NCBI GenBank assembly: GCA_963663965.2
Contig: CAXXFK010000025.1
Coordinates: 1-64,000 of the forward strand
DNA from: Sedimentisphaerales bacterium
GTDB lineage: Bacteria; Planctomycetota; Phycisphaerae; Sedimentisphaerales; SM23-30
Reading direction: 5' to 3'
DNA: 64,000 bases
The position numbers and the translations under genes are program-made. Below are positions 1 through 64,000 of this stretch, piece by piece. Within the stretch, counting starts at the first letter, position 1. The number at the start of each line of letters is the position of its first letter. Under the pieces are notes generated by a model. It worked only from the letters and a program-made list of their open reading frames with translations. It did no database searches and was not told where the DNA came from.

Positions 1-1
1 A

Positions 2-373
2 CGGGAGGAATTGAGTCAGAATGCCCGGTTGTTATCCGCCGGCCGGACCGGCCTGGCCGGTGACGGTCAGATTGCCGGTCAGATTGCCGATCTGGCCAGC
101 CAGGGCGTCTCGTCCCTCAGTGGTATCAGTCTCACGGACCGGTTTGAGGCGATTACCGCTTCCATCGCGACTCAGACCCGGGAGATTCGCGATAATTATG
201 AAGCTGCTGACGTGGTGGTTCAGACACTGGAGTCCGAACGGCAGAGTATCAGCGGCGTGTCCGTGGATGAAGAAGCCATGAATATGATGATATTTCAGCG
301 CGCCTTTCAGGGCGCGGCCCGATATGTGTCACTCATCGACCAGATGATGGATGAAGTTTTAAATTTACTGTAA
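2..373 (+). CDS. flgK: Flagellar hook-associated protein FlgK, C-terminal part (gene starts before the window)
   Basis: Frame is open from the window edge. C-terminal motif ERQSISGVSVDEEAMNMMIFQRAFQGAARYV; lies directly before flgL. Confidence 0.9.
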   Translation, partial: REELSQNARLLSAGRTGLAGDGQIAGQIADLASQGVSSLSGISLTDRFEAITASIATQTREIRDNYEAADVVVQTLESERQSISGVSVDEEAMNMMIFQRAFQGAARYVSLIDQMMDEVLNLL

Positions 374-389
374 TGGAAAGGAATCTTTT

Positions 390-2347
390 GTGAGTTCTTC
401 CGTCAGACCCGTCAATAGTACCCGAGTGAGTATGCTGATGCAGACCGATCTGCTGATGGGCAATATTCATAGTGTGACGTCTGATTTGCTCATCGCCCAG
501 AACCAGTTGTCCTCGGGCTTTAGAAAATTCAGCGCCCCAGCGACAACCCTACCGATGCCACGGCCATTATGAATCTGGACGGCACCCTGGAACGAATGAG
601 CAGTTATCTGGAGAACATCAAATACACCGATACCATTATGAGCAGCACCGATGACGCGCTGGGTCAGGCCGTGGATCTGGTCAGCCAGGCTTATAGCCTG
701 GCGCTGGGAGGCATTGGGGCCGGGGCGGATGAAGAAATGCGCGAAGCCAACGCCCTGGAGATCGATCAGATTATCCAGCAACTGATGACGCTGGGCAATC
801 GACAGGTCATGGATGCCTATATTTTTGCCGGAATGAATGTTGAAGAGCAGCCCTTTCAATCGGTTCAGGGCGGGGTGATGTTTACCGGCGATCTGAACAG
901 CCGACAGGTACGTGTTTCGAACGACAGCCTGCTGAATTTCGGCCTGAATGGCCGTGATACTTTTGGCGCTTTGAGCAGCCGCGTGCAGGGTACTGTCGAT
1001 CTGGATCCTGATCTTTCGACGGATACCTTATTAAGCGACCTGAACGGCGCGTTGAATCGCGGCATACGAAAAGGCAATATCATTATCAGCGACGGCGCCA
1101 GCACAGAAAATATCAATCTGAGCGATTGTGTCACGGTCGGTGATGTTATCGATAAAATCAACAACAACTCGACTCTGGTGACCGCGGCGTTGAGCGCCGA
1201 CGGGAGCGGATTTCAACTCACCGCGACCGGCGCGAATGTGACGGTCACCGAAGCAGGCACTGGTTATGCGGCCCGCGATCTGGGCTTGTATGCCACGGTA
1301 GCCGCCGGGGCGATTGCCGGCCAGGACATCGATGCTCGCCTGACGCTCAATACGGATATCAGTCTGTTGGCGAGCGGGGCGGGCATCGATTTAGTTTCAG
1401 GCCTGACGATTACCAACAGCCTGGTGGATGATATCGGTCCGATCGATCTTTCCAGCGCCCAGACCCTGGGCGATCTCATCAGTTTATTGAATAATTCCGG
1501 CCTGGGCATTCGCGCCGAGATCAATGCCGATGGCACAGGCATCAATATTTTGAATCAGCTGAGCGGTTCGGAAATGAGTATCGGTGAAAATGGCGGAACG
1601 ACGGCGGCCGACCTGGGTGTGCGAACCATGAACGGCAATACCGTGCTCAGTGACATGAATGCCGGCCAGGGAGTGGCAACCAGCGCCAATGGTAAGGCCG
1701 GGGTCATCCGGATTATCGCCCGCGATGATACCCAATACGATATCGATCTGAGTTCGGCGACCACGGTTCAGGATGTGATCGATCTGATCAATGCGGCGAC
1801 GGGCGCGCATATCACCGCCTCGCTGGCATCTACTGGCAATGGCATTACCCTCACTGATACGATCAGTGGCGCCAATAACCTGCGGGTGACGACCGTCAGC
1901 GATAATGGGTATTTTGTTGCGGAACAACTTGGCTTTGTCGGCTCAAGCGCCTCGGCGGCTTCCGATACCCTTACCGGCGCGGATGTCAACAAAGTGCTGC
2001 CCGAAGGCGTTTTTTCCAACCTGATTGCGTTGGCCGAAGCGTTGCGGATGGGAGGCGATCAATCCGAGCGGGATGCCGAAATTTCACGCGTGGCCAACGC
2101 CCTGGCGGGAGACCGTGACCGGTTGAGCAATTATCATGGCGAAGTCGGCGCGATCGTTCAGACCATTGAGAGCCGGCGCGAACATATGGAAGACAACATC
2201 CTGGCGACCGAAACATTGCGGTCGGATATCCGGGATATCGATTTTACCGAAGCGATTACCCGCTATCAGAATCTGGTTACCGCGTTACAGGGTAACTTGA
2301 TGACCGGTGGCACGATTAATACCCTGACCTTGTTGGATTATTTATGA
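390..2347 (+). CDS. flgL: Flagellar hook-associated protein FlgL, split by a frameshift near 519-527
   Basis: SD GAAAGGA then GTG at 390. ...QNQLSSG (frame of 390) continues as KIQRPSDNPTDATAIM (frame of 569). C-terminus RSDIRDIDFTEAITRYQ...TLTLLDYL is typical of FlgL. Confidence 0.85.
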
Positions 2348-2405
2348 TGGACAGGATAACAGTCCTCAAAACGATTAACTCTTTTTAAGACATGGAGGTT
2401 GCCTG

Positions 2406-2864
2406 ATGAAAGTCATGACGACTCGATTTGGAGAAATTGAAGTAGACGAACAGCGGATCATGGTATTCCCGGAAGGCATTCTGGGATTCCCGGAGCATTA
2501 CGAATACGCCCTGTTGCAAACCAATGAAGAAGGCAACTTCTTCTGGCTGCAATCGATCGACCGGCCGGACCTGGCCTTTGTGGTGTGCGATCCGGTTTTG
2601 TTTGTACCGGATTATCAAGTGCCGATCAAGCTTGAGGATATGGAAGAAATCAAACTGGCCGACGTCCGCAATGCCCAGGTTCTGATTATTGTCAACAAAG
2701 TGGAACGCTCCTTAACCGGCAATTTGCAGGGTCCGTTGATTATCAATGTGATGAACCGCCAGGGACGACAGTTGGTTCTTTCGGAAAAGAAATACAGTAC
2801 CCGTCATCCGTTAATGGAACTGGGCCAGAAACATACCGCCGGCCAGACGGTCAAGACCGCGTAA
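2406..2864 (+). CDS. fliW: Flagellar assembly factor / CsrA antagonist FliW
   Basis: TTRFGEIEV...FPEGILGF...FWLQS...LAFVVCDP...NLQGPLIIN motifs; lies between flgL and csrA. Confidence 0.95.
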   Translation: MKVMTTRFGEIEVDEQRIMVFPEGILGFPEHYEYALLQTNEEGNFFWLQSIDRPDLAFVVCDPVLFVPDYQVPIKLEDMEEIKLADVRNAQVLIIVNKVERSLTGNLQGPLIINVMNRQGRQLVLSEKKYSTRHPLMELGQKHTAGQTVKTA

Positions 2865-2912
2865 GCGATTACGCCCCTGTCCGGGCCGGCAATCGCCGGG
2901 CCCGGCGCCGGA

Positions 2913-2930
2913 GTTCGCATGGATGTGAAC
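2913..2930 (+). promoter_or_regulatory. Putative CsrA-binding hairpin upstream of csrA
   Basis: GTTCGC-ATGGAT-GTGAAC stem with an ANGGAN hexaloop, ending 37 nt before the csrA ATG. Confidence 0.6.
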
Positions 2931-2967
2931 CCGTCACCTAACGCCCTCTGGGCGAAGGAGCTTGAGG

Positions 2968-3207
2968 ATGCTCGTTCTAAGCAGACAAAAAGACCAGACC
3001 ATAATGATTGGCGACAATATCGAAATCACCGTCGTGGATATTCGCGGCGATAAGGTGCGTCTCGGTATTACCGCCCCCACCCAGATTCCTGTGCATCGCA
3101 AAGAAGTCTATGAAGCGATCAAGCAGGAAAATAAACAGGCCGCGAATGTAACATTGCAGGACATCTGCAATCTCGATAAGCAAGCCCCTGATCAAGATAA
3201 AAAGTAA
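2968..3207 (+). CDS. csrA: Carbon storage regulator CsrA
   Basis: [47 protein letters not shown]-terminal extension (ENKQAA) as in FliW-regulated CsrAs; SD AAGGAG. Confidence 0.97.
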
Positions 3208-3360
3208 ACGGTGCATGTGAAAACATGATAGCCCTGATTAAAAGACAAATGAATAACCCGGCCGGTAAGATACCGGCTCACCCTTCCGGTCATCCGCTGA
3301 CAGACCGGCATGGCCTTATGCCGCAACCTGAACGCGGATAACAATCATGGAGGATTCGTT

Positions 3361-4803
3361 ATGACCAGGATCAATACGAATATCGCATCATTAACCGCCA
3401 GAACCCATCTGGGACGCGCGACCAACGATTTAAACAGTACGTTGCAGCGTTTGAGCAGCGGCCTGCGCATCACGCGCGGCGCGGACGATCCGGCCGGCCT
3501 GATTGTGTCGGAAAAACTGCGCTCCGAAATTTCCAGTATCTCTGAAGCGATTGGCAATTCCGAGCGCGCCTCGAATGTCATTGCCACCGCGGAAGGCGCC
3601 CTGGCAGAAGTCGCCGCGTTGCTGATCAATATCAAGGAATTGACGGTTCAGGCCGCCAATTCCGGCGGGATGAGTCGCGAAGAAATCGAGGCCAATCAGC
3701 TTCAGGTCGATTCGGCCATCGACAGTATCACGCGAATCGCCAATTCCACGACATTTGCCGGGCTGAACCTGCTCAATGGTAATATGTCTTATATTACCAG
3801 TGGTGTGGCGACGTCGGCGGTACGGGGTCTGGATATCTACAGTTCGATGCTGGGAGACCAGAATTATATGACCGTGGAAATCAACGGCGTTTCCGCGGCA
3901 GAGCGCGGCGCTCTGTATTATCGCACCAGCCAGATTGGCAGTGCGATTACCCTGGAGATTGCCTCCAGCAAGGGCGTCGAGGTGATCCCGTTTGCCCAGA
4001 GCGCCAGTGTTTCGACCATTCTCGAAGCGATCAACGCCCGTACCGACGCGCTCGGGGTCAGCGCCTCTTATATCAGCGGCGCCGGCAGTGAAGAGCAGGG
4101 CATTATCATTCGGAGCGTCGACTATGGCAGCGATGCGTTTGTGTCCGTGCAGACCCTGCCCAGCAGTTACGGGACCTTTACGACGCGGAATGCCGGTGGT
4201 ACTGCCACACAGCGTGATTATGGGACGGATGTCGTCGCCACGGTAAATGGCGCGGCCATTGCCGGGGTAGGCGAACGCATCACGCTGAAAAGTTCTATTC
4301 TCGATATGCGTGTTAAACTCAATTCCGCGTTTGGATCGGGTGACAGCACAACCTTTTATATTACCGGAGGAGGAGCCATGTTCCAGCTTGGACCTCATAT
4401 CGATTCCTCTGAACAAGTCAATGTCGGAATTCAGTCGATTGTTGCCAGCAGGCTGGGATCCGCTGAAAATGGATATCTCAGCGAAGTGCGTACCGGCGGC
4501 TCAGCGTCACTGGTAGGCAATAATTCATCGACTGCCGCCAAGATTATCGAAGAAGCCATTGTGCAGATATCGGTCCTGCGGGGACGCCTGGGCGCCTTCG
4601 AACGCAACACGGTTGATACCAATATCAACTCACTGCGGATCACATTGGAGAATGTGACCTCGGCCGAATCCATGATTCGCGATGCCGATTTTGCGGAGGA
4701 ATCCGCCAATATGACGCGCAGCCAGATTCTGGTGAGTGCCGGTACTTCTGTGCTGGCCATGGCCAATCAGACGCCGCAATCGGTATTGGCGCTGTTGCAA
4801 TAA
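3361..4803 (+). CDS. fliC: Flagellin 1
   Basis: MTRINTN...RLSSGLRI...DDPAGL N-terminus; IRDADFAEE...QIL...PQSVLALLQ C-terminus; SD GGAGG before ATG 3361. Confidence 0.95.
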   Translation: MTRINTNIASLTARTHLGRATNDLNSTLQRLSSGLRITRGADDPAGLIVSEKLRSEISSISEAIGNSERASNVIATAEGALAEVAALLINIKELTVQAANSGGMSREEIEANQLQVDSAIDSITRIANSTTFAGLNLLNGNMSYITSGVATSAVRGLDIYSSMLGDQNYMTVEINGVSAAERGALYYRTSQIGSAITLEIASSKGVEVIPFAQSASVSTILEAINARTDALGVSASYISGAGSEEQGIIIRSVDYGSDAFVSVQTLPSSYGTFTTRNAGGTATQRDYGTDVVATVNGAAIAGVGERITLKSSILDMRVKLNSAFGSGDSTTFYITGGGAMFQLGPHIDSSEQVNVGIQSIVASRLGSAENGYLSEVRTGGSASLVGNNSSTAAKIIEEAIVQISVLRGRLGAFERNTVDTNINSLRITLENVTSAESMIRDADFAEESANMTRSQILVSAGTSVLAMANQTPQSVLALLQ

Positions 4804-5164
4804 TATCCGTATCCTGGAAATTTCAGGTACATAAGAAAAACGAACGCTTAAGGAGTGTGCACCGACCTTGTTCTGGCTTGTGCCAAAATGACCGGTGTCG
4901 CTTTTGTGCGCCCGTTCGGTCTGGAATTGCCGGTCGCAGGGCTTCCTCGTGTTAAAGTGACTCGGATGATTATACCTTATATAAGGATTGCATCGGTAAA
5001 AAGGAAGGAAGGATTCTTATGACCGCAGTAGCGGTTATATGAGAAAATACGGCGTTTATGGGACCGTCGTCATATTAATAAAAAAAAAGTTGGTCAATTT
5101 ACGGGAATTTGGGGCCGGATAACCGTCAATTCAATGGTTTTGAGTTCGGGTTGCAACATTTAGC

Positions 5165-5193
5165 TAAAGTGGCCTGTCTGTACAGGACGATTA
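5165..5193 (+). promoter_or_regulatory. Putative sigma28 (FliA/WhiG-type) promoter for flagellin 2
   Basis: TAAA-N17-GACGATTA; same pattern as the sites before flagellin 3, fliD and fliS. Confidence 0.55.
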
Positions 5194-5498
5194 GACTGGT
5201 GCAATGAAATGCGACTTACCGCATGTATAGCTAATGATGAAAAAACCAACGTTACAACATGGTAGAAATGTCAGGGAGGACATGCCTATGAGATAATCAT
5301 CGTGGATACCCGCGGCCCGCAGAACCGCAGGTGTCTTGATACCTTGTTGTCTTACGTCACAAAAATATGAATAACACCCTGGTGAACGAGACTGAAAATA
5401 AAAGTATAAACCTTCTTATGGGACTCCAATAGCGTTAAGAAGTCCAGCAAATAAAGAAACAGTCTCATCACCCCAACAACCCCTGTAGGAGGTTTGTT

Positions 5499-6959
5499 AT
5501 GAGCAGAATAAACACCAATGTAACCGCGTTAACCAGTTCAAGAATCTTGAACGAAAACACCACCAGCCTGAACAAATCGCTGGAAAAATTGAGCACCGGT
5601 TTGCGTATTAACCGGGGCTCGGACGATCCGGCCGGTTTGATCGCGTCGGAAAACCTCAGAAAACAGATTGCCGGTACCGAAACCGCGATCAAGAACGCCG
5701 AACGGGCGATCACGATTGTCGGAACGGCCGAAGGCGGTCTCAACGAAGTCAGCAACATGCTGGTTGAATTGCAGGCCCTGCTGGGCGAAGCCGCCAATAC
5801 CGGCGGTATGAGTACCGAGGAAATCGACGCCAATCAACAGCAGGTGGACTCCATCCTTAATACCATTGACCGGATTTCCAACTCGACCGAGTTTGAAGGC
5901 ATGAAACTGCTCAATGGTAACCGGGCCTATACTACCAGTTCGGTCAGTTCCATGTTTATTGGCGAACTTCAGGTTAATGCCGCTAAGTTGATTGATGGCG
6001 CGACGATGCAGGTCGATGTGGCCAAGACGTCGGCCGCCAATACCGGTATTATCTATCTCAGTGGTGAAGGACTCTCTGGAACCGATGCGATGACCATTCA
6101 GATTGGCTCAGCGCGTGGCACCACGGAATTGACCTTTGCCGGTAGTACGGCCATTGCTGATATCATTACCGGTATCAACCAGGTTAAAGAAGTCACCGGT
6201 GTTTCCGCTTTCCTGTCTACTGACGGCAATTCGGCCACCCTGCGCAGTGTGGATTTCGGTTCTGGCGCTTATGTCAGTCTGGAGGTTCTAGCAGGAAACA
6301 GCACTGGTAGTAAATTGAGAATCAGTGAAGCTGTCGCTGGTGGCCATGTGACCAGTTCAAAGGTCGATGGCGTGAATGCCACCGCGACCATTAATGGTAC
6401 ATCCGCGACGGCTGACGGCAAGAAACTGACCATCCGTACCGCCATGCTGGATGCCGAACTGGATCTGGACGGCACGGCTGCCTTGTCTTCAGCCGACTGG
6501 AGCACTACGTTTGGGATCACCGGTGGTGGTTCAGACTTTGCCCTGGGTTCTCAGGTAGATGCAATCGGTCTGGAATCGATCGGAATACAGAATGTCGCCA
6601 CGACAGCATTAGGCAATGTTGATGATGGCTATCTTAATACGCTGAAGAGCGGTGGCGATAATGCCCTGACCAGCGACAACCTGTATACGGCGCAACGGAT
6701 TGTCAGTTCCGCAATTAAGGATATTTCCAAATTACGCGGCCGGTTAGGTTCGTTCCAGAAGAATACCCTGGAAACCACGATTAATTCACTGAAGGTGGCT
6801 AAAGAAAACCTCTACTCAGCGAATTCGGCCATCCGCGATACCGATTTTGCGACCGAAACCTCGAATATGACCCGGTCACAGATTCTGGTACAGGCTTCGA
6901 CCAGTGTTCTGGCGCAGTCTAACTTTGCTCCGCAAAATGTATTAGCCTTGCTGGGCTGA
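5499..6959 (+). CDS. fliC: Flagellin 2
   Basis: MSRINTN...KLSTGLRINRGSDDPAGL; IRDTDFATE...PQNVLALLG; SD AGGAGG. Confidence 0.95.
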   Translation: MSRINTNVTALTSSRILNENTTSLNKSLEKLSTGLRINRGSDDPAGLIASENLRKQIAGTETAIKNAERAITIVGTAEGGLNEVSNMLVELQALLGEAANTGGMSTEEIDANQQQVDSILNTIDRISNSTEFEGMKLLNGNRAYTTSSVSSMFIGELQVNAAKLIDGATMQVDVAKTSAANTGIIYLSGEGLSGTDAMTIQIGSARGTTELTFAGSTAIADIITGINQVKEVTGVSAFLSTDGNSATLRSVDFGSGAYVSLEVLAGNSTGSKLRISEAVAGGHVTSSKVDGVNATATINGTSATADGKKLTIRTAMLDAELDLDGTAALSSADWSTTFGITGGGSDFALGSQVDAIGLESIGIQNVATTALGNVDDGYLNTLKSGGDNALTSDNLYTAQRIVSSAIKDISKLRGRLGSFQKNTLETTINSLKVAKENLYSANSAIRDTDFATETSNMTRSQILVQASTSVLAQSNFAPQNVLALLG

Positions 6960-6974
6960 TTATTTGACGCTATT

Positions 6975-7037
6975 CTGGTGGATGAAGTCCTGACAGCGGC
7001 GGTACTCATCGTCTCTGTCAGGCTTCATCCTGTCCAG
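6975..7037 (+). terminator. Long hairpin after flagellin 2 (terminator or stability element)
   Basis: GGATGAAG-t-CCTGACAG ... CTGTCAGG-CTTCATCC inverted repeat just after the stop codon; no strong U-tract. Confidence 0.55.
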
Positions 7038-7377
7038 TTAACTTTAGTATTTTCAATGCCGGATAAGCCCTTGATTGCCGGATATTCCAACGAATCGTTG
7101 AATAATAAATGCTGGGTTCGATAACAAAAATAAAAAAAAATATGGACCTGAGTTTCGAAACGATTTCATTAGATTATCACAACCCGCAATTGAGGAATTA
7201 TCAACAGTGATGATTTTCTTTTTTATTTGTAACTATCTTAATTGCAATATGATAAGAATATTATCCTGCATGGCGATGGTCTGAGATCCCACCAAATATT
7301 TCCCGGAATATCGGTTTTTCCGGGCACATCGGTCTAGGTCCAATAATACGATTTTGTTAAAATATTATCGCCCTTTC

Positions 7378-7405
7378 TAAAGTTTTATCGCCACTTTGTC
7401 GAAAA
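7378..7405 (+). promoter_or_regulatory. Putative sigma28-type promoter for flagellin 3 and its long leader
   Basis: TAAA-N16-GTCGAAAA. Confidence 0.5.
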
Positions 7406-7489
7406 CTAAAGAGCAAACAGTGATGGTTTCCTGCTCAGAGCAATTCCGGGTTGCCAGAGCGAAATTATAGCTGTCTTGCAAAAATCTGA

Positions 7490-7938
7490 AGAGCCGGCCA
7501 GGATGATTGCCGGGATTCAGGACCAGTGTCGAAAGTTGTAAAGGAGTTGCAACCAGACATGCTGGACAATTTGAACCATGAAACGGATTTCGGCCGATTG
7601 GTTTCGGCCAGGTGCTGCTGCCAGGTGGAACCCCGCTTACGCATCTCTTATATTATCTTCGGATGGTAATCTAATGTACTGGTAATGTACGCGGATTCGG
7701 TTCGTGAGAACCCTCGCCGAATCTGCTTTATACAGTCCTTGCTGTCACGGCTCCAGGACGGTGAAATCGCGTGATTTCACGCTGTGAACAGGAAGTCTGG
7801 CCAAGACGAATCAATGGCTTCAATATGGACTGTAAATTCCGGACAGACCGGTTCCGGGACGCGTAAATTAATGTAACAAGGTTAACGGTCTGTAAGCTCA
7901 GGCGAAATGAATGCCTGCCTTGTCACGGAGGATAGACC
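7490..7938 (+). ncRNA. Candidate structured GGA-rich leader / CsrA-binding RNA upstream of flagellin 3
   Basis: 16 GGA on the + strand versus 4 on the - strand in 7500-7935; many hairpins, several with GGA in the loop; no long ORF. Confidence 0.5.
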
Positions 7939-9396
7939 ATGTCACGGATTAATACTAATGTATCCTCGATGAATGCGATCCACAAGTTGGTCGCAAACAA
8001 CGAAGACCTGAACACACGCCTCAAAAGGCTCTCTTCCGGGTTGCGGATCACATCTGGCAAAGATGATCCGGCCGGCCTGATCGCTTCGGAAAATCTTCGG
8101 TCCGAAATGGCCGGTATCCGATCGGGTATCAGCAACTCGCTTCGGGCCTCGAACGTGATCGCGACGGCAGAAGGCGCCTTGAACGAAATCTCCTCTTTAT
8201 TAGTGAATATCAAAGAGCTGCTCGTTCAAACGGCGAATAAAGGCGCCCTGTCGCAGGAAGAGATCGACGCCAATCAGCTCCAGGTTGATTCCGCGATCAA
8301 TACGATCCAACGGATCGCCAATGCCACCGAATTTGAAGGGATGAAGCTCTTGAATGGCAACAAGGCTTATACCACCAGTTCGGTCAGTTCCATGTTTATT
8401 GGCGAACTCAGTGTCAATGCCGCCAAACTCATTGACGGCGCGACCATGCAGGTGGATGTCACTAAGACTTCTGCCGCTAATACTGGAATTATATATCTCA
8501 GCGGTGAAGGGCTCGGTGTCAGCTCCATGACGATTCAAATCGGATCGAACCGGGGAAATACCGAACTTTCTTTTGCAGCCAGTACCGCTATTGCCGATAT
8601 CATTGCTGCCATCAACCAGGTCAAAGAAGTGACCGGTGTATCGGCATTTTTGTCTACAGACGGGAATTCCGCCACTTTGCGTAGTGTCGACTTTGGCACC
8701 AATGCTTATGTCAGCCTGGAAGTCTTGTCAGGTGCATATACCGGCAACGATTTACGGATCAGTGAAACTGTAGCCGGTAACCATGCGACCGACAGTCAGG
8801 TTTATGGTGTGAACGCCCGTGCCACGATTAATGGTACCGCAGCCATCGCCGACGGAAAACGATTAACCGTCAGAACGGCGATGCTTGATGCCGAGTTGGA
8901 TCTGGAAGGAACTGCGGCTTTGTCCGCGGCGGACTGGACGAGCAGCTTTGGTGTCACCGGCGGCGGTTCCGATTTTGCGATTGGATCCAAGGTGGATGCG
9001 ATCGGCATGGAATCGCTAGGCATTATGAGTGTAGCCCCAAGTCAATTGGGCAATTATACCGACGGCTACCTTAACACGCTTAAGAGCGGTGCGACCAACG
9101 CCCTCAACGGCGACAATTTATATACCGCCCAGCGGATTGTGGACTCCGCGATCAAGGATATCTCCACATTGCGAGGCCGACTGGGTGCGTTCCAGAAAAA
9201 TATTCTCGAAACGAATGTGAATTCGTTGCGAGTTACCTTGGAGAATGTAACCGCTTCCGAATCTGCGATTCGCGATGCCGATTTCGCATCCGAAACCGCG
9301 GCCATGACCCGCGCGCAGATTCTGGTACAGGCCAATACTTCGGTCCTGTCCATGGCAAACACTTTGCCTCAGAGCGTCCTGGCACTACTCGGTTAA
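7939..9396 (+). CDS. fliC: Flagellin 3
   Basis: MSRINTN...RLSSGLRI...DDPAGL; IRDADFASE...PQSVLALLG; SD GGAGG. Confidence 0.95.
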   Translation: MSRINTNVSSMNAIHKLVANNEDLNTRLKRLSSGLRITSGKDDPAGLIASENLRSEMAGIRSGISNSLRASNVIATAEGALNEISSLLVNIKELLVQTANKGALSQEEIDANQLQVDSAINTIQRIANATEFEGMKLLNGNKAYTTSSVSSMFIGELSVNAAKLIDGATMQVDVTKTSAANTGIIYLSGEGLGVSSMTIQIGSNRGNTELSFAASTAIADIIAAINQVKEVTGVSAFLSTDGNSATLRSVDFGTNAYVSLEVLSGAYTGNDLRISETVAGNHATDSQVYGVNARATINGTAAIADGKRLTVRTAMLDAELDLEGTAALSAADWTSSFGVTGGGSDFAIGSKVDAIGMESLGIMSVAPSQLGNYTDGYLNTLKSGATNALNGDNLYTAQRIVDSAIKDISTLRGRLGAFQKNILETNVNSLRVTLENVTASESAIRDADFASETAAMTRAQILVQANTSVLSMANTLPQSVLALLG

Positions 9397-9398
9397 TC

Positions 9399-9698
9399 GA
9401 GCGGCTCCGGAGGAATCCATCAGAGTCGCTCACTAGCCGTGTGCTGTGTGACGAGTTTGCCTACTCCGCGGGAAGGATTTCTCTGGGTCCGCTGATGATT
9501 ATCGGTAGTGTGCCTTGTAGGATCCGGTTAAGGGCCAGTTAACCGGATCCGTAAGCCGAAGCGAAGCGGGACCAATATGCGGAGCGATTGAAGGCGACCT
9601 GCCTCGCTCGGTGAATATAAGTGTTCCGAAAGGAACATTCCTGAAGGCCAGAGCCTCCAGCAGCGCAATGCCCTGCTGTGAGGCTCCGGCCATTTTTA
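9399..9698 (+). ncRNA. Candidate structured 3' RNA after flagellin 3, ending in a terminator-like hairpin
   Basis: Consecutive stems: 9400-9431; perfect 12-bp inverted repeat 9520-9550; GAAA-tetraloop stem 9620-9639; long stem 9646-9691 followed by ATTTTT. Confidence 0.45.
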
Positions 9699-9868
9699 TC
9701 GGCACTTATCAGACTTTTATTGAATTTTTCAAGATTAACCACGCAGGCAGGACAGGCCATATTCCGGTTGGGTAGTTATAAGGTTGTTTCTCGCAATGGG
9801 TTAAGCGAAATATGTGTCTGCCGGGTCATCCACATAATCCTTACAATATTCATAAAGGGATTTTTCAT

Positions 9869-9897
9869 TAAAGCAGCCCCCAAAGATTGTCCGATAA
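9869..9897 (+). promoter_or_regulatory. Putative sigma28-type promoter for fliD
   Basis: TAAA-N17-TCCGATAA. Confidence 0.6.
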
Positions 9898-10016
9898 CAT
9901 CAACAAGAGTTTGATGATTGCAATCATGCCGCATCTGGGCCAGACCGATGGGATATCGGCCATCCAGATGTATTTCGACTGCGCTATGGATGGCATCAGT
10001 CGGAAAGGAAATCGCT

Positions 10017-13000
10017 ATGGGAACAATTTCATCCAGCACGGGACTGATTTCCGGCCTGGATATCGAGAGCATCGTTTCGCAACTCATTGCGATCGAAGCC
10101 CGGACGAAAGATCAGGTCGATACCCGGATTGAGGAACAGACTAACAGGCAAACGGCGCTGCTGGGACTGCAAGCCAAAGTCATGGCGATTCAGGTTTCGG
10201 CGGCCAGTTTCAACAAAGACCAGATTTTCGAACAAAAGGCAGTATCCATCAGTAATGAAGATGTTCTTACTGCTACTGCGACTAAACTAGCCCAGAAGGG
10301 CAGTTATAACCTTACAGTCAAACAACTGGCCAGTACCCATCAGTTTATCAGCCGGGGATATTCCAGTATCGATAGCTCTGTCGGCGCCGGTACCATTACT
10401 TTCGAAATGGGCAATGGCCAGGTTGCCCGTCAAACCCTGCTCGATCAGTTGAATGGGGGCCAGGGAATTCAGAGAGGTCAGATCGAAATAACCGATCGAT
10501 CCGGCCAGACGGCGGTCATTGATCTGCGGACGGCCCAGACAGTTCAAGATGTTCTGGATGAAATTAATTACAGTTCGAAAATTAATGTCACTGCTTCCGT
10601 ATCCGGTGGCCGGATTGTCATCAACGATAATACCGGCGGGACCGGCAATCTGGTTGTCGCCGATCTACGCGGCGGCCATACCGCCACAGACCTGGGAATT
10701 GCCGCGAATGTAGCCGCCAGTACCATTGATGGAAACAATATCGCCAGAATTGGCGTCGAGACTTTGCTTAAAAGTTTAAATGATGGCAATGGAATCCGGG
10801 GGGTGAACAGTGGTAGTGATGACCTGAAATTTACTCTGGCTGATGGAACAGTTCTCAATGTCGGCCTTAAAAGTCAGATGCATCACACCGTTGGTGATCC
10901 AGCAAGTAAAGCCACCACCCTGCAATCGCTCAACAGTGGCGCCGGTGTCCGGGGCGGTATGTTTCGGATCACCGATCAGAACGGTCGTTCAGTCGATATC
11001 GACATGGATGATTTTAAAGACCGTTACGGTAGCCGGGGAACATTAACCCAACTTGAGAATTATATCAAAGAACAGATCCAGCGTCAGTATCCCGACGGTG
11101 AAATGAAGATTTCTTTTGCGTTTAATGCCATGGATCATATTGTGCTCAAGGATGAAAGCACGCTGGAATACCGCAGTGGAAGCGCGGAATCGCAAAAGTT
11201 TACCATTGAAGATCTCGATGGCGGTTCTGCCGCTGCCGATCTTGGCATAGCGGGATCCGTAAACGGAACTACTATCAATGGAACCCAGGTCTGGTTTATG
11301 GAAACGGTTGGCGATGTGATTAACGCGGTTAATAATCACTGGGATAATAATGGTTCGCTTAAGTTACAGATCAACAGCAGTGGTAAGGGATTGCAGGTAC
11401 TCGACCTGAGCGCAGGCGCCGGTTCGTTAACCGTTGAAGCTAACGGTGAAGATAACTTTGCCGCGCTTGATCTTGGTTTGCTGACGCTTGATTCCAATAA
11501 CAACGGCCGTTCTCTGACTGCCGGATTGAATACCGTATTGCTCCGGTCGCTTAATGGCGGCAGCGGTTCTACCACCGCTACCGAAGAGTTTGCCAGAGGG
11601 ACATTAACCATTCAGGGCAGCGGTGGTGGTTCAGCTACCATGGCGTTTGACGCCGGCAGTTCGCTTAATGACGTTATCGAATGGATCAATAATTCCGGAA
11701 CCGGACTATCTGCCCAGGTTAATTCCGTCGGTAATGGCTTGATCCTGAAAGACGATAACGATGGCGCTCTTTCGGTCAGTGGCGATCTGGCTGATTTTCT
11801 GAATATTGCCCGGGATACTGCCGATGGTGTCAGCTCGGTGAACAGTGGGAATCTACAGTTGCAGTATATTTCGGAGACCACGGCGCTGAAAGATTTGCGT
11901 CAGGGTGAAGGGATACGGCTGGGCACTTTCAAACTCACCGATGGCACCGGTGTGACCAAAGATGTCGATCTGGCTCAAGATGGTATCAAAACCATTGAAG
12001 ATGTAATCAACAAGATCAATACCGCCGGTACCAATGTCCGCGCCCGCATCAACGATACCGGTGATGGGATTTTACTTTACGATACCAGTGAAGGCGATAA
12101 CCTGCAGGCTATCAAAGTTGCCAATGCCCGCGGCAGCAGTGTTGCCAGTGATCTGGGTTTGCTGAAAACAGCCACCAAACAGGCCGATGGTTCCTATATT
12201 CTGGATGGTTCCTACGAATATAAATTGGAAGTCGGTGGGGGGGACAGCATTGATGATATCGTCACGCGGATCAACGATGCCGATATGGGATTGCAGGCCG
12301 GCCTGATCAACGATGGCAATAATTACCGGATCAGTTTTGTCAGTGAAGTGGCCGGCCGGGCCGGCAATATTTTTCTCGATCCCGGCTCGACCAATCTGTC
12401 TACCGAAACGTTATCCACCGGACAGGACGCGCTGGTTTTACTGGGCGGTACCGATACGTCCAATCCACTGCTGATTACCAGCCGTACCAATACACTCAAG
12501 GAAGCGGTTAAAGGAGTCACCATTGAACTCCAGCAAGTGAGTGATACCCCGGTTAACCTTGAAATTGATCAGGATATCGATGGTATTGTCACTCAAATGA
12601 AAAATTTTGTGACCTCCTTTAACGAGGTCATGAAGCTGATTAATGACCAGGCCAGTTACGATGTGGCCACCGAAACCAAAGGCATTTTATATGCCGAACA
12701 TTCCGTCAGTACTGTCCGGCAGGCGCTGATCAACATGGTGCAACGTACGGTTCCCGGGCTGGACACCTATAACCGGCTCAGCGATGTCGGGGTGCATTTT
12801 GCCCCGATGGCTCAGGAAACAGCTGCTGACGCCAATGGTGATAACAAAACCTATGCCGTGGCCGGGGTGACTCAACTCGATTTTGACGAAAGCGAATTTC
12901 GTGAAGCGTTTGAAGCCGACCCGGATGCCGTGGTATCATTGTTTCTCCAGGAAACCTCTGGTATCGGTGATTATATCGGCGGACGACTGGAAAATCTTGC

Positions 13001-13214
13001 CAGTACCACTTCCAGCAGTACCATGAAAATCAGCGCTGAGTCAATCGGCACCAGTATCGACCTGCTCAAGAAACGTTCTGAATACCTTCAGCAACGACTC
13101 GACGCCAAGGAACAAAGTCTCTATAACCAGTTTTATCAGATGGAACTGGCCCTCTCCAATATGCAATCGCAACAATCGGCCTTGTCTCAGCTGGGATCAC
13201 TGATTTCAGGTTAA
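10017..13214 (+). CDS. fliD: Flagellar filament cap protein FliD, large and multi-module
   Basis: MGTISSSTGLISGLDIESIVSQLIAIE N-terminus; YNLTVKQLA; C-terminal LYNQFYQMELALSNMQSQQSALSQL; SD AAAGGA before ATG 10017. Confidence 0.93.
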   Translation: MGTISSSTGLISGLDIESIVSQLIAIEARTKDQVDTRIEEQTNRQTALLGLQAKVMAIQVSAASFNKDQIFEQKAVSISNEDVLTATATKLAQKGSYNLTVKQLASTHQFISRGYSSIDSSVGAGTITFEMGNGQVARQTLLDQLNGGQGIQRGQIEITDRSGQTAVIDLRTAQTVQDVLDEINYSSKINVTASVSGGRIVINDNTGGTGNLVVADLRGGHTATDLGIAANVAASTIDGNNIARIGVETLLKSLNDGNGIRGVNSGSDDLKFTLADGTVLNVGLKSQMHHTVGDPASKATTLQSLNSGAGVRGGMFRITDQNGRSVDIDMDDFKDRYGSRGTLTQLENYIKEQIQRQYPDGEMKISFAFNAMDHIVLKDESTLEYRSGSAESQKFTIEDLDGGSAAADLGIAGSVNGTTINGTQVWFMETVGDVINAVNNHWDNNGSLKLQINSSGKGLQVLDLSAGAGSLTVEANGEDNFAALDLGLLTLDSNNNGRSLTAGLNTVLLRSLNGGSGSTTATEEFARGTLTIQGSGGGSATMAFDAGSSLNDVIEWINNSGTGLSAQVNSVGNGLILKDDNDGALSVSGDLADFLNIARDTADGVSSVNSGNLQLQYISETTALKDLRQGEGIRLGTFKLTDGTGVTKDVDLAQDGIKTIEDVINKINTAGTNVRARINDTGDGILLYDTSEGDNLQAIKVANARGSSVASDLGLLKTATKQADGSYILDGSYEYKLEVGGGDSIDDIVTRINDADMGLQAGLINDGNNYRISFVSEVAGRAGNIFLDPGSTNLSTETLSTGQDALVLLGGTDTSNPLLITSRTNTLKEAVKGVTIELQQVSDTPVNLEIDQDIDGIVTQMKNFVTSFNEVMKLINDQASYDVATETKGILYAEHSVSTVRQALINMVQRTVPGLDTYNRLSDVGVHFAPMAQETAADANGDNKTYAVAGVTQLDFDESEFREAFEADPDAVVSLFLQETSGIGDYIGGRLENLASTTSSSTMKISAESIGTSIDLLKKRSEYLQQRLDAKEQSLYNQFYQMELALSNMQSQQSALSQLGSLISG

Positions 13215-13289
13215 TCGTATAGCCGGTAGTGATATTCAGGGCGGCCCAGTTGCGTGGCGGTATTTTCACTTTTTCGGACCCGGAATTAT

Positions 13290-13317
13290 TAAATCGCCGT
13301 TACGATTATGCCGATGA
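13290..13317 (+). promoter_or_regulatory. Putative sigma28-type promoter for fliS
   Basis: TAAA-N16-GCCGATGA. Confidence 0.6.
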
Positions 13318-13478
13318 TACCATTAGAACCGGTTATCCGGCTGTCACGGAATGATTCGCCTAACGGTTCTGACTGTGTATTGTCGTTGTTGTTCATGGAT
13401 GGACCCGATTTGATCGATACCGTTTGAGAGAGCCGGCGTTGACCCGCCGGGTGATTTTTCGCCGATAAGGATTTGTTC

Positions 13479-13949
13479 ATGGATACCCGACCGAACAATA
13501 CTCCCAATCAGTACCTGAAAACCAAGGTCATGACTGCCAGCCCCGAAGAACTGCAGCTTATGCTCTATGATGGGGCGATCCGGTTTTGTGAGCAGGCGCG
13601 CGAGCTTAATGCCAATGGTGATCTGGAAAAACGGTTTACCCTGATCAGTAAGGCCGAAAAGATCATCATGGAACTGATGAACAGCATGAAAGATGAATAC
13701 GCACCCGAGATCTGTTCCCGGATGCGTTCATTGTATCTGTTCTGTTATGAACGGTTGATCGATGCCAATCTCCAGCGTGAAACCAGGCCGCTTGATGAAG
13801 CCCTCAAGATTATTCGCCACATCCGCGAAACCTGGGTTCTGCTGATGGAAAAAATCAAAGAAGAAAACGGCCAGATCGCCGATATCGAGGTGGCGACTCC
13901 CGAAGAACTGGTAATGAGCGGCGCCGGGTCGTTCAGCGTCGAAGGTTAA
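13479..13949 (+). CDS. fliS: Flagellin export chaperone FliS
   Basis: YLKTKVMTASPEELQLMLYDGAIRF...LY...RLIDAN...IRETW; SD TAAGGA. Confidence 0.95.
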   Translation: MDTRPNNTPNQYLKTKVMTASPEELQLMLYDGAIRFCEQARELNANGDLEKRFTLISKAEKIIMELMNSMKDEYAPEICSRMRSLYLFCYERLIDANLQRETRPLDEALKIIRHIRETWVLLMEKIKEENGQIADIEVATPEELVMSGAGSFSVEG

Positions 13950-13974
13950 CGCCGTTTAAAATTCATAAATCAAC

Positions 13975-14019
13975 AAAAAAAAGGCCCCGGAATACTATCA
14001 ACATTCCGGGGCCTTTTTT
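13975..14019. terminator. Bidirectional intrinsic terminator between the convergent fliS and GH172 genes
   Basis: A8-GGCCCCGGAAT-loop-ATTCCGGGGCC-T6. Confidence 0.9.
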
Positions 14020-14034
14020 ATTCAAAAAATCGAT

Positions 14035-16128
14035 TTACTGGATCGGTTCCAGTAACAGGTAGTCCAGTCCGAACATATACGATTTGACCGCGTCGGGATG
14101 ACAGCCTTTGATAGTGACTTTGATTCGGTTCTCGCCGGCTTTCAACTCACAGTCGCCCAGTTCCAGTTCTGTCATGATGACCTCATCCGGGTGATATAAA
14201 TCGAGATCCTTCGCCAGGGTTTTGTTATTAATGGCAAAATCGATGATCGCGTAATCTTTGGCCTTGGTCAGGCCGGCCTTCACGCGATAACGACCGGCCT
14301 TGACTTTACCCAATGCCAGTACCAGTTCATCGCCCGGTTTGCCATATTTCCACCACAGTTGCTGCTGACCGCTCCAGCGCCATTGAGTCGAACCCTGGGC
14401 CTCGGTCGTACCATCTGATTTTTCCAGGATCTTCAGGGCTTCACCTTCCAGCGCGCCTTTCACCCGGTAAATCGGTACGACATCATCCTGAGTTTTTGCA
14501 ACTGGCAGTTGGGCGCTATCAACTTCCGGTTTTCGGTTCGATTGACTGCCCGGCCGGGCGTACCACATCGCTGTCGGCGCGAAGTTCATCTGGGTTTTAT
14601 GCCAGTGCCAGAGTTCCATATCGAATTTTAAACTGGTTTTGAACGGGATCGCGTCCAGGCCGCGCCACCGGCAATTTTCGCTGAATTTCGGTTGATTGTT
14701 GCCTTCACCGCAAGGCTGGGCATGGAAGGGCGCGGCAAAATATTCGCCCCGGCACCAGGCATAGCCATAATAATCTTCCGTTCCCGTTCCGATATGCGAT
14801 GGAAACGCTTCGCCATCCACAAAGATCTTCTCATCGCCTTCACCCCACCAGGCGTTCGAGCCGTTAAAAATACAGAGTTGATCGCCGACATAGGTTCCCG
14901 CGCCTTTCACTTCCACGTAATTGACATCGAAGGCGCCATCGCCGGCCTTGTCGCTGCCCCGGCGCGTTGATACCTTGGAAAGTAAATGCCAGCCGGCATG
15001 GAAATATTGCGACCGGTCATCCCAGTTCCAGCGTCCGGTTCTCACTTCGCCCAGGATAATATCCACCGGCTGCTCGCCCAGGTTGTGAATCGCAACGGAT
15101 GCGTTCTTTTCAAATGGCATCACCCAGAAACAACTCATCGAGCCATCCTGTGACACTTCACTATACCAGCTTCGGTAAGGGTGCAGTTGATGTCCAGTAC
15201 CAAAGAAATCGCCAACCGGACACCAGACGGTTTGTGTCCCGTCAAAATCGATGGTAATTACGGTTGATCGGAACGCCTGTTCCAGGTCTTCCGCGTTGAG
15301 TTTGATGGAGATTTCCCGGATCGCGCCCGGCCGGGCGATCTCAATCGCCCTTTTTTGGCCCGGTTCCAGTCTGCCTTCCAGAGTGGAATCCAGTCTTCGC
15401 CCGGTAGTCCCGCGTTCACAGCGGCTCAATTGCATCAATACCCGGGCCAGCACCGAACGATAGGTCGTCAGGTCATCCATGGTAAAACTTTTCACCGGGG
15501 TACCTTTATCGTAAGTACGATAATCGATCTGGTAATAAAGCGCCTCACCGTTACGGGCGCCCGGTTCGGTGATCTCATCGCTTTCATAAGTGACTTTACA
15601 ATGTTTGGCGTAGGGGATCGGCATATAGAGGTTATGGCCCTGCCGTTCGATCTCGGTTTCTGGCGAAACACCCATTGATAACGGTTTGCCCACCAGCATG
15701 CCGCCGCTGACAATATCCCGGATCGGCCCTTCGATGGTGGGTTGTTTGTTGCCATCCAGATACACCCGCAAGGTGCCGTTTTTGAAGGTGCTGCCCCTCG
15801 GTCCATGCCAGGTTCCCCAGAATCGAACCACCGATCCCGGTCCATCCGCGTCCATCAAAACGAATTCCTTACGCCCGTTATTGGTTTCATCCCGGATAAA
15901 AAAGCTCCGGTCCATATTCGCAAACCAGCCCGGCCCGTTCACCTCTTTGGTGCCCCGGTCATAACTGCTGGCCTGCCGGCAGGTATAATAGGGTTCCGGT
16001 ACTTCGGCCAGATTGGACCGGGTGACCATCTCTTCCAGTAAACTGCCAAAATCGACCGTCTGGGCCCAGAGCGCAGAACTGCCCGATATCAAAACCAGCA
16101 CGGTTATCAGAATAATCCGATTTCTCAT
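14035..16128 (-). CDS. Secreted DUF2961 / GH172-family glycoside hydrolase with a C-terminal beta-sandwich domain
   Basis: Signal peptide MRNRIILITVLVLISGSSALWAQ; QASSYDR, WWGEGDEKIFVDGE and GTGTEDYYGYAW motifs. Confidence 0.85.
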   Translation of the reverse strand: MRNRIILITVLVLISGSSALWAQTVDFGSLLEEMVTRSNLAEVPEPYYTCRQASSYDRGTKEVNGPGWFANMDRSFFIRDETNNGRKEFVLMDADGPGSVVRFWGTWHGPRGSTFKNGTLRVYLDGNKQPTIEGPIRDIVSGGMLVGKPLSMGVSPETEIERQGHNLYMPIPYAKHCKVTYESDEITEPGARNGEALYYQIDYRTYDKGTPVKSFTMDDLTTYRSVLARVLMQLSRCERGTTGRRLDSTLEGRLEPGQKRAIEIARPGAIREISIKLNAEDLEQAFRSTVITIDFDGTQTVWCPVGDFFGTGHQLHPYRSWYSEVSQDGSMSCFWVMPFEKNASVAIHNLGEQPVDIILGEVRTGRWNWDDRSQYFHAGWHLLSKVSTRRGSDKAGDGAFDVNYVEVKGAGTYVGDQLCIFNGSNAWWGEGDEKIFVDGEAFPSHIGTGTEDYYGYAWCRGEYFAAPFHAQPCGEGNNQPKFSENCRWRGLDAIPFKTSLKFDMELWHWHKTQMNFAPTAMWYARPGSQSNRKPEVDSAQLPVAKTQDDVVPIYRVKGALEGEALKILEKSDGTTEAQGSTQWRWSGQQQLWWKYGKPGDELVLALGKVKAGRYRVKAGLTKAKDYAIIDFAINNKTLAKDLDLYHPDEVIMTELELGDCELKAGENRIKVTIKGCHPDAVKSYMFGLDYLLLEPIQ

Positions 16129-16354
16129 AACGCAACCTTTCATCTGTGATGTCAGAATATTACCAGAAAACACACACTTGATATTTCGCTTTTATCGCTT
16201 CAGAAGCCTCCCCTGTCAAGGATCATTTCCTGACTACTGGTTATATACAGATCAGGGGGTTTACCTTCATCAGGTTCATTCAGATATTGACTGTTGGTGA
16301 ATGTACAATTTAACGTCTTGAAATGGTGTTTCTTGCCGGTTTGATCGATGAATT

Positions 16355-17392
16355 TCAATGAGGGGATGATTCCGATGGGTTTGAACGTCTATTGAACAAC
16401 TTTTTGAGGGCCGCCCACTTGCTTTCATCCATTTCCCATGCACAATAGATTGCCACACCCTGGTACTGAATTGGAAGTGTCGGGTAACAATTCAATCCAG
16501 CGTGTATCCCCCGCAATGCATTGGTCAGGTTCTCCACCCTGGGATGATGATATCCCACACCCGCATCCTCATACGCCGGTATCCCCAGCAGCACCTCGGT
16601 TTCACCAGACCACTCGAGGATGTCGCGTGTCCAGCGCCGCATGGTATTCTGATAAACCTTGTCCCATCGAATGGCCGTATCGTACATCATGGGTACCAGT
16701 TGATCGCATCGCCCGGCCACCTGTTCATAATAGGTCCGGCTCCAGTGCGCCTCCGGGAAAGAATGCCATCGACTCGGCGGTGGATACGCCGCTATCGATA
16801 GTCGCTTACCTTCCGGCAGGGCATTAAACAACTCTTCCAACAGAATTAGAAATTCCCGGTTTCCATCCGGCATGGGCTCGATATTGATTTGTACTCCCGC
16901 CAGTTGGGGATGCCGTTCCAGCAATGCCAGTATCGATTCGATAAACGTTGCCCGCCAGTCCCCCCGGTTCACGTAACATTGTTGATTTAATACCCCGCCC
17001 ACCCAGGGCATAACTTCAAATTCCTGGAAAATCGATAAAAACAGATCTGTCTGATTTGGATCTTCCAGTGCGATCTGGCCGTCCGTATCGCATGGACACA
17101 GATGCGGATACACATACTTAATGCCATGCTGTTTCAGCCGCTCCGCCAGTAATTTAATTGCCTCTGGGTTTCGAAACGACTCCCTGGACTTATTATACCG
17201 TCGAAACCACCCATCATCCCCCAGCCAGCCATGCCCCAGCCAGATCCCATTGTGCCCCAGGTCATGCCGCCCGTCAACAACCTCCGCCCCCGGCGACCAG
17301 ATCGTATAGCCCGTCAACAATATCCCAATAATACCCAAAAGCGGGATGATCGTTCGCCATGGCGGTTTGCAAAGTATCTGTAATATCCTCAT
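16355..17392 (-). CDS. GH18-like TIM-barrel protein with an N-terminal anchor
   Basis: AGVQINIEP (degenerate DxxDxDxE), DQLVPMMYD, VLLGIPAY, GVAIYCAWE. Confidence 0.6.
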   Translation of the reverse strand: MRILQILCKPPWRTIIPLLGIIGILLTGYTIWSPGAEVVDGRHDLGHNGIWLGHGWLGDDGWFRRYNKSRESFRNPEAIKLLAERLKQHGIKYVYPHLCPCDTDGQIALEDPNQTDLFLSIFQEFEVMPWVGGVLNQQCYVNRGDWRATFIESILALLERHPQLAGVQINIEPMPDGNREFLILLEELFNALPEGKRLSIAAYPPPSRWHSFPEAHWSRTYYEQVAGRCDQLVPMMYDTAIRWDKVYQNTMRRWTRDILEWSGETEVLLGIPAYEDAGVGYHHPRVENLTNALRGIHAGLNCYPTLPIQYQGVAIYCAWEMDESKWAALKKLFNRRSNPSESSPH

Positions 17393-17571
17393 TGAGATAG
17401 CTTGGCATTATAGGATTTAAAGTTTTGATAAATTGGATACGCATATTTATATTATGGATGTATCTGGTATTCATTAAATACTATTTGAATTAAATTTTCA
17501 ATTTCAATTTTTGCTTTTGCATTTATGTAAATCGGATATGATAATGCGCAATGTTAACATTGAGATAATAT

Positions 17572-17910
17572 ATGGGGAATCCCATGCTATACAACCTGCT
17601 CAATTATCCGCTGGTCTCACCCGATTGGGGGTATTACGGTGGCATCAAAATGGCCTACCAGGGCTTTAATCTTCTGGAAGGCATTTTCTGGATAATCTTA
17701 TCAGGCTATGTTTACCGTCGCCAACTCCCCAATGTCACACGCATTCTCACCCTCCAATATACGATTGCCTTCTTTTGCTTCGGGCTCACCGATTTTGTCG
17801 AAGTCTTTCAGATGCCACTCTGGCTGTTACTCATCAAAGGGGTCTTCCTGGCCCTGATTTTGATCACCCGCCATAAGATCCTGAAACTGGCCCCCGGCCG
17901 CAAGTTCTGA
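17572..17910 (+). CDS. Small hypothetical membrane protein
   Basis: Three hydrophobic segments (FNLLEGIFW, FCFGLTDFVE, WLLLIKG); start site uncertain. Confidence 0.6.
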   Translation: MGNPMLYNLLNYPLVSPDWGYYGGIKMAYQGFNLLEGIFWIILSGYVYRRQLPNVTRILTLQYTIAFFCFGLTDFVEVFQMPLWLLLIKGVFLALILITRHKILKLAPGRKF

Positions 17911-17946
17911 TCAAAGGATATCTGGTACTAAACACAGGGCAATTCA

Positions 17947-18477
17947 ATGTCAAACCAATCAACCAGACTCCTGGCGTTGAAACCATTCAGTCAGACCGCC
18001 TGTGATTATTGTAATCTGATTGACCAGCTTGTCACGCTTACTCCTCGAGCATTCTGTCATAAATTGGAACACATCCTGGCCCGGCTTGCTTGTGATATCC
18101 TGAAATTGAATACCCTGGGTATCTCTACCAAAGATTCAGACTTTGACCAATATCACATGACCTACAATGAATGGGAAACGGTTGCTAAAGCGATTAGCGG
18201 TTTTTTGTCAAATGACATTGGCACACTGGGCAGGTGACATGGCGATGAAAAAAATGAAGATCGAGCCAGAGCAGAAATAATCTGGGATGACCTGGGTGAT
18301 ATGTATCGTGATTTAAAGGTGGGATTGCAATTATACGGGTTGGATACCAAAGATGCCGGAAACCAGGCAAGGTGGATCTGGCGTTTCAATTATGAAATTC
18401 ATTCGGGCGAACATCTTTTTCGGGCTATGACAACAATTCATGAATTACTTTACGTTCATTTCAATGGCTTAACTTAA
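17947..18477 (+). pseudogene. DUF5063-like gene interrupted by an in-frame TGA at 18235-18237
   Basis: Frame stays open after the TGA: WDDLGDMYRDLKVGL...ARWIWRFNYEIHSGEHLFRAM, resembling the DUF5063 DL.DIY.DL / W.W.F.F..HWG.H pattern. Confidence 0.65.
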
Positions 18478-18539
18478 ACGTTAATTTCTAGAATATTCTT
18501 CGGTCACATTCGCCCTGATGATGATAATTTAAGAATTCG

Positions 18540-19730
18540 CTATCCCGCCACCCAGGAACACAAATAGGCCGCCAGAAACGCGCCATAATTGCCCACGGCA
18601 TAACCGATCAAGGCCATCAGCACACTCACCGGCACCAGCTTGTCGTTGTGATGGGCCGCCACAATCGGCGCGCTGGCCGCGCCGCCGATATTGGCCGCGC
18701 TGGCGATCGCGGTTGAATGCACATCCACCCGGAACAGCCAGGCGCCCAGCAGGCAAAATGCCCCGTGAATCGCGATCCACACATAACAGGCCAGCACAAA
18801 CCAGCCCGCCGATCCGGCCAGTCCGCTTACATCTGCCTTGGCCCCCATATTTGCCACAAATACATACACCAGCGCCATCGCCAGTTCATGACTGGCCGGT
18901 ATCTTCCGCGCCGGTGTCAAAGACAGACCCAGTCCGATGGTTGTTATCAGCAGGATCTTCCAGGTCGATGTCGTCAGTATCGGAGGAAACTCCTTTAAAT
19001 GGCCGGCAAGCTCGTTGGATACCCAGATTGCCGCGAATCCCAGGCCAAACAGATACAGGAAATGCCGCATCTTCAATGGTTCTGCCTTGGACGATTTGAC
19101 CGCTTCCACCGATTCCAGCATCTGGATCCGTTTGGGATTTACCTTCATCACCCGGTTAAACCACGCCGCGCAATTCTTCGAGCTCAGTAAGATCGGCAGC
19201 CAGGCGATATAAACCAGATTATCACCCAATACCGCCAGACCGAATTGCGGACTGTCACTCACCTCCAGGCCGCCTGCTACCGCCGCCATATTGCCCGTTC
19301 CCCCGATCCAGCTTCCCGCCAGGGTGCCAAACGCCTTCCAGGTCTCCGGCGGCAATACCCCTTTGAATAACCAGCAGGCAATGGGAGCGCCCAATATGAC
19401 GCCCGTCGTCCCCAGCAACATGACAAACACCCCTTTACCCATCACCCGTACGGTTGAAATCACATCAACTTTCAACAGCATGATCACCAGGAACATAGGC
19501 AGGACATAGTCCTTGAGCATGTCATAGACTTCCGCACTGTTGGGGATGACCGTTCGGCCCTCAATCAGCCCTGCATTCGATAGTACCGCCGGCAGCATAT
19601 AGATAAATAACAGCGGTGGGAAAAAATGGAACAGCTTCCATTGGGTCCGATGTTCCAGCCAGAAAAAAAACGCGGCGATACCGCACAAAATGGTCAAAAT
19701 ACCGGCGGAGCTGTTGATTAATGGTGTCAT
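18540..19730 (-). CDS. DUF819-family membrane protein
   Basis: Multi-TM; LAGSWIGGTGNMAAV and ASAANIGGAASAPIVA motifs. Confidence 0.85.
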   Translation of the reverse strand: MTPLINSSAGILTILCGIAAFFFWLEHRTQWKLFHFFPPLLFIYMLPAVLSNAGLIEGRTVIPNSAEVYDMLKDYVLPMFLVIMLLKVDVISTVRVMGKGVFVMLLGTTGVILGAPIACWLFKGVLPPETWKAFGTLAGSWIGGTGNMAAVAGGLEVSDSPQFGLAVLGDNLVYIAWLPILLSSKNCAAWFNRVMKVNPKRIQMLESVEAVKSSKAEPLKMRHFLYLFGLGFAAIWVSNELAGHLKEFPPILTTSTWKILLITTIGLGLSLTPARKIPASHELAMALVYVFVANMGAKADVSGLAGSAGWFVLACYVWIAIHGAFCLLGAWLFRVDVHSTAIASAANIGGAASAPIVAAHHNDKLVPVSVLMALIGYAVGNYGAFLAAYLCSWVAG

Positions 19731-19881
19731 GATGCCTCGATCTTAATCGTAACAGGATAGTCTATTTTTAACTATTTACGCATTTTTGAAAATCTAATTT
19801 ATAATATGTAACTCTCATAATCTACTACGATTAAGAAAAATGAACCATAATTTCCAAACGTAGCTTAATGTGCCAACAACA

Positions 19882-20811
19882 CTATTTTCCCAACAGTCTG
19901 ATTGGATTGGCATAAAACAGTTTTTCCAGATCGGCCGTACTGAAACAATCCAATGACTGGGCATGGCGATAACAGTCCACGATTGTGGCGGAGGAACCCA
20001 CCATACAATGCAACTGCGGATTATGCAGCAGACCGGACGGCTCGAGCCGGACCGGATTACCCAGAGTCACATAATCTCCCGGCGGCATACCCGCCAGGGG
20101 CGCGGCATCGCTGATTACGGCCACCTGATCGATCCCCTTGCATTTTACAATGGTCTTGATTAGATGGGCCGGCAAATGATGGCCATCGGTAATGATGGTG
20201 ACCGCCAGTTCATCCACGGCCAGCGCATGCAGCAGCGGATTGTCATGCCGGTGCACCATGGCCGGCATGCCGTTACCCAGATGCGTTACGGCCCTGGCGC
20301 CTGCATCGGCCAGTTCCTTTAAGACCTCAACTCCCGCCATTTGATGACCCAGAAATACCCGGATGCCCATCTGGTCGGCTCTCCTGGCCAGCTGGGCCGC
20401 GCCGGGGATATCCGCAGCCATCGTCAGAATCGCAATAGCGCCATCCGCCCACTCCTGCATCCGTTCCAGAAAGGCCTCATCCGCCGGCCGCGCCCAGTTG
20501 GGGTTATGGCAGCCGATGGCGCCGGGCTCACGGGATAGAAACGGCCCCTCGGCATGAATCCCCGGAATATGGTCGCGAAATTCAGCGGACCGTATGACCC
20601 TGGCCATCCGGGCCAGATTCGTCCGATAGACCGTTTCGCTGCTGGTAATGATCGTGGGACAGAATGCGGAAACGCCCTGTTGAATCAACTGACGGCAGGC
20701 CAGCGCAAAACCTTCTTCGGTTAATTCATTGCTGGAAAAATCAATCCCACGGTAGCCATTGACTTGCAAATCGATCAGATCCGGTATGTTAGGATTCATG
20801 TGTACAGCCAT
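19882..20811 (-). CDS. nagA: N-acetylglucosamine-6-phosphate deacetylase (short form)
   Basis: IDLQVNGY, PTIITS, GIHAEGPFLS, GH, THLGNG, ITDGHHLP, ISDA motifs. Confidence 0.88.
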   Translation of the reverse strand: MAVHMNPNIPDLIDLQVNGYRGIDFSSNELTEEGFALACRQLIQQGVSAFCPTIITSSETVYRTNLARMARVIRSAEFRDHIPGIHAEGPFLSREPGAIGCHNPNWARPADEAFLERMQEWADGAIAILTMAADIPGAAQLARRADQMGIRVFLGHQMAGVEVLKELADAGARAVTHLGNGMPAMVHRHDNPLLHALAVDELAVTIITDGHHLPAHLIKTIVKCKGIDQVAVISDAAPLAGMPPGDYVTLGNPVRLEPSGLLHNPQLHCMVGSSATIVDCYRHAQSLDCFSTADLEKLFYANPIRLLGK

Positions 20812-20992
20812 CCATTAAATTCATGACAATGTACTTTTTCAAGTGTTTTGCGGCGGACCTGGTTGGCTTGGGCTGTTACACAGAGTTGCCGAGGGTTGTC
20901 CCGCCGAATCCACATGTTCTGCTTTTCGACCACGGATTATCAACACGAACTCCGTGCCGCTGTTGTCCACCCAGTCTATGCTAGTCACGATT

Positions 20993-22501
20993 TTACCAGA
21001 GCGGATCCCAGGCGGGAAGAGTCTGGGCCGGTTTTTTGAAGATGTCGAGAATGTCCTGGGGAACGTATTTTTTATGAACGATGATATTGAAGACGTATTC
21101 ATCGAACCAGTTGTCATACATGGTCCATTGGCCGGCTTTGCCGCGTTCGGCGCCCCAGCTGTTTTCGACCAGCCATTTGACCGGGGTTTGATCATCCATT
21201 AAATCCACCCCGATAAAGACCATGCCGTGGTTGACGGTGCTGTCGCGCAGCAGCACGCGTTGACGTTTATCCAGGTCCATCGCAAGCATATAGACCGATT
21301 CGAAGTCATAGAGATCGGCTTCCATGATCCCTTTGGCCGGATCCTGGTTGGGAGAAACATCGGCGGAAAAATAGACGGCCTGGTTATCCAGGAGCATGGT
21401 GATCGCCATCTGTTTGATCCGCTCGATGTCAACATTGGCATAGTTCATATTATCGCCGTCGTAGAGGTTTTTGGTCATTTTGATGCGGCAATGGGCGCCA
21501 TCGGGCCGGATCGGGTCATTGAAAATATTGACATAATCTCTCAATTTGACATCGAAGAACCGTTTATAAAACTGCTGGGGAGTAAACGGCTCGGGTTCAG
21601 AAAGCAGCTGTTCGACATGATAGTCATTTTTGGCAGTGTCATCATTATCCTGGTCGTTTTCTTCGGTTTTTTCTTCATCATCCTTGTTGACTGCCGATTC
21701 AATTTTGGCCTCTTTGTTTTTGATTTTATAGCGCCAGGTAAACTGTCGGGGCGGTTGGCCCAGATTGATGACCAGTATTTTATAGACCTCGGCCAGCATA
21801 TCGGGCTTGGCCTGGCGCATTTTGTCGACCGAGCCGGTCTCCTGGTAGATCTGACGAAGCTCGTCAGCATGTTTGCGGAGCAGGCGGCTGAGGTTCTGGT
21901 TCATCATACCGGTATTATTGGAAGCGGCGCTCTCGGCCATGGCCTCTTTGGGGATTACACCATATTTTTCCACCAGATTGACGAAATTTTCCCAGTATCC
22001 GCCGTCCGGGATGGGATCCTTGAGCAGAAAGACCATGTCCCGATCCATCAGGTCGCGTTCACGCATTTCGATGATGTATTCGTAAAAGGTATTGGCCTTT
22101 TCGAATTTATCCCAGAACTGCAGGTAGATCTGGGAAAATTCAAACTGACTCAGTTCCAACTTTTTCAGAATGATCGGGCGGAGGGTATTAAAGCCGGCAA
22201 ACATCCAGCACCGGCCGCTTTTCTGTTGATTGCTGATTCCCCTGGTATCGATCTTATGGCTGAACTGATGGACATGATCGGCCAGGATCTCCCGATTCTC
22301 AGCAATACTTTTGATGTCAACAGCCGTCAGGGCATTTTGCATGGCGCGGGTGTGGGTATCCATCTGGAAATCGGATTGGATCTGTTTGATCAGTTTGGGC
22401 GATAATGCCCCTTTCTTATCTTTGGCCTGGACCAGTGAAACCATCATCAAGAGGCTTAGAAACATCGACACAACGATCACATTTTTCTTAAACTGATTCA
22501 T
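20993..22501 (-). CDS. pepC: Secreted C1B cysteine aminopeptidase (PepC / bleomycin hydrolase family)
   Basis: NQQKSGRCWMFAG, DGGYW, NHGMV, VENSWG, WDPLW; N-terminal signal peptide. Confidence 0.9.
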   Translation of the reverse strand: MNQFKKNVIVVSMFLSLLMMVSLVQAKDKKGALSPKLIKQIQSDFQMDTHTRAMQNALTAVDIKSIAENREILADHVHQFSHKIDTRGISNQQKSGRCWMFAGFNTLRPIILKKLELSQFEFSQIYLQFWDKFEKANTFYEYIIEMRERDLMDRDMVFLLKDPIPDGGYWENFVNLVEKYGVIPKEAMAESAASNNTGMMNQNLSRLLRKHADELRQIYQETGSVDKMRQAKPDMLAEVYKILVINLGQPPRQFTWRYKIKNKEAKIESAVNKDDEEKTEENDQDNDDTAKNDYHVEQLLSEPEPFTPQQFYKRFFDVKLRDYVNIFNDPIRPDGAHCRIKMTKNLYDGDNMNYANVDIERIKQMAITMLLDNQAVYFSADVSPNQDPAKGIMEADLYDFESVYMLAMDLDKRQRVLLRDSTVNHGMVFIGVDLMDDQTPVKWLVENSWGAERGKAGQWTMYDNWFDEYVFNIIVHKKYVPQDILDIFKKPAQTLPAWDPLW

Positions 22502-23002
22502 AGCAATCCTCACATTTGTAATCAGCAGACATTTTTTAGTTTTAACACACAAATATGATTTAGACTCTTACTAGTTAAATCTTGCGCAAAATGGCAAAGA
22601 AATCTCGACAGGGAGGCGGATACTGCTGTGACCCTGTTCGGCTCCGGCACTGCCGGTTTAGATTTAACAGCAATAAACTAACAGCTTTATAGTTGATTTT
22701 CAAGTGGACTTTTTCCATTTACATGATTAACCCCATAAACATCGATAATATTACAAAAATCACCGTCGCAAGGTCAGGGAATTTCATCACATACCCGGTT
22801 TTCCTGAAAATTGCGCAAATAACCAATCTTGCGTAACTTGCCGGCCCCTGTAATCCGGTAAAACTCTGGAACGCCGGATCAGGGCAAATCGGTTTCTGTT
22901 CACACCCCAGCGGTAACTAGTGCCCGGCACGGTATTTAATGCGAGCCACACCCGTAAGGCCAACCCATTCGGTGGATGGCAGAACGGTGTGAAAAACAGC
23001 AA

Positions 23003-23021
23003 TGGTACAAAAATTGTACCA
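23003..23021. promoter_or_regulatory. Palindromic operator candidate for the GntR/FadR regulator
   Basis: TGGTACAA-aaa-TTGTACCA, a TGGT...ACCA FadR-type pattern just upstream of the promoter. Confidence 0.55.
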
Positions 23022-23048
23022 ATTTTACCGCCTCCGCCAAGTTTTTTG

Positions 23049-23077
23049 TTGACGTTTCCTTCAGGCCTGGACAGAAT
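23049..23077 (+). promoter_or_regulatory. sigma70-like promoter of the regulator-nagB operon
   Basis: TTGACG-N17-CAGAAT. Confidence 0.55.
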
Positions 23078-23124
23078 CACAAGTCACAAGCAACAAACCT
23101 GTTAAACTGTCACAAGGAACCCGT

Positions 23125-23850
23125 ATGGAATCCGGCCCTCTGGTTATCGAAACCATCAGAAAAATCATCCGGCGAATTCTGTCTGGACACTATCATGCCG
23201 GTGGCTGCCTGCCTGCCGAACGCAAACTCTGCGAAGAGCTTGATGTCAGCCGCGGCACCCTGAGGACCGCGCTGGCCGACCTTGAGCAACTGGGCGCGAT
23301 TGAACGGCGAGTTGGTCAGGGGACCTTCATTCGGGAACTCTCCGTGGCTCGGCTGCCGGGATATGCCATACCCGCTGATATCGGGAATGTAACCCTCGAA
23401 GACATCCACTTCGTCCGGAAAAACCTGGAACTCGCTTCGCTGGACTATTGTCAGGGCCGGTTGGCGGCATCCTGTCTAAAAAAAATGGATCGTTGCATTG
23501 AACAAATGACGGACAATCTGCATGTCCTGCCCCAATTTCTCCGCCACGACTCGGAATTTCACCGTCTTATGGTTCAGGGTTGCGGCAATCCCGCCCTTTA
23601 TGCCGCCTACCGGGCCATTGACGAGTATCGGCAGTTTTTGCAAATCTATACCACACAGCGACAAGGCGATGAAACGGTCAGTCTGAACTATCACAAAAAA
23701 ATCATGTCAGCCTTGCAAGCCCAAAACCTGAAGCTGGCCAGGAGATATCTGAGCGCTCATTTAAACGAAGTACTGGAATCGGCGGGACACAATAAAGAAA
23801 TAAAAGTCAAAATCAGTGAAAGGAACCGGCGTGGAAAAGTTTATTTTTGA
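23125..23850 (+). CDS. GntR/FadR-family transcriptional regulator
   Basis: LPAERKLCEELDVSRGTLRTAL..LE..G.I.RR.G.GTF; FCD domain DSEFHRL...GNPAL...H..I..AL. Confidence 0.92.
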   Translation: MESGPLVIETIRKIIRRILSGHYHAGGCLPAERKLCEELDVSRGTLRTALADLEQLGAIERRVGQGTFIRELSVARLPGYAIPADIGNVTLEDIHFVRKNLELASLDYCQGRLAASCLKKMDRCIEQMTDNLHVLPQFLRHDSEFHRLMVQGCGNPALYAAYRAIDEYRQFLQIYTTQRQGDETVSLNYHKKIMSALQAQNLKLARRYLSAHLNEVLESAGHNKEIKVKISERNRRGKVYF

Positions 23851-24571
23851 TACCGCAGAGGCAATGGGGTCCGCGGCAGCCCAATACGCCGTCGGGATTA
23901 TAAATCAAGCCATCGCCCAACGTGGCCGGGCGGTGGTTGTTCTGGCGACCGGAGCCAGCCAGTTCGAGGTCTATCATCATCTGGTGACGATGGCCGTGGA
24001 CTGGTCCAAAGTCACGATGTTTCATCTCGATGAATATATTGGCCTGCCGATCACCCACCCGGCCAGTTTTCGTAAGTATCTGATGGAGCGTTTTATCGAC
24101 CGGGTCAATCCACTGGCGGCCGTTCACCTGATTGATGGCGAACATCCCGATCCCGCCGAAGAATGCCGCAGGCTGGGCGCACTGATCCAGGCTAGTCCCG
24201 TCGATGTTACCCTGGCCGGCGTCGGTGAAAACGGACATCTGGCCTTCAACGATCCACCCGCCGATTTCGATACCGAAGAACCCTACCTCTTGGTCAACCT
24301 CGATGAGGCATGCCGCCGGCAGCAACTCGGCGAAGGCTGGTTCAATAGTCTCGCGGAGGTCCCTGAACGAGCCATCTCTATGAGTATTCGTCAGATCATG
24401 AAAACGGATCATCTCATTTTATCCGTTCCCGACCGCCGCAAGGCCCAGGCCATCAAATCCATGCTGGAAGGCCCCATTTCACCGCAGTGCCCGGCCTCGA
24501 TCGCCCGCAACCATCCCCGCTGTCGGCTGCTGCTGGATCGAGCCGCCGCCGGCACAGGAAAAGAATCATGA
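23831..24571 (+). CDS. nagB: Glucosamine-6-phosphate deaminase
   Basis: LATGASQ, FHLDEYIGL, HPASFRKYL, GVGENGHLAFNDPP, CPASI; GTG start with SD AAAGGA. Confidence 0.9.
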   Translation: MEKFIFDTAEAMGSAAAQYAVGIINQAIAQRGRAVVVLATGASQFEVYHHLVTMAVDWSKVTMFHLDEYIGLPITHPASFRKYLMERFIDRVNPLAAVHLIDGEHPDPAEECRRLGALIQASPVDVTLAGVGENGHLAFNDPPADFDTEEPYLLVNLDEACRRQQLGEGWFNSLAEVPERAISMSIRQIMKTDHLILSVPDRRKAQAIKSMLEGPISPQCPASIARNHPRCRLLLDRAAAGTGKES

Positions 24572-26292
24572 ATATCCTTGCTGAAAACCAGTTGCGCGGT
24601 CCCGACTATTTCATCCTGGTGGGCTATTTCGCCCTGATGATGGGCGTGGGTATCTTTTTCTATCGCTATATGAAAGGACTGAAGGATTATTTCAGCGGCG
24701 GTAACCGGATCCCCTGGTGGCTGAGCGGCATCTCGTTCTATATGGCCAGCTTCAGCGCGTTTGCCTTCGTGTCCTATTCCGCGATGGCCTATCAGTTTGG
24801 CCTGGTCGGTGTCACCATTTTCTGGATCACCCTCAGTGGCACCCTTGCCAGCGTCTTGTTTTTTGCCCGGCGCTGGCGGCGGGCGCGCATCGACAGTCCG
24901 GTCGAATATCTCGAAACCCGCTACAATCCCGCCATTCGACAGTTGTTTGCCTGGCAGGGATTGCCGGTTCGCATCATCGACGATTCGTTAAAACTGGTTT
25001 CCATCGGCGTCATGGTATCCCAGGCATTCAATTTGCCGATTGTCCCCAGCATGATCGGATCGGGCCTGATTATGATGGTTTATACCATACTGGGAGGGCT
25101 CTGGGCGGTGGCGGTCACCGACTTTATCCAGTTTATTATCATGACCACGGCGGTCATTGCCCTGGTGCCGCTTTCGTTGAGAAAGGTGGGGGGGCTCGGA
25201 CCGTTTTTCAGCAACGCGCCCGAAGGGTTTTTCCATTTCACGTCAACCGAGTACAACTGGTTTTATATCGTGGTTGCCATTTTGCTTTACATCATGGCCT
25301 ACAGCAGCGTGAACTGGTCCCTGATCCAGAAATACTATTGTGTGCCACGGGAAAAGGATACCACCAAAGTGGGCTGTCTGGTGATAATATTGCAGATCAT
25401 TGGTCCGCCGTTGATTTTGTTACCGGCGCTGGCCGCTCGCCAGTACATGCCGGAACTGATCGAACAGGGCAATGAACGGGCCGTTTTTCCCTTGCTGTGT
25501 TTGAAACTCCTGCCTGCCGGTATGGTGGGGCTGGTCGTGGCCGCGATGTTTTCGGCCACGCTTTCCACCCTGGGTGGCGATTTTAATGTCATCGCCAGTG
25601 TCCTGACCAACGATGTTTATCGGCGGCTGATCCGACCCCAGGCCTCCCAGAAAGAGTGTGTGATGGTGGGCCGGCTTTTGACGTTACTGGTGGGGCTGAT
25701 GGTGCTGGGTCTGGCCTTGCTGTTGTCTGAGGCGACCGGAGAAGGACTGGTGCGCAACATGTTCAAGCTCTTCGGGATCGCCACGGCTCCGGTTGCCATT
25801 CCCATGTTGCTGGGCCTGCTGACCCGGAAAATCACCACCGCCGGTTCCCTGGCTGGTTTTTTATCCGGGATTGCGGCCGGTCTGCTCATTTTCATGCTGT
25901 GCCCGGACCAGACTACGCTGGCCGGCTGGATCGTTAAACAGGAAAGCCTGCTTTTGCTGGGGACCACCTTTACCACGCTGGTGGTCTCGCTGAGCGTCAG
26001 TCTGTTGCGCCCGGCCCGGCCTGACGAGGCAACCCGCGTCGCCGGCTTCATGAAAAAACTGGAAACCCCGATCGGTCAACTGCCTGAAGATAACGAGACC
26101 GGCGGTACTGCGGCGATCTCACCCTTTAAAATCGCCGGAATCTGCATCCTGATCATCGGACTGATGCTGGGTGCAATCCTGCCGTTTGTCGACCGGGGCC
26201 TGCCGTTTAATATGATCGGCGCCTTTGCGGCGATTCTGTTCGCTCTGGGCGGCCTGATGGCATACCTCAGTAGCCGTCAACGCGCCGGCTAA
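24568..26292 (+). CDS. Sodium:solute symporter (probable sugar/amino-sugar uptake)
   Basis: DYFSGGNRIPWW, EYLETRY, GGLWAVAVTDFIQ, LPAGMVGLVVAAMFSATLST; ATGA overlap with nagB. Confidence 0.9.
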   Translation: MNILAENQLRGPDYFILVGYFALMMGVGIFFYRYMKGLKDYFSGGNRIPWWLSGISFYMASFSAFAFVSYSAMAYQFGLVGVTIFWITLSGTLASVLFFARRWRRARIDSPVEYLETRYNPAIRQLFAWQGLPVRIIDDSLKLVSIGVMVSQAFNLPIVPSMIGSGLIMMVYTILGGLWAVAVTDFIQFIIMTTAVIALVPLSLRKVGGLGPFFSNAPEGFFHFTSTEYNWFYIVVAILLYIMAYSSVNWSLIQKYYCVPREKDTTKVGCLVIILQIIGPPLILLPALAARQYMPELIEQGNERAVFPLLCLKLLPAGMVGLVVAAMFSATLSTLGGDFNVIASVLTNDVYRRLIRPQASQKECVMVGRLLTLLVGLMVLGLALLLSEATGEGLVRNMFKLFGIATAPVAIPMLLGLLTRKITTAGSLAGFLSGIAAGLLIFMLCPDQTTLAGWIVKQESLLLLGTTFTTLVVSLSVSLLRPARPDEATRVAGFMKKLETPIGQLPEDNETGGTAAISPFKIAGICILIIGLMLGAILPFVDRGLPFNMIGAFAAILFALGGLMAYLSSRQRAG

Positions 26293-26332
26293 TGCTTAGA
26301 TCAATGATACCTGTTAACGGAGAATAATTCAT

Positions 26333-27322
26333 ATGAAAACCATGAGCTTGTTTCTGGCAGCTGTTATCGTTATGGTCGTCTCAATGTCCGCGCCGGCCCA
26401 GGATTCCGTCTTTCGCATCGGCATGATCGGTCTGGATACCTCGCATGTCATCGGCTTTACCAGATACCTCAATGATCCCAATAACCACACCGGTTGCCGG
26501 GTGGTGGCTGGTTTCCCGGGCGGCTCGCCCGATATCGAATCTTCCATCAACCGGATTGAGAACTTCACCAACGAGTTGCGCGAAAAGTACCATGTTGAAA
26601 TTGTGGATTCCATTGAGACACTTTGTACCAGAGTGGATGGGATTCTGTTGGAAAGCGTGGATGGCCGTCCCCATCTCGAACAGCTCAAGCCGGCACTGAA
26701 AGCCAAATTGCCGGTGTTTATCGACAAACCGGTTGCAGGTTCATTGGTCGATGTCCTCGAAATCTATCGTCTGGCCCGGGAGGCGGCCGTTCCCTGCTGG
26801 TCCAGTTCGGCCCTGCGGTTTTCACCCGATCTTCAAAAGGCAAAAACCCAATACGGCAAGGTGCTCGGTTGTTCCGTTTACAGTCCGTGCGCCCTGGAAA
26901 AACATCATCCGGATTTATACTGGTATGGTGTTCACGGTGTGGAAATGCTGTATACCCTGATGGGACCGGGCTGCCAGACGGTACAGCGAACACAAACCGC
27001 CGACACCGAGCTGGTGGTTGGCGTCTGGCAAGATGGCCGCGTTGGAACCTTTCGCGGCCTGCGTTCTGGCAAATACGATTACGGCGGAACCGTCTTTGGA
27101 TCCAAATCCAATGGCCCGACTGGCGGTTTTAGCGGTTACGATGCGCTGGTCGCGCAGATCGTTACCTTTTTCAAAACCGGCGTACCACCCGTCAGCGCCG
27201 AAGAAACCATCGAACTCTTCGCCTTCATGTCTGCCGCAGATGAATCCAAAACCCGAAATGGCGCGCCGGTTTCCATCCAGTCCGTATTGGAAACAGCGAA
27301 AAAGAAACGCCAGTCCCAATAA
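26333..27322 (+). CDS. Secreted Gfo/Idh/MocA-family oxidoreductase
   Basis: Signal peptide; IGMIGLDTSH, SVDGRPH, FIDKP, SSSALRF, WYGVHGVE. Confidence 0.85.
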   Translation: MKTMSLFLAAVIVMVVSMSAPAQDSVFRIGMIGLDTSHVIGFTRYLNDPNNHTGCRVVAGFPGGSPDIESSINRIENFTNELREKYHVEIVDSIETLCTRVDGILLESVDGRPHLEQLKPALKAKLPVFIDKPVAGSLVDVLEIYRLAREAAVPCWSSSALRFSPDLQKAKTQYGKVLGCSVYSPCALEKHHPDLYWYGVHGVEMLYTLMGPGCQTVQRTQTADTELVVGVWQDGRVGTFRGLRSGKYDYGGTVFGSKSNGPTGGFSGYDALVAQIVTFFKTGVPPVSAEETIELFAFMSAADESKTRNGAPVSIQSVLETAKKKRQSQ

Positions 27323-27453
27323 CCATTTCTATCTATATGGTCCGCAAAGTTTCTTTGGTTTCTCAATACAATGAATTTCGTTATGAGATTTGGCGATGTT
27401 ATGTTTTACGTCTTACATTCTGTAGCCCCTCCTAATATTCATAGACTTCAGGT

Positions 27454-27842
27454 CTAAACAGGCATTTTGTATTCTATCCTCTTGTACCTTTTCTTTTTCC
27501 AGAGTGAAGAAATCAGTATACCAGACGATGAGACTATTTCTTCTTTTCCATCTCGAATATGCCACACCCGGTGCCCAACAGGGGTTTTGCCCTGATACAC
27601 CACCACAATCTGGATTATACCGTCAAAAAAATCTACAAAGACTTGCCTAGTTCCCCGCCATTCTCAACATGCTCATGCCACAATTCGCCACTGACAATCC
27701 AATCGCCCGAATCAACCGTTACCACAAACCGATCCTGAATCCCCTCAACTGTAAACACGACTTCGCCATCTCCGGATGTTACGATGTCTATCAGATGTTT
27801 TGGTTTAAGATTCAATAATATTTCAATAATTTCCTTGCTCAT
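27454..27842 (-). pseudogene. Hypothetical gene split by a frameshift near 27636
   Basis: ORF 27633-27842 stops at GKSL*; the shifted frame continues VDFFDGIIQIVVVYQGKTPVG...LWKKKRYKRIEYKMPV* to 27454. Confidence 0.5.
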
Positions 27843-28345
27843 GTATTGTTCTTATCCCAAATCTTCTCCGCCATCAAAGCCTGCTGACCGACGTTCAAGT
27901 GCATTCCCACATAATGAGTGCCCAATTCCGACTCAGTAATTTCAAATTTAACCTCATCATGATTGACTCCCGCCTCCGTCAGTTCTTCATTGAGCGTAAG
28001 CATGACAACCAGCATGCATTCTATTTGATACTTCCTGGGCTTGCGGCAGGTTAATTGAGATGAGATGGTGTGCAGGATTCCCTCCTCATAATGTTCCATC
28101 GTATATGCCAGCCTGATCACATTATCAATCGTGACCGTAAGATCTTGCATTTTCCGCTCATCGAATCCTGTCATCTTACCCGGTTCTTTCGCAGGCATAA
28201 TCTTTTGGGCGGCATGACATTGCAGATCTCGAACAGCCTTGTTGATCTTGGCGAACATCTCCACCGATGGTGTCCCCCCTCGTCTCGACAGTGCCACCGC
28301 TATAACAATCACGATTATTATCGATATTGGTATCAGATATTCCAT
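27839..28345 (-). CDS. Hypothetical protein with an N-terminal membrane anchor
   Basis: MEYLIPISIIIVIVIAVALSRR; AT-rich segment; ATGA overlap with the downstream gene. Confidence 0.6.
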   Translation of the reverse strand: MEYLIPISIIIVIVIAVALSRRGGTPSVEMFAKINKAVRDLQCHAAQKIMPAKEPGKMTGFDERKMQDLTVTIDNVIRLAYTMEHYEEGILHTISSQLTCRKPRKYQIECMLVVMLTLNEELTEAGVNHDEVKFEITESELGTHYVGMHLNVGQQALMAEKIWDKNNT

Positions 28346-28546
28346 TTTAATTACCTTTATCAGAAAAATTATTATAACAAATCTTGAAACCCTTTTCAAA
28401 AGTTCGGGATTACATTAGATCATATCGCCGGCCATCATGAGCCTGTTTATCGACATTGTTTTCACTATTATCTCCTTAACGCAGAATACTTTCTCTTCAT
28501 CCAATTTTACCTGATCCCGCCAGTTATTCAAACCATTTTATTTATT

Positions 28547-28842
28547 CTACCTACCACCAATGCTAATCCTACTGGACCAATAAATACCCACATCAATCTT
28601 CCCAATCAGCCTATAAATCTTTGTCTTTTTAGGACGACCCTCATCATCTCCCCAAATTTCCCCAATCACCAACTTCCCCGCTGTCGGCCAGCCATCCTCA
28701 CCCCAGACCAACTTGCGTATCTGTAACGCCGACCTACCCCGGTTGGTCACCTCATACGCGTGATACACCAGATAATCGGTTTCGCCCTCGGATACCACCG
28801 CGTTGTGACCCGGCCTTTCCATTGATCGTTCCCATTCAGCAA
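28547..28842 (-). pseudogene. C-terminal remnant of a GH43 arabinanase-like gene
   Basis: GNDQWKG/PGHNAV...DYLVYHAYE....GRSALQIRKLVWGEDGWP, with a 1-nt frameshift at G-PGHN; N-terminal part absent. Confidence 0.7.
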
Positions 28843-29858
28843 CTGCGGCACCAGCGACTCACCCTGCAACGTATGCCCCTGCTGCCCCAAACCGCACAAT
28901 TCCACCAGTGTCGGATAGACATCGATCAGTCTCCCCGGCGCGCCGCACCGCTGTCCCGGCTTCGTCATTCCCGGCACCACCCACAACATGACATTATGCG
29001 TCGCCTCCTCCCAGAGCGGGAACTTGCGCTAGTGCAACTTCTCGCCCAGATGCCAGCCATGATCCGACCAGAGTACCATCATCCAGTTCTCCCGGCCGGG
29101 CCGTTTCTCCAGCGCATCGATCACCCGGCCAAGCTGCTCATCCATAAAGTTGATCGAAGCCAGATACTCCTGCACGGCCTTCTTCCACTGGTCATGTTCC
29201 ACCATTGCCTTGTGGTCACCATTCGGATTGGCCATCTTCACCCCCTCCGGCGGCACATCGTCCAGATCATTCTCCTTTACCGTCGGCAAAATAATCTCAT
29301 CCAGCGGCCCCCAGTCGAAATGGGACTTGGTGAAACCGTTTAGATTAATATTGGGTAGCAGTGGATCGTTCGGTTTGTCTTTCGTGCGGTCCGGCCAATA
29401 ATCATCCCATACCTCCAGATCGTTGCACCCGCCATGATAAATCTATCCAGACCCGATCGCCAGATAACCATGATTCCGAAAATGTTGCGACAGCCGGGTA
29501 CACCCTTCCTGAATCGGCGTCTTGTGCAAGTTCTGCCCGTTCACATAATAGCTGGATGTGGAGGGTAAAATACCGCTCAGTAAAGCGATGCGCGATGGAT
29601 TGCAGGCCGGCGCGGCGCAATGGGCGTTGGTAAACAAAACCCCCTGACCGGCCAGCCGGTCCAGAGTGGGCGTCCGGTTCTGCGGATGGCCACCCAGGCA
29701 CCCCACCCAATCGTTCAGGTCGTCAATGGCAATGAACAGCACATTCGGCTTGCGCGGCTCCGCCGCCGTTACCGTGGACATCCAACAGGCGACACAGGTC
29801 GTCGCCAATGTTTGCCTAGTCCTTTTCAAAAATCCCTGCGGTTGGCTATCGTTTTCAT
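28843..29858 (-). pseudogene. Degraded Tat-exported sulfatase (iduronate/choline sulfatase-like)
   Basis: MKTIANRRDF then a frameshift; PNVLFIAIDDLND, CAAPACNPSR; TAG in GSG*IYH (29443) and GEKLH*RK (29029); a further frameshift and an internal deletion; C-terminus lost. Confidence 0.85.
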
Positions 29859-29975
29859 GGTAATCTTCCTATTGGTAATCTGCTTTGAAAAATACTATGA
29901 TCCTGACGTGATAATTCTGTCATTTATTACACAAACTTAATAGTAAACTCTAACCGGAAGATCAATTACTCACAG

Positions 29976-31418
29976 TCAGACATCCGGATCATTTCTATTG
30001 GCCCGGCCACCCACCGGATCCATCTCCTGCTGCGGCAGCCACCTGGCCAGTCGCTTCTTGATCTCCGCGACATCTTCCCGGTTGGCCAGATTGGTCCATT
30101 CACGCGGATCGGTTTGATGATCGTATAATTCTTCGCTCCCATCCCGATAACGGATATACCGATATCTCTCATCCCGGACGCCATAATTCCCCTTCAGATA
30201 AGCGGTGATCGCCGGCCGGTCCCAGGTATAATGGGGATCTTGCAAAAATGGTCTTAACGATTGGCCATCCAGCTTCTGTGGCGGTTGTTCCAATCCGCAT
30301 AAATCGGCCAGCGTTGGATAAACATCCAGTAGATTGACCGGGCAATTGCACCGCTCGCCGCCTTTGGTCAGCCCCGGCACCCGCCACATCATCAGTTCAT
30401 GGGTGGTCAGTTCCCAGAGCGCGTATTTGGCAAAATGTTTCTTTTCACCCAGGTGAAAACCATTGTCCGCCCAGATGCAAAGAATGGTATTCTCGCGATG
30501 AGGACTGTTATCCAATGCGTCCAGCACCTGGCCCAGCGAATCGTCCATAAAGGAAATGCAGGCCAGGTAAGCGCGCACTACCGGCCGCCAGTAGCCCGCG
30601 TTCCGCAGTTGATCAAGATCGACCGGATAGGCCGCCAACTCCCGCGCGATCGGCGGCAGGTCATCCCAGTCGGTTTCCAGTACCTTGGGCATCACCACTT
30701 CATTGAGAGGGTACATATCGAAAAATCGCTTCGGCGCGGTCCACGGATTATGCGGTCGGTAGATCCCATACGCCATGAAAAACGGCTTGTCATACTGCCT
30801 GGCCAGCCGCCGGCACGTGATTCGCCCGTTATGGACATCGGGAAAATCACCATCATCACCCTCCCACGCCTCATAATTGAACATGCCCGGCCGCTTTACG
30901 CTGTCGGGTATTGCCTTTACCTTCGGCTGCGGGCCGTATTTTTGTATCCCTTCCTGATCGTCCCACATCGCCTTCATCCGTTGCGGCCCGGGACCGGTAT
31001 GAAAAATCTTCCCGCTGGTCATCGTGGTATAGCCGTTCTTTTTGAACAATTCCGGCAGCAAAACCCCGTTCATCATTGGCTTGGATTGGTTGATCGGATG
31101 ACTATTGTCATAAACGCCGGTATTCCACGGCGCCATCCCGCTCAACAACGCCCCGCGCGAAGGATTGCATACCGGCGCGGCACAATAGGCGTGGCTGAAG
31201 GTCACTGCCGATTTAGCCAGCCGGTCCAGATTGGGCGTTTTCAAGCCCGGATAATCGGCCAGCAATGTCAGGTAGTCGTTCAAGTCGTCAATGGCGATAA
31301 ATAATACATTGGGTTTGCGCGGTTGTTCCGCCGCGTTGGCCGCCAGTAAACCGGTGCCGCAGGTTAACGCCATCATTTTCCCGGTCACCTGCAAAAATTT
31401 TCTGCGATCGATTTTCAT
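29976..31418 (-). CDS. Tat-exported formylglycine-dependent sulfatase
   Basis: DRRKFLQ signal; PNVLFIAIDDLND; CAAPVCNPSR; GKIFH; RPHNPW; ADNGFHLGEK. Confidence 0.92.
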   Translation of the reverse strand: MKIDRRKFLQVTGKMMALTCGTGLLAANAAEQPRKPNVLFIAIDDLNDYLTLLADYPGLKTPNLDRLAKSAVTFSHAYCAAPVCNPSRGALLSGMAPWNTGVYDNSHPINQSKPMMNGVLLPELFKKNGYTTMTSGKIFHTGPGPQRMKAMWDDQEGIQKYGPQPKVKAIPDSVKRPGMFNYEAWEGDDGDFPDVHNGRITCRRLARQYDKPFFMAYGIYRPHNPWTAPKRFFDMYPLNEVVMPKVLETDWDDLPPIARELAAYPVDLDQLRNAGYWRPVVRAYLACISFMDDSLGQVLDALDNSPHRENTILCIWADNGFHLGEKKHFAKYALWELTTHELMMWRVPGLTKGGERCNCPVNLLDVYPTLADLCGLEQPPQKLDGQSLRPFLQDPHYTWDRPAITAYLKGNYGVRDERYRYIRYRDGSEELYDHQTDPREWTNLANREDVAEIKKRLARWLPQQEMDPVGGRANRNDPDV

Positions 31419-32728
31419 TGACATTCCTTATCAAATGGATTGGAACAATCCAGCCAATTGGTAATAATAGCCTCAAAGTCGGCAACATTCACATAACAAT
31501 CTCGGTTGGTATCGCCCGACAGGGCTACCTGGCACGGCTTGATTTCCCATAATTCCTGGCCATGATCCATATCGCTGGCCCGCAGATAGAGCGAATCGCC
31601 AAATACGGTCAACTCGGCCGGCTCGGCCCCGTGTGGATCGAGGCTGGAATTGGGCAACATATCCAGGCTGGAACCATCAAAACGCCAGATCATCCGGCCA
31701 TGCTCGCCATCGTTGGCAACAAAATATAGGAGGTCATCGAAAACAACAAAATCACCCGGGCTGGAATCGGCCAGGAAATCATCACCATTTTCCGGCAGAT
31801 TCGGATTAATATCGGCGATCATCTGGGCCTGCGCGCCATCATAGCGCCACAATTCGTAACCATGCTCCAGCGTGTCCCTGGCGCTGAAATACACCATATT
31901 CCGATACACCGCCAGACCATTGGGATTCGATGAACTGTATTGCCCGCCGGGACTGATATCGGCAATCATCTGCGGCGCCAATCCCGGCCGATACCGCCAC
32001 AATTCCCGGCCATGCGCATAATCGTAAGCCGAAAAACAAAGCGCGTCATTCCAGGCCACAATATTTTCCGGACTGGAGCCCTGCCCCTGCGCGATATCCG
32101 TTACCTGCACCGCGCCATCCAGGGTATCATTCAGCTTCCAGAGCTCCTGATTCACCGCATTGAAATAAAGATCGTTCTGAAAAACTACCAATTCTTTCGG
32201 ACCGGAACTGCCTTTTCCCGGCCACAGATCGATGACCCGCACCTGCTGGCCATCGTAACGCCACAACTCCATGCCATACAAGGCAAAGTAGGTGGCCCGG
32301 AAATACAAACTGTCGCCAAAGACAATCAAATCCTCCGGCACCGAACAGTTTTCCGCACCTGCCACCGGCCCAGAATTCCGGCCATCGTAACAGTATAACC
32401 GCGTCCCGCCTGTCACACTGGCCGCGAAATACAGCTTGTCCTTAAAGACCGTCAGATACGACGGCATGGAACTGCCCGCACCCGGCACAATATCGGCTAC
32501 CATCACCGCCTGCTGGCCATCGTATTTCCACAATTCAATTCCGCTGGTCTGGGTATAAGCCCGAAAATACAGCTCACCCCGGTAGGGTGTCAGATACGAA
32601 GGTCCGGAACCCTGTACGCCCGGCGCGATCTCCACCGCCATCCGCACGGCTTCACCATTCAATTCACTAAAAAATCCCAGGCATAATCCCAATATCACAA
32701 TGCCATAACTAACCGTTTTGGATTTCAT
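31415..32728 (-). CDS. Secreted ELWxxDG-repeat beta-propeller protein with a C-terminal dockerin-like motif
   Basis: Repeated LYF.A....G.ELW.YDG / ADI.PG..SS.P units; GDTNRDCYVNVADF...NWL. Confidence 0.85.
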   Translation of the reverse strand: MKSKTVSYGIVILGLCLGFFSELNGEAVRMAVEIAPGVQGSGPSYLTPYRGELYFRAYTQTSGIELWKYDGQQAVMVADIVPGAGSSMPSYLTVFKDKLYFAASVTGGTRLYCYDGRNSGPVAGAENCSVPEDLIVFGDSLYFRATYFALYGMELWRYDGQQVRVIDLWPGKGSSGPKELVVFQNDLYFNAVNQELWKLNDTLDGAVQVTDIAQGQGSSPENIVAWNDALCFSAYDYAHGRELWRYRPGLAPQMIADISPGGQYSSSNPNGLAVYRNMVYFSARDTLEHGYELWRYDGAQAQMIADINPNLPENGDDFLADSSPGDFVVFDDLLYFVANDGEHGRMIWRFDGSSLDMLPNSSLDPHGAEPAELTVFGDSLYLRASDMDHGQELWEIKPCQVALSGDTNRDCYVNVADFEAIITNWLDCSNPFDKECQ

Positions 32729-33061
32729 GATAGTCCTTACTTGAATTTGTGAAAGAAACCGGAAATGGTTTTGCCCACAGGAGCTTGCTTTCCTGTGCCA
32801 ATACTCCTTTGTGTACAATTTATATTATAATCCTTACCCTGTCGGTTGGCAAGCGATTTCTGGTTTCGCCGGCCACTACCTTACCCGGTCACGCAGGAGT
32901 ATGACCGGCGGCATCGTATTGGACATAAAACCATGTTCTTGCCACCCAGGTCTCAATATCCTTATCTCACTGCGTTTATAAAACGCCAGGCCTGGCGTAA
33001 ATTTCCCTCTCGGTTTAATATTCGGATAAGATATATCAGCAACCATATTCGTTCCCCGTTC

Positions 33062-35563
33062 TTATTTGGGGTCAACCAGCCGGACAATCGCTCCCCAGGG
33101 CATGTTATTCTGGGTGACTTTTAATAACAGGATATTATCACCGCGATGAAGGGAAATATCAACCAGATCGGGTTGGTCCAGAATAGGACGCAGGGTATTG
33201 TTGGCGTGGATCGGCATGCCGTTTAACCAGGCCTTGACACCGTCATCCGAATAAATCTCTAAACGAGCGGTTTTATCATCCTGAACACGAATGTGGGTGC
33301 GCAGATAAGCCACCCGTTGTTCGCCCCCCTGTAAAGCGGCCAGCAGGTCGAGGTAAGCCGGATGAGTGTTGAGCTGACTGACCGGCATGGGTTGCCAGGT
33401 GACCGGGGTATCGGGGAGTTCTGGGGCAAACGCGATATCAAACAATTCCTGACAGGTTTTATTTTCAACAAAATAGGGCCCGGCAACTTCCCAATCGGTC
33501 AGATAAGATTGTATTTTCTCAATATCACCCAGAACAGCACGAGCCTGATCCTGGAGCGGGGAGGATACCTGGGTTTGCAGAACCTGGTTCAACGCTGTGC
33601 CGGCAACATCGGGGAATTTCAGATAAATTGACCGCGCGATCTGAATAACAGCCAGTGCGGCCTCTGATTGGACGGATTCCCGGTCAAGCGAATTCCGGGC
33701 CAGTTCCAATGCGGCCAGGGTCGGCAGTTTGGCAATGACGCCAAGAATCGCCTTCTTTTCCTGATCGGAAGGATGCAGAGAAAGGGCGGTATGCAGGTCG
33801 GCCAGTTTTTCATCAGGCGATAAAGAAGAGGCGTTGTCAACCAATCGGATATAAGCGCGCAGAGCCAGCACACGGTGGGTGGGCAGCGCATGATTACGGG
33901 CCACCTCAAGCAAGTCATTAAGCGGTGAGGCATCCACCCAGCCCCCCAGAGCAGTTAAGGCGGCATAGCCAAGCCCTGGGTCCGCATCATGCAGGGCCGT
34001 GGTTAAGGCCGGCAAGGCTTCTGGCAGTCCCATATCGCCCAAAACCTGCAAAACGGGAATGCGCCTGGCTGGTTGATCGATCGAATCAAGGTGATCAAGC
34101 AGGCTCTTCGTTATCATCTGATAAGAATCGTTGCGTCGCGCGATGGCCGAAAAAATGGACCGAAGGGGAGCAACGTCTGAAGGTGATGAATTGACCAGTA
34201 AATTGATCAGAGGATCGATTACCTCCGGATCAGCCAGGGAGCGCAAGGCTTTCTGGGCGGCCGATTTGACTTGTGGATTGGAACTGGAAGCGTATCGCAA
34301 CAGCTGATTGGCGGTCTCGAACGCCTGGCGTTCATCGAGAATCTGGATAAGAATAACTTGAATCTCCGGTTTGACATTGGGGATTTCAGCCAGGATGGCG
34401 GAGGAAACAGCCGAACCGGATAGCTTGATTAATCCATCACGGGCGGCTTGTCGACAGGCTTCATTCTCTGAGCTGACATGCCGTATCAGAAGAGGAAAAG
34501 AGGCCATGTCGCTACTCCCGGCCAGGGCCTGCAGGGCGGCCAGCTTCAGGTCCGGATCCGTATCGGCCAGGGCCTGCCGGAGCATGGGCAGCAAAGCCGG
34601 GGCGGGGCGTTCAGGCAGGGCCCGCAGAAAATGAACGCGCGCCTCAAGGGGTAATTGTTCCGTCATACCGGCCAGACGCCCGGTCTCTTCTGCTGTCGCG
34701 CAATCATGAATGATATGGATGGCCATGAGTCTCATGGTTCGATCGGAACTTTGCAGCGATTCGATCACATCAGCGTACGCGGTCGGTACATGAGCCCGCC
34801 AGAGCCCTTTCAGTGCGGCTGAGCGGTCGGTAGCAGGAGTAAATGATGATTGATAAACCTTGTTATAGATTTCCGTCGCCGCCCCAGATTGGCCATTGGC
34901 GATTAACTGTTCGGCACAGTGGAGACCGGCACGCGTTAATGTGTTTTTTGCGGGAGGATCGGCTTGAGAAAGGGCGGTTAATAAAATTTGTGAGGCGGCA
35001 GGTGTGCCAATCCGGCCCAGGGCCATAACGGCTTCTCCGGCAATGGCAGGATCAGCATCGGTCAACAGTGTACCAAGCGGATTAATCGCCAGAGGACTGC
35101 GCCGCTGGCCCAGAGTATAAATAACCGACTGTTTCTGACCGTTTGGCAATTCCGCCAGGGCTTCGACCAGTGCCTCATCAACCGCAGAACCGGGAATCCT
35201 TTCCAGGGCATATAACGCCAGGTCAGCCATAGTCTCTTCGCGTAATAAAGGGATCAACGCAGGGATTTGTTTCCCCGTGGCAATGAGCGCTAGTTGGCAG
35301 CAGGCAAAACGGCGGGTTTCGAAACAAACCGATGGCGCCAGCAGCGTTTCAAACTGTTCCAGCAGAACGCCACGTAGTGACGAATCGGAATAAGACCGTA
35401 CCACGGCGGCCTCAATGGTTTTAAAGGGTTGTGGATCACCCCCGGATTGAAAGGCGCGCAACTGGTCAAACGCCTGAATCACCGCGTCGGTTTCGGCCCA
35501 AAGCCGGACACCCGGAATCAACAGAACGGTCAGAATCAAACCAATCGATAAAGGCTTATTCAT
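33062..35563 (-). CDS. Secreted HEAT-repeat protein with a C-terminal beta-sandwich domain
   Basis: Signal peptide; repeated ALxALGxIG helices; C-terminal SDDGVKAWLNG...LLLKVTQN. Confidence 0.8.
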   Translation of the reverse strand: MNKPLSIGLILTVLLIPGVRLWAETDAVIQAFDQLRAFQSGGDPQPFKTIEAAVVRSYSDSSLRGVLLEQFETLLAPSVCFETRRFACCQLALIATGKQIPALIPLLREETMADLALYALERIPGSAVDEALVEALAELPNGQKQSVIYTLGQRRSPLAINPLGTLLTDADPAIAGEAVMALGRIGTPAASQILLTALSQADPPAKNTLTRAGLHCAEQLIANGQSGAATEIYNKVYQSSFTPATDRSAALKGLWRAHVPTAYADVIESLQSSDRTMRLMAIHIIHDCATAEETGRLAGMTEQLPLEARVHFLRALPERPAPALLPMLRQALADTDPDLKLAALQALAGSSDMASFPLLIRHVSSENEACRQAARDGLIKLSGSAVSSAILAEIPNVKPEIQVILIQILDERQAFETANQLLRYASSSNPQVKSAAQKALRSLADPEVIDPLINLLVNSSPSDVAPLRSIFSAIARRNDSYQMITKSLLDHLDSIDQPARRIPVLQVLGDMGLPEALPALTTALHDADPGLGYAALTALGGWVDASPLNDLLEVARNHALPTHRVLALRAYIRLVDNASSLSPDEKLADLHTALSLHPSDQEKKAILGVIAKLPTLAALELARNSLDRESVQSEAALAVIQIARSIYLKFPDVAGTALNQVLQTQVSSPLQDQARAVLGDIEKIQSYLTDWEVAGPYFVENKTCQELFDIAFAPELPDTPVTWQPMPVSQLNTHPAYLDLLAALQGGEQRVAYLRTHIRVQDDKTARLEIYSDDGVKAWLNGMPIHANNTLRPILDQPDLVDISLHRGDNILLLKVTQNNMPWGAIVRLVDPK

Positions 35564-35588
35564 AATCATTATCCTTTGGACAGGTACT

Positions 35589-36872
35589 CTAAATGTGCCA
35601 GGGACTGCGCATCTGGCGCTGAAGCAATCGATCCGCCTCGGGATCGTTCTGGAACTGTTCGCGTTCAGGATCCCATTGCAGCGGCCGTTGCAGCCAGCCG
35701 GCAATATTGCCGAGATGGCAGACCGAAATAGACCGGTAACCTACATTAGCATCAGCGGCCGGGCGCTTGCGTGTCCGCACACACTCAAGAAAATTGTCCG
35801 GGTGGTCAAAACTCTCATAAAGATGGATTTCGTTGGGGCCGATTCGTTGCCGAAAAAGCGGCTCCGGCTGGGTAATCAGGTGATCGCGGCTGACCTCGAC
35901 AAAACCTTCCGTTCCTTCGAACCGTACTCCGGGCGTCGTACGGCTGATGGGGGCTCGAACCATCATTGCCCCCGAGGCATAGCCATAGGTCAGATGAGGA
36001 AAATCTTTCCCGTCGGGCGGGGTAATGGATACCGGTCCGGACTCATCCATACCGAGTCCCCATTGGGCAATGTCAAACATATGGGCTCCCCAGTTGGTCA
36101 TCTCGCCGCCGGAATAATCTTTCCACCGCATCCAGCCCAGCAGGTCGGGATGGAACGGGCGCCAGGGAGCCTGGCCCAGCCAGCGGTCGTAATCGAGCCA
36201 GTCCGGCGCCTCTCCTCCCGCGGGAAGATAACATTCCTCAGGACCGGGACCGACATTGACGACCACCTTTTTAACCGTTCCAATGTAGCCATTGCGCACC
36301 AGTTCGCAGGCAAAACGGAATTCGTTCCAGCTGCGTTGCTGGGTGCCCGTTTGAAATATCCTGCCATAACGGGCCATGGTTTGAGCCAGCGCGCGCGCCT
36401 CATAGACGGTTAGTGATATAGGTTTTTCGCAGTAAATATCCTTGCCCGCCTGGGCGGCGGCAATGGAAATCGGGGTGTGCCAGCGGTCGCCGGCCGCGCA
36501 AAGGATCATATCAATATCGGATCGGGCCAGAAGTTCGCGAAAATCGAGATACGCCTGACAATCCTGATTGCGATAAAAATTGTTGACCAGATTCTGAGCG
36601 TTTTGCCGGTTGTTTCGGTTGACATCGCAAACCGCGACCACTTGAACGCCGGGTTTACTGAGAAAACCGCCGCCCTGCACCCAGATGCCGCCGCCGATAT
36701 GGCGGGTTCCCTGTCCACCGGTACCAATAAATCCCATGACCAGCCGTTCGCTGGGGGCTAGTCGTTTCTCGCTACCCAGTACGCCGGCGGGAACGATCCA
36801 GGGGAAAATGGCCACAGATGCGGTTTGCTTTAGAAAACGACGCCGATTCATTTGTTTCCCTTTGTTCTTCAT
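35589..36872 (-). CDS. Tat-exported Gfo/Idh/MocA oxidoreductase
   Basis: NRRRFLK, GFIGTGGQG, DRWH, YCEKP, FQTGTQQRS, NWGAHMFD. Confidence 0.9.
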   Translation of the reverse strand: MKNKGKQMNRRRFLKQTASVAIFPWIVPAGVLGSEKRLAPSERLVMGFIGTGGQGTRHIGGGIWVQGGGFLSKPGVQVVAVCDVNRNNRQNAQNLVNNFYRNQDCQAYLDFRELLARSDIDMILCAAGDRWHTPISIAAAQAGKDIYCEKPISLTVYEARALAQTMARYGRIFQTGTQQRSWNEFRFACELVRNGYIGTVKKVVVNVGPGPEECYLPAGGEAPDWLDYDRWLGQAPWRPFHPDLLGWMRWKDYSGGEMTNWGAHMFDIAQWGLGMDESGPVSITPPDGKDFPHLTYGYASGAMMVRAPISRTTPGVRFEGTEGFVEVSRDHLITQPEPLFRQRIGPNEIHLYESFDHPDNFLECVRTRKRPAADANVGYRSISVCHLGNIAGWLQRPLQWDPEREQFQNDPEADRLLQRQMRSPWHI

Positions 36873-37119
36873 AATGAGTTCCGTCATTGAATGGATTATC
36901 CACTTGAAAATTGACAGGCCCAGGCTTTCAAACAGCAGTTTACCCGGATCAATTCTCAAGGATAAACTCATTGAGGCGCGATCCTATTTCATGCCCTGTG
37001 TACAATTTGATATTTTCCGTAGTGAAATTCGACTTGTGAATCCCGCAAAAAAGGGCTATATTATTTTCTTTAACATCATGACAGCATACCATAACAAATT
37101 ATTTCGCAAGGAGTTAACC

Positions 37120-39241
37120 ATGAGATTAATCCTGTTGGCAGCTTTACCGGTTTGTCTTTTAGTCTGTTCCTGTGTTCAGAACAAGACAAAAACAGAATGG
37201 TCGGCCCCTTCTGGCAACAATCCCTTACTTGAGACCTGGAATACCCCATATGGTGTACCGCCTTTTGATACAATCAAAGAGGAACACTACCAACCTGCCA
37301 TTGAAGCTGGGATAGCTGAGCATCAGGCGGAAATTGAAAAAATTGCCTCTAATCCTGCTAAACCCACCTTTACCAATACTATCGAAGCCCTGGACCAGTC
37401 CGGCCAGACCCTGCGTCGCGCCGATAGCGTATTCGACAACCTGATGTCCGCTGATACCAACGACCAGCTTCAGGCCATTGCCAAAGAACTGGCTCCCAAG
37501 CTCTCCAAACACAGTGACGATATCCGGCTCAATGAAAAATTATTCGCACGCATCAAAACCGTCTACGAACAGGTTGGTTCCGAACTCACCGGTGAACAGG
37601 CCATGTTGCTGGAAAAAAACCTATAAGGATTTTGTTCGTGGCGGCGCCAATCTTGATAAAGCCGGCAAAGCCCAGCTCCGCGAAATCAACAAAGAGCTTT
37701 CCCTGCTCTCTCTCCAGTTCGGTGAAAATATCCTCAAGGAAAACAACCGGTTCGAGCTGGTGATCGACAACGAAGCCGATCTCGCCGGTTTACCCGAATC
37801 CGTTCGCTCGGGTGCCGCCGAAACCGCCAAAGAACGCAACCACGAAGGCAAATGGGTCTTCACCCTGCACAAACCCAGCCTGATTCCGTTCCTGCAATAT
37901 TCGCAACAACGCAACTTGCGCGAAATCATGTTCAAAGGATACATCGAACGCGGCGACCATAACGATGAACTGGACAACAAGGCGATCCTGGCTAAGATGG
38001 CCGCCCTGCGTGTCAAGCGCGCCAATTTACTGGGCTATCCAACCCACGCCGCCTACATTCTCGATGAAAACATGGCCGGTACTCCAGACAAAGTTTACGG
38101 TCTGCTCGAAAAACTCTGGCAACCCGCCCTGAAACGCGCCCAAGGCGAACTGGCCGAAATGCAGGCCATCGCCGATCGCGAAGGCGCCAGCTTCAAACTG
38201 CAACCCTGGGACTGGTGGTACTATGCCGAAAAACTGCGCCAGGAAAAATACGCACTCGATGAAGAAATGCTCCGCCCCTATTTCCAGATGGAAAATGTCC
38301 GCGCCGGCGTCTTCGATCTGGCCCATAAACTCTGGGGGCTCCAATTCGAACCGGTTGATATCCCAACTTATCATCCGGACGTGGAAGCCTACGCTGTCAA
38401 AGAAGCCGATGGCTCCCTGGTTGGTATCCTTTACACCGATTATTTTCCCCGCGCCAGCAAGCGGGGCGGCGCCTGGATGAACTCCTATCGTAAAGAGGTC
38501 TATCAGGATGGTAAACGCGTCGTTCCGGTTATCTGTAACGTTGGCAATTTCTCCAAACCCATCGGCGATAAACCGGCGCTCTTGAGCTACGAAGAGGTCA
38601 GCACCCTGTTCCATGAATTCGGCCACGCCCTGCATGGCCTGCTCTCTGATTGCCGTTACCATCGTCTCTCCGGTACCAGCGTCCCGCGTGACTTTGTCGA
38701 ATTGCCCTCCCAGATTATGGAAAACTGGGCTTCTGAACCCGAAGTCCTGCGTACGTTCGCCCGCCATTATCAAACCGGAAAAGTCATTCCCGATGAACTG
38801 CTGGATAAAATCGAAAAGGCAAAATATTTCAACCAGGGTTTCGAAACCGTCGAATACCTGGCCGCTTCCTTTCTGGATATGGATTGGCATACCCTCACTA
38901 AGCCGGTTGAGCAGGATCCGGAAGTGTTTGAAAACAAAGCCATGGCTCGTATTCATCTCATGCCCGAAATCGTCTCGCGCTATCGCAGCTGGTACTTCCA
39001 GCATATCTTCTCCGGCGGCTACTCCTCCGGCTATTACAGCTATATCTGGGCCGCCGTACTTGATGCCGACGCCTTCGAGGCCTTTAAAGAAAACGGGATC
39101 TACGACAAGAAAACCGCCGCCGCTTTCCGCCGTAACATCCTCTCCGCCGGCGGCAGCGATGATCCCATGGAACTCTACAAACGCTTCCGCGGCGCCGAAC
39201 CCAGTATCGAACCACTGCTGGAACGGCGCGGTCTCAATTGA
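37120..39241 (+). CDS. dcp: Peptidyl-dipeptidase Dcp (M3 family), lipoprotein, split by one extra A in an A7 run at 37613-37619
   Basis: Lipoprotein-like signal LLVCSC; NPLL...TPYGVPPF; removing one A gives LEKTYKDFVRGGA; HEFGHALH, DFVELPSQ, YYSYIWA. Confidence 0.88.
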
Positions 39242-39263
39242 TAATTGTTGTACGAAAATTTGT

Positions 39264-41918
39264 TTATCCCGTCAGTCTGGCCAGCGCCGCGGCGATCTGA
39301 TTTAGTGCGTCCTGGCCGGGCAGCTTCAGCTTAAGCTCCAAACGGCCCTGTTCGTCAGTGGTCAGACATTCCTGCAGGTGGGCCTGAATGGTCTGGCGGC
39401 GCTGTTCGATCGTTTCTTCATTGGCGGTTGACGGCAGGATTTCACCCAGCAGATGAAAGGCCGAGGTCAGCATTTCGCCGGCCGCTTCAGCCACCTTTTC
39501 GCGGCGGGCCACCTGGACGGCTTCCTGTTTTTTCCGTTCCAGTTCGCTGACATCGAGCGGAGCGTCTTCCGGGCGGCCCAGCAAGACTTCCAATCGTCGT
39601 TTCAGCGCTTCGGCGCCGCAGGCCAGATCCACCTGGCTGATATCGCTATTGATATCCAGCGCCGCCAGCGCCACCTCCTTTTTGGCGGCCAGGGTTGTCA
39701 GCATGCCCTCTTCGATAGTGTTTTCGGTCACCAGGATATAGACCTGTACCGGATTTTTCTGGCCCATGCGATGGGCGCGCGCGATCCGCTGTTCCAGGAC
39801 GGCCGGATTCCAGGGCAGATCGACATTGATCACAGTATTGGCCGTTTGCAGATTCAGGCCGGTCGAGCCGGCATTGGTGGTCATAAACAATCGACAATTC
39901 GGATTATGCCGGAAAGCGTATACCAACTGGGCCCGTTTCTTCTGAGGCACCGAACCATCCAGCCGGACAAATTCCATTTTCAGCTTTTTCAGTATTGGCT
40001 CGATCAGATCCAGCATGGTGGTCCATTCCGAAAACAGCACGATCTTATTGTCGGGATCGTTATTCAATTCACCGAGCAGTTCGGCCAGCCGTTCCAGTTT
40101 GGAGGAAAACGACGGGGTTTGTTTATTGACAAGATAGGTGCTGTCCGCGGCCATGCGGCTGAGCAGCAGGGCCTTTTGCAGGCGCAGCAGATCCATTTCG
40201 GAAAGATAGGGTTTATTGATGATCGACTGGATGATCATTCTTTGGGCCCGGGCCAAACTGTATTGCTCATCGGTCGGTTCGATCCGCATGATCTCATCCG
40301 TTCGCGGCGGCAACTGCTTCATGACTTCCGCCCGGGTGCGGCGCAGCAGGATTGGCTTGAGTTTTTCGCGCAGGACATCCATGTTCTTATAGCCCAGCAG
40401 TTTGCCCTTGTCATCTACAATCCGGTGGATATTGAAAAACCGGAATGACGGTCCCAGCCGCCGGTCATCGACAAATTCGACGATGGAAAAAAGGTCATCC
40501 AACCGGTTTTCCAGCGGGGTGCCGGTCAGCGCCAGGGCAAAACGGCTGCGCAGCGATTTGACGATTTGAGAGGTTTTAGCGGCCCAGTTTTTGATCCGCT
40601 GGCCTTCGTCCAGTATGATCAGATCCCATTGGGCCCGTTCAATCGAATCGATATCGCGCATCACCTGTTCATAATTGCAGATCGTAAAGAAGCAACCATT
40701 GTCGTATTGGCCGGCGCGATCGGCGGCGGTACCCAGCACCATCTGGCAATCGCGCTGCGAAAAACGCGTGATTTCGCTGCGCCACTGTGACTTGAGCGAC
40801 GTGGGGCAGATAATCAGTGTCCGTTTCAGGTCCGATTCGCGCGCCAGCAGTTCGGCCACGCCGATACCCTGGATGGTTTTGCCCAGCCCCATATCGTCCG
40901 CCAGGATGGCCCGGCCCGCCCCGGCGGCAAAGGCGATGCCATCCAGTTGATAAGGCAGCAGTTCGGTTTTGAGCAGCGTTTTTCGCAACGGATGTCCGGC
41001 CGGATTTTTACGGATCGATTCCGTCAATTGGGTCAGGTGTTTCTGATGCAGCAGAAAATCGATATATTCCTGGGCGTCAGGATAGATCAACACGTTCTGT
41101 CCGGCCGCTTCGAGCTGACGGACACCGTTCAACAACCGGGTTACATTGTTTACCGTGCGATTGGCAATGGGCTTGACTATCGCGGCCGATTCGGAATCCA
41201 TGGTTTCCGGTGTCAGCAATCGCAATTGTAATGTTTCACCGTAAGCGATATGGACGGCGAAATCTTTCTGGCGATAGGGCCGGTTGTGTGTACTGGCGCT
41301 GAACAGGCGTTCGGCCCGGCTCTGCACTTTCATGATATGCTTGCAGGTACCCAGCGTGTTCTTGCGGAAATCCGGGCACGAACAAAAAGAATCGCCCCGG
41401 CTCCAGCCTCGCAGCGCTACCCGATAACTTTTGCCCGACAATGAGTTGGTAACGATATAATCGGTCCAGAGAATTTTGGGATTGGTACTGGTGATCTTCA
41501 TGCGTTCGGTTCGCGCCCGTTCCTGACGGTCTTCCAGGGCGCGCGCGATCAGGTCAGCCTCGTTGAGGCTCTCCGCCGGAATCCGCTCAACCGGCGGCCG
41601 GGCCAGACCCAGCACGGTCTTTTCTTCCAGAATCAACGCGAACGCCGCGCCAATATGCTCGCAGACCCCCTGGCAGCGATCGCATTGGAAATTCAGCCGC
41701 CGTTTGGCATCGGCCATCAGCGTGATGGTGACTACGGCCCCTTCGACCGAAAACCGGAACAGATCGTCGCCCAGGTATACATTCTCTTCGATCGAGTTAA
41801 ATCCCAGCTTACCGCCCTGGATAATCAGTTTATCGCCCTCCGGTCCCAACAGTCTGGCGGCCTGATAAGGCGTTAAACGCGATAACCGGTCTCTGAGCGT
41901 CAATTCTTTTTTAGCCAT
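39264..41918 (-). CDS. SWIM zinc-finger SNF2-family helicase
   Basis: CSCPDF....LGTCKH; ADDMGLGKT; ILDEGQRIKN; LTGTPLEN; WNPAVLEQRIARAHRMGQ. Confidence 0.92.
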   Translation of the reverse strand: MAKKELTLRDRLSRLTPYQAARLLGPEGDKLIIQGGKLGFNSIEENVYLGDDLFRFSVEGAVVTITLMADAKRRLNFQCDRCQGVCEHIGAAFALILEEKTVLGLARPPVERIPAESLNEADLIARALEDRQERARTERMKITSTNPKILWTDYIVTNSLSGKSYRVALRGWSRGDSFCSCPDFRKNTLGTCKHIMKVQSRAERLFSASTHNRPYRQKDFAVHIAYGETLQLRLLTPETMDSESAAIVKPIANRTVNNVTRLLNGVRQLEAAGQNVLIYPDAQEYIDFLLHQKHLTQLTESIRKNPAGHPLRKTLLKTELLPYQLDGIAFAAGAGRAILADDMGLGKTIQGIGVAELLARESDLKRTLIICPTSLKSQWRSEITRFSQRDCQMVLGTAADRAGQYDNGCFFTICNYEQVMRDIDSIERAQWDLIILDEGQRIKNWAAKTSQIVKSLRSRFALALTGTPLENRLDDLFSIVEFVDDRRLGPSFRFFNIHRIVDDKGKLLGYKNMDVLREKLKPILLRRTRAEVMKQLPPRTDEIMRIEPTDEQYSLARAQRMIIQSIINKPYLSEMDLLRLQKALLLSRMAADSTYLVNKQTPSFSSKLERLAELLGELNNDPDNKIVLFSEWTTMLDLIEPILKKLKMEFVRLDGSVPQKKRAQLVYAFRHNPNCRLFMTTNAGSTGLNLQTANTVINVDLPWNPAVLEQRIARAHRMGQKNPVQVYILVTENTIEEGMLTTLAAKKEVALAALDINSDISQVDLACGAEALKRRLEVLLGRPEDAPLDVSELERKKQEAVQVARREKVAEAAGEMLTSAFHLLGEILPSTANEETIEQRRQTIQAHLQECLTTDEQGRLELKLKLPGQDALNQIAAALARLTG

Positions 41919-42145
41919 TGGATTAAGCCTGTTCAATATAAGTTAGAGATATGCCCGTCAGATCTCGACAGTAAAAGATAATCAGGAACGTTTTATCTGA
42001 TAGGTATAAATGACCTGAATAGCCCTGTCAATTCAAAATCGAAGATAACTTTCCACGTGCATTTACCGGTGAAGTGTGGTATATGGTGTCGGAACTCGAC
42101 AGATGATGATCGATAAAATAACTGCCTAACAAAAGGGATTATTAT

Positions 42146-43822
42146 ATGCCTCCCCAATTTGTCTTCGAAATGAAAGATGTCAGCAAGCGCTACGGCGATA
42201 AGGAAGTGCTCAAAAACATCTGGCTCTCATTCTTTTACGGCGCAAAAATCGGTGTCATTGGCGAAAACGGCGCCGGCAAGAGCACCCTGCTCAAAATCAT
42301 GGCCGGGCTCGATAAGGATATCTTTGGCGAGGCGCGGCTGGCGCCTAAAATGAAACTGCATTATGTTGCCCAGGAGCCCGAACTGGCCCTGGAGCAAACC
42401 GTACGCGAAAACCTCCAACTGGCCATCAAACCCATTCTGGATATGGTTGACCGGTTTAATCTGATCGCTGAAAAAATGGGCGATCCCGGCCCGGATGATG
42501 ATCTCGATAAACTCATGGAAGAGATGGGCAATCTGCAGGATAAAATCGACGCCTGCGATGGCTGGGAAACCGACCGCATGATCGATATGGTTTCCGATGC
42601 CATGGTGTTGCCGCCGGATGATACCCCGATTAAACAGCTCTCCGGTGGCGAACGCCGGCGCGTTGCTCTGAGTATGGCCCTGTTGGAAAAACCCGACCTG
42701 CTCCTGCTGGATGAGCCGACCAACCATCTCGACGCCGAAACGGTTCAGTGGCTCGAAACCGCCCTGCGCGATTATCCCGGTACGGTGATCATTGTGACGC
42801 ACGACCGCTATTTCCTGGATAACATTACCAGATGGATTCTTGAACTGGATAACGGCCGCGGCTTGCCGTTCGAAGGCAATTATTCTTCCTGGCTCGCTCA
42901 GAAAGCCGAACTGCTGCGGGTGGCCGAAAAACAGGAATCGCAGCGCCAGAAAACCCTCGCGCGCGAACTGGAATGGATCAATACCTCGGTGCGCGCCCGC
43001 AACCAGAAAAACCAGGCCCGTATCGATGCCTACCAGAAACTCGCCGGCCAGTCCGGCGCCATCGATACCCGTGGCGACGTGGTCATCCAGATCCCATCCG
43101 GCCAGCGGCTTGGCGAGAAAGTGCTGTCCTTTACGGATGTCTGTAAAAGTTATGGTGACAACCTGCTGATTGATCAATGCACCTTCGAACTGCCGCCCAA
43201 CGGCATTGTCGGGGTCATCGGCCCCAACGGTATTGGTAAAACCACCCTGTTCCGTCTGATCACCGGCCAGGAGCAACCCGATTCCGGTTCCATCGAGTTG
43301 GGATCAACCGTATCGATCGGCTATGTCGATCAGCATCGGGATGCGCTGGCTGACCAGAAAACCATTTTTGAAGAAATCGCCGACGGTCTGGATACCATTG
43401 ACGTCGGCGGCGCGTCCGTGGCCGCCCGCGCTTATGTGGCCCGCTTCAATTTCCGTGGTTCCCAGCAGCAGAAAAAAGTCTCGCAGTGCTCCGGCGGCGA
43501 GCGCAACCGCATCCACCTGGCCAAAATGCTCCGGCGTGGCGGCAACCTGCTCCTGCTGGATGAACCCACCAACGATCTTGATGTCAACACCATGCGCGTG
43601 CTCGAACAGGCCATTATCGACTTCCAGGGCTGCGCCATGGTCATCAGCCACGACCGTTTCTTCCTCGACCGCATCTGCACCCATCTATTGATCTTTGAAG
43701 GCAACGGCAAAACCCAGTGGTTCCAGGGCAACTTCAGCGCCTACGAAGAAAAAATCCAGAAAGAAAATCCCGATCGCCTGGCCCATCGCCGGGGCAAATA
43801 CAGGCAGATCAAGCTGCGGTAA
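42146..43822 (+). CDS. ettA: ABC-F translational throttle EttA
   Basis: LSFFYGAKIGVIGENGAGKST; two ABC domains; PFEGNYSSWL; LARELEWI. Confidence 0.9.
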   Translation: MPPQFVFEMKDVSKRYGDKEVLKNIWLSFFYGAKIGVIGENGAGKSTLLKIMAGLDKDIFGEARLAPKMKLHYVAQEPELALEQTVRENLQLAIKPILDMVDRFNLIAEKMGDPGPDDDLDKLMEEMGNLQDKIDACDGWETDRMIDMVSDAMVLPPDDTPIKQLSGGERRRVALSMALLEKPDLLLLDEPTNHLDAETVQWLETALRDYPGTVIIVTHDRYFLDNITRWILELDNGRGLPFEGNYSSWLAQKAELLRVAEKQESQRQKTLARELEWINTSVRARNQKNQARIDAYQKLAGQSGAIDTRGDVVIQIPSGQRLGEKVLSFTDVCKSYGDNLLIDQCTFELPPNGIVGVIGPNGIGKTTLFRLITGQEQPDSGSIELGSTVSIGYVDQHRDALADQKTIFEEIADGLDTIDVGGASVAARAYVARFNFRGSQQQKKVSQCSGGERNRIHLAKMLRRGGNLLLLDEPTNDLDVNTMRVLEQAIIDFQGCAMVISHDRFFLDRICTHLLIFEGNGKTQWFQGNFSAYEEKIQKENPDRLAHRRGKYRQIKLR

Positions 43823-43896
43823 TAACTATCGAATTCACTGATACTGTTTTTCTGTTATCAGCGGATCCATCGTTTAAAATGGGTGACCAGACGATA

Positions 43897-44510
43897 CTAT
43901 TCGCCCGAATAATTATCACGAGTTTCCGTTTTATTCAAATGGGAATTCCCAACCAGCAGCAGGGCGGGCAGCAGGATCACGTCGCCCGCCAGCGCCGCGA
44001 CAAATCCCACGCAGGCGTAAAACCCGAAATGGTGATACCCCTTTAGCGCACTGAAGAAAAGCCCGGCAAAACTGAATACAAAGATCAGGGTCGTACTGAT
44101 AATTGCCTTACCGACAGTATGAAACGTATTCAGGATCGCTGCCTCTGGCGAATGGTTCTTGCGAAGTTCTTGACGGTAGCGCGAAATAAAATGAATCGTA
44201 TCGTCCACCGCTATCCCCAGGCAGATGGTAAACAAAATGGCATCAGCGACCGTGAATGGCTGACTGGAAAGAACGATACAGGTGCTGATGACCACCAGCG
44301 GAAAAATATTGGGAATCAGGCAGATCGGGCCAAAGCGCCACGAACGAAATTCAATCAGCATAACCAGGGTAATAATTACCACCGCCAGACCCAGCGATTG
44401 ACCCAGGTCGGAGATCATGTTATGTACCATCTGTGCGTGTAACAGGGTTTCACCGGTGAGTTTAATGGTCATATCGGGGTATGCCTTGTTCAGCTCGGTC
44501 AGTTTGTGTA
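43897..44510 (-). pseudogene. C-terminal fragment of an MMPL/RND-family transporter
   Basis: LIPNIFP, ICLGIAVDDTIHF..RY, VGKAII.TT, DVILLPALL; only the last TM bundle remains and the frame is closed upstream. Confidence 0.75.
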
Positions 44511-44553
44511 ATTACTTCAGCTTACCAGATATTTTAATGGTCCCGAACTTTTT

Positions 44554-44656
44554 ATCCTGTTGGTCCTGTGATCCTGTCTAAATGGCTGTTAACCTTCGTG
44601 GCTTCGTGGCTTTGTGTGAACTATTTCTTCTTTGGTTGCGGTTTGACCGCCCTGTG
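44554..44656. repeat. Cluster of short tandem repeats plus a small hairpin (REP/MITE-like)
   Basis: (A/G)TCCTGT x3 at 44554-44577; CTTCGTGG-CTTCGTGG-CTTTGTGT at 44594-44617; GCGGT-TTG-ACCGC at 44638-44650. Confidence 0.6.
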
Positions 44657-44687
44657 AAATCTTATGCGTTTTTATCCGGTAGGACAT

Positions 44688-44716
44688 AAAAAAAAGCGCT
44701 CAATTTAGAGCGCCTT
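44688..44716 (-). terminator. Intrinsic terminator of the PEP-CTERM gene
   Basis: Minus strand GCGCTC-loop-GAGCGC followed by a T run. Confidence 0.75.
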
Positions 44717-44743
44717 CATTCTTTACCAAAGAGTTATAGTCTT

Positions 44744-45298
44744 TTATTTCAATCGCCGCTTAATTCCGGCAATCCCAGCCACTCCCATCAGGGCCAGACT
44801 CACACTGACAGGCTCCGGTACAATGGGAGGAGATGGAGTCGTTGTTGTGGGGTTCCAGGCGGAAATATGTGACAAGCCCGCATATTGGTCACCGCCATTC
44901 TTAAGCAAATCCATTTCTGTTGTCCATGTTCCGCTGCTGGCGCCACCAACATTAATCAATGCGAATTTATTGCCGGCTACAACCGTAATATAATCGACGG
45001 TTACGGATGAATCGACTAATTCCCAGGTGCCAGTCGTACCATTATTGACTGGTATGGAAATAACATTCCCTTCATCGCTTTTGCCATAGGATGAAAAATC
45101 AATTCCTGATTCAATTTCAAAATCGGTTTGTTCTGTTACTGGTTTACCAGCAATATCTTTTGCAACATCGTTACCCGAATAGATGCGGTTTCCATCTTCT
45201 ATGCCAATGAAGGTAGGATTCGCCAATAAACTTGAGCCTATACAAAAACAGAGTATTAATGTGCCTTGCCTGATTATTTTTTTATTAAACATTTTCAT
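44744..45298 (-). CDS. PEP-CTERM sorting-domain protein
   Basis: Signal peptide; Thr/Pro linker; VPEP + hydrophobic helix + KRR. Confidence 0.88.
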   Translation of the reverse strand: MKMFNKKIIRQGTLILCFCIGSSLLANPTFIGIEDGNRIYSGNDVAKDIAGKPVTEQTDFEIESGIDFSSYGKSDEGNVISIPVNNGTTGTWELVDSSVTVDYITVVAGNKFALINVGGASSGTWTTEMDLLKNGGDQYAGLSHISAWNPTTTTPSPPIVPEPVSVSLALMGVAGIAGIKRRLK

Positions 45299-45553
45299 AA
45301 ATAAATCACTCCTCTTGCTGTTTTATCTTTTTTCCAACTACTGCTGAAAAACATTCACTAAAAGATTTTAACATTACATTCAATTCACCTGCATATTTAT
45401 ATTAGAGATTAGAAAATAAAGGAAATCCAGTAATCAGGTGTTTTATGCATAGTATATCAAAAAAAAGATGGTTTTATTTTATAAAGCCATCTTTTTTTGG
45501 AGATCATCAGAGTTATATCTTGAATCATTTAAACGAGTTGTGAGTCCTATTAC

Positions 45554-48430
45554 CTATTTTTCGGTTTTCTCTGATTTTTTAAACAGGGTATTCAATAAAC
45601 CTTCTTTTTTGGTCGGCCCGGATCCGATAGCCTTAATCAGGAAATCTTCATACTTCCGATAACGTGACAACGTCTTGACATCCCCGCCCAGTCCGTGGCC
45701 GCCCGTTGGGTCCAGAAACAGGTCGACCAGCGTCTCTTTGCCGGCCTTGAGCAGTTCCCGATAGACATTCACCGTGTCCTGATACAGCACATTGGAATCC
45801 TCCATGCCATGCACCAGCAGCAGTTTCCCTTTCAGGTTCTTGGCCAGCGGTAACAGCGAGAATTCCTTCAGCGTCGCTTTACCCGGATCGCTGATCCCGA
45901 TCGTCCGGGCCGTATACCACGAGTTATAGTTCTCCCACTCGGTCGGCCCGGCGCCGGCAATACCCGCCGCAAACACATCCGGTTCGGTATACATGCACAT
46001 CTGCGTCTGGAACCCGCCAAAGCTCCAGCCATGGATCGCCACCCGTTTCGGATCGGCGCCATATTTTTCCACCAGGTACTTCACGCCATCAACCAGATCC
46101 TCCACCTGTGGCTGACCCACCTGGCCAAAGTTCGCCTTTTCAAATACGCCTGCGTAACCGCTGTTACCCCGCGGATCGATGGTACAGGCAATATAACCAT
46201 GTTTCTTCGCCATGTAATACGGAAAGGCATACGCGCTGCCGTAATAATTCCCTTCCACCACCTGCTTGCGGGTACCCAGTGGGCCACCGTAAAAATAGAT
46301 CAGCAGCGGCCGCTGGTCATCCTTGCTCCAGTCATCCGGTAAAAACGTCTGGCCGTAAATCGTATGCCCGTGTCGATTGGGATAATCGAAAAAGGTGGGT
46401 TGCGGTTTGATAAATTCCCGCGCCTCATCCGGATGCGAATCGGTCAGGGTTTTATCGGTGTCTTTTTTCGTATCAAGATAAATCAATTCCTGCAAACGCG
46501 CGTAGCTGACCAGGTTGGTCAATACCCTGGTGCCGTCCGGACTCACGGCCGCCGAACTGTGAACGCCGCGATCACGCGTCAGTCTTGTCATTTTACCGCT
46601 GTCTGTAGCCACTTTATAAATATCCAGTCGACTGGGATGTTCTTTGGTCGCGCTGACAAATATCCATTTCCGATCCTTCGAAATTTCGATCGGGTACACC
46701 TCAAATGGCCCTTCGGTCAGCGGGGTAAAGCTTTCATAAAGCGGGTCAAGCTTGTTCAAATGCCGAAAACCGGTCTGTTCACTCAGATAAACGATCGTCT
46801 GGTTGTCGGCCAGATAATAGAGATCCATCATATCCGGGGTGTTCGGCCCGCCGTTATGCAGAAATTCATAGATCTGCCGGGCTTTATCCGGCTTGGCCTT
46901 TTCTTCTTTCTTCTCTGCTGGATCTTCATTGTTATCTTTGGCTTCTTCTTTGGTCTCAACTTCCTTGGTCGTTTCGAAAATGGCCTCAAAAAACCGGACC
47001 AGCCGGGTGTCTTCATGGTAATCCATAAAGACGATCTGTTGCGAATCGCCCGACCAGGCCAGACCCCGCAAAATATCGCTGGGATAATGGGTTTTGGTCA
47101 TAAACACTTCCGTCAGCTCATCTTTTTCCGTACCGGTCTCATCGATGCGATACAGGTACACGCGCCGTTCGTATTCGCCCAGTTCATCATCAGAAACCTG
47201 ACGGTTGACTTCGTTGGATTTCATCAGCCGGCCGCGGTAATTGGCAATCTCTACCGAGCTGGATTTGCCGGCCTTGACCTCTTTGCCGGTCATAAAGGCA
47301 ACACGCTTTCCATCCGGACTGATCTCATAACCATCCATCTCTTCGCCATTCGAAAATTTCGGATCGATCTGTTGCTGCCGGCCCGTTTCCAGATCGACTT
47401 TCATCAGGACCGACCCCAGCAGATAACTGATACCCTTGCCGTCAGGCAGCCAGCTGACATTCCGTTCTCCCTCGCGTGTCTGGGTCAGGCGTTCGATTTT
47501 CCCCCCTTCGATCTGGTAACGGTAGACATCGCCGCCCGATACCAGCAGTAACGCATTCTCTGTCGGGGAAAATTCAAACGCGTTCACTCCGCCATAACGC
47601 GGCGCGTCTTTGGCATCGGCGTCCTTATCATCTACCCAGTCACCCCGCAGTTTGCGGGCCTCCAGATCATCGGTCTTCACTTCTTCTTTTCCGGCTTCTT
47701 TTTCCTGAGTTTTATCGTTGTTTTCTTTTATCGTGTCTTTTTCTTTTTTCCGAACCTTCTTATCTGATTGCCGCTGGTCTTTTTGGGCGGCTTTCTTATC
47801 AGCCTGCTGATCGTCCGCGACGGTATCCTCGAAATCACTCGGCGCTACGGCGTCAGTTTTCTTTACTTTTTTTTGTTTATTATTACGCTCTTTTTGTTTT
47901 TTATCCTGCTTCTCCTTCTTGACTTTTTGTTTCTGGTTTTTCTTGTTCTTTTTGACTTTTTCGTCTTTCTTTTCTATCTGGATTTTATCTTCGTCTTTCG
48001 TCTGCTCTTTTCCCGTTTCAACTTTGGCTGGTTCTTCTTTTTTATCACCCTTGGCCGCTTTTTTTACCTTTGCGATCCGATCTTCCACCACTTTGCGGGC
48101 GCTCTCCTGAAACTCCGCCATCACCGAAGCCATCGTCACCCGGATCAACTCGCCATTCTGTGTATCGTAAAGATACAAATCGTTCCCGTGCCGCCGCTCG
48201 TCATAAGGACGATACAACCACGCGCCGTAACGCCCGTCATACGAAAACGCCGGTGATGAAACACTGGTCCCAAACACGCTCTTTTCCGGAAACAACTCCT
48301 CAAGCTTCAGTTCCTTTTTGGTTTCCTTAACAACGTCGGAGCCCTTGTTTTTTTCGGCCGATTCGGCAAAGATCAATCCGGTTAAAGCTAAAATAGCAAA
48401 TACGCTGACTAGTTTTCTGAATTGTGCCAT
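45554..48430 (-). CDS. Secreted S9 peptidase (dipeptidyl peptidase IV-like)
   Basis: YFYGGP, IDPRG, HGWSFGG, HGMEDSNV, GGHG; beta-propeller with K/E-rich inserts. Confidence 0.9.
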   Translation of the reverse strand: MAQFRKLVSVFAILALTGLIFAESAEKNKGSDVVKETKKELKLEELFPEKSVFGTSVSSPAFSYDGRYGAWLYRPYDERRHGNDLYLYDTQNGELIRVTMASVMAEFQESARKVVEDRIAKVKKAAKGDKKEEPAKVETGKEQTKDEDKIQIEKKDEKVKKNKKNQKQKVKKEKQDKKQKERNNKQKKVKKTDAVAPSDFEDTVADDQQADKKAAQKDQRQSDKKVRKKEKDTIKENNDKTQEKEAGKEEVKTDDLEARKLRGDWVDDKDADAKDAPRYGGVNAFEFSPTENALLLVSGGDVYRYQIEGGKIERLTQTREGERNVSWLPDGKGISYLLGSVLMKVDLETGRQQQIDPKFSNGEEMDGYEISPDGKRVAFMTGKEVKAGKSSSVEIANYRGRLMKSNEVNRQVSDDELGEYERRVYLYRIDETGTEKDELTEVFMTKTHYPSDILRGLAWSGDSQQIVFMDYHEDTRLVRFFEAIFETTKEVETKEEAKDNNEDPAEKKEEKAKPDKARQIYEFLHNGGPNTPDMMDLYYLADNQTIVYLSEQTGFRHLNKLDPLYESFTPLTEGPFEVYPIEISKDRKWIFVSATKEHPSRLDIYKVATDSGKMTRLTRDRGVHSSAAVSPDGTRVLTNLVSYARLQELIYLDTKKDTDKTLTDSHPDEAREFIKPQPTFFDYPNRHGHTIYGQTFLPDDWSKDDQRPLLIYFYGGPLGTRKQVVEGNYYGSAYAFPYYMAKKHGYIACTIDPRGNSGYAGVFEKANFGQVGQPQVEDLVDGVKYLVEKYGADPKRVAIHGWSFGGFQTQMCMYTEPDVFAAGIAGAGPTEWENYNSWYTARTIGISDPGKATLKEFSLLPLAKNLKGKLLLVHGMEDSNVLYQDTVNVYRELLKAGKETLVDLFLDPTGGHGLGGDVKTLSRYRKYEDFLIKAIGSGPTKKEGLLNTLFKKSEKTEK

Positions 48431-48556
48431 AAAGTAAGACTCCTGTTCATATCTTCAATGAGAGTTATAAATAATCGGTTGGTAATCAATCAAATTAAAC
48501 AATGGATAGGCAGATTGGAATGACGTTAGGGGCTGATTCGCAGACATATCAGGTTT

Positions 48557-49963
48557 TTACCTGACCGGCGTCAAACGCAATATGACATCCGGACTGTTCA
48601 ATACTACATAAATGGCTCCATCAGGTCCGCAAGCCACATCGCGGACCCGGCCGGCATTTTTCAGGATCACCTCATCATGCAACACCCGCCGGTCTTTGAT
48701 ATCCAGCAGCCGCACCTCCTCATAACGCAACGCGGTTACCAGCAGATGGTTATTCCATTTATCGAACAGCTTGCCCCGGTAAAAATCAATCCCGCAGACG
48801 GCAATCGAAGGCCGCCAGTAGAGTACCGGCTGGGCCATTCCCGCCTTTTCGGTCTCCTCGGTGATAATACTGCCGTCGTAATTACGGCCATAGGTAATCA
48901 CTGGCCAGCCATAATTGGCCCCACCCGTAATCAGATTCAATTCATCGCCGCCAAACGGCCCGTGCTCCGATTCCCATAAATCGCCCGTAACAGGATGTAC
49001 TGCCAGCCCCTGTGGATTACGGTTGCCATAACAGTAGATGGTTGGGAGGGTATTTATCAGACCCACAAATGGATTATCCGAGGGAACGGAACCATCTTTA
49101 TAAATCCGGTGAATCTTGCCGTTTGGCCGGCTCAGGTCCTGCGCGTGTTCCGAATAACCCCGTTCGCCAATTCCAAAATACAGATACCGGTCATCAAATA
49201 CAATTCGACACCCATAATGGTGGCGCGTGGTCAGATACGAATCATGGGGCGCCTCGAAAATCACTTCTTCATTCACCCAGGTATTTTCTTTGATTTTTCC
49301 TCGCACCAGCCGTGTCATGGCGCCGGGTCGCCCGCCGCTGCTGCTCAGGACATGGCTGTAAGACAGATACACCCAGCCATTCGTTCGATAATCCGGGTCC
49401 ACGGCCACATCCAGCAGCCCGCCCTGACCTTCATGCAACACCGCCGGGGTTCCTGCCACCGGCTCTGGCAGCAACTTGCCATTGATCACTTGTCGCAGCC
49501 TCCCTGGTCTTTCTGTCACCAGCGCGTGATTCGCGTTGATAAAATCGATACCCCACGGGATTGCCAGTCTTTCCGCCCAGACGCTTACCTCAATGTCATA
49601 ATCGTATGTTTGTAATCGGGTTGGCAGCGGTGGCCGCTCTACGCCGGCCTCAGACTCCGAAGCCAGTAAATAATCGATAACCTGGTTAATCTCCTGATCG
49701 GACAACGCCTTTTGATAGGATGGCATGCCCACATGAGTGATCCCGTATTTGATATTGCGGAATATCTGATCCCGCCCGCTGCCATGCTGCCAGATCTTAT
49801 CCACCAGACTCTGGGCATTACCGCCCTGCAAGCGTGCCCCATGGCACGAAGCGCACTTGTCCTGATAAAACCCAGCCCCTGGCGGTACTTCGGCCCCATT
49901 GACAACCGGTGTCAGAAGTGCAAGTATTGTCCACATCAGGTTGAGTTGTATCATCTGTTTCAT
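48557..49963 (-). CDS. Cytochrome c fused to a PQQ-dependent soluble sugar dehydrogenase (GSDH family)
   Basis: CASCHG...MP; LVTERPGRL, GQGGLLDV, H(Y)G.RI, YGNRNPQG, SEHGP.GGDELN, GRVRDV. Confidence 0.88.
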   Translation of the reverse strand: MKQMIQLNLMWTILALLTPVVNGAEVPPGAGFYQDKCASCHGARLQGGNAQSLVDKIWQHGSGRDQIFRNIKYGITHVGMPSYQKALSDQEINQVIDYLLASESEAGVERPPLPTRLQTYDYDIEVSVWAERLAIPWGIDFINANHALVTERPGRLRQVINGKLLPEPVAGTPAVLHEGQGGLLDVAVDPDYRTNGWVYLSYSHVLSSSGGRPGAMTRLVRGKIKENTWVNEEVIFEAPHDSYLTTRHHYGCRIVFDDRYLYFGIGERGYSEHAQDLSRPNGKIHRIYKDGSVPSDNPFVGLINTLPTIYCYGNRNPQGLAVHPVTGDLWESEHGPFGGDELNLITGGANYGWPVITYGRNYDGSIITEETEKAGMAQPVLYWRPSIAVCGIDFYRGKLFDKWNNHLLVTALRYEEVRLLDIKDRRVLHDEVILKNAGRVRDVACGPDGAIYVVLNSPDVILRLTPVR

Positions 49964-50220
49964 AACAGGCCCCCTGGATCTGGTTTGCTGCTTATCAACA
50001 TGAAAATGATTATAGCCTCATTATCGAACCAGGCAACAGGTTTTCTCCCGGTTTAACCTGGTTCGCCCTAAGCGGATAATGGAATTGATTGGTTTGCGTG
50101 AAATAATCTCCTTTGCGAGACGTTTTAAACATATCCATCGGGCTGAGTGTCCGTAACCTGTTTCATTTCATATAGATATAAAAAAGTTAAGATGTTAATT
50201 TCTTAAATAAAGGAACTACT

Positions 50221-51558
50221 ATGAAATCGAATGTCATGCATCGTCGCCAGTTTCTCAAATCGGCTGCTATTGGTGCCGGTATCACCATTCTTCCCAGCGG
50301 ATTCCTCTCCGGCCAGAATGCGCCCAGTAACAAGCTGAATATTGCCCTGATTGGCGCCTATGGCCGCGGCAGCCAGCACTGGGATGCCCTCAAAAGTGAA
50401 AATATCGTCGCTCTTTGCGATGTCGATGAAAACGCCCTGGCCAAAGCCGCCGAAGTCTTTCCCGGTGCCAAACACTATGTCGATTGGCGTAAGTGCCTGG
50501 AAGATAAAGACATCGATGCCGTTGTCTGCTGCACAACCGACCATACCCATGCCTTCGTGGCCAATTGGGCCATGAACCGCGACCTGCATGTCTATTGCGA
50601 AAAACCCCTGGCCAATTCCGTTGAAGAAGCCCGGGTTGTTCGTGAAACCTACCTGAAAAAACGCAATAAAATTGCCACCCAGGTGGGTACCCAGCGCCAT
50701 TCCGATACCAATTTCGCCCGTGTCCGTGAACTCATCCACGATGGCGCCATTGGCACACTCAAAGACGCCCGAGCCTGGGGCGATCGCCAGCTACCCAAAC
50801 CCGGTTATCTCCCGGCCGAGGGCACACCGCCCAAGACGCTCCATTATGACCTCTGGATCGGACCGTCACCCTGGCATCCTTATAATCCCGGTTATTTCGG
50901 CGCCCGCCCCGGCGCCAACTGTCTCAACTGGAATATGTACTGGGACTTCGGCACCGGCCAGGTTGGCGATATGGGCAGCCACACCATGGACCTCGTCTGG
51001 AACGTGATCGACGGTACCCGGCCCACCAGCGCCGAAGGGGTAGGCGATCCGGTCAATCCCGATGTATCACCCGTTAAACTGACCTCCACCTGGCAGATGC
51101 CTGCCAACAATTGGCGTCCCGAAATCAAAGTGCAATGGTTCCAGGGTGGCGCCATGCCGCCATCACCCAAGGGCTACATTGACCTGAATAAAATTGGCCA
51201 TGGCGCCATGTTCACCGGTGACAAGGGGATACTCATTTGTGACTTTAATTCGCGTATTATCTTACCCTGGGGCAAAGATGCCGACATGACCTATTACAAA
51301 CCGCGTGCGAAAGAAGATGTTGATCCCGGTATGGGCCATTTCCAGAAACAATGGTTCAACGCCTGCAAAACCGACCTCAAAACCCCCTGTAACTTCGATT
51401 ACGCCGGCCAGATGATCGAAATGATGCTCCTCGGCCTGGTCGCCTACCGCGTCGGTAAGAAGATCGACTACAACGGCGATAAAGGCACCACTTCCAATCC
51501 CGAAGCTCAGGCCCTCATCAAACGCCAATATCGCGAAGGCTGGACCCTCAACGGCTAA
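50221..51558 (+). CDS. Tat-exported Gfo/Idh/MocA oxidoreductase
   Basis: HRRQFLK, DHTHA, YCEKPL, TQVGTQRH, GDMGSHTMD. Confidence 0.9.
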   Translation: MKSNVMHRRQFLKSAAIGAGITILPSGFLSGQNAPSNKLNIALIGAYGRGSQHWDALKSENIVALCDVDENALAKAAEVFPGAKHYVDWRKCLEDKDIDAVVCCTTDHTHAFVANWAMNRDLHVYCEKPLANSVEEARVVRETYLKKRNKIATQVGTQRHSDTNFARVRELIHDGAIGTLKDARAWGDRQLPKPGYLPAEGTPPKTLHYDLWIGPSPWHPYNPGYFGARPGANCLNWNMYWDFGTGQVGDMGSHTMDLVWNVIDGTRPTSAEGVGDPVNPDVSPVKLTSTWQMPANNWRPEIKVQWFQGGAMPPSPKGYIDLNKIGHGAMFTGDKGILICDFNSRIILPWGKDADMTYYKPRAKEDVDPGMGHFQKQWFNACKTDLKTPCNFDYAGQMIEMMLLGLVAYRVGKKIDYNGDKGTTSNPEAQALIKRQYREGWTLNG

Positions 51559-51581
51559 GCCCAACCCGAACCAAAACCTCC

Positions 51582-51620
51582 AACGCCCACGCCGGCCCCC
51601 CAAGGCCCGTGGGCGTTTTT
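51582..51620 (+). terminator. Intrinsic terminator between convergent genes
   Basis: AACGCCCACG...CGTGGGCG followed by TTTTT. Confidence 0.75.
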
Positions 51621-51646
51621 AGTATTGGATTTAAAGCCAGGTCGAC

Positions 51647-53629
51647 TTACTCCGCCACCCTCAAAACCGTCAGCGAATAAGGCTTCAGCGTATAATGCAG
51701 GTCCGCGCCGTTCCAGGCCTCCTGAACCGGCGCGATTTTCTTCGGCTCACGGATCGAGTTTTCATCATCCGGATGTCCGGCCAGTACCAGCGCCTGACTG
51801 CCGGCTCCCGGCTGCTTGATGCCATCGATCACCAGCGCCACCTCAACCGGATCCGCACCCGGATTCACCACCTTCACAATCGTCTGCCCCGTACTTTCCT
51901 CCAGGCAGGCCGATGCCGGCAACAGCATCCCATCCGCACCGGTTACTTTAATCGGCAACTCACAATCCCCCCGGTTCAAGCTGAACATCTGCTGCACATA
52001 ATAGTTAGGCGTGGCATAAGCCGTCAGATTATCGTACCAGAACAGGTTCGGCTTCCATTGCCACCCATCCACATGCCCGGCCATCGGCGCGTACGATGAC
52101 ATCACCACCACCGCCGCGTTCCGTTCCATTCCGGTCATGAAACTCGCCTCCGCCAGTGCGCATTTCAAATTATTACGGTTATCAGGACTGCCCACAAAAT
52201 GGCTCATCGCCGCGTATTCACCCACGAACAGCTTCGGCCCTTGCCGGTCATATTTATCATAATAGTGTGCATTGTGATAGAACCAGTCGGCCGGCCGATA
52301 AAAATGCTCATCCACAATATCCGGCTTGAGTACACGCCACTGTGACCAGAGATAATCCACCTCCGCCGGCCCGTTTGGAAAAATCGCCGGGTCCGAACCG
52401 GTCGCCGCGATCAATTGCACGTCTGGATATTTCTCTTTCAGCGCCTTGGCGAAAATCTGATAGCGTTCCACATACTGCGGCCCCCACTGCTCATTGCCCA
52501 CGCCCAGGTATTTCATATTAAACGGCGCCGGATGCCCCATCGTCGCTCGCAGCCGGCCCCAGCGCGAGTCGGCCGGGCCATTGGCAAACTCGATCAGATC
52601 CAGCGCGTCCTGAACATACGGCCCCAGCTTTTCCACCGCTACCGTCTGACCGGTATTAAACTGACAGGCCATCCCGCAATTGATAATCGGCATCGGCTCG
52701 GCCCCGATCTGCTCGGCCAGCTCGAAATATTCAAAAAAGCCCAGACCGAACGACTGGAAATAATCCGGTGTCAGCCGGTGCTTGAATTCGATATTCCAGC
52801 GATTGATCAGAACCTGCCGGTCATCGAGATCGCCCACGGTCTTCTTCCACTGGTAGCGGGTCGCCAGGTTGAATCCTTCCACGATACACCCGCCCGGAAA
52901 ACGCAGAAATCCCGGCTTCATCGCCGCCATCATCGCGACTAAATCCGCCCGCAACCCCGGTACCATCCGGCCATACATCTGGCGGGCCGTATTCTCCGGA
53001 AAAAGTGAAATACTATCCAGGTCAATAGTCCCTTTGGAGATCGCCGTGACAATCAGTCGTCCTTTCATGCCGGTCGCCCGGGCCTTCATCTGGAAACAAT
53101 GATGCTGCCAGTTCCCGGCTTCCGCGGTAAATTTCCCGCTTAATAACGTCTGACCATTCTCCGCCACTACCTCCACTCGTACCCGCATCTCTGGCTCACT
53201 GGTTCGCGACCAGGTCGTAAAATAATACGATTGGTCCTGCTTGATGCCAATTCCGCGATAACCTTCGTTGCAGATCCCCACTTCAGCCCGGTCTTTTTTC
53301 ACTTCCATGCGTAAACAGCGCGCGTTGGCTTCTTCATATTTTTCCTTTTGGATCACCACTATCGAGCCTGCCTTGGGATCTTCATTCACCTTTGACCAGC
53401 CCATCATGGCGTCCGGAAACTCAAACGACCGGTTTTTCACCAGCTCGGCGTACAACCCGCCATCCCCGATAAAATTGATATCTTCGATAAACAGCCCCCA
53501 CATCGTCGGCGCAATCTTCGCGCCTGGATGCTCACGATCCACACTGATTGTCGTCGCCCCCGATAGCGGCAAACTAATACAAATAACTAACAGACAGACT
53601 ACGACCATACTTAAACGTGCTTTTTTCAT
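51647..53629 (-). CDS. Alpha-L-arabinofuranosidase (GH51), secreted
   Basis: EDINF..DGGLYAELVKNRSFE, LRFPGGCIVEG, GVGNEQWG, DEHFY, FVGEYA, SSYAP. Confidence 0.92.
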   Translation of the reverse strand: MKKARLSMVVVCLLVICISLPLSGATTISVDREHPGAKIAPTMWGLFIEDINFIGDGGLYAELVKNRSFEFPDAMMGWSKVNEDPKAGSIVVIQKEKYEEANARCLRMEVKKDRAEVGICNEGYRGIGIKQDQSYYFTTWSRTSEPEMRVRVEVVAENGQTLLSGKFTAEAGNWQHHCFQMKARATGMKGRLIVTAISKGTIDLDSISLFPENTARQMYGRMVPGLRADLVAMMAAMKPGFLRFPGGCIVEGFNLATRYQWKKTVGDLDDRQVLINRWNIEFKHRLTPDYFQSFGLGFFEYFELAEQIGAEPMPIINCGMACQFNTGQTVAVEKLGPYVQDALDLIEFANGPADSRWGRLRATMGHPAPFNMKYLGVGNEQWGPQYVERYQIFAKALKEKYPDVQLIAATGSDPAIFPNGPAEVDYLWSQWRVLKPDIVDEHFYRPADWFYHNAHYYDKYDRQGPKLFVGEYAAMSHFVGSPDNRNNLKCALAEASFMTGMERNAAVVVMSSYAPMAGHVDGWQWKPNLFWYDNLTAYATPNYYVQQMFSLNRGDCELPIKVTGADGMLLPASACLEESTGQTIVKVVNPGADPVEVALVIDGIKQPGAGSQALVLAGHPDDENSIREPKKIAPVQEAWNGADLHYTLKPYSLTVLRVAE

Positions 53630-53770
53630 ATCGATCCTTTCAGCAACAAATAATCGTTGTTGTCAACAAAATGGCCTTTGTCTGAATTTTAATCCGATTC
53701 TGTTGATTTCGCAACTGTTTAAATCGCTACTCGCCTCACTGGCTGGCCCAGGAAGCGGCCCTTCCGATCC

Positions 53771-54376
53771 TCAAGCGCAGTTCTGAATATGCCGGACCGT
53801 CTCAATCAAGGCCTGTCTGCCCATTTCCAGTGTGATAAAAGGCCGATCCTTATCGCAGGCAATCACCTGACTGCTGATCATCGGCAGATGTAAAAAACCG
53901 CATCGCATCCCGTTGCCGGTCTTTTCCGCCAGCCTCAACGCCGAATAAAGAATATGATTACACAAATGAACGCCTGCATAGTAAGAATCCGCCGCCGGAA
54001 TGCCCGCCTCGCACAATCGTTTGGCCAGACTGTCCCGGCCCGGCAAATTCACCCAACAGGCGGCCGGGCCGTCCGTTGCGATGATCTTCCCTTTGAAGAT
54101 ATTGATCGCCAGCGTCTCTACGGTCACCCGCGGTCTTTCCGGCGATTGACCACAAAATAAACAGACGTCCGGGGCATGTTCATTAATAATCCGGTCCAAC
54201 TCTGCCAGCATCGTTCGTTGCTGAGTGTCATCATCGCCATTTTCAAAAGCGACGATCTCTAAAATGATACTGTCCCAGCCTTCCGGCCGGTCCCGGCGAA
54301 GTGAATCGATCAATAACTGGGTACTGTTTTCACGATGGGTGTCATAAGGTGGAAAACCGGTTACCAGTATCTTCAT
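53771..54376 (-). CDS. pcp: Pyroglutamyl-peptidase I
   Basis: MKILVTGFPPY...NS; VETLAIN; AGVHLCNHILY; GFLHLP. Confidence 0.85.
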   Translation of the reverse strand: MKILVTGFPPYDTHRENSTQLLIDSLRRDRPEGWDSIILEIVAFENGDDDTQQRTMLAELDRIINEHAPDVCLFCGQSPERPRVTVETLAINIFKGKIIATDGPAACWVNLPGRDSLAKRLCEAGIPAADSYYAGVHLCNHILYSALRLAEKTGNGMRCGFLHLPMISSQVIACDKDRPFITLEMGRQALIETVRHIQNCA

Positions 54377-54407
54377 GGTGGTATACTCTTGGTCTCTTCA
54401 GATAATT

Positions 54408-55214
54408 TTAATGATTGGATGGCGGTCCGGCCGGCATTGACACGGCCTTAATGCTTTTAGTTTCAGCAGAAATTTCCGATAACGGCTTGGGAATAATCGT
54501 TGTCAATATTGCTTGCATTATCTGATCGACAAATTGACCTAACTCACTCTTTTTTTCTGGTAATAAAGGTGGGGGAGTGTCCCCGTCAGCTTCCTTGATG
54601 TTAGCTGGTACATTCTCAACGGCGTTATCAGAAAAATCAATTCCCGTTCTGGCCGACAAACTCCGTGTCGCCAGGATGCGGCCGGTTTCAGGCTCCACGA
54701 AAGTCACAATGATTGTCATATCCGGCGGCAGGGGATCATTCGGATCGACCGCGACCAATGCATCTATAGGGTGGTTTTTATTAAGCAGGTCCGGCCGGTA
54801 CAGGGTGATACCGGCGGCGGGGGGGGTGGCTGCCGGACGGTTCCCGGTCCCGGTTGACGCCAGCGGCACATGAAACGTGCCATAGCTCTGTTTTCCTCCC
54901 GATATCCTCGCCATGACCCGCACCTGCTGCCCGGCTTCCGCCTTGATCCGCGTCGAAAAGCCGCCGTCACTCCGCAAGGTAATCGGTACCCGCACTTTGC
55001 TGGACAAATTTTCAATATAAAACGAGGTCGGCGGCGATGAACTGGTTACCGCGCCTCCGTTGCCTGCTACCGCTACAATCCCGCTGCTGTTGGGAGCCGA
55101 TACCGTAATCAGATCCTTGTGGACTTTCACATGCAATTGACCGGCCGCCGGTAACGCCCATCCCAGAACCACAATCCCTACCCACACCCCGACCCTCGTC
55201 ACAATCCGGTGCAT
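54408..55214 (-). CDS. Hypothetical secreted protein
   Basis: Signal peptide MHRIVTRVGVWVGIVVLGWALPAAG; co-oriented with and overlapping tsaE. Confidence 0.6.
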   Translation of the reverse strand: MHRIVTRVGVWVGIVVLGWALPAAGQLHVKVHKDLITVSAPNSSGIVAVAGNGGAVTSSSPPTSFYIENLSSKVRVPITLRSDGGFSTRIKAEAGQQVRVMARISGGKQSYGTFHVPLASTGTGNRPAATPPAAGITLYRPDLLNKNHPIDALVAVDPNDPLPPDMTIIVTFVEPETGRILATRSLSARTGIDFSDNAVENVPANIKEADGDTPPPLLPEKKSELGQFVDQIMQAILTTIIPKPLSEISAETKSIKAVSMPAGPPSNH

Positions 55215-55681
55215 AGCGCCTCCCAGAGATGACCGGGCAGATTCTTGATCAGAATTCCCCGGCTGGTTTCCCCTAAATGATTGATAAATACCCAGATCGC
55301 CTGATAATCCTTCAGAATATCCGGCACCTTGTCCGCCCATTCAACCACAACCACTGTCGGGCCGCAGCAGAATTCATCGAACCCCAGTCCTTCCAACTGT
55401 TGACTGCTCTCCAGCCGATAAGCGTCAATATGGTAAAGCTGATATCGGCCTTCATATTCGTTAATCAAGGTGAAAGTCGGACTGGTCACCTCGTCAGCGT
55501 TCCACACTTCCAGCCCGCTGGCCAGACCCTTGATAAAATGGGTTTTGCCCGCTCCCAGGTTGCCCGATAATGCCACGATTTCGCCGCCTTGCATCGCCTG
55601 GCCAAGCTTAAAGCCCAGTTCGATCGTCTGTTCTACCGATTCACTGGTCGACTCGAATATATGCCCATCGTCATGATCCAC
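55199..55681 (-). CDS. tsaE: tRNA threonylcarbamoyladenosine biosynthesis ATPase TsaE
   Basis: GNLGAGKT, VTSPTFTL, YHIDAYRL, VEW. Confidence 0.95.
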   Translation of the reverse strand: MDHDDGHIFESTSESVEQTIELGFKLGQAMQGGEIVALSGNLGAGKTHFIKGLASGLEVWNADEVTSPTFTLINEYEGRYQLYHIDAYRLESSQQLEGLGFDEFCCGPTVVVVEWADKVPDILKDYQAIWVFINHLGETSRGILIKNLPGHLWEALCTGL

Positions 55682-56633
55682 AAAAATGCTCCCATCCTCC
55701 GGGCTTAACCGGGGTTAGAGTGCCATCGTTATCACGCAGGACTACCGCATCCTTGTTTAAGTCAGCCGCTATTATCCGGCCAATCCGGGTTAATTGCAAG
55801 TCTGAAATTTCCGGCCATTCCGCCTGTAATCGTTCCCCGTCTTCGGCCCCCACACAAAACAGCAGCTCAAAATCCTCGCCATCATTCAAAGCGGCGCTCA
55901 ATGGATCGGGCCGGGCCCCGGCCGCCTTACTGATTGGAATAGCCCCGCGCTCCAGCGCTGCCGCCACCCCGCTGGCCTTGCAGATATGCCGCAAATCGCT
56001 GCTCAATCCGTCACTCAAGTCCATCATCGCGTGCAGATCCAACATTTTATAAAGAGTTCTTGCTTCCAGAACCCTTGGTATAAAGTTCAGATGATGTCCC
56101 GCCAGTGAGCCGCCCAGTGTGCCCGTCACAAAAATCGCATCGCCCACCCTTGCCCCACTGCGATAAACCGGCCGCTCACCTTCCGGCATGCGCCCCAGCA
56201 TCGTCACATTGATCGCCAGCGGCTTGTCCCAGCTGGTGGTATCCCCGCCTATCACCGGACAGTGATATTCCCCGGCCGCCTGCTCGATCCCATAATACAA
56301 CTCCCGGCAATCCGCCATACTCATCGCCCGCGGCAGCGCCACCGCAATCACCGCACCCACCGGCTCACACGCCATCGCCGCGCAATCGCTCAGACTGCAC
56401 GCCATCGCCTTATATCCCACCTGGCGCAAATCACATCGCTTCAGATCGAAATGCACCCCCTCCAGCAGCATATCCGTCGTCACCAGCACCGTCTGCCCGC
56501 CCAGTTCCATCACCGCCATATCATCCCCGATCCCAGCAGTCACATACCCCGGCATACCCGCCTGATGCTGCCGGATCCAGTCAATCAATCCAAATTCCGA
56601 TTTTGATTCATTCACAATGAATAACTTCTCCAA
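55671..56633 (-). CDS. thiL: Thiamine-monophosphate kinase
   Basis: EFGLIDWI, GIGDDMAV, TTDMLLEGVHF, SDCAAM, DLSDGL, GEDFELLF, GWEHF; start may be about 56615. Confidence 0.93.
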   Translation of the reverse strand: MEKLFIVNESKSEFGLIDWIRQHQAGMPGYVTAGIGDDMAVMELGGQTVLVTTDMLLEGVHFDLKRCDLRQVGYKAMACSLSDCAAMACEPVGAVIAVALPRAMSMADCRELYYGIEQAAGEYHCPVIGGDTTSWDKPLAINVTMLGRMPEGERPVYRSGARVGDAIFVTGTLGGSLAGHHLNFIPRVLEARTLYKMLDLHAMMDLSDGLSSDLRHICKASGVAAALERGAIPISKAAGARPDPLSAALNDGEDFELLFCVGAEDGERLQAEWPEISDLQLTRIGRIIAADLNKDAVVLRDNDGTLTPVKPGGWEHFCGS

Positions 56634-56681
56634 TTTACAAATATTTGCGAAGAATAGACATGATAAATAGTTAATTTATAC

Positions 56682-57527
56682 TTACCACCAAAAATAAGGA
56701 TAATCAGTTCGTAAAACCATTTTATCGGTATGATCATCGAAATCACGGCATCTACCCTGACCAAAATTTACCCATTTAATATGACCATCCAGATAAGCCG
56801 TATTGCCCCCGGCCGGGATATCGAGATTGTTGGCTCGATGATTGGATTGATCTCTGATTCCCCATAGAGCATAGGCTCCTCCTTCGACATTGAAATAGTT
56901 TAGTCGGGCTCGGGCATCCTGGTCATCAGCAGGTGGCCCGGAACTCATGACGACATCGACGATAAGCTCCTGTTCTGAACCGTTGTCAACATCAAAAGTG
57001 GTAGGCAAAGGATGAAAGCCCGGTTTAAAATGGTGTTGGTCATCGTACCAATGTGAAGGCATGCTACTGTTTGGAGGTCGTATGATATTTAAAAAACTAT
57101 ATCCGATCACGCGATAATAAGAATCTCGATCCAAAGCGTTCGGCTCAGGAATATTGTCGGCAATGGGTAGATGATTCCATCCTTCGGAATAGCGCCAGAA
57201 TTTATTATCTAAATATTTGTAAGTTGCAGATGGGCAATAGAATGTGGCTTTTTGGCTGCCATAGGAGATTAATATATCGGTATCGGAATAAAAAATGTTA
57301 AAAAGCCAGGGCATACTTTTTCCTGGTTGGAGTGTGGGTAACTGATTTTGATTGTCTTGAGCGTAGCAATAATTAGACCGGAAATTGACCAGTTCATTGG
57401 TCATACAGATTTTCCTGCGATTTAATTCCGCTTTATACGGCGTAGAAGCCCCGATCATGAGGAAACTGATTGCCAGTAGAATGGCCAGTACCGCAAGATT
57501 TTTTAAGTCAAATTGCCTGGAATTCAT
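56682..57527 (-). CDS. Pseudopilin-like (DUF1559 / H-X9-DG type) protein with a degenerate N-terminal prepilin motif
   Basis: N-terminal hydrophobic helix; ICMTN...YAQDN...LP; FYCPS; H....GGNTAYLDGHIKW. Confidence 0.7.
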   Translation of the reverse strand: MNSRQFDLKNLAVLAILLAISFLMIGASTPYKAELNRRKICMTNELVNFRSNYCYAQDNQNQLPTLQPGKSMPWLFNIFYSDTDILISYGSQKATFYCPSATYKYLDNKFWRYSEGWNHLPIADNIPEPNALDRDSYYRVIGYSFLNIIRPPNSSMPSHWYDDQHHFKPGFHPLPTTFDVDNGSEQELIVDVVMSSGPPADDQDARARLNYFNVEGGAYALWGIRDQSNHRANNLDIPAGGNTAYLDGHIKWVNFGQGRCRDFDDHTDKMVLRTDYPYFWW

Positions 57528-57561
57528 AATGATCCTTTTAAGATGGAATAAGAGGATTCAT

Positions 57562-59151
57562 TTATTGTAATAACAAAGTTATCCAGTCGCTACTGAATAT
57601 GCTAAGGTCCGCCGAATCAATATATTGATCGCTGTTTATATCACTTGGCAAATAAAACTGGATAGTATGCGTGCATAAATCAACGCTGGTTAAGGGATGC
57701 TTAAAATTGGGGTCGCTGCAATTCATCCAACTGGCTGTTAGCCAGGCAAAGTCTATTAGGTTGACCCGGCCATCCCGATTCAGATCGGCCCGATAAGTCA
57801 GGTCAAGGTTGGATGATAGGCAATTATCACTGGCAACGGCCCAGAGCAGTCCGTCTGAATCTGCCACAATCAGGGTATTATCTTTCGTGATAATCGGATA
57901 AGTGAGCCATTGTTTTCCGGTAAAACGGGTTGTTGCATGTCCTTGTGGATTCAGAATGGTCAGATCGCCATCTTCCCCGGCTGCATAAACAAAGCCGCTT
58001 CGGTCCACCGTCAGAAACTGGTTGCCCACTATGCCACAGGGCGTCTCCCACTTATGACTGCCATCGGGTGCGATGGCAATAATTTTGGATTGGCTCAGTG
58101 TGGTATATTTCATGGGTTCACGTAACAATGTTGACTCCAGACTAAAGTAGATTGTTTCATCTGGACCAACTGCCGGCGGTGTCCAGCATCGGGCATTCAG
58201 GATTGTTTTGAATGAATCATTCGGCGTTACGATATCGGAATAATCTTCAACCAGACTGGTTTGCCAGGATACGGTGCCATTGACACTATCAATAGCAAAC
58301 AGAATCGGATATTGGCTTGGCAATACATAGAGAGTATCTTGACTGTTGTTAAGTACGGGTGATATTTGAATCCCGATTTGTTGATTGGGTGGGAATCTTT
58401 CAGGTAACGTGAGATGCCATCGGTTTGAACCGTCTTTGGAATTCAGGGCATAAATTTGGTTCTGATAAAACTCAGTAACATAAATGGTGCCGTTCGCGTC
58501 AATGGCAGGGGATGCCACGATAGAGCTGGTCAATTGGCGATGCCAGATGAGGGTGCCTTGAGAATCCAGCAGATAAACCAGACCATTGACGGTTGTAATT
58601 AATATCCGATCGGAGGGCAGGGGAGTAATGGAGGTAATCGTATCGTCTGGGAAGTCTTTGTGCCAGATACCGGCGCCTTCCGGTGTCAGGGCTTCAAGTA
58701 TCGATTGATCGGAACTGATCAGTAGGATTCCATTATAGTCAACCGCCAGTGAGGTTAAATAATTCGTATTAATTGGGTAATCCCAGAGGATCACCCCGTC
58801 TTTATCTAAAGCAATCAGTTTGTTATTATCAGCGACTAAATATATCTGTCCGTCAAGACCTATAACGGGCGAGGTAAGAATGCTGCCGCCGACTGGACAA
58901 CTCCATTTGACGCAACCCATGCGGGGGCCGATAAAAGAGCTTTGCGATTGGCGTGCCAGCGACCCAAAGGGAACCGGCCAGACTGGCTGATTGGATAAAC
59001 ATGGTTCAGAAATACCCAGAGCTAAAATTAGCGCTAAGTATGTGTAATTAAATAGATTAACAAAATGTCTGAATGATGATGTTTCTTTGCCTGGCCGATT
59101 CGAACTCGAAATATGAGCCCTTAAAGACATAACCAAAATATTTTCCTCCAA
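57562..59151 (-). CDS. PQQ-like beta-propeller protein with a C-terminal dockerin-like domain
   Basis: Repeated SP.I..DG.IY / LYAL...G...W units; ADLNRDGRVNLIDF and SDINSDQYIDSADL; start uncertain. Confidence 0.8.
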   Translation of the reverse strand: MEENILVMSLRAHISSSNRPGKETSSFRHFVNLFNYTYLALILALGISEPCLSNQPVWPVPFGSLARQSQSSFIGPRMGCVKWSCPVGGSILTSPVIGLDGQIYLVADNNKLIALDKDGVILWDYPINTNYLTSLAVDYNGILLISSDQSILEALTPEGAGIWHKDFPDDTITSITPLPSDRILITTVNGLVYLLDSQGTLIWHRQLTSSIVASPAIDANGTIYVTEFYQNQIYALNSKDGSNRWHLTLPERFPPNQQIGIQISPVLNNSQDTLYVLPSQYPILFAIDSVNGTVSWQTSLVEDYSDIVTPNDSFKTILNARCWTPPAVGPDETIYFSLESTLLREPMKYTTLSQSKIIAIAPDGSHKWETPCGIVGNQFLTVDRSGFVYAAGEDGDLTILNPQGHATTRFTGKQWLTYPIITKDNTLIVADSDGLLWAVASDNCLSSNLDLTYRADLNRDGRVNLIDFAWLTASWMNCSDPNFKHPLTSVDLCTHTIQFYLPSDINSDQYIDSADLSIFSSDWITLLLQ

Positions 59152-59325
59152 ATTCAGGATGCTATCGTAATAACAAACTTTGTTTATATTACCAAAAAAG
59201 CAGTAATGAGTAAAGACAAAAGAGTGAATCGCTGGAACGAGGAAACAGTCTTTTTACGGTTAATAACGGGCGCAATACTATTTTTAACCGATGAAACCTG
59301 AGGGAGATATTTATCTATACACAGA

Positions 59326-60708
59326 TCATTTCAATTTCCGCTTCCAGAACGCCAGTTGCTGCTTAAGCTGTTTCTTGCCGGCCGAACCTTTCACCTGGTA
59401 ACGGGCCACCACATTGCCCGTACTCAAATACCGGTAAACATCGGCTTCAATCTTTTGACAGGTCGCCTGATAATCCGCCAGCGGTATCTGAGCCAGCGTC
59501 AACCCCTTGGCTTCCGCCTCACTGACCAGTTTACCGACATAATGATGCGCCTGCCGGAACGGGATCCCTTTGCCCACCAGGTATTCCGCCAGCACCGTCG
59601 CGTCCAGAAATCCTTCTTCCAGTCCATCGGCAATCCCATCCGGCTTAAATGCCGTATTCGCCACCACCGCCGCCGCCATCTGGATACACGCCAGCACGGT
59701 ATCGTTCGCGTCAAAGACCTGTTTCTTATCTTCCTGCATGTCCCGGTTATAACCCGCCGGCAACCCCTTCAGCATCGTCAGCAGCGCCATCAGATTACCA
59801 TACACTCCGCCGCACTTGCCGCGAATCAGTTCCATCATATCCGGGTTCCGCTTCTGCGGCATCATGCTGCTGCCGGTACTGTAGGCGTCCGCGATCCGGA
59901 TAAAGCCAAATTCCTGCGAACAGAACAATATCCAGTCCTCCGCCAGCCGCGACAGATGCGTCGCCGTCAGCGAACAGGCAAACACATATTCCGCACAGAA
60001 ATCCCGGTCACTGATACTGTCGATACTGTTGCGGGTGATCGCTGGAAAATCCAGCAGCTTCGCCGTCAGATCCCGGTCCAGCGGCAAGGTGCTGCCCGCC
60101 AGCGCGCCGCTGCCCAGCGGACACACATTCGCCCGTTTCCGCGAATCTTCAAACCGCTCCTTGTCACGTTGCAGTTGCTCCACAAAAACCAGCAGATAAT
60201 GACCCGCCAATACCGGCTGCGCCCGCTGCAAATGGGTATAACCCGGCATGATCAAATCCCCGTATTCTTCCGCTTTGACGGCCAGTACCCGTTGCAAATT
60301 GTTAATCGCCGCGATCATCTCATCGATCGCCTGACGCGTCCACAGCCGCATATCCAGCGCCACCTGATCATTGCGGCTCCGCCCGGTATGCAGTTTCTTG
60401 CCGGCGTCCCCGATTCGGTTGATCAATTCCGCCTCGATCACCATATGAATATCTTCAAACCGCTTGTCGAAAACAAACCGGCCCGCCTCAATATCCGACT
60501 GGATACCCAGCAATCCCTTGCGGATCTTGGCGTATTCACCCTTGGTTATCAGACCTTGCTCGCACAGCATCCCCGCATGAGCGATACTCCCGGCAATATC
60601 ATGCCGATACAGTCGATGATCCACGCTGATTGATTCCACAAAATCGACCGCAATTTCGGCCTGGTCCTGGGCCATCCGGCTCTGCCAGCTTTTGTTATCT
60701 TTTTTCAT
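59326..60708 (-). CDS. argH: Argininosuccinate lyase
   Basis: EDIHM, LHTGRSRNDQV, PGYTHLQRAQP, GSSMMPQKRNPD, YNRDMQEDK, PFRQAH. Confidence 0.97.
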   Translation of the reverse strand: MKKDNKSWQSRMAQDQAEIAVDFVESISVDHRLYRHDIAGSIAHAGMLCEQGLITKGEYAKIRKGLLGIQSDIEAGRFVFDKRFEDIHMVIEAELINRIGDAGKKLHTGRSRNDQVALDMRLWTRQAIDEMIAAINNLQRVLAVKAEEYGDLIMPGYTHLQRAQPVLAGHYLLVFVEQLQRDKERFEDSRKRANVCPLGSGALAGSTLPLDRDLTAKLLDFPAITRNSIDSISDRDFCAEYVFACSLTATHLSRLAEDWILFCSQEFGFIRIADAYSTGSSMMPQKRNPDMMELIRGKCGGVYGNLMALLTMLKGLPAGYNRDMQEDKKQVFDANDTVLACIQMAAAVVANTAFKPDGIADGLEEGFLDATVLAEYLVGKGIPFRQAHHYVGKLVSEAEAKGLTLAQIPLADYQATCQKIEADVYRYLSTGNVVARYQVKGSAGKKQLKQQLAFWKRKLK

Positions 60709-60729
60709 AGCAGGTACTTCCAAATTCCA

Positions 60730-60758
60730 TTGACGGATTTATCCCTGTCAGGTAAACT
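60730..60758 (+). promoter_or_regulatory. sigma70-like promoter for the GAF-PP2C gene
   Basis: TTGACG-N17-TAAACT. Confidence 0.55.
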
Positions 60759-60782
60759 AATGGACTATAATGTAAGGGTATC

Positions 60783-60811
60783 ATCCTAAGCGGTGATGCC
60801 GATACTGTCAA
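60783..60811 (-). promoter_or_regulatory. sigma70-like promoter for argH
   Basis: Minus strand TTGACA-N17-TAGGAT. Confidence 0.6.
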
Positions 60812-60946
60812 TCTTTCGTTTCGTGATTACGCCTCTGGACGGTTGTTGCGTAGGGGGGCCGAAACGAAGAGAACCCTCCTGGACTGGGTATGGTAACCGT
60901 TTTCCTGGAAAAGAGTTATCAATACCAATCCGTAAATAGATTTTAA

Positions 60947-62278
60947 ATGACCCAAAAACCTGAAACAACTGAATATGTCAACCTGCAAGGCTCCGACGCC
61001 GGCCGGCTGCTCGGCCATCTGGACAAGCGTGTGCGTCAGCTCAACGAAGACCTCACCAGTGTCCACGAAACCAGCCGATTGCTCACCAGCCCGATGGATT
61101 TGCCTCAGGTTCTTAATATGGTGGTAAAAACCGTTGCCGAAGCACTCCATATGGACGCTGCCGGTTTGCGCCTGCTCGATGAAGAATCCGGCCAACTGAT
61201 CCTCAAGGCCACCTTTGGACTTTCTTCGCAATATACCAATAAAGGCCCCGTCACGGCCGCCGAAAGTTCACTCAACGAACGCGCCTTGCGCGGCGAAGTG
61301 ATTATCGTCGATGACATGCGCACTCATGAGCATTTTGCCCGTTATCGTGACCAGGTCATCGCCGAAGGCATTATCTCCAGCATCAGTATCGGCCTGATCT
61401 ACAAAGGCAAAGGCATCGGTATCCTGCGGCTCTATTGCAAGCATTACCGCCAGTTCTCCTACGAAGATATCTCCCTGGCCCGTACCGTTGCCGCTCAGTC
61501 AGCCGCCGCTATCATGAACGCCCGCCTTTATCGCGAAGCGCTCGAAGGCGAACGGCTCGCCCGCCAGATGAAACTCGCCGGCACCGTCCAGCGCCACCTG
61601 ATTCCCCAGAACTCGCCCGTGATCGAAGGTCTGGATGTGGCCGGGGTCTACGTACCCTGCTACGATGTCGGCGGTGACTTCTACGATTTCATCCGGCTGG
61701 CCGATGGCAAACTGATTATCATCCTGGGCGATGTCATGGGCAAAGGGGTGCCCGCCTCCTTGCGAATGGCCTCGCTGCGCGCCGCGTTTCGCGCCTACGC
61801 CGAAACCTCGCTCACCGTCACCGAACTGATCGAGCGCGTCAACCATATGTTCAGCAACGATGTCGAACTCGGCGAGTTCGCCACCGCCTTTTGCTGCATG
61901 GTCGATCCCCACACCCGGCGAATGATCTATTGCAACTGCGGCCACGACCCGCCCATCCGCGTCAATACCGACGGCAAAGTCGATCGCCTGATCGGCGGCG
62001 GCACCATTCTCGGCCTGTCGCCCGATTCTATCTACAATCCCGTAGAAATCGAACTGTTTCCCAACGATATGATTGTCATGTTCACTGACGGTCTGCCCGA
62101 CGCGGTCAATTTCCAAAGTGAAAAATTTGGCGCTTTGCGGATCGAAGCCGCCGCGCGCGAATGTGTCCGGCTCAACGCCGAACAGGCCGCCAAAAGTATT
62201 ATCTGGCAGATGCGTAAGTTTGCCGGACTGACACGCCGCTACGACGACACCGCTGTGGTCGTCATGCGCAAAACCTGA
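60947..62278 (+). CDS. GAF domain + SpoIIE/RsbU-type PP2C phosphatase
   Basis: GAF ending NARLY; VGGDFYD, GDVMGKG, NCGH.PP, FTDGL, DDTAVVV. Confidence 0.92.
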   Translation: MTQKPETTEYVNLQGSDAGRLLGHLDKRVRQLNEDLTSVHETSRLLTSPMDLPQVLNMVVKTVAEALHMDAAGLRLLDEESGQLILKATFGLSSQYTNKGPVTAAESSLNERALRGEVIIVDDMRTHEHFARYRDQVIAEGIISSISIGLIYKGKGIGILRLYCKHYRQFSYEDISLARTVAAQSAAAIMNARLYREALEGERLARQMKLAGTVQRHLIPQNSPVIEGLDVAGVYVPCYDVGGDFYDFIRLADGKLIIILGDVMGKGVPASLRMASLRAAFRAYAETSLTVTELIERVNHMFSNDVELGEFATAFCCMVDPHTRRMIYCNCGHDPPIRVNTDGKVDRLIGGGTILGLSPDSIYNPVEIELFPNDMIVMFTDGLPDAVNFQSEKFGALRIEAAARECVRLNAEQAAKSIIWQMRKFAGLTRRYDDTAVVVMRKT

Positions 62279-62298
62279 TTCATCAATGGAGTATGCTC

Positions 62299-64000
62299 AT
62301 GGTCTGGAACCAGATCGACCTGCCCGTACAGATCGATAAAATCCTGCGCACCAATTCCGACGCCCAACTGGCCGGTAGCCGTGCCGACATTATCGACATA
62401 GCCTGCGGCGGCCCCGACAGCAACCAGTGCGAAGTCGCCTACGAAGTCCCCGGCAAAGGCCGCGTGGTCGAAGCCACCGTCGTACGCTGCCGCAACGGCA
62501 TTGCGGTCAATTACCCCGATATCTACATGCGCCGGCGCGATCCCGATTGCATGATCATTGCTGACGATCAGCCCACCGATAAGGAACGGTTTGCCGATCG
62601 CTATCCCAACCTCTCCTTCGATAATCTGCAAAACGAAGTACTCAACTGGCTGGCCTCCCAGCCCCTCACCCTGCTGCCTTTCTATTGCGGGCGCAGCGGC
62701 CTCAACAAACGCGGCCTGCTCGTCGCGCCCCGGAACGCCGCCTTTTTCGTCGGCGGCCTGGCCGATTTACAGGAACCGCTCGTGTTCGAGCCCGGCGAAC
62801 TCTACCGGCCCCAGGTCATCATTTACGTCGCCCCGCCCTTCCGTCACACCCATTTCGACGGCAAACAGGTGGTCGTCCACAAACGCACTCCCGAACTGCA
62901 CGAAATCTACGCCTTCAACCTCTATCCCGGCCCCAGCGCCAAAAAAGGCGTCTACGGCGCCCTGCTCACCCTGGGCGAAGCCGAAAACTGGGTCACTCTT
63001 CACGGCTCCACCGTCCAGGTCGTTACCCCCTATGACAATATCTTCACCGTCATGCACGAAGGCGCCAGCGGCAGCGGCAAAAGCGAAATGCTCGAATACC
63101 CCCATCGCGAACCCGATGGCCAGCTCAAACTCGGCACCAACCTGATCACCGGCGAATCACGCTACGTCTCCATCGGCGTCGGTTGCAGCCTGCGGCCCGT
63201 CACCGACGACATGGCCCTGGCCCTGCCGCAACCGCCCGAACAGCGCGGCGGCAAGCTCGTCGTTCAGGACGCCGAAAACGCCTGGTTCGTGCGGGTCAAT
63301 CACATTACCCGCTATGGCGTCGATCCCCACCTGGAAAGCATCTGCGCCCATCCCGATCTGCCCATGATCTTCCTCAATATGCAGGGTGTCCCGCGCGCGA
63401 CCTGCCTGCTCTGGGAACATATCGAAGACGCTCCCGGCGTTCGCTGTCCCAATCCACGCGTCATCCTGCCGCGTACCCTGGTCCCTGGCGTGGTGGATCG
63501 TCCCGTCGAAGTCGATCTCCGCAGTTTTGGCGTGCGTACCCCGCCCTGCACCGCCGAAAATCCCTCCTACGGTATCATGGGTATGCTCCATGTCCTGCCC
63601 CCGGCCCTGGCCTGGCTCTGGCGCCTGATCGCGCCGCGCGGCCACGCCAACCCCAGTATCACCGAAGACAAAGGACTCGCCAGCGAGGGAGTCGGCTCCT
63701 ACTGGCCCTTCGCCACCGGACGCCGTGTTGTCCATGCCAACCTGCTGCTCGAACAGATTCTCCAGACCCCCAAAACCCGCTATACCCTCTCGCCCAACCA
63801 GCACATCGGCGCCTGGGATGTCGGCTTCATGCCCCAGTGGATCGTTCGGGAATACCTGGCCCGCCGCGGCTCGGCCAACTTCAACGAAGGCCAGCTCAAA
63901 CCCGCACGCTGCCCGCTGCTGGGCTATGTCCCGCGCTATATGCGGGTCGAAGGCGCCAATATCCCCAATATCTTCCTCGCTGTAGAAATCCAGCCCGAAG
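62299..64000 (+). CDS. DUF4914-family protein (PEPCK-like P-loop), truncated by the window end; missing from the ORF track
   Basis: Open frame MVWNQIDLP...NYPDIYMRRRDPDCM...NLYPGPSAKKGVYG...HEGASGSGKSEM...VTDDMAL...SEGVGSYWPFATG; SD GGAG. Confidence 0.85.
   Translation, partial: MVWNQIDLPVQIDKILRTNSDAQLAGSRADIIDIACGGPDSNQCEVAYEVPGKGRVVEATVVRCRNGIAVNYPDIYMRRRDPDCMIIADDQPTDKERFADRYPNLSFDNLQNEVLNWLASQPLTLLPFYCGRSGLNKRGLLVAPRNAAFFVGGLADLQEPLVFEPGELYRPQVIIYVAPPFRHTHFDGKQVVVHKRTPELHEIYAFNLYPGPSAKKGVYGALLTLGEAENWVTLHGSTVQVVTPYDNIFTVMHEGASGSGKSEMLEYPHREPDGQLKLGTNLITGESRYVSIGVGCSLRPVTDDMALALPQPPEQRGGKLVVQDAENAWFVRVNHITRYGVDPHLESICAHPDLPMIFLNMQGVPRATCLLWEHIEDAPGVRCPNPRVILPRTLVPGVVDRPVEVDLRSFGVRTPPCTAENPSYGIMGMLHVLPPALAWLWRLIAPRGHANPSITEDKGLASEGVGSYWPFATGRRVVHANLLLEQILQTPKTRYTLSPNQHIGAWDVGFMPQWIVREYLARRGSANFNEGQLKPARCPLLGYVPRYMRVEGANIPNIFLAVEIQPE

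Follow-up and report, generated by a model that had tools for sequence, protein, structure and literature searches.

The locus described here raises the question of what is achieved by a long non-coding stretch in front of a flagellin gene that lies close to the genes for FliW and CsrA. The window, by which we mean the whole stretch of 64,000 nucleotides of a Sedimentisphaerales bacterium contig that was analysed, contains three flagellin genes, and the gap between the second (fla2) and the third (fla3) is 979 nt. In the known systems, as they are described in the papers cited below, CsrA blocks ribosome sites that lie in ANGGA hairpins, and FliW switches between flagellin and CsrA. A preliminary description of the window had proposed that fla3 is preceded by a GGA-rich, highly structured leader that acts as a built-in sponge for CsrA, and we have followed up this proposal by comparison with relatives, by folding and by motif analysis.

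The flagellar genes of the window begin with flgL (569-2347), whose product of 592 residues is well above the length of the family model that it matched. The single-copy genes fliW (2406-2864, with a ribosome site of the CANGGAGG type at 2390-2398) and csrA (2968-3207) precede flagellin 1 (fla1; 3345-4803, with its ATG at 3361 and a hexaloop-type ribosome site), fla2 (5499-6959) and fla3 (7939-9396, 485 residues), which is followed by fliD and fliS; fliW, csrA, the three flagellin genes and all of the fla3 elements given coordinates as features below are on the + strand. FliD (9918-13214, about 1090 residues) is, like FlgL, far longer than the family model matched. In a scan of the whole assembly, csrA, fliW and FliA each passed the cut-off once, and a fourth flagellin-like gene, divergent at 37% identity and kept in most family members, lies outside the window at G000:C25:254150-254560. 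The best structural match of the window's CsrA was 5dmb_D, a structure that, like residue Asn55 of the protein, we take to be linked to FliW. The protein also has a C-terminal extension and Arg44, for which a role in RNA binding is described in PMC4005645. Hexaloop-type ribosome sites number 11 genome-wide, three of them being those of fliW, fla1 and fla3, and fla1 is, by the form of this site, a predicted CsrA target. The GGA motifs at the ribosome sites of csrA (2955-2970) and fliW (2390-2398) are conserved across the family, which suggests that both genes may be autoregulated. An assembly artefact was ruled out, the stretch being unbroken in contigs from two runs of one sample (possibly the source sample), and so was a repeat or mobile element, the fla3 leader being single copy in the genome. 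No RNA data set is among those listed as containing the stretch, an absence that is uninformative as to expression.

As had been claimed, a match to what we take to be the sigma28 consensus lies at 7378-7405 (-35 at 7378-7385, -10 at 7398-7405), and FliA is encoded in the genome; from this motif we infer the start site. All 36 distinct homologous leaders of full length, themselves defined by that promoter match, have the motif 501-654 nt upstream of the ATG; a few others are cut by contig or locus ends. Judged from 27 non-redundant homologues and from folding, the stretch 7411-7938 is likely to be the 5' leader of the fla3 mRNA, and is predicted to be non-coding and structured. The reported absence of a long ORF from these roughly 530 nt also held, because the longest overlapping ORF is of 59 residues if the flagellin itself and one antisense frame inside it are set aside; a small protein or conserved upstream ORF was ruled out, the lengths of the 27 leaders being even over the three frames. 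No intrinsic terminator was called in the window's leader, and the 27 do not share one at any common position. The region 7338-7373, immediately before the fla3 -35 box, carries a dyad-like pair that is conserved in most of the 27 relatives (GTCCNATAA, about 18 nt, TTATCGC), at times with further copies 21-22 nt upstream; each half resembles a sigma28 -10 box, and the pair is possibly an activator site.

The count behind the original proposal, 16 GGA against 4 TCC at 7500-7935, was reproduced exactly. Dinucleotide shuffling gave a mean of 9.4 for that interval, which the preliminary description had itself chosen (p=0.004), and of 10.6 for the whole leader, which also holds 16 (p=0.021). The expectation of an excess over shuffled controls was therefore borne out to a modest degree, but 69 of 1474 intergenic strands in the same genome, by crude gene calls, carry at least 16 GGA in 530 nt, and 17 are found within the 695 nt of the fla2 intergenic region. 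Over the 27 leaders the mean is 14.7 against 11.0 expected, a small excess that argues against a titrating role. We therefore set the raw count aside as proof, since so many strands equal it and the richest intergenic windows are purine-rich repeats. These dispersed intergenic repeats, for example at G000:C28:504859-506060, C11:15599-16408 and C26:100556-102651, reach as many as 27 GGA per 530 nt in a single strand and so exceed the fla3 leader, and some are near-identical between contigs. Evidence from the window alone, without its relatives, is weak; the feature is real because it is conserved across the family, not because of its raw GGA count.

A DNA search of 60 relatives matched 22 of the 24 family genomes, and in many of them the promoter was matched separately, about 550 nt before the ATG. 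In pattern scans, 13 of 20 genome matches and 23 of 50 metagenome matches preceded a flagellin, and those without one (7 and 27, respectively) were dropped; the scans used the hexaloop motif of the ribosome site, so that the conservation of this one site is partly circular. Filtering the 36 leaders to below 88% identity left 27, all from one Sedimentisphaerales family and all kin, so that counts over them are not independent. Their mean identity is 55%, the window's leader being 49-57% identical to the others, and their lengths are 468-621 nt. A covariance model of the 5' part, whose matches are mostly its training sequences, matched once and only once in each of 23 of the 25 family genomes; 22 of these matches lie 318-411 nt before the fla3 orthologue and the other ends 77 nt from a contig end. 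The two genomes with no match are G006 (85% complete), in which csrA and any close match to fla3 are missing as well, and G020 (78% complete), which has no fla3 orthologue either. The leader is always directly 5' of fla3, with one copy per genome, and it follows this gene rather than the cluster, because in genus g5 both the leader and fla3 are located away from fliW-csrA. Searched against 148 genomes of the class that lie outside the family, the same model had no matches, and its best value in 61 flagellin loci was E=0.56. The window had no Rfam match at gathering score; Csr/Rsm families gave none at E<=10 in 6900-8000 and none at E<=5 in 20 homologous loci, and known riboswitches and other Rfam cis-elements gave only weak matches, far under their gathering scores. 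The fla3 leader is thus a conserved structured RNA element that is absent from Rfam 15.

No triplet other than GGA is conserved at eight positions in 85% or more of the 27 leaders; six of the GGA positions are upstream of the ribosome site and two form it, and the next-best triplets reach three such positions, mostly as parts of the same motifs. The preliminary description had named as fatal to its proposal the case that the GGA loops are not conserved in relatives; this is not what the 27 leaders display. The window keeps seven of the eight (GGA at 7501, 7543, 7627, 7756, 7857, 7927 and 7930) and has lost site 2, and its remaining nine GGAs are present in only 0-7 of 26 relatives. All four bases occur at the N of ANGGA in sites 1 and 2, whose A and GGA are constant, as the A(N)GGAX grammar of CsrA sites given in PMC4005645 predicts.

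We defined a strict CsrA-type hairpin, after PMC4005645, as an A(N)GGAX loop closed by three pairs, and found 2.93 of these per fla3 leader (n=27), compared with 0.21 in shuffled sequences and 0.07 in the antisense. The folding z-score of the window's leader alone is -2.6, and the median local-folding z-score is -5.0 in the 27 fla3 leaders against -1.65 in fla2 leaders (15 shuffles each). In an arm-swap test, in which the native pairing of two arms is compared with that of chimeras between species (in kcal/mol), the native pairing was better in seven of nine modules (D1, P3, P4, site 4, site 5, site 6 and the hairpin before the ribosome site; p<=0.0002); P2 was borderline (0.053), the invariant ribosome-site hairpin gives no information, and three of three negative controls made of mismatched modules were null. 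Two further stems, a long-range stem and the base of D1, also pass. One of the GGA-free elements is D1, a long 5' hairpin (7413-7479; -17.7 versus -10.5, and -11.8 versus -8.3 for its basal stem), whose conserved loop (7441-7453) contains the self-complementary CCGG in 25 of 27 leaders and might be a kissing loop or a protein site; its conservation without GGA counts against a titrating role. Pair counts were above all 500 shuffles and slid controls on most measures, these shuffles ignoring relatedness, and all-against-all, tree-aware covariation gave no complementary pair below E=2.8 with 27 sequences and low power. The variable stems align poorly, and RNAalifold therefore recovered only 29 pairs from the full alignment.

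The individual sites differ in form. Three hairpins quoted in the preliminary description are present at 7494-7513, 7535-7553 and 7580-7591; the first two are sites 1 and 3, and the last is not conserved. Site 1 (7494-7513, GGA at 7501) is in relatives an ANGGAN hexaloop with a free N on a short stem, this stem having three pairs, 98.7% of cells paired and two pairs changed on both sides. The site 3 hairpin (7535-7553) lies in the P4 arm (7523-7565), and its GGA, at 7543, is present in 27 of 27 leaders and predicted to be 90% unpaired. Site 2 is 12 nt upstream of site 3 in 25 of 27 homologues, and would be buried, because its strand covaries with the P4 3' strand. The hairpin loop of site 4 (7623-7632, GGA at 7627) is without the leading A of the CsrA motif; its GGA is present in 24-25 of 27 leaders, with TGA in two, and its arm swap gives -10.6 versus -9.0. 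The heptamer CAGGA(T/C/A)G does occur three times (7499, 7754 and 7789), as had been noted. The site 5 arm (7731-7834) comprises a long-range stem, a CAGGACG bulge (7754-7760) and a hairpin (7761-7780); its GGA is in 27 of 27 leaders and 72% unpaired, and its inner helix is 93-97% paired with compensatory changes, while the basal helix as modelled is partly out of register (43% paired). The long-range stem, which had been proposed as a pairing of 7731-7738 with 7827-7834, is compensated across relatives (-10.8 versus -7.9); a proposed UUCG hairpin is not conserved. At site 6 a helix (7843-7893) surrounds a CAGGACG-type motif with its GGA at 7857, present in 26-27 of 27 leaders; eight of eight pairs are changed on both sides, and the arm swap gives -15.3 versus -11.2. 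The CAGGACG-type motifs of sites 5 and 6 presumably resemble the repeats of CsrB.

A hairpin at 7899-7917 (-9.6 versus -8.3, p=0.0002) precedes the ribosome-binding site, which itself lies in a CANGGANG hexaloop hairpin at 7921-7934 with GGA at 7927 and 7930. Its four-pair stem is 99% paired and nearly invariant; conservation of the GGAs of a ribosome site is expected in any case. Hexaloops of the CANGGANG type are a high-affinity form for CsrA according to PMC4894983, and it is likely, from the position of this best CsrA-type site over the ribosome site, that the fla3 mRNA is also a CsrA target. The predicted openness of sites 3 (0.90), 5 (0.72) and 6 (0.55) exceeds the background of 0.36, whereas sites 1, 2 and 4 and the ribosome site, at 0.29-0.44, are not or barely above average, which again speaks against titration, as do the covarying pairing of site 2, its loss from the window and the missing leading A of site 4. 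Neighbouring conserved sites are mostly a median 60-123 nt apart, and sites 1-4 are roughly 280-430 nt from the ribosome site.

The fla2 leader serves as an internal control, having its own sigma28-type promoter and no upstream CsrA hairpins. The 18 fla2 leaders have 0.11 strict hairpins each, and their only conserved GGA is that of the ribosome site, so that fla2 looks to be outside upstream CsrA control. The promoter motif is at 5165-5192 in the window, and all 18 leaders have it 193-389 nt upstream of their ATG. In 12 of these 18 leaders (L132-L149; 5275-5296 in the window) a strict pattern also finds a two-codon ORF (Met-X-stop) behind an internal ribosome site, an arrangement that is possibly a ribosome-stalling or stability element. 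Beyond the family, 27 flagellin loci of other Phycisphaerae comprised seven of the fla1 type and 20 of the fla2/3 type, and the 12 of these 20 that had a promoter call have leaders of 227-335 nt with 3.0 strict hairpins, compared with 0.11 when shuffled; none of these shorter leaders matched the 5' covariance model. The fla3-type examples (L152-L178) have 3-4 strict hairpins; an AAGGAGG hairpin that resembles a ribosome site lies inside several of these leaders, and an extended promoter motif is common to some. A multi-site flagellin leader therefore appears to be present in several families of the class, and the Sedimentisphaerales family has a long, distinct form of it. The extra length is not explained by CsrA capacity, because 227-335 nt hold as many strict hairpins.

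The reading that we favour, with a probability of roughly 0.55, is that the fla3 leader is repressed by CsrA at its ribosome-site hairpin and that its six upstream sites titrate further CsrA dimers. It is likely, by analogy, to be an enlarged dual-function leader of the Campylobacter jejuni flaA type within a FliW-CsrA circuit. The basis in hand is conservation, compensation, motif grammar and one copy per genome before fla3, in a genome with csrA, fliW and FliA. Transcription of fla3 would be late and FliA-driven; the mRNA would be repressed at 7921-7934 and its distal sites would load further dimers, each abundant fla3 mRNA carrying up to 3-4 CsrA dimers, not one. Free CsrA would be lowered, releasing fla1 and fliW, the ribosome sites of which have the same hexaloop form, and the ribosome site of fla3 would still be governed by FliW-flagellin partner switching. 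The proposal of a long structured leader with CsrA-type sites beside fliW-csrA thus stands, through its conservation in 27 leaders, but the term 'CsrB-like' was overstated for eight conserved GGAs in about 530 nt, about three of them in strict hairpins and several predicted to be buried, with no conserved terminator. We are more tentative about a broader version, in which a Csr sponge built into a Phycisphaerae flagellin mRNA, possibly also as a freed RNA, binds several dimers and with FliW times or ranks the three flagellins; if it were true, one circuit would combine antagonism by a protein with antagonism by a multi-dimer RNA, and the design may have arisen separately in several phyla.

The upstream sites might instead act only in cis, recruiting CsrA cooperatively, switching the fold or triggering Rho termination, and so control fla3 itself more tightly, with little effect on other mRNAs. 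The permanent fusion to fla3, at one copy per genome and with no conserved terminator, would fit such an operator, and the position of buried site 2, 12 nt from open site 3, would suit stepwise unzipping; PMC4005645 describes upstream GGA motifs as able to recruit CsrA to a ribosome site, and pgaA, with six sites, is a precedent (PMC7652899). We nevertheless consider it unlikely, given that most of the conserved sites are so widely spaced (the median 60-123 nt noted above), that the AU-rich linker after site 4 is not C-rich like a Rho site (C 10.7 versus G 9.9 per 58 nt), and that a switch pairing between site 1 and the P4 tail was rejected because it has no covariation (p=0.19). Moreover, any abundant multi-site mRNA would titrate CsrA if the two are near 1:1.

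The composition of the same linker, 65% AU against 46-50% elsewhere, would be in keeping with cleavage there, or early termination, leaving the 5' half, from D1 through site 4, to persist on its own as a CsrB-like small RNA of about 230-270 nt; the long 5' hairpin could stabilise such an RNA. This seems to us improbable, since no terminator-like site was found in the window or recurs at one position in the 27 leaders, and since sites 5 and 6, two of the three most open, sit in the 3' half. The conservation of D1 and the compensation of several variable hairpins that hold no conserved GGA, together with the predicted burial of several GGAs, could also mean that the fold serves mainly mRNA stability, localisation, dimerisation through the CCGG loop or binding of a ligand, and that CsrA binds just one neighbouring site besides the ribosome site. 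However, the islands of highest conservation are centred on GGA with the N position free, and no Rfam riboswitch or other family matches any leader, and we judge this explanation very improbable.

Our search of largely open-access literature found no study of long multi-site flagellin leaders and none of CsrA targets in planctomycetes. A 2020 review (PMC7652899) gives the joint action of FliW and small RNAs on CsrA as undetermined in any species, and reports that fliW is anti-correlated with BarA-UvrY, the system that makes the Csr small RNAs. A leader beside fliW-csrA would offer a defined RNA with named sites for the joint study of RNA and protein antagonism, and it adds to the planctomycetes a family of structured RNA that Rfam 15 does not contain. 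Because CsrA dimers and hag mRNA are reported to be near 1:1 in Bacillus subtilis (PMC6529632), several sites per mRNA would shift the switching threshold.

Among the known systems, as far as the cited sources describe them, B. subtilis hag (PMC6529632, PMC7652899) shares with this locus the fliW-csrA-flagellin cluster, the C-terminal extension of CsrA and a site over the ribosome site; hag has two sites, whereas here three flagellins have three leader designs, with the long multi-site form only at fla3. The E. coli pgaA leader (PMC7652899) likewise has many CsrA sites, six in all and the ribosome site included, but exposes rut sites for Rho termination, while the fla3 leader has no C-rich linker. 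The Salmonella fimAICDHF leader (Sterzenbach 2013, cited through PMC4894983 and PMC6527747) is similar as an mRNA leader that titrates CsrA and ranks surface structures. Like CsrB/CsrC and RsmZ (PMC7652899, PMC4005645), the fla3 leader has several conserved A(N)GGAX motifs, which are variously looped, single-stranded or buried, and its eight conserved GGAs equal the number in RsmZ. Those RNAs are stand-alone, terminated and BarA-UvrY-driven, whereas the fla3 leader is fused to its mRNA, has a sigma28-type promoter and has no Rfam match. CsrB carries 22 GGA (PMC7652899) and RsmZ eight in 127 nt (PMC4005645). With its eight conserved GGAs the fla3 leader is about four times sparser than RsmZ; all GGAs taken together, the leaders have about 15 in 540 nt where 11 are expected, and membership of the CsrB/RsmZ family fails on independence, GGA density and Rfam model match.

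The closest likeness is to the C. jejuni flaA leader (PMC4894983), which that paper describes as both a CsrA target and a titrator. Both are sigma28 flagellin leaders in organisms with FliW and CsrA, here with the C-terminal extension, both have a CANGGANG-type hexaloop on the ribosome site together with an upstream site, and both have conserved, compensated stems and, with the antagonist role putative for fla3, would combine target and antagonist in one RNA. The flaA leader is short, with 45 nt and two hairpins, probably for one dimer, whereas the fla3 leaders, at about 470-620 nt with eight conserved GGAs, add CAGGACG sites in a bulge or internal loop and extra domains that are free of GGA. 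Titration has been demonstrated for flaA (PMC4894983) and is what we infer for fla3; by this analogy, the long multi-site flagellin leader is likely to be a larger-scale variant of the dual-function design of flaA.
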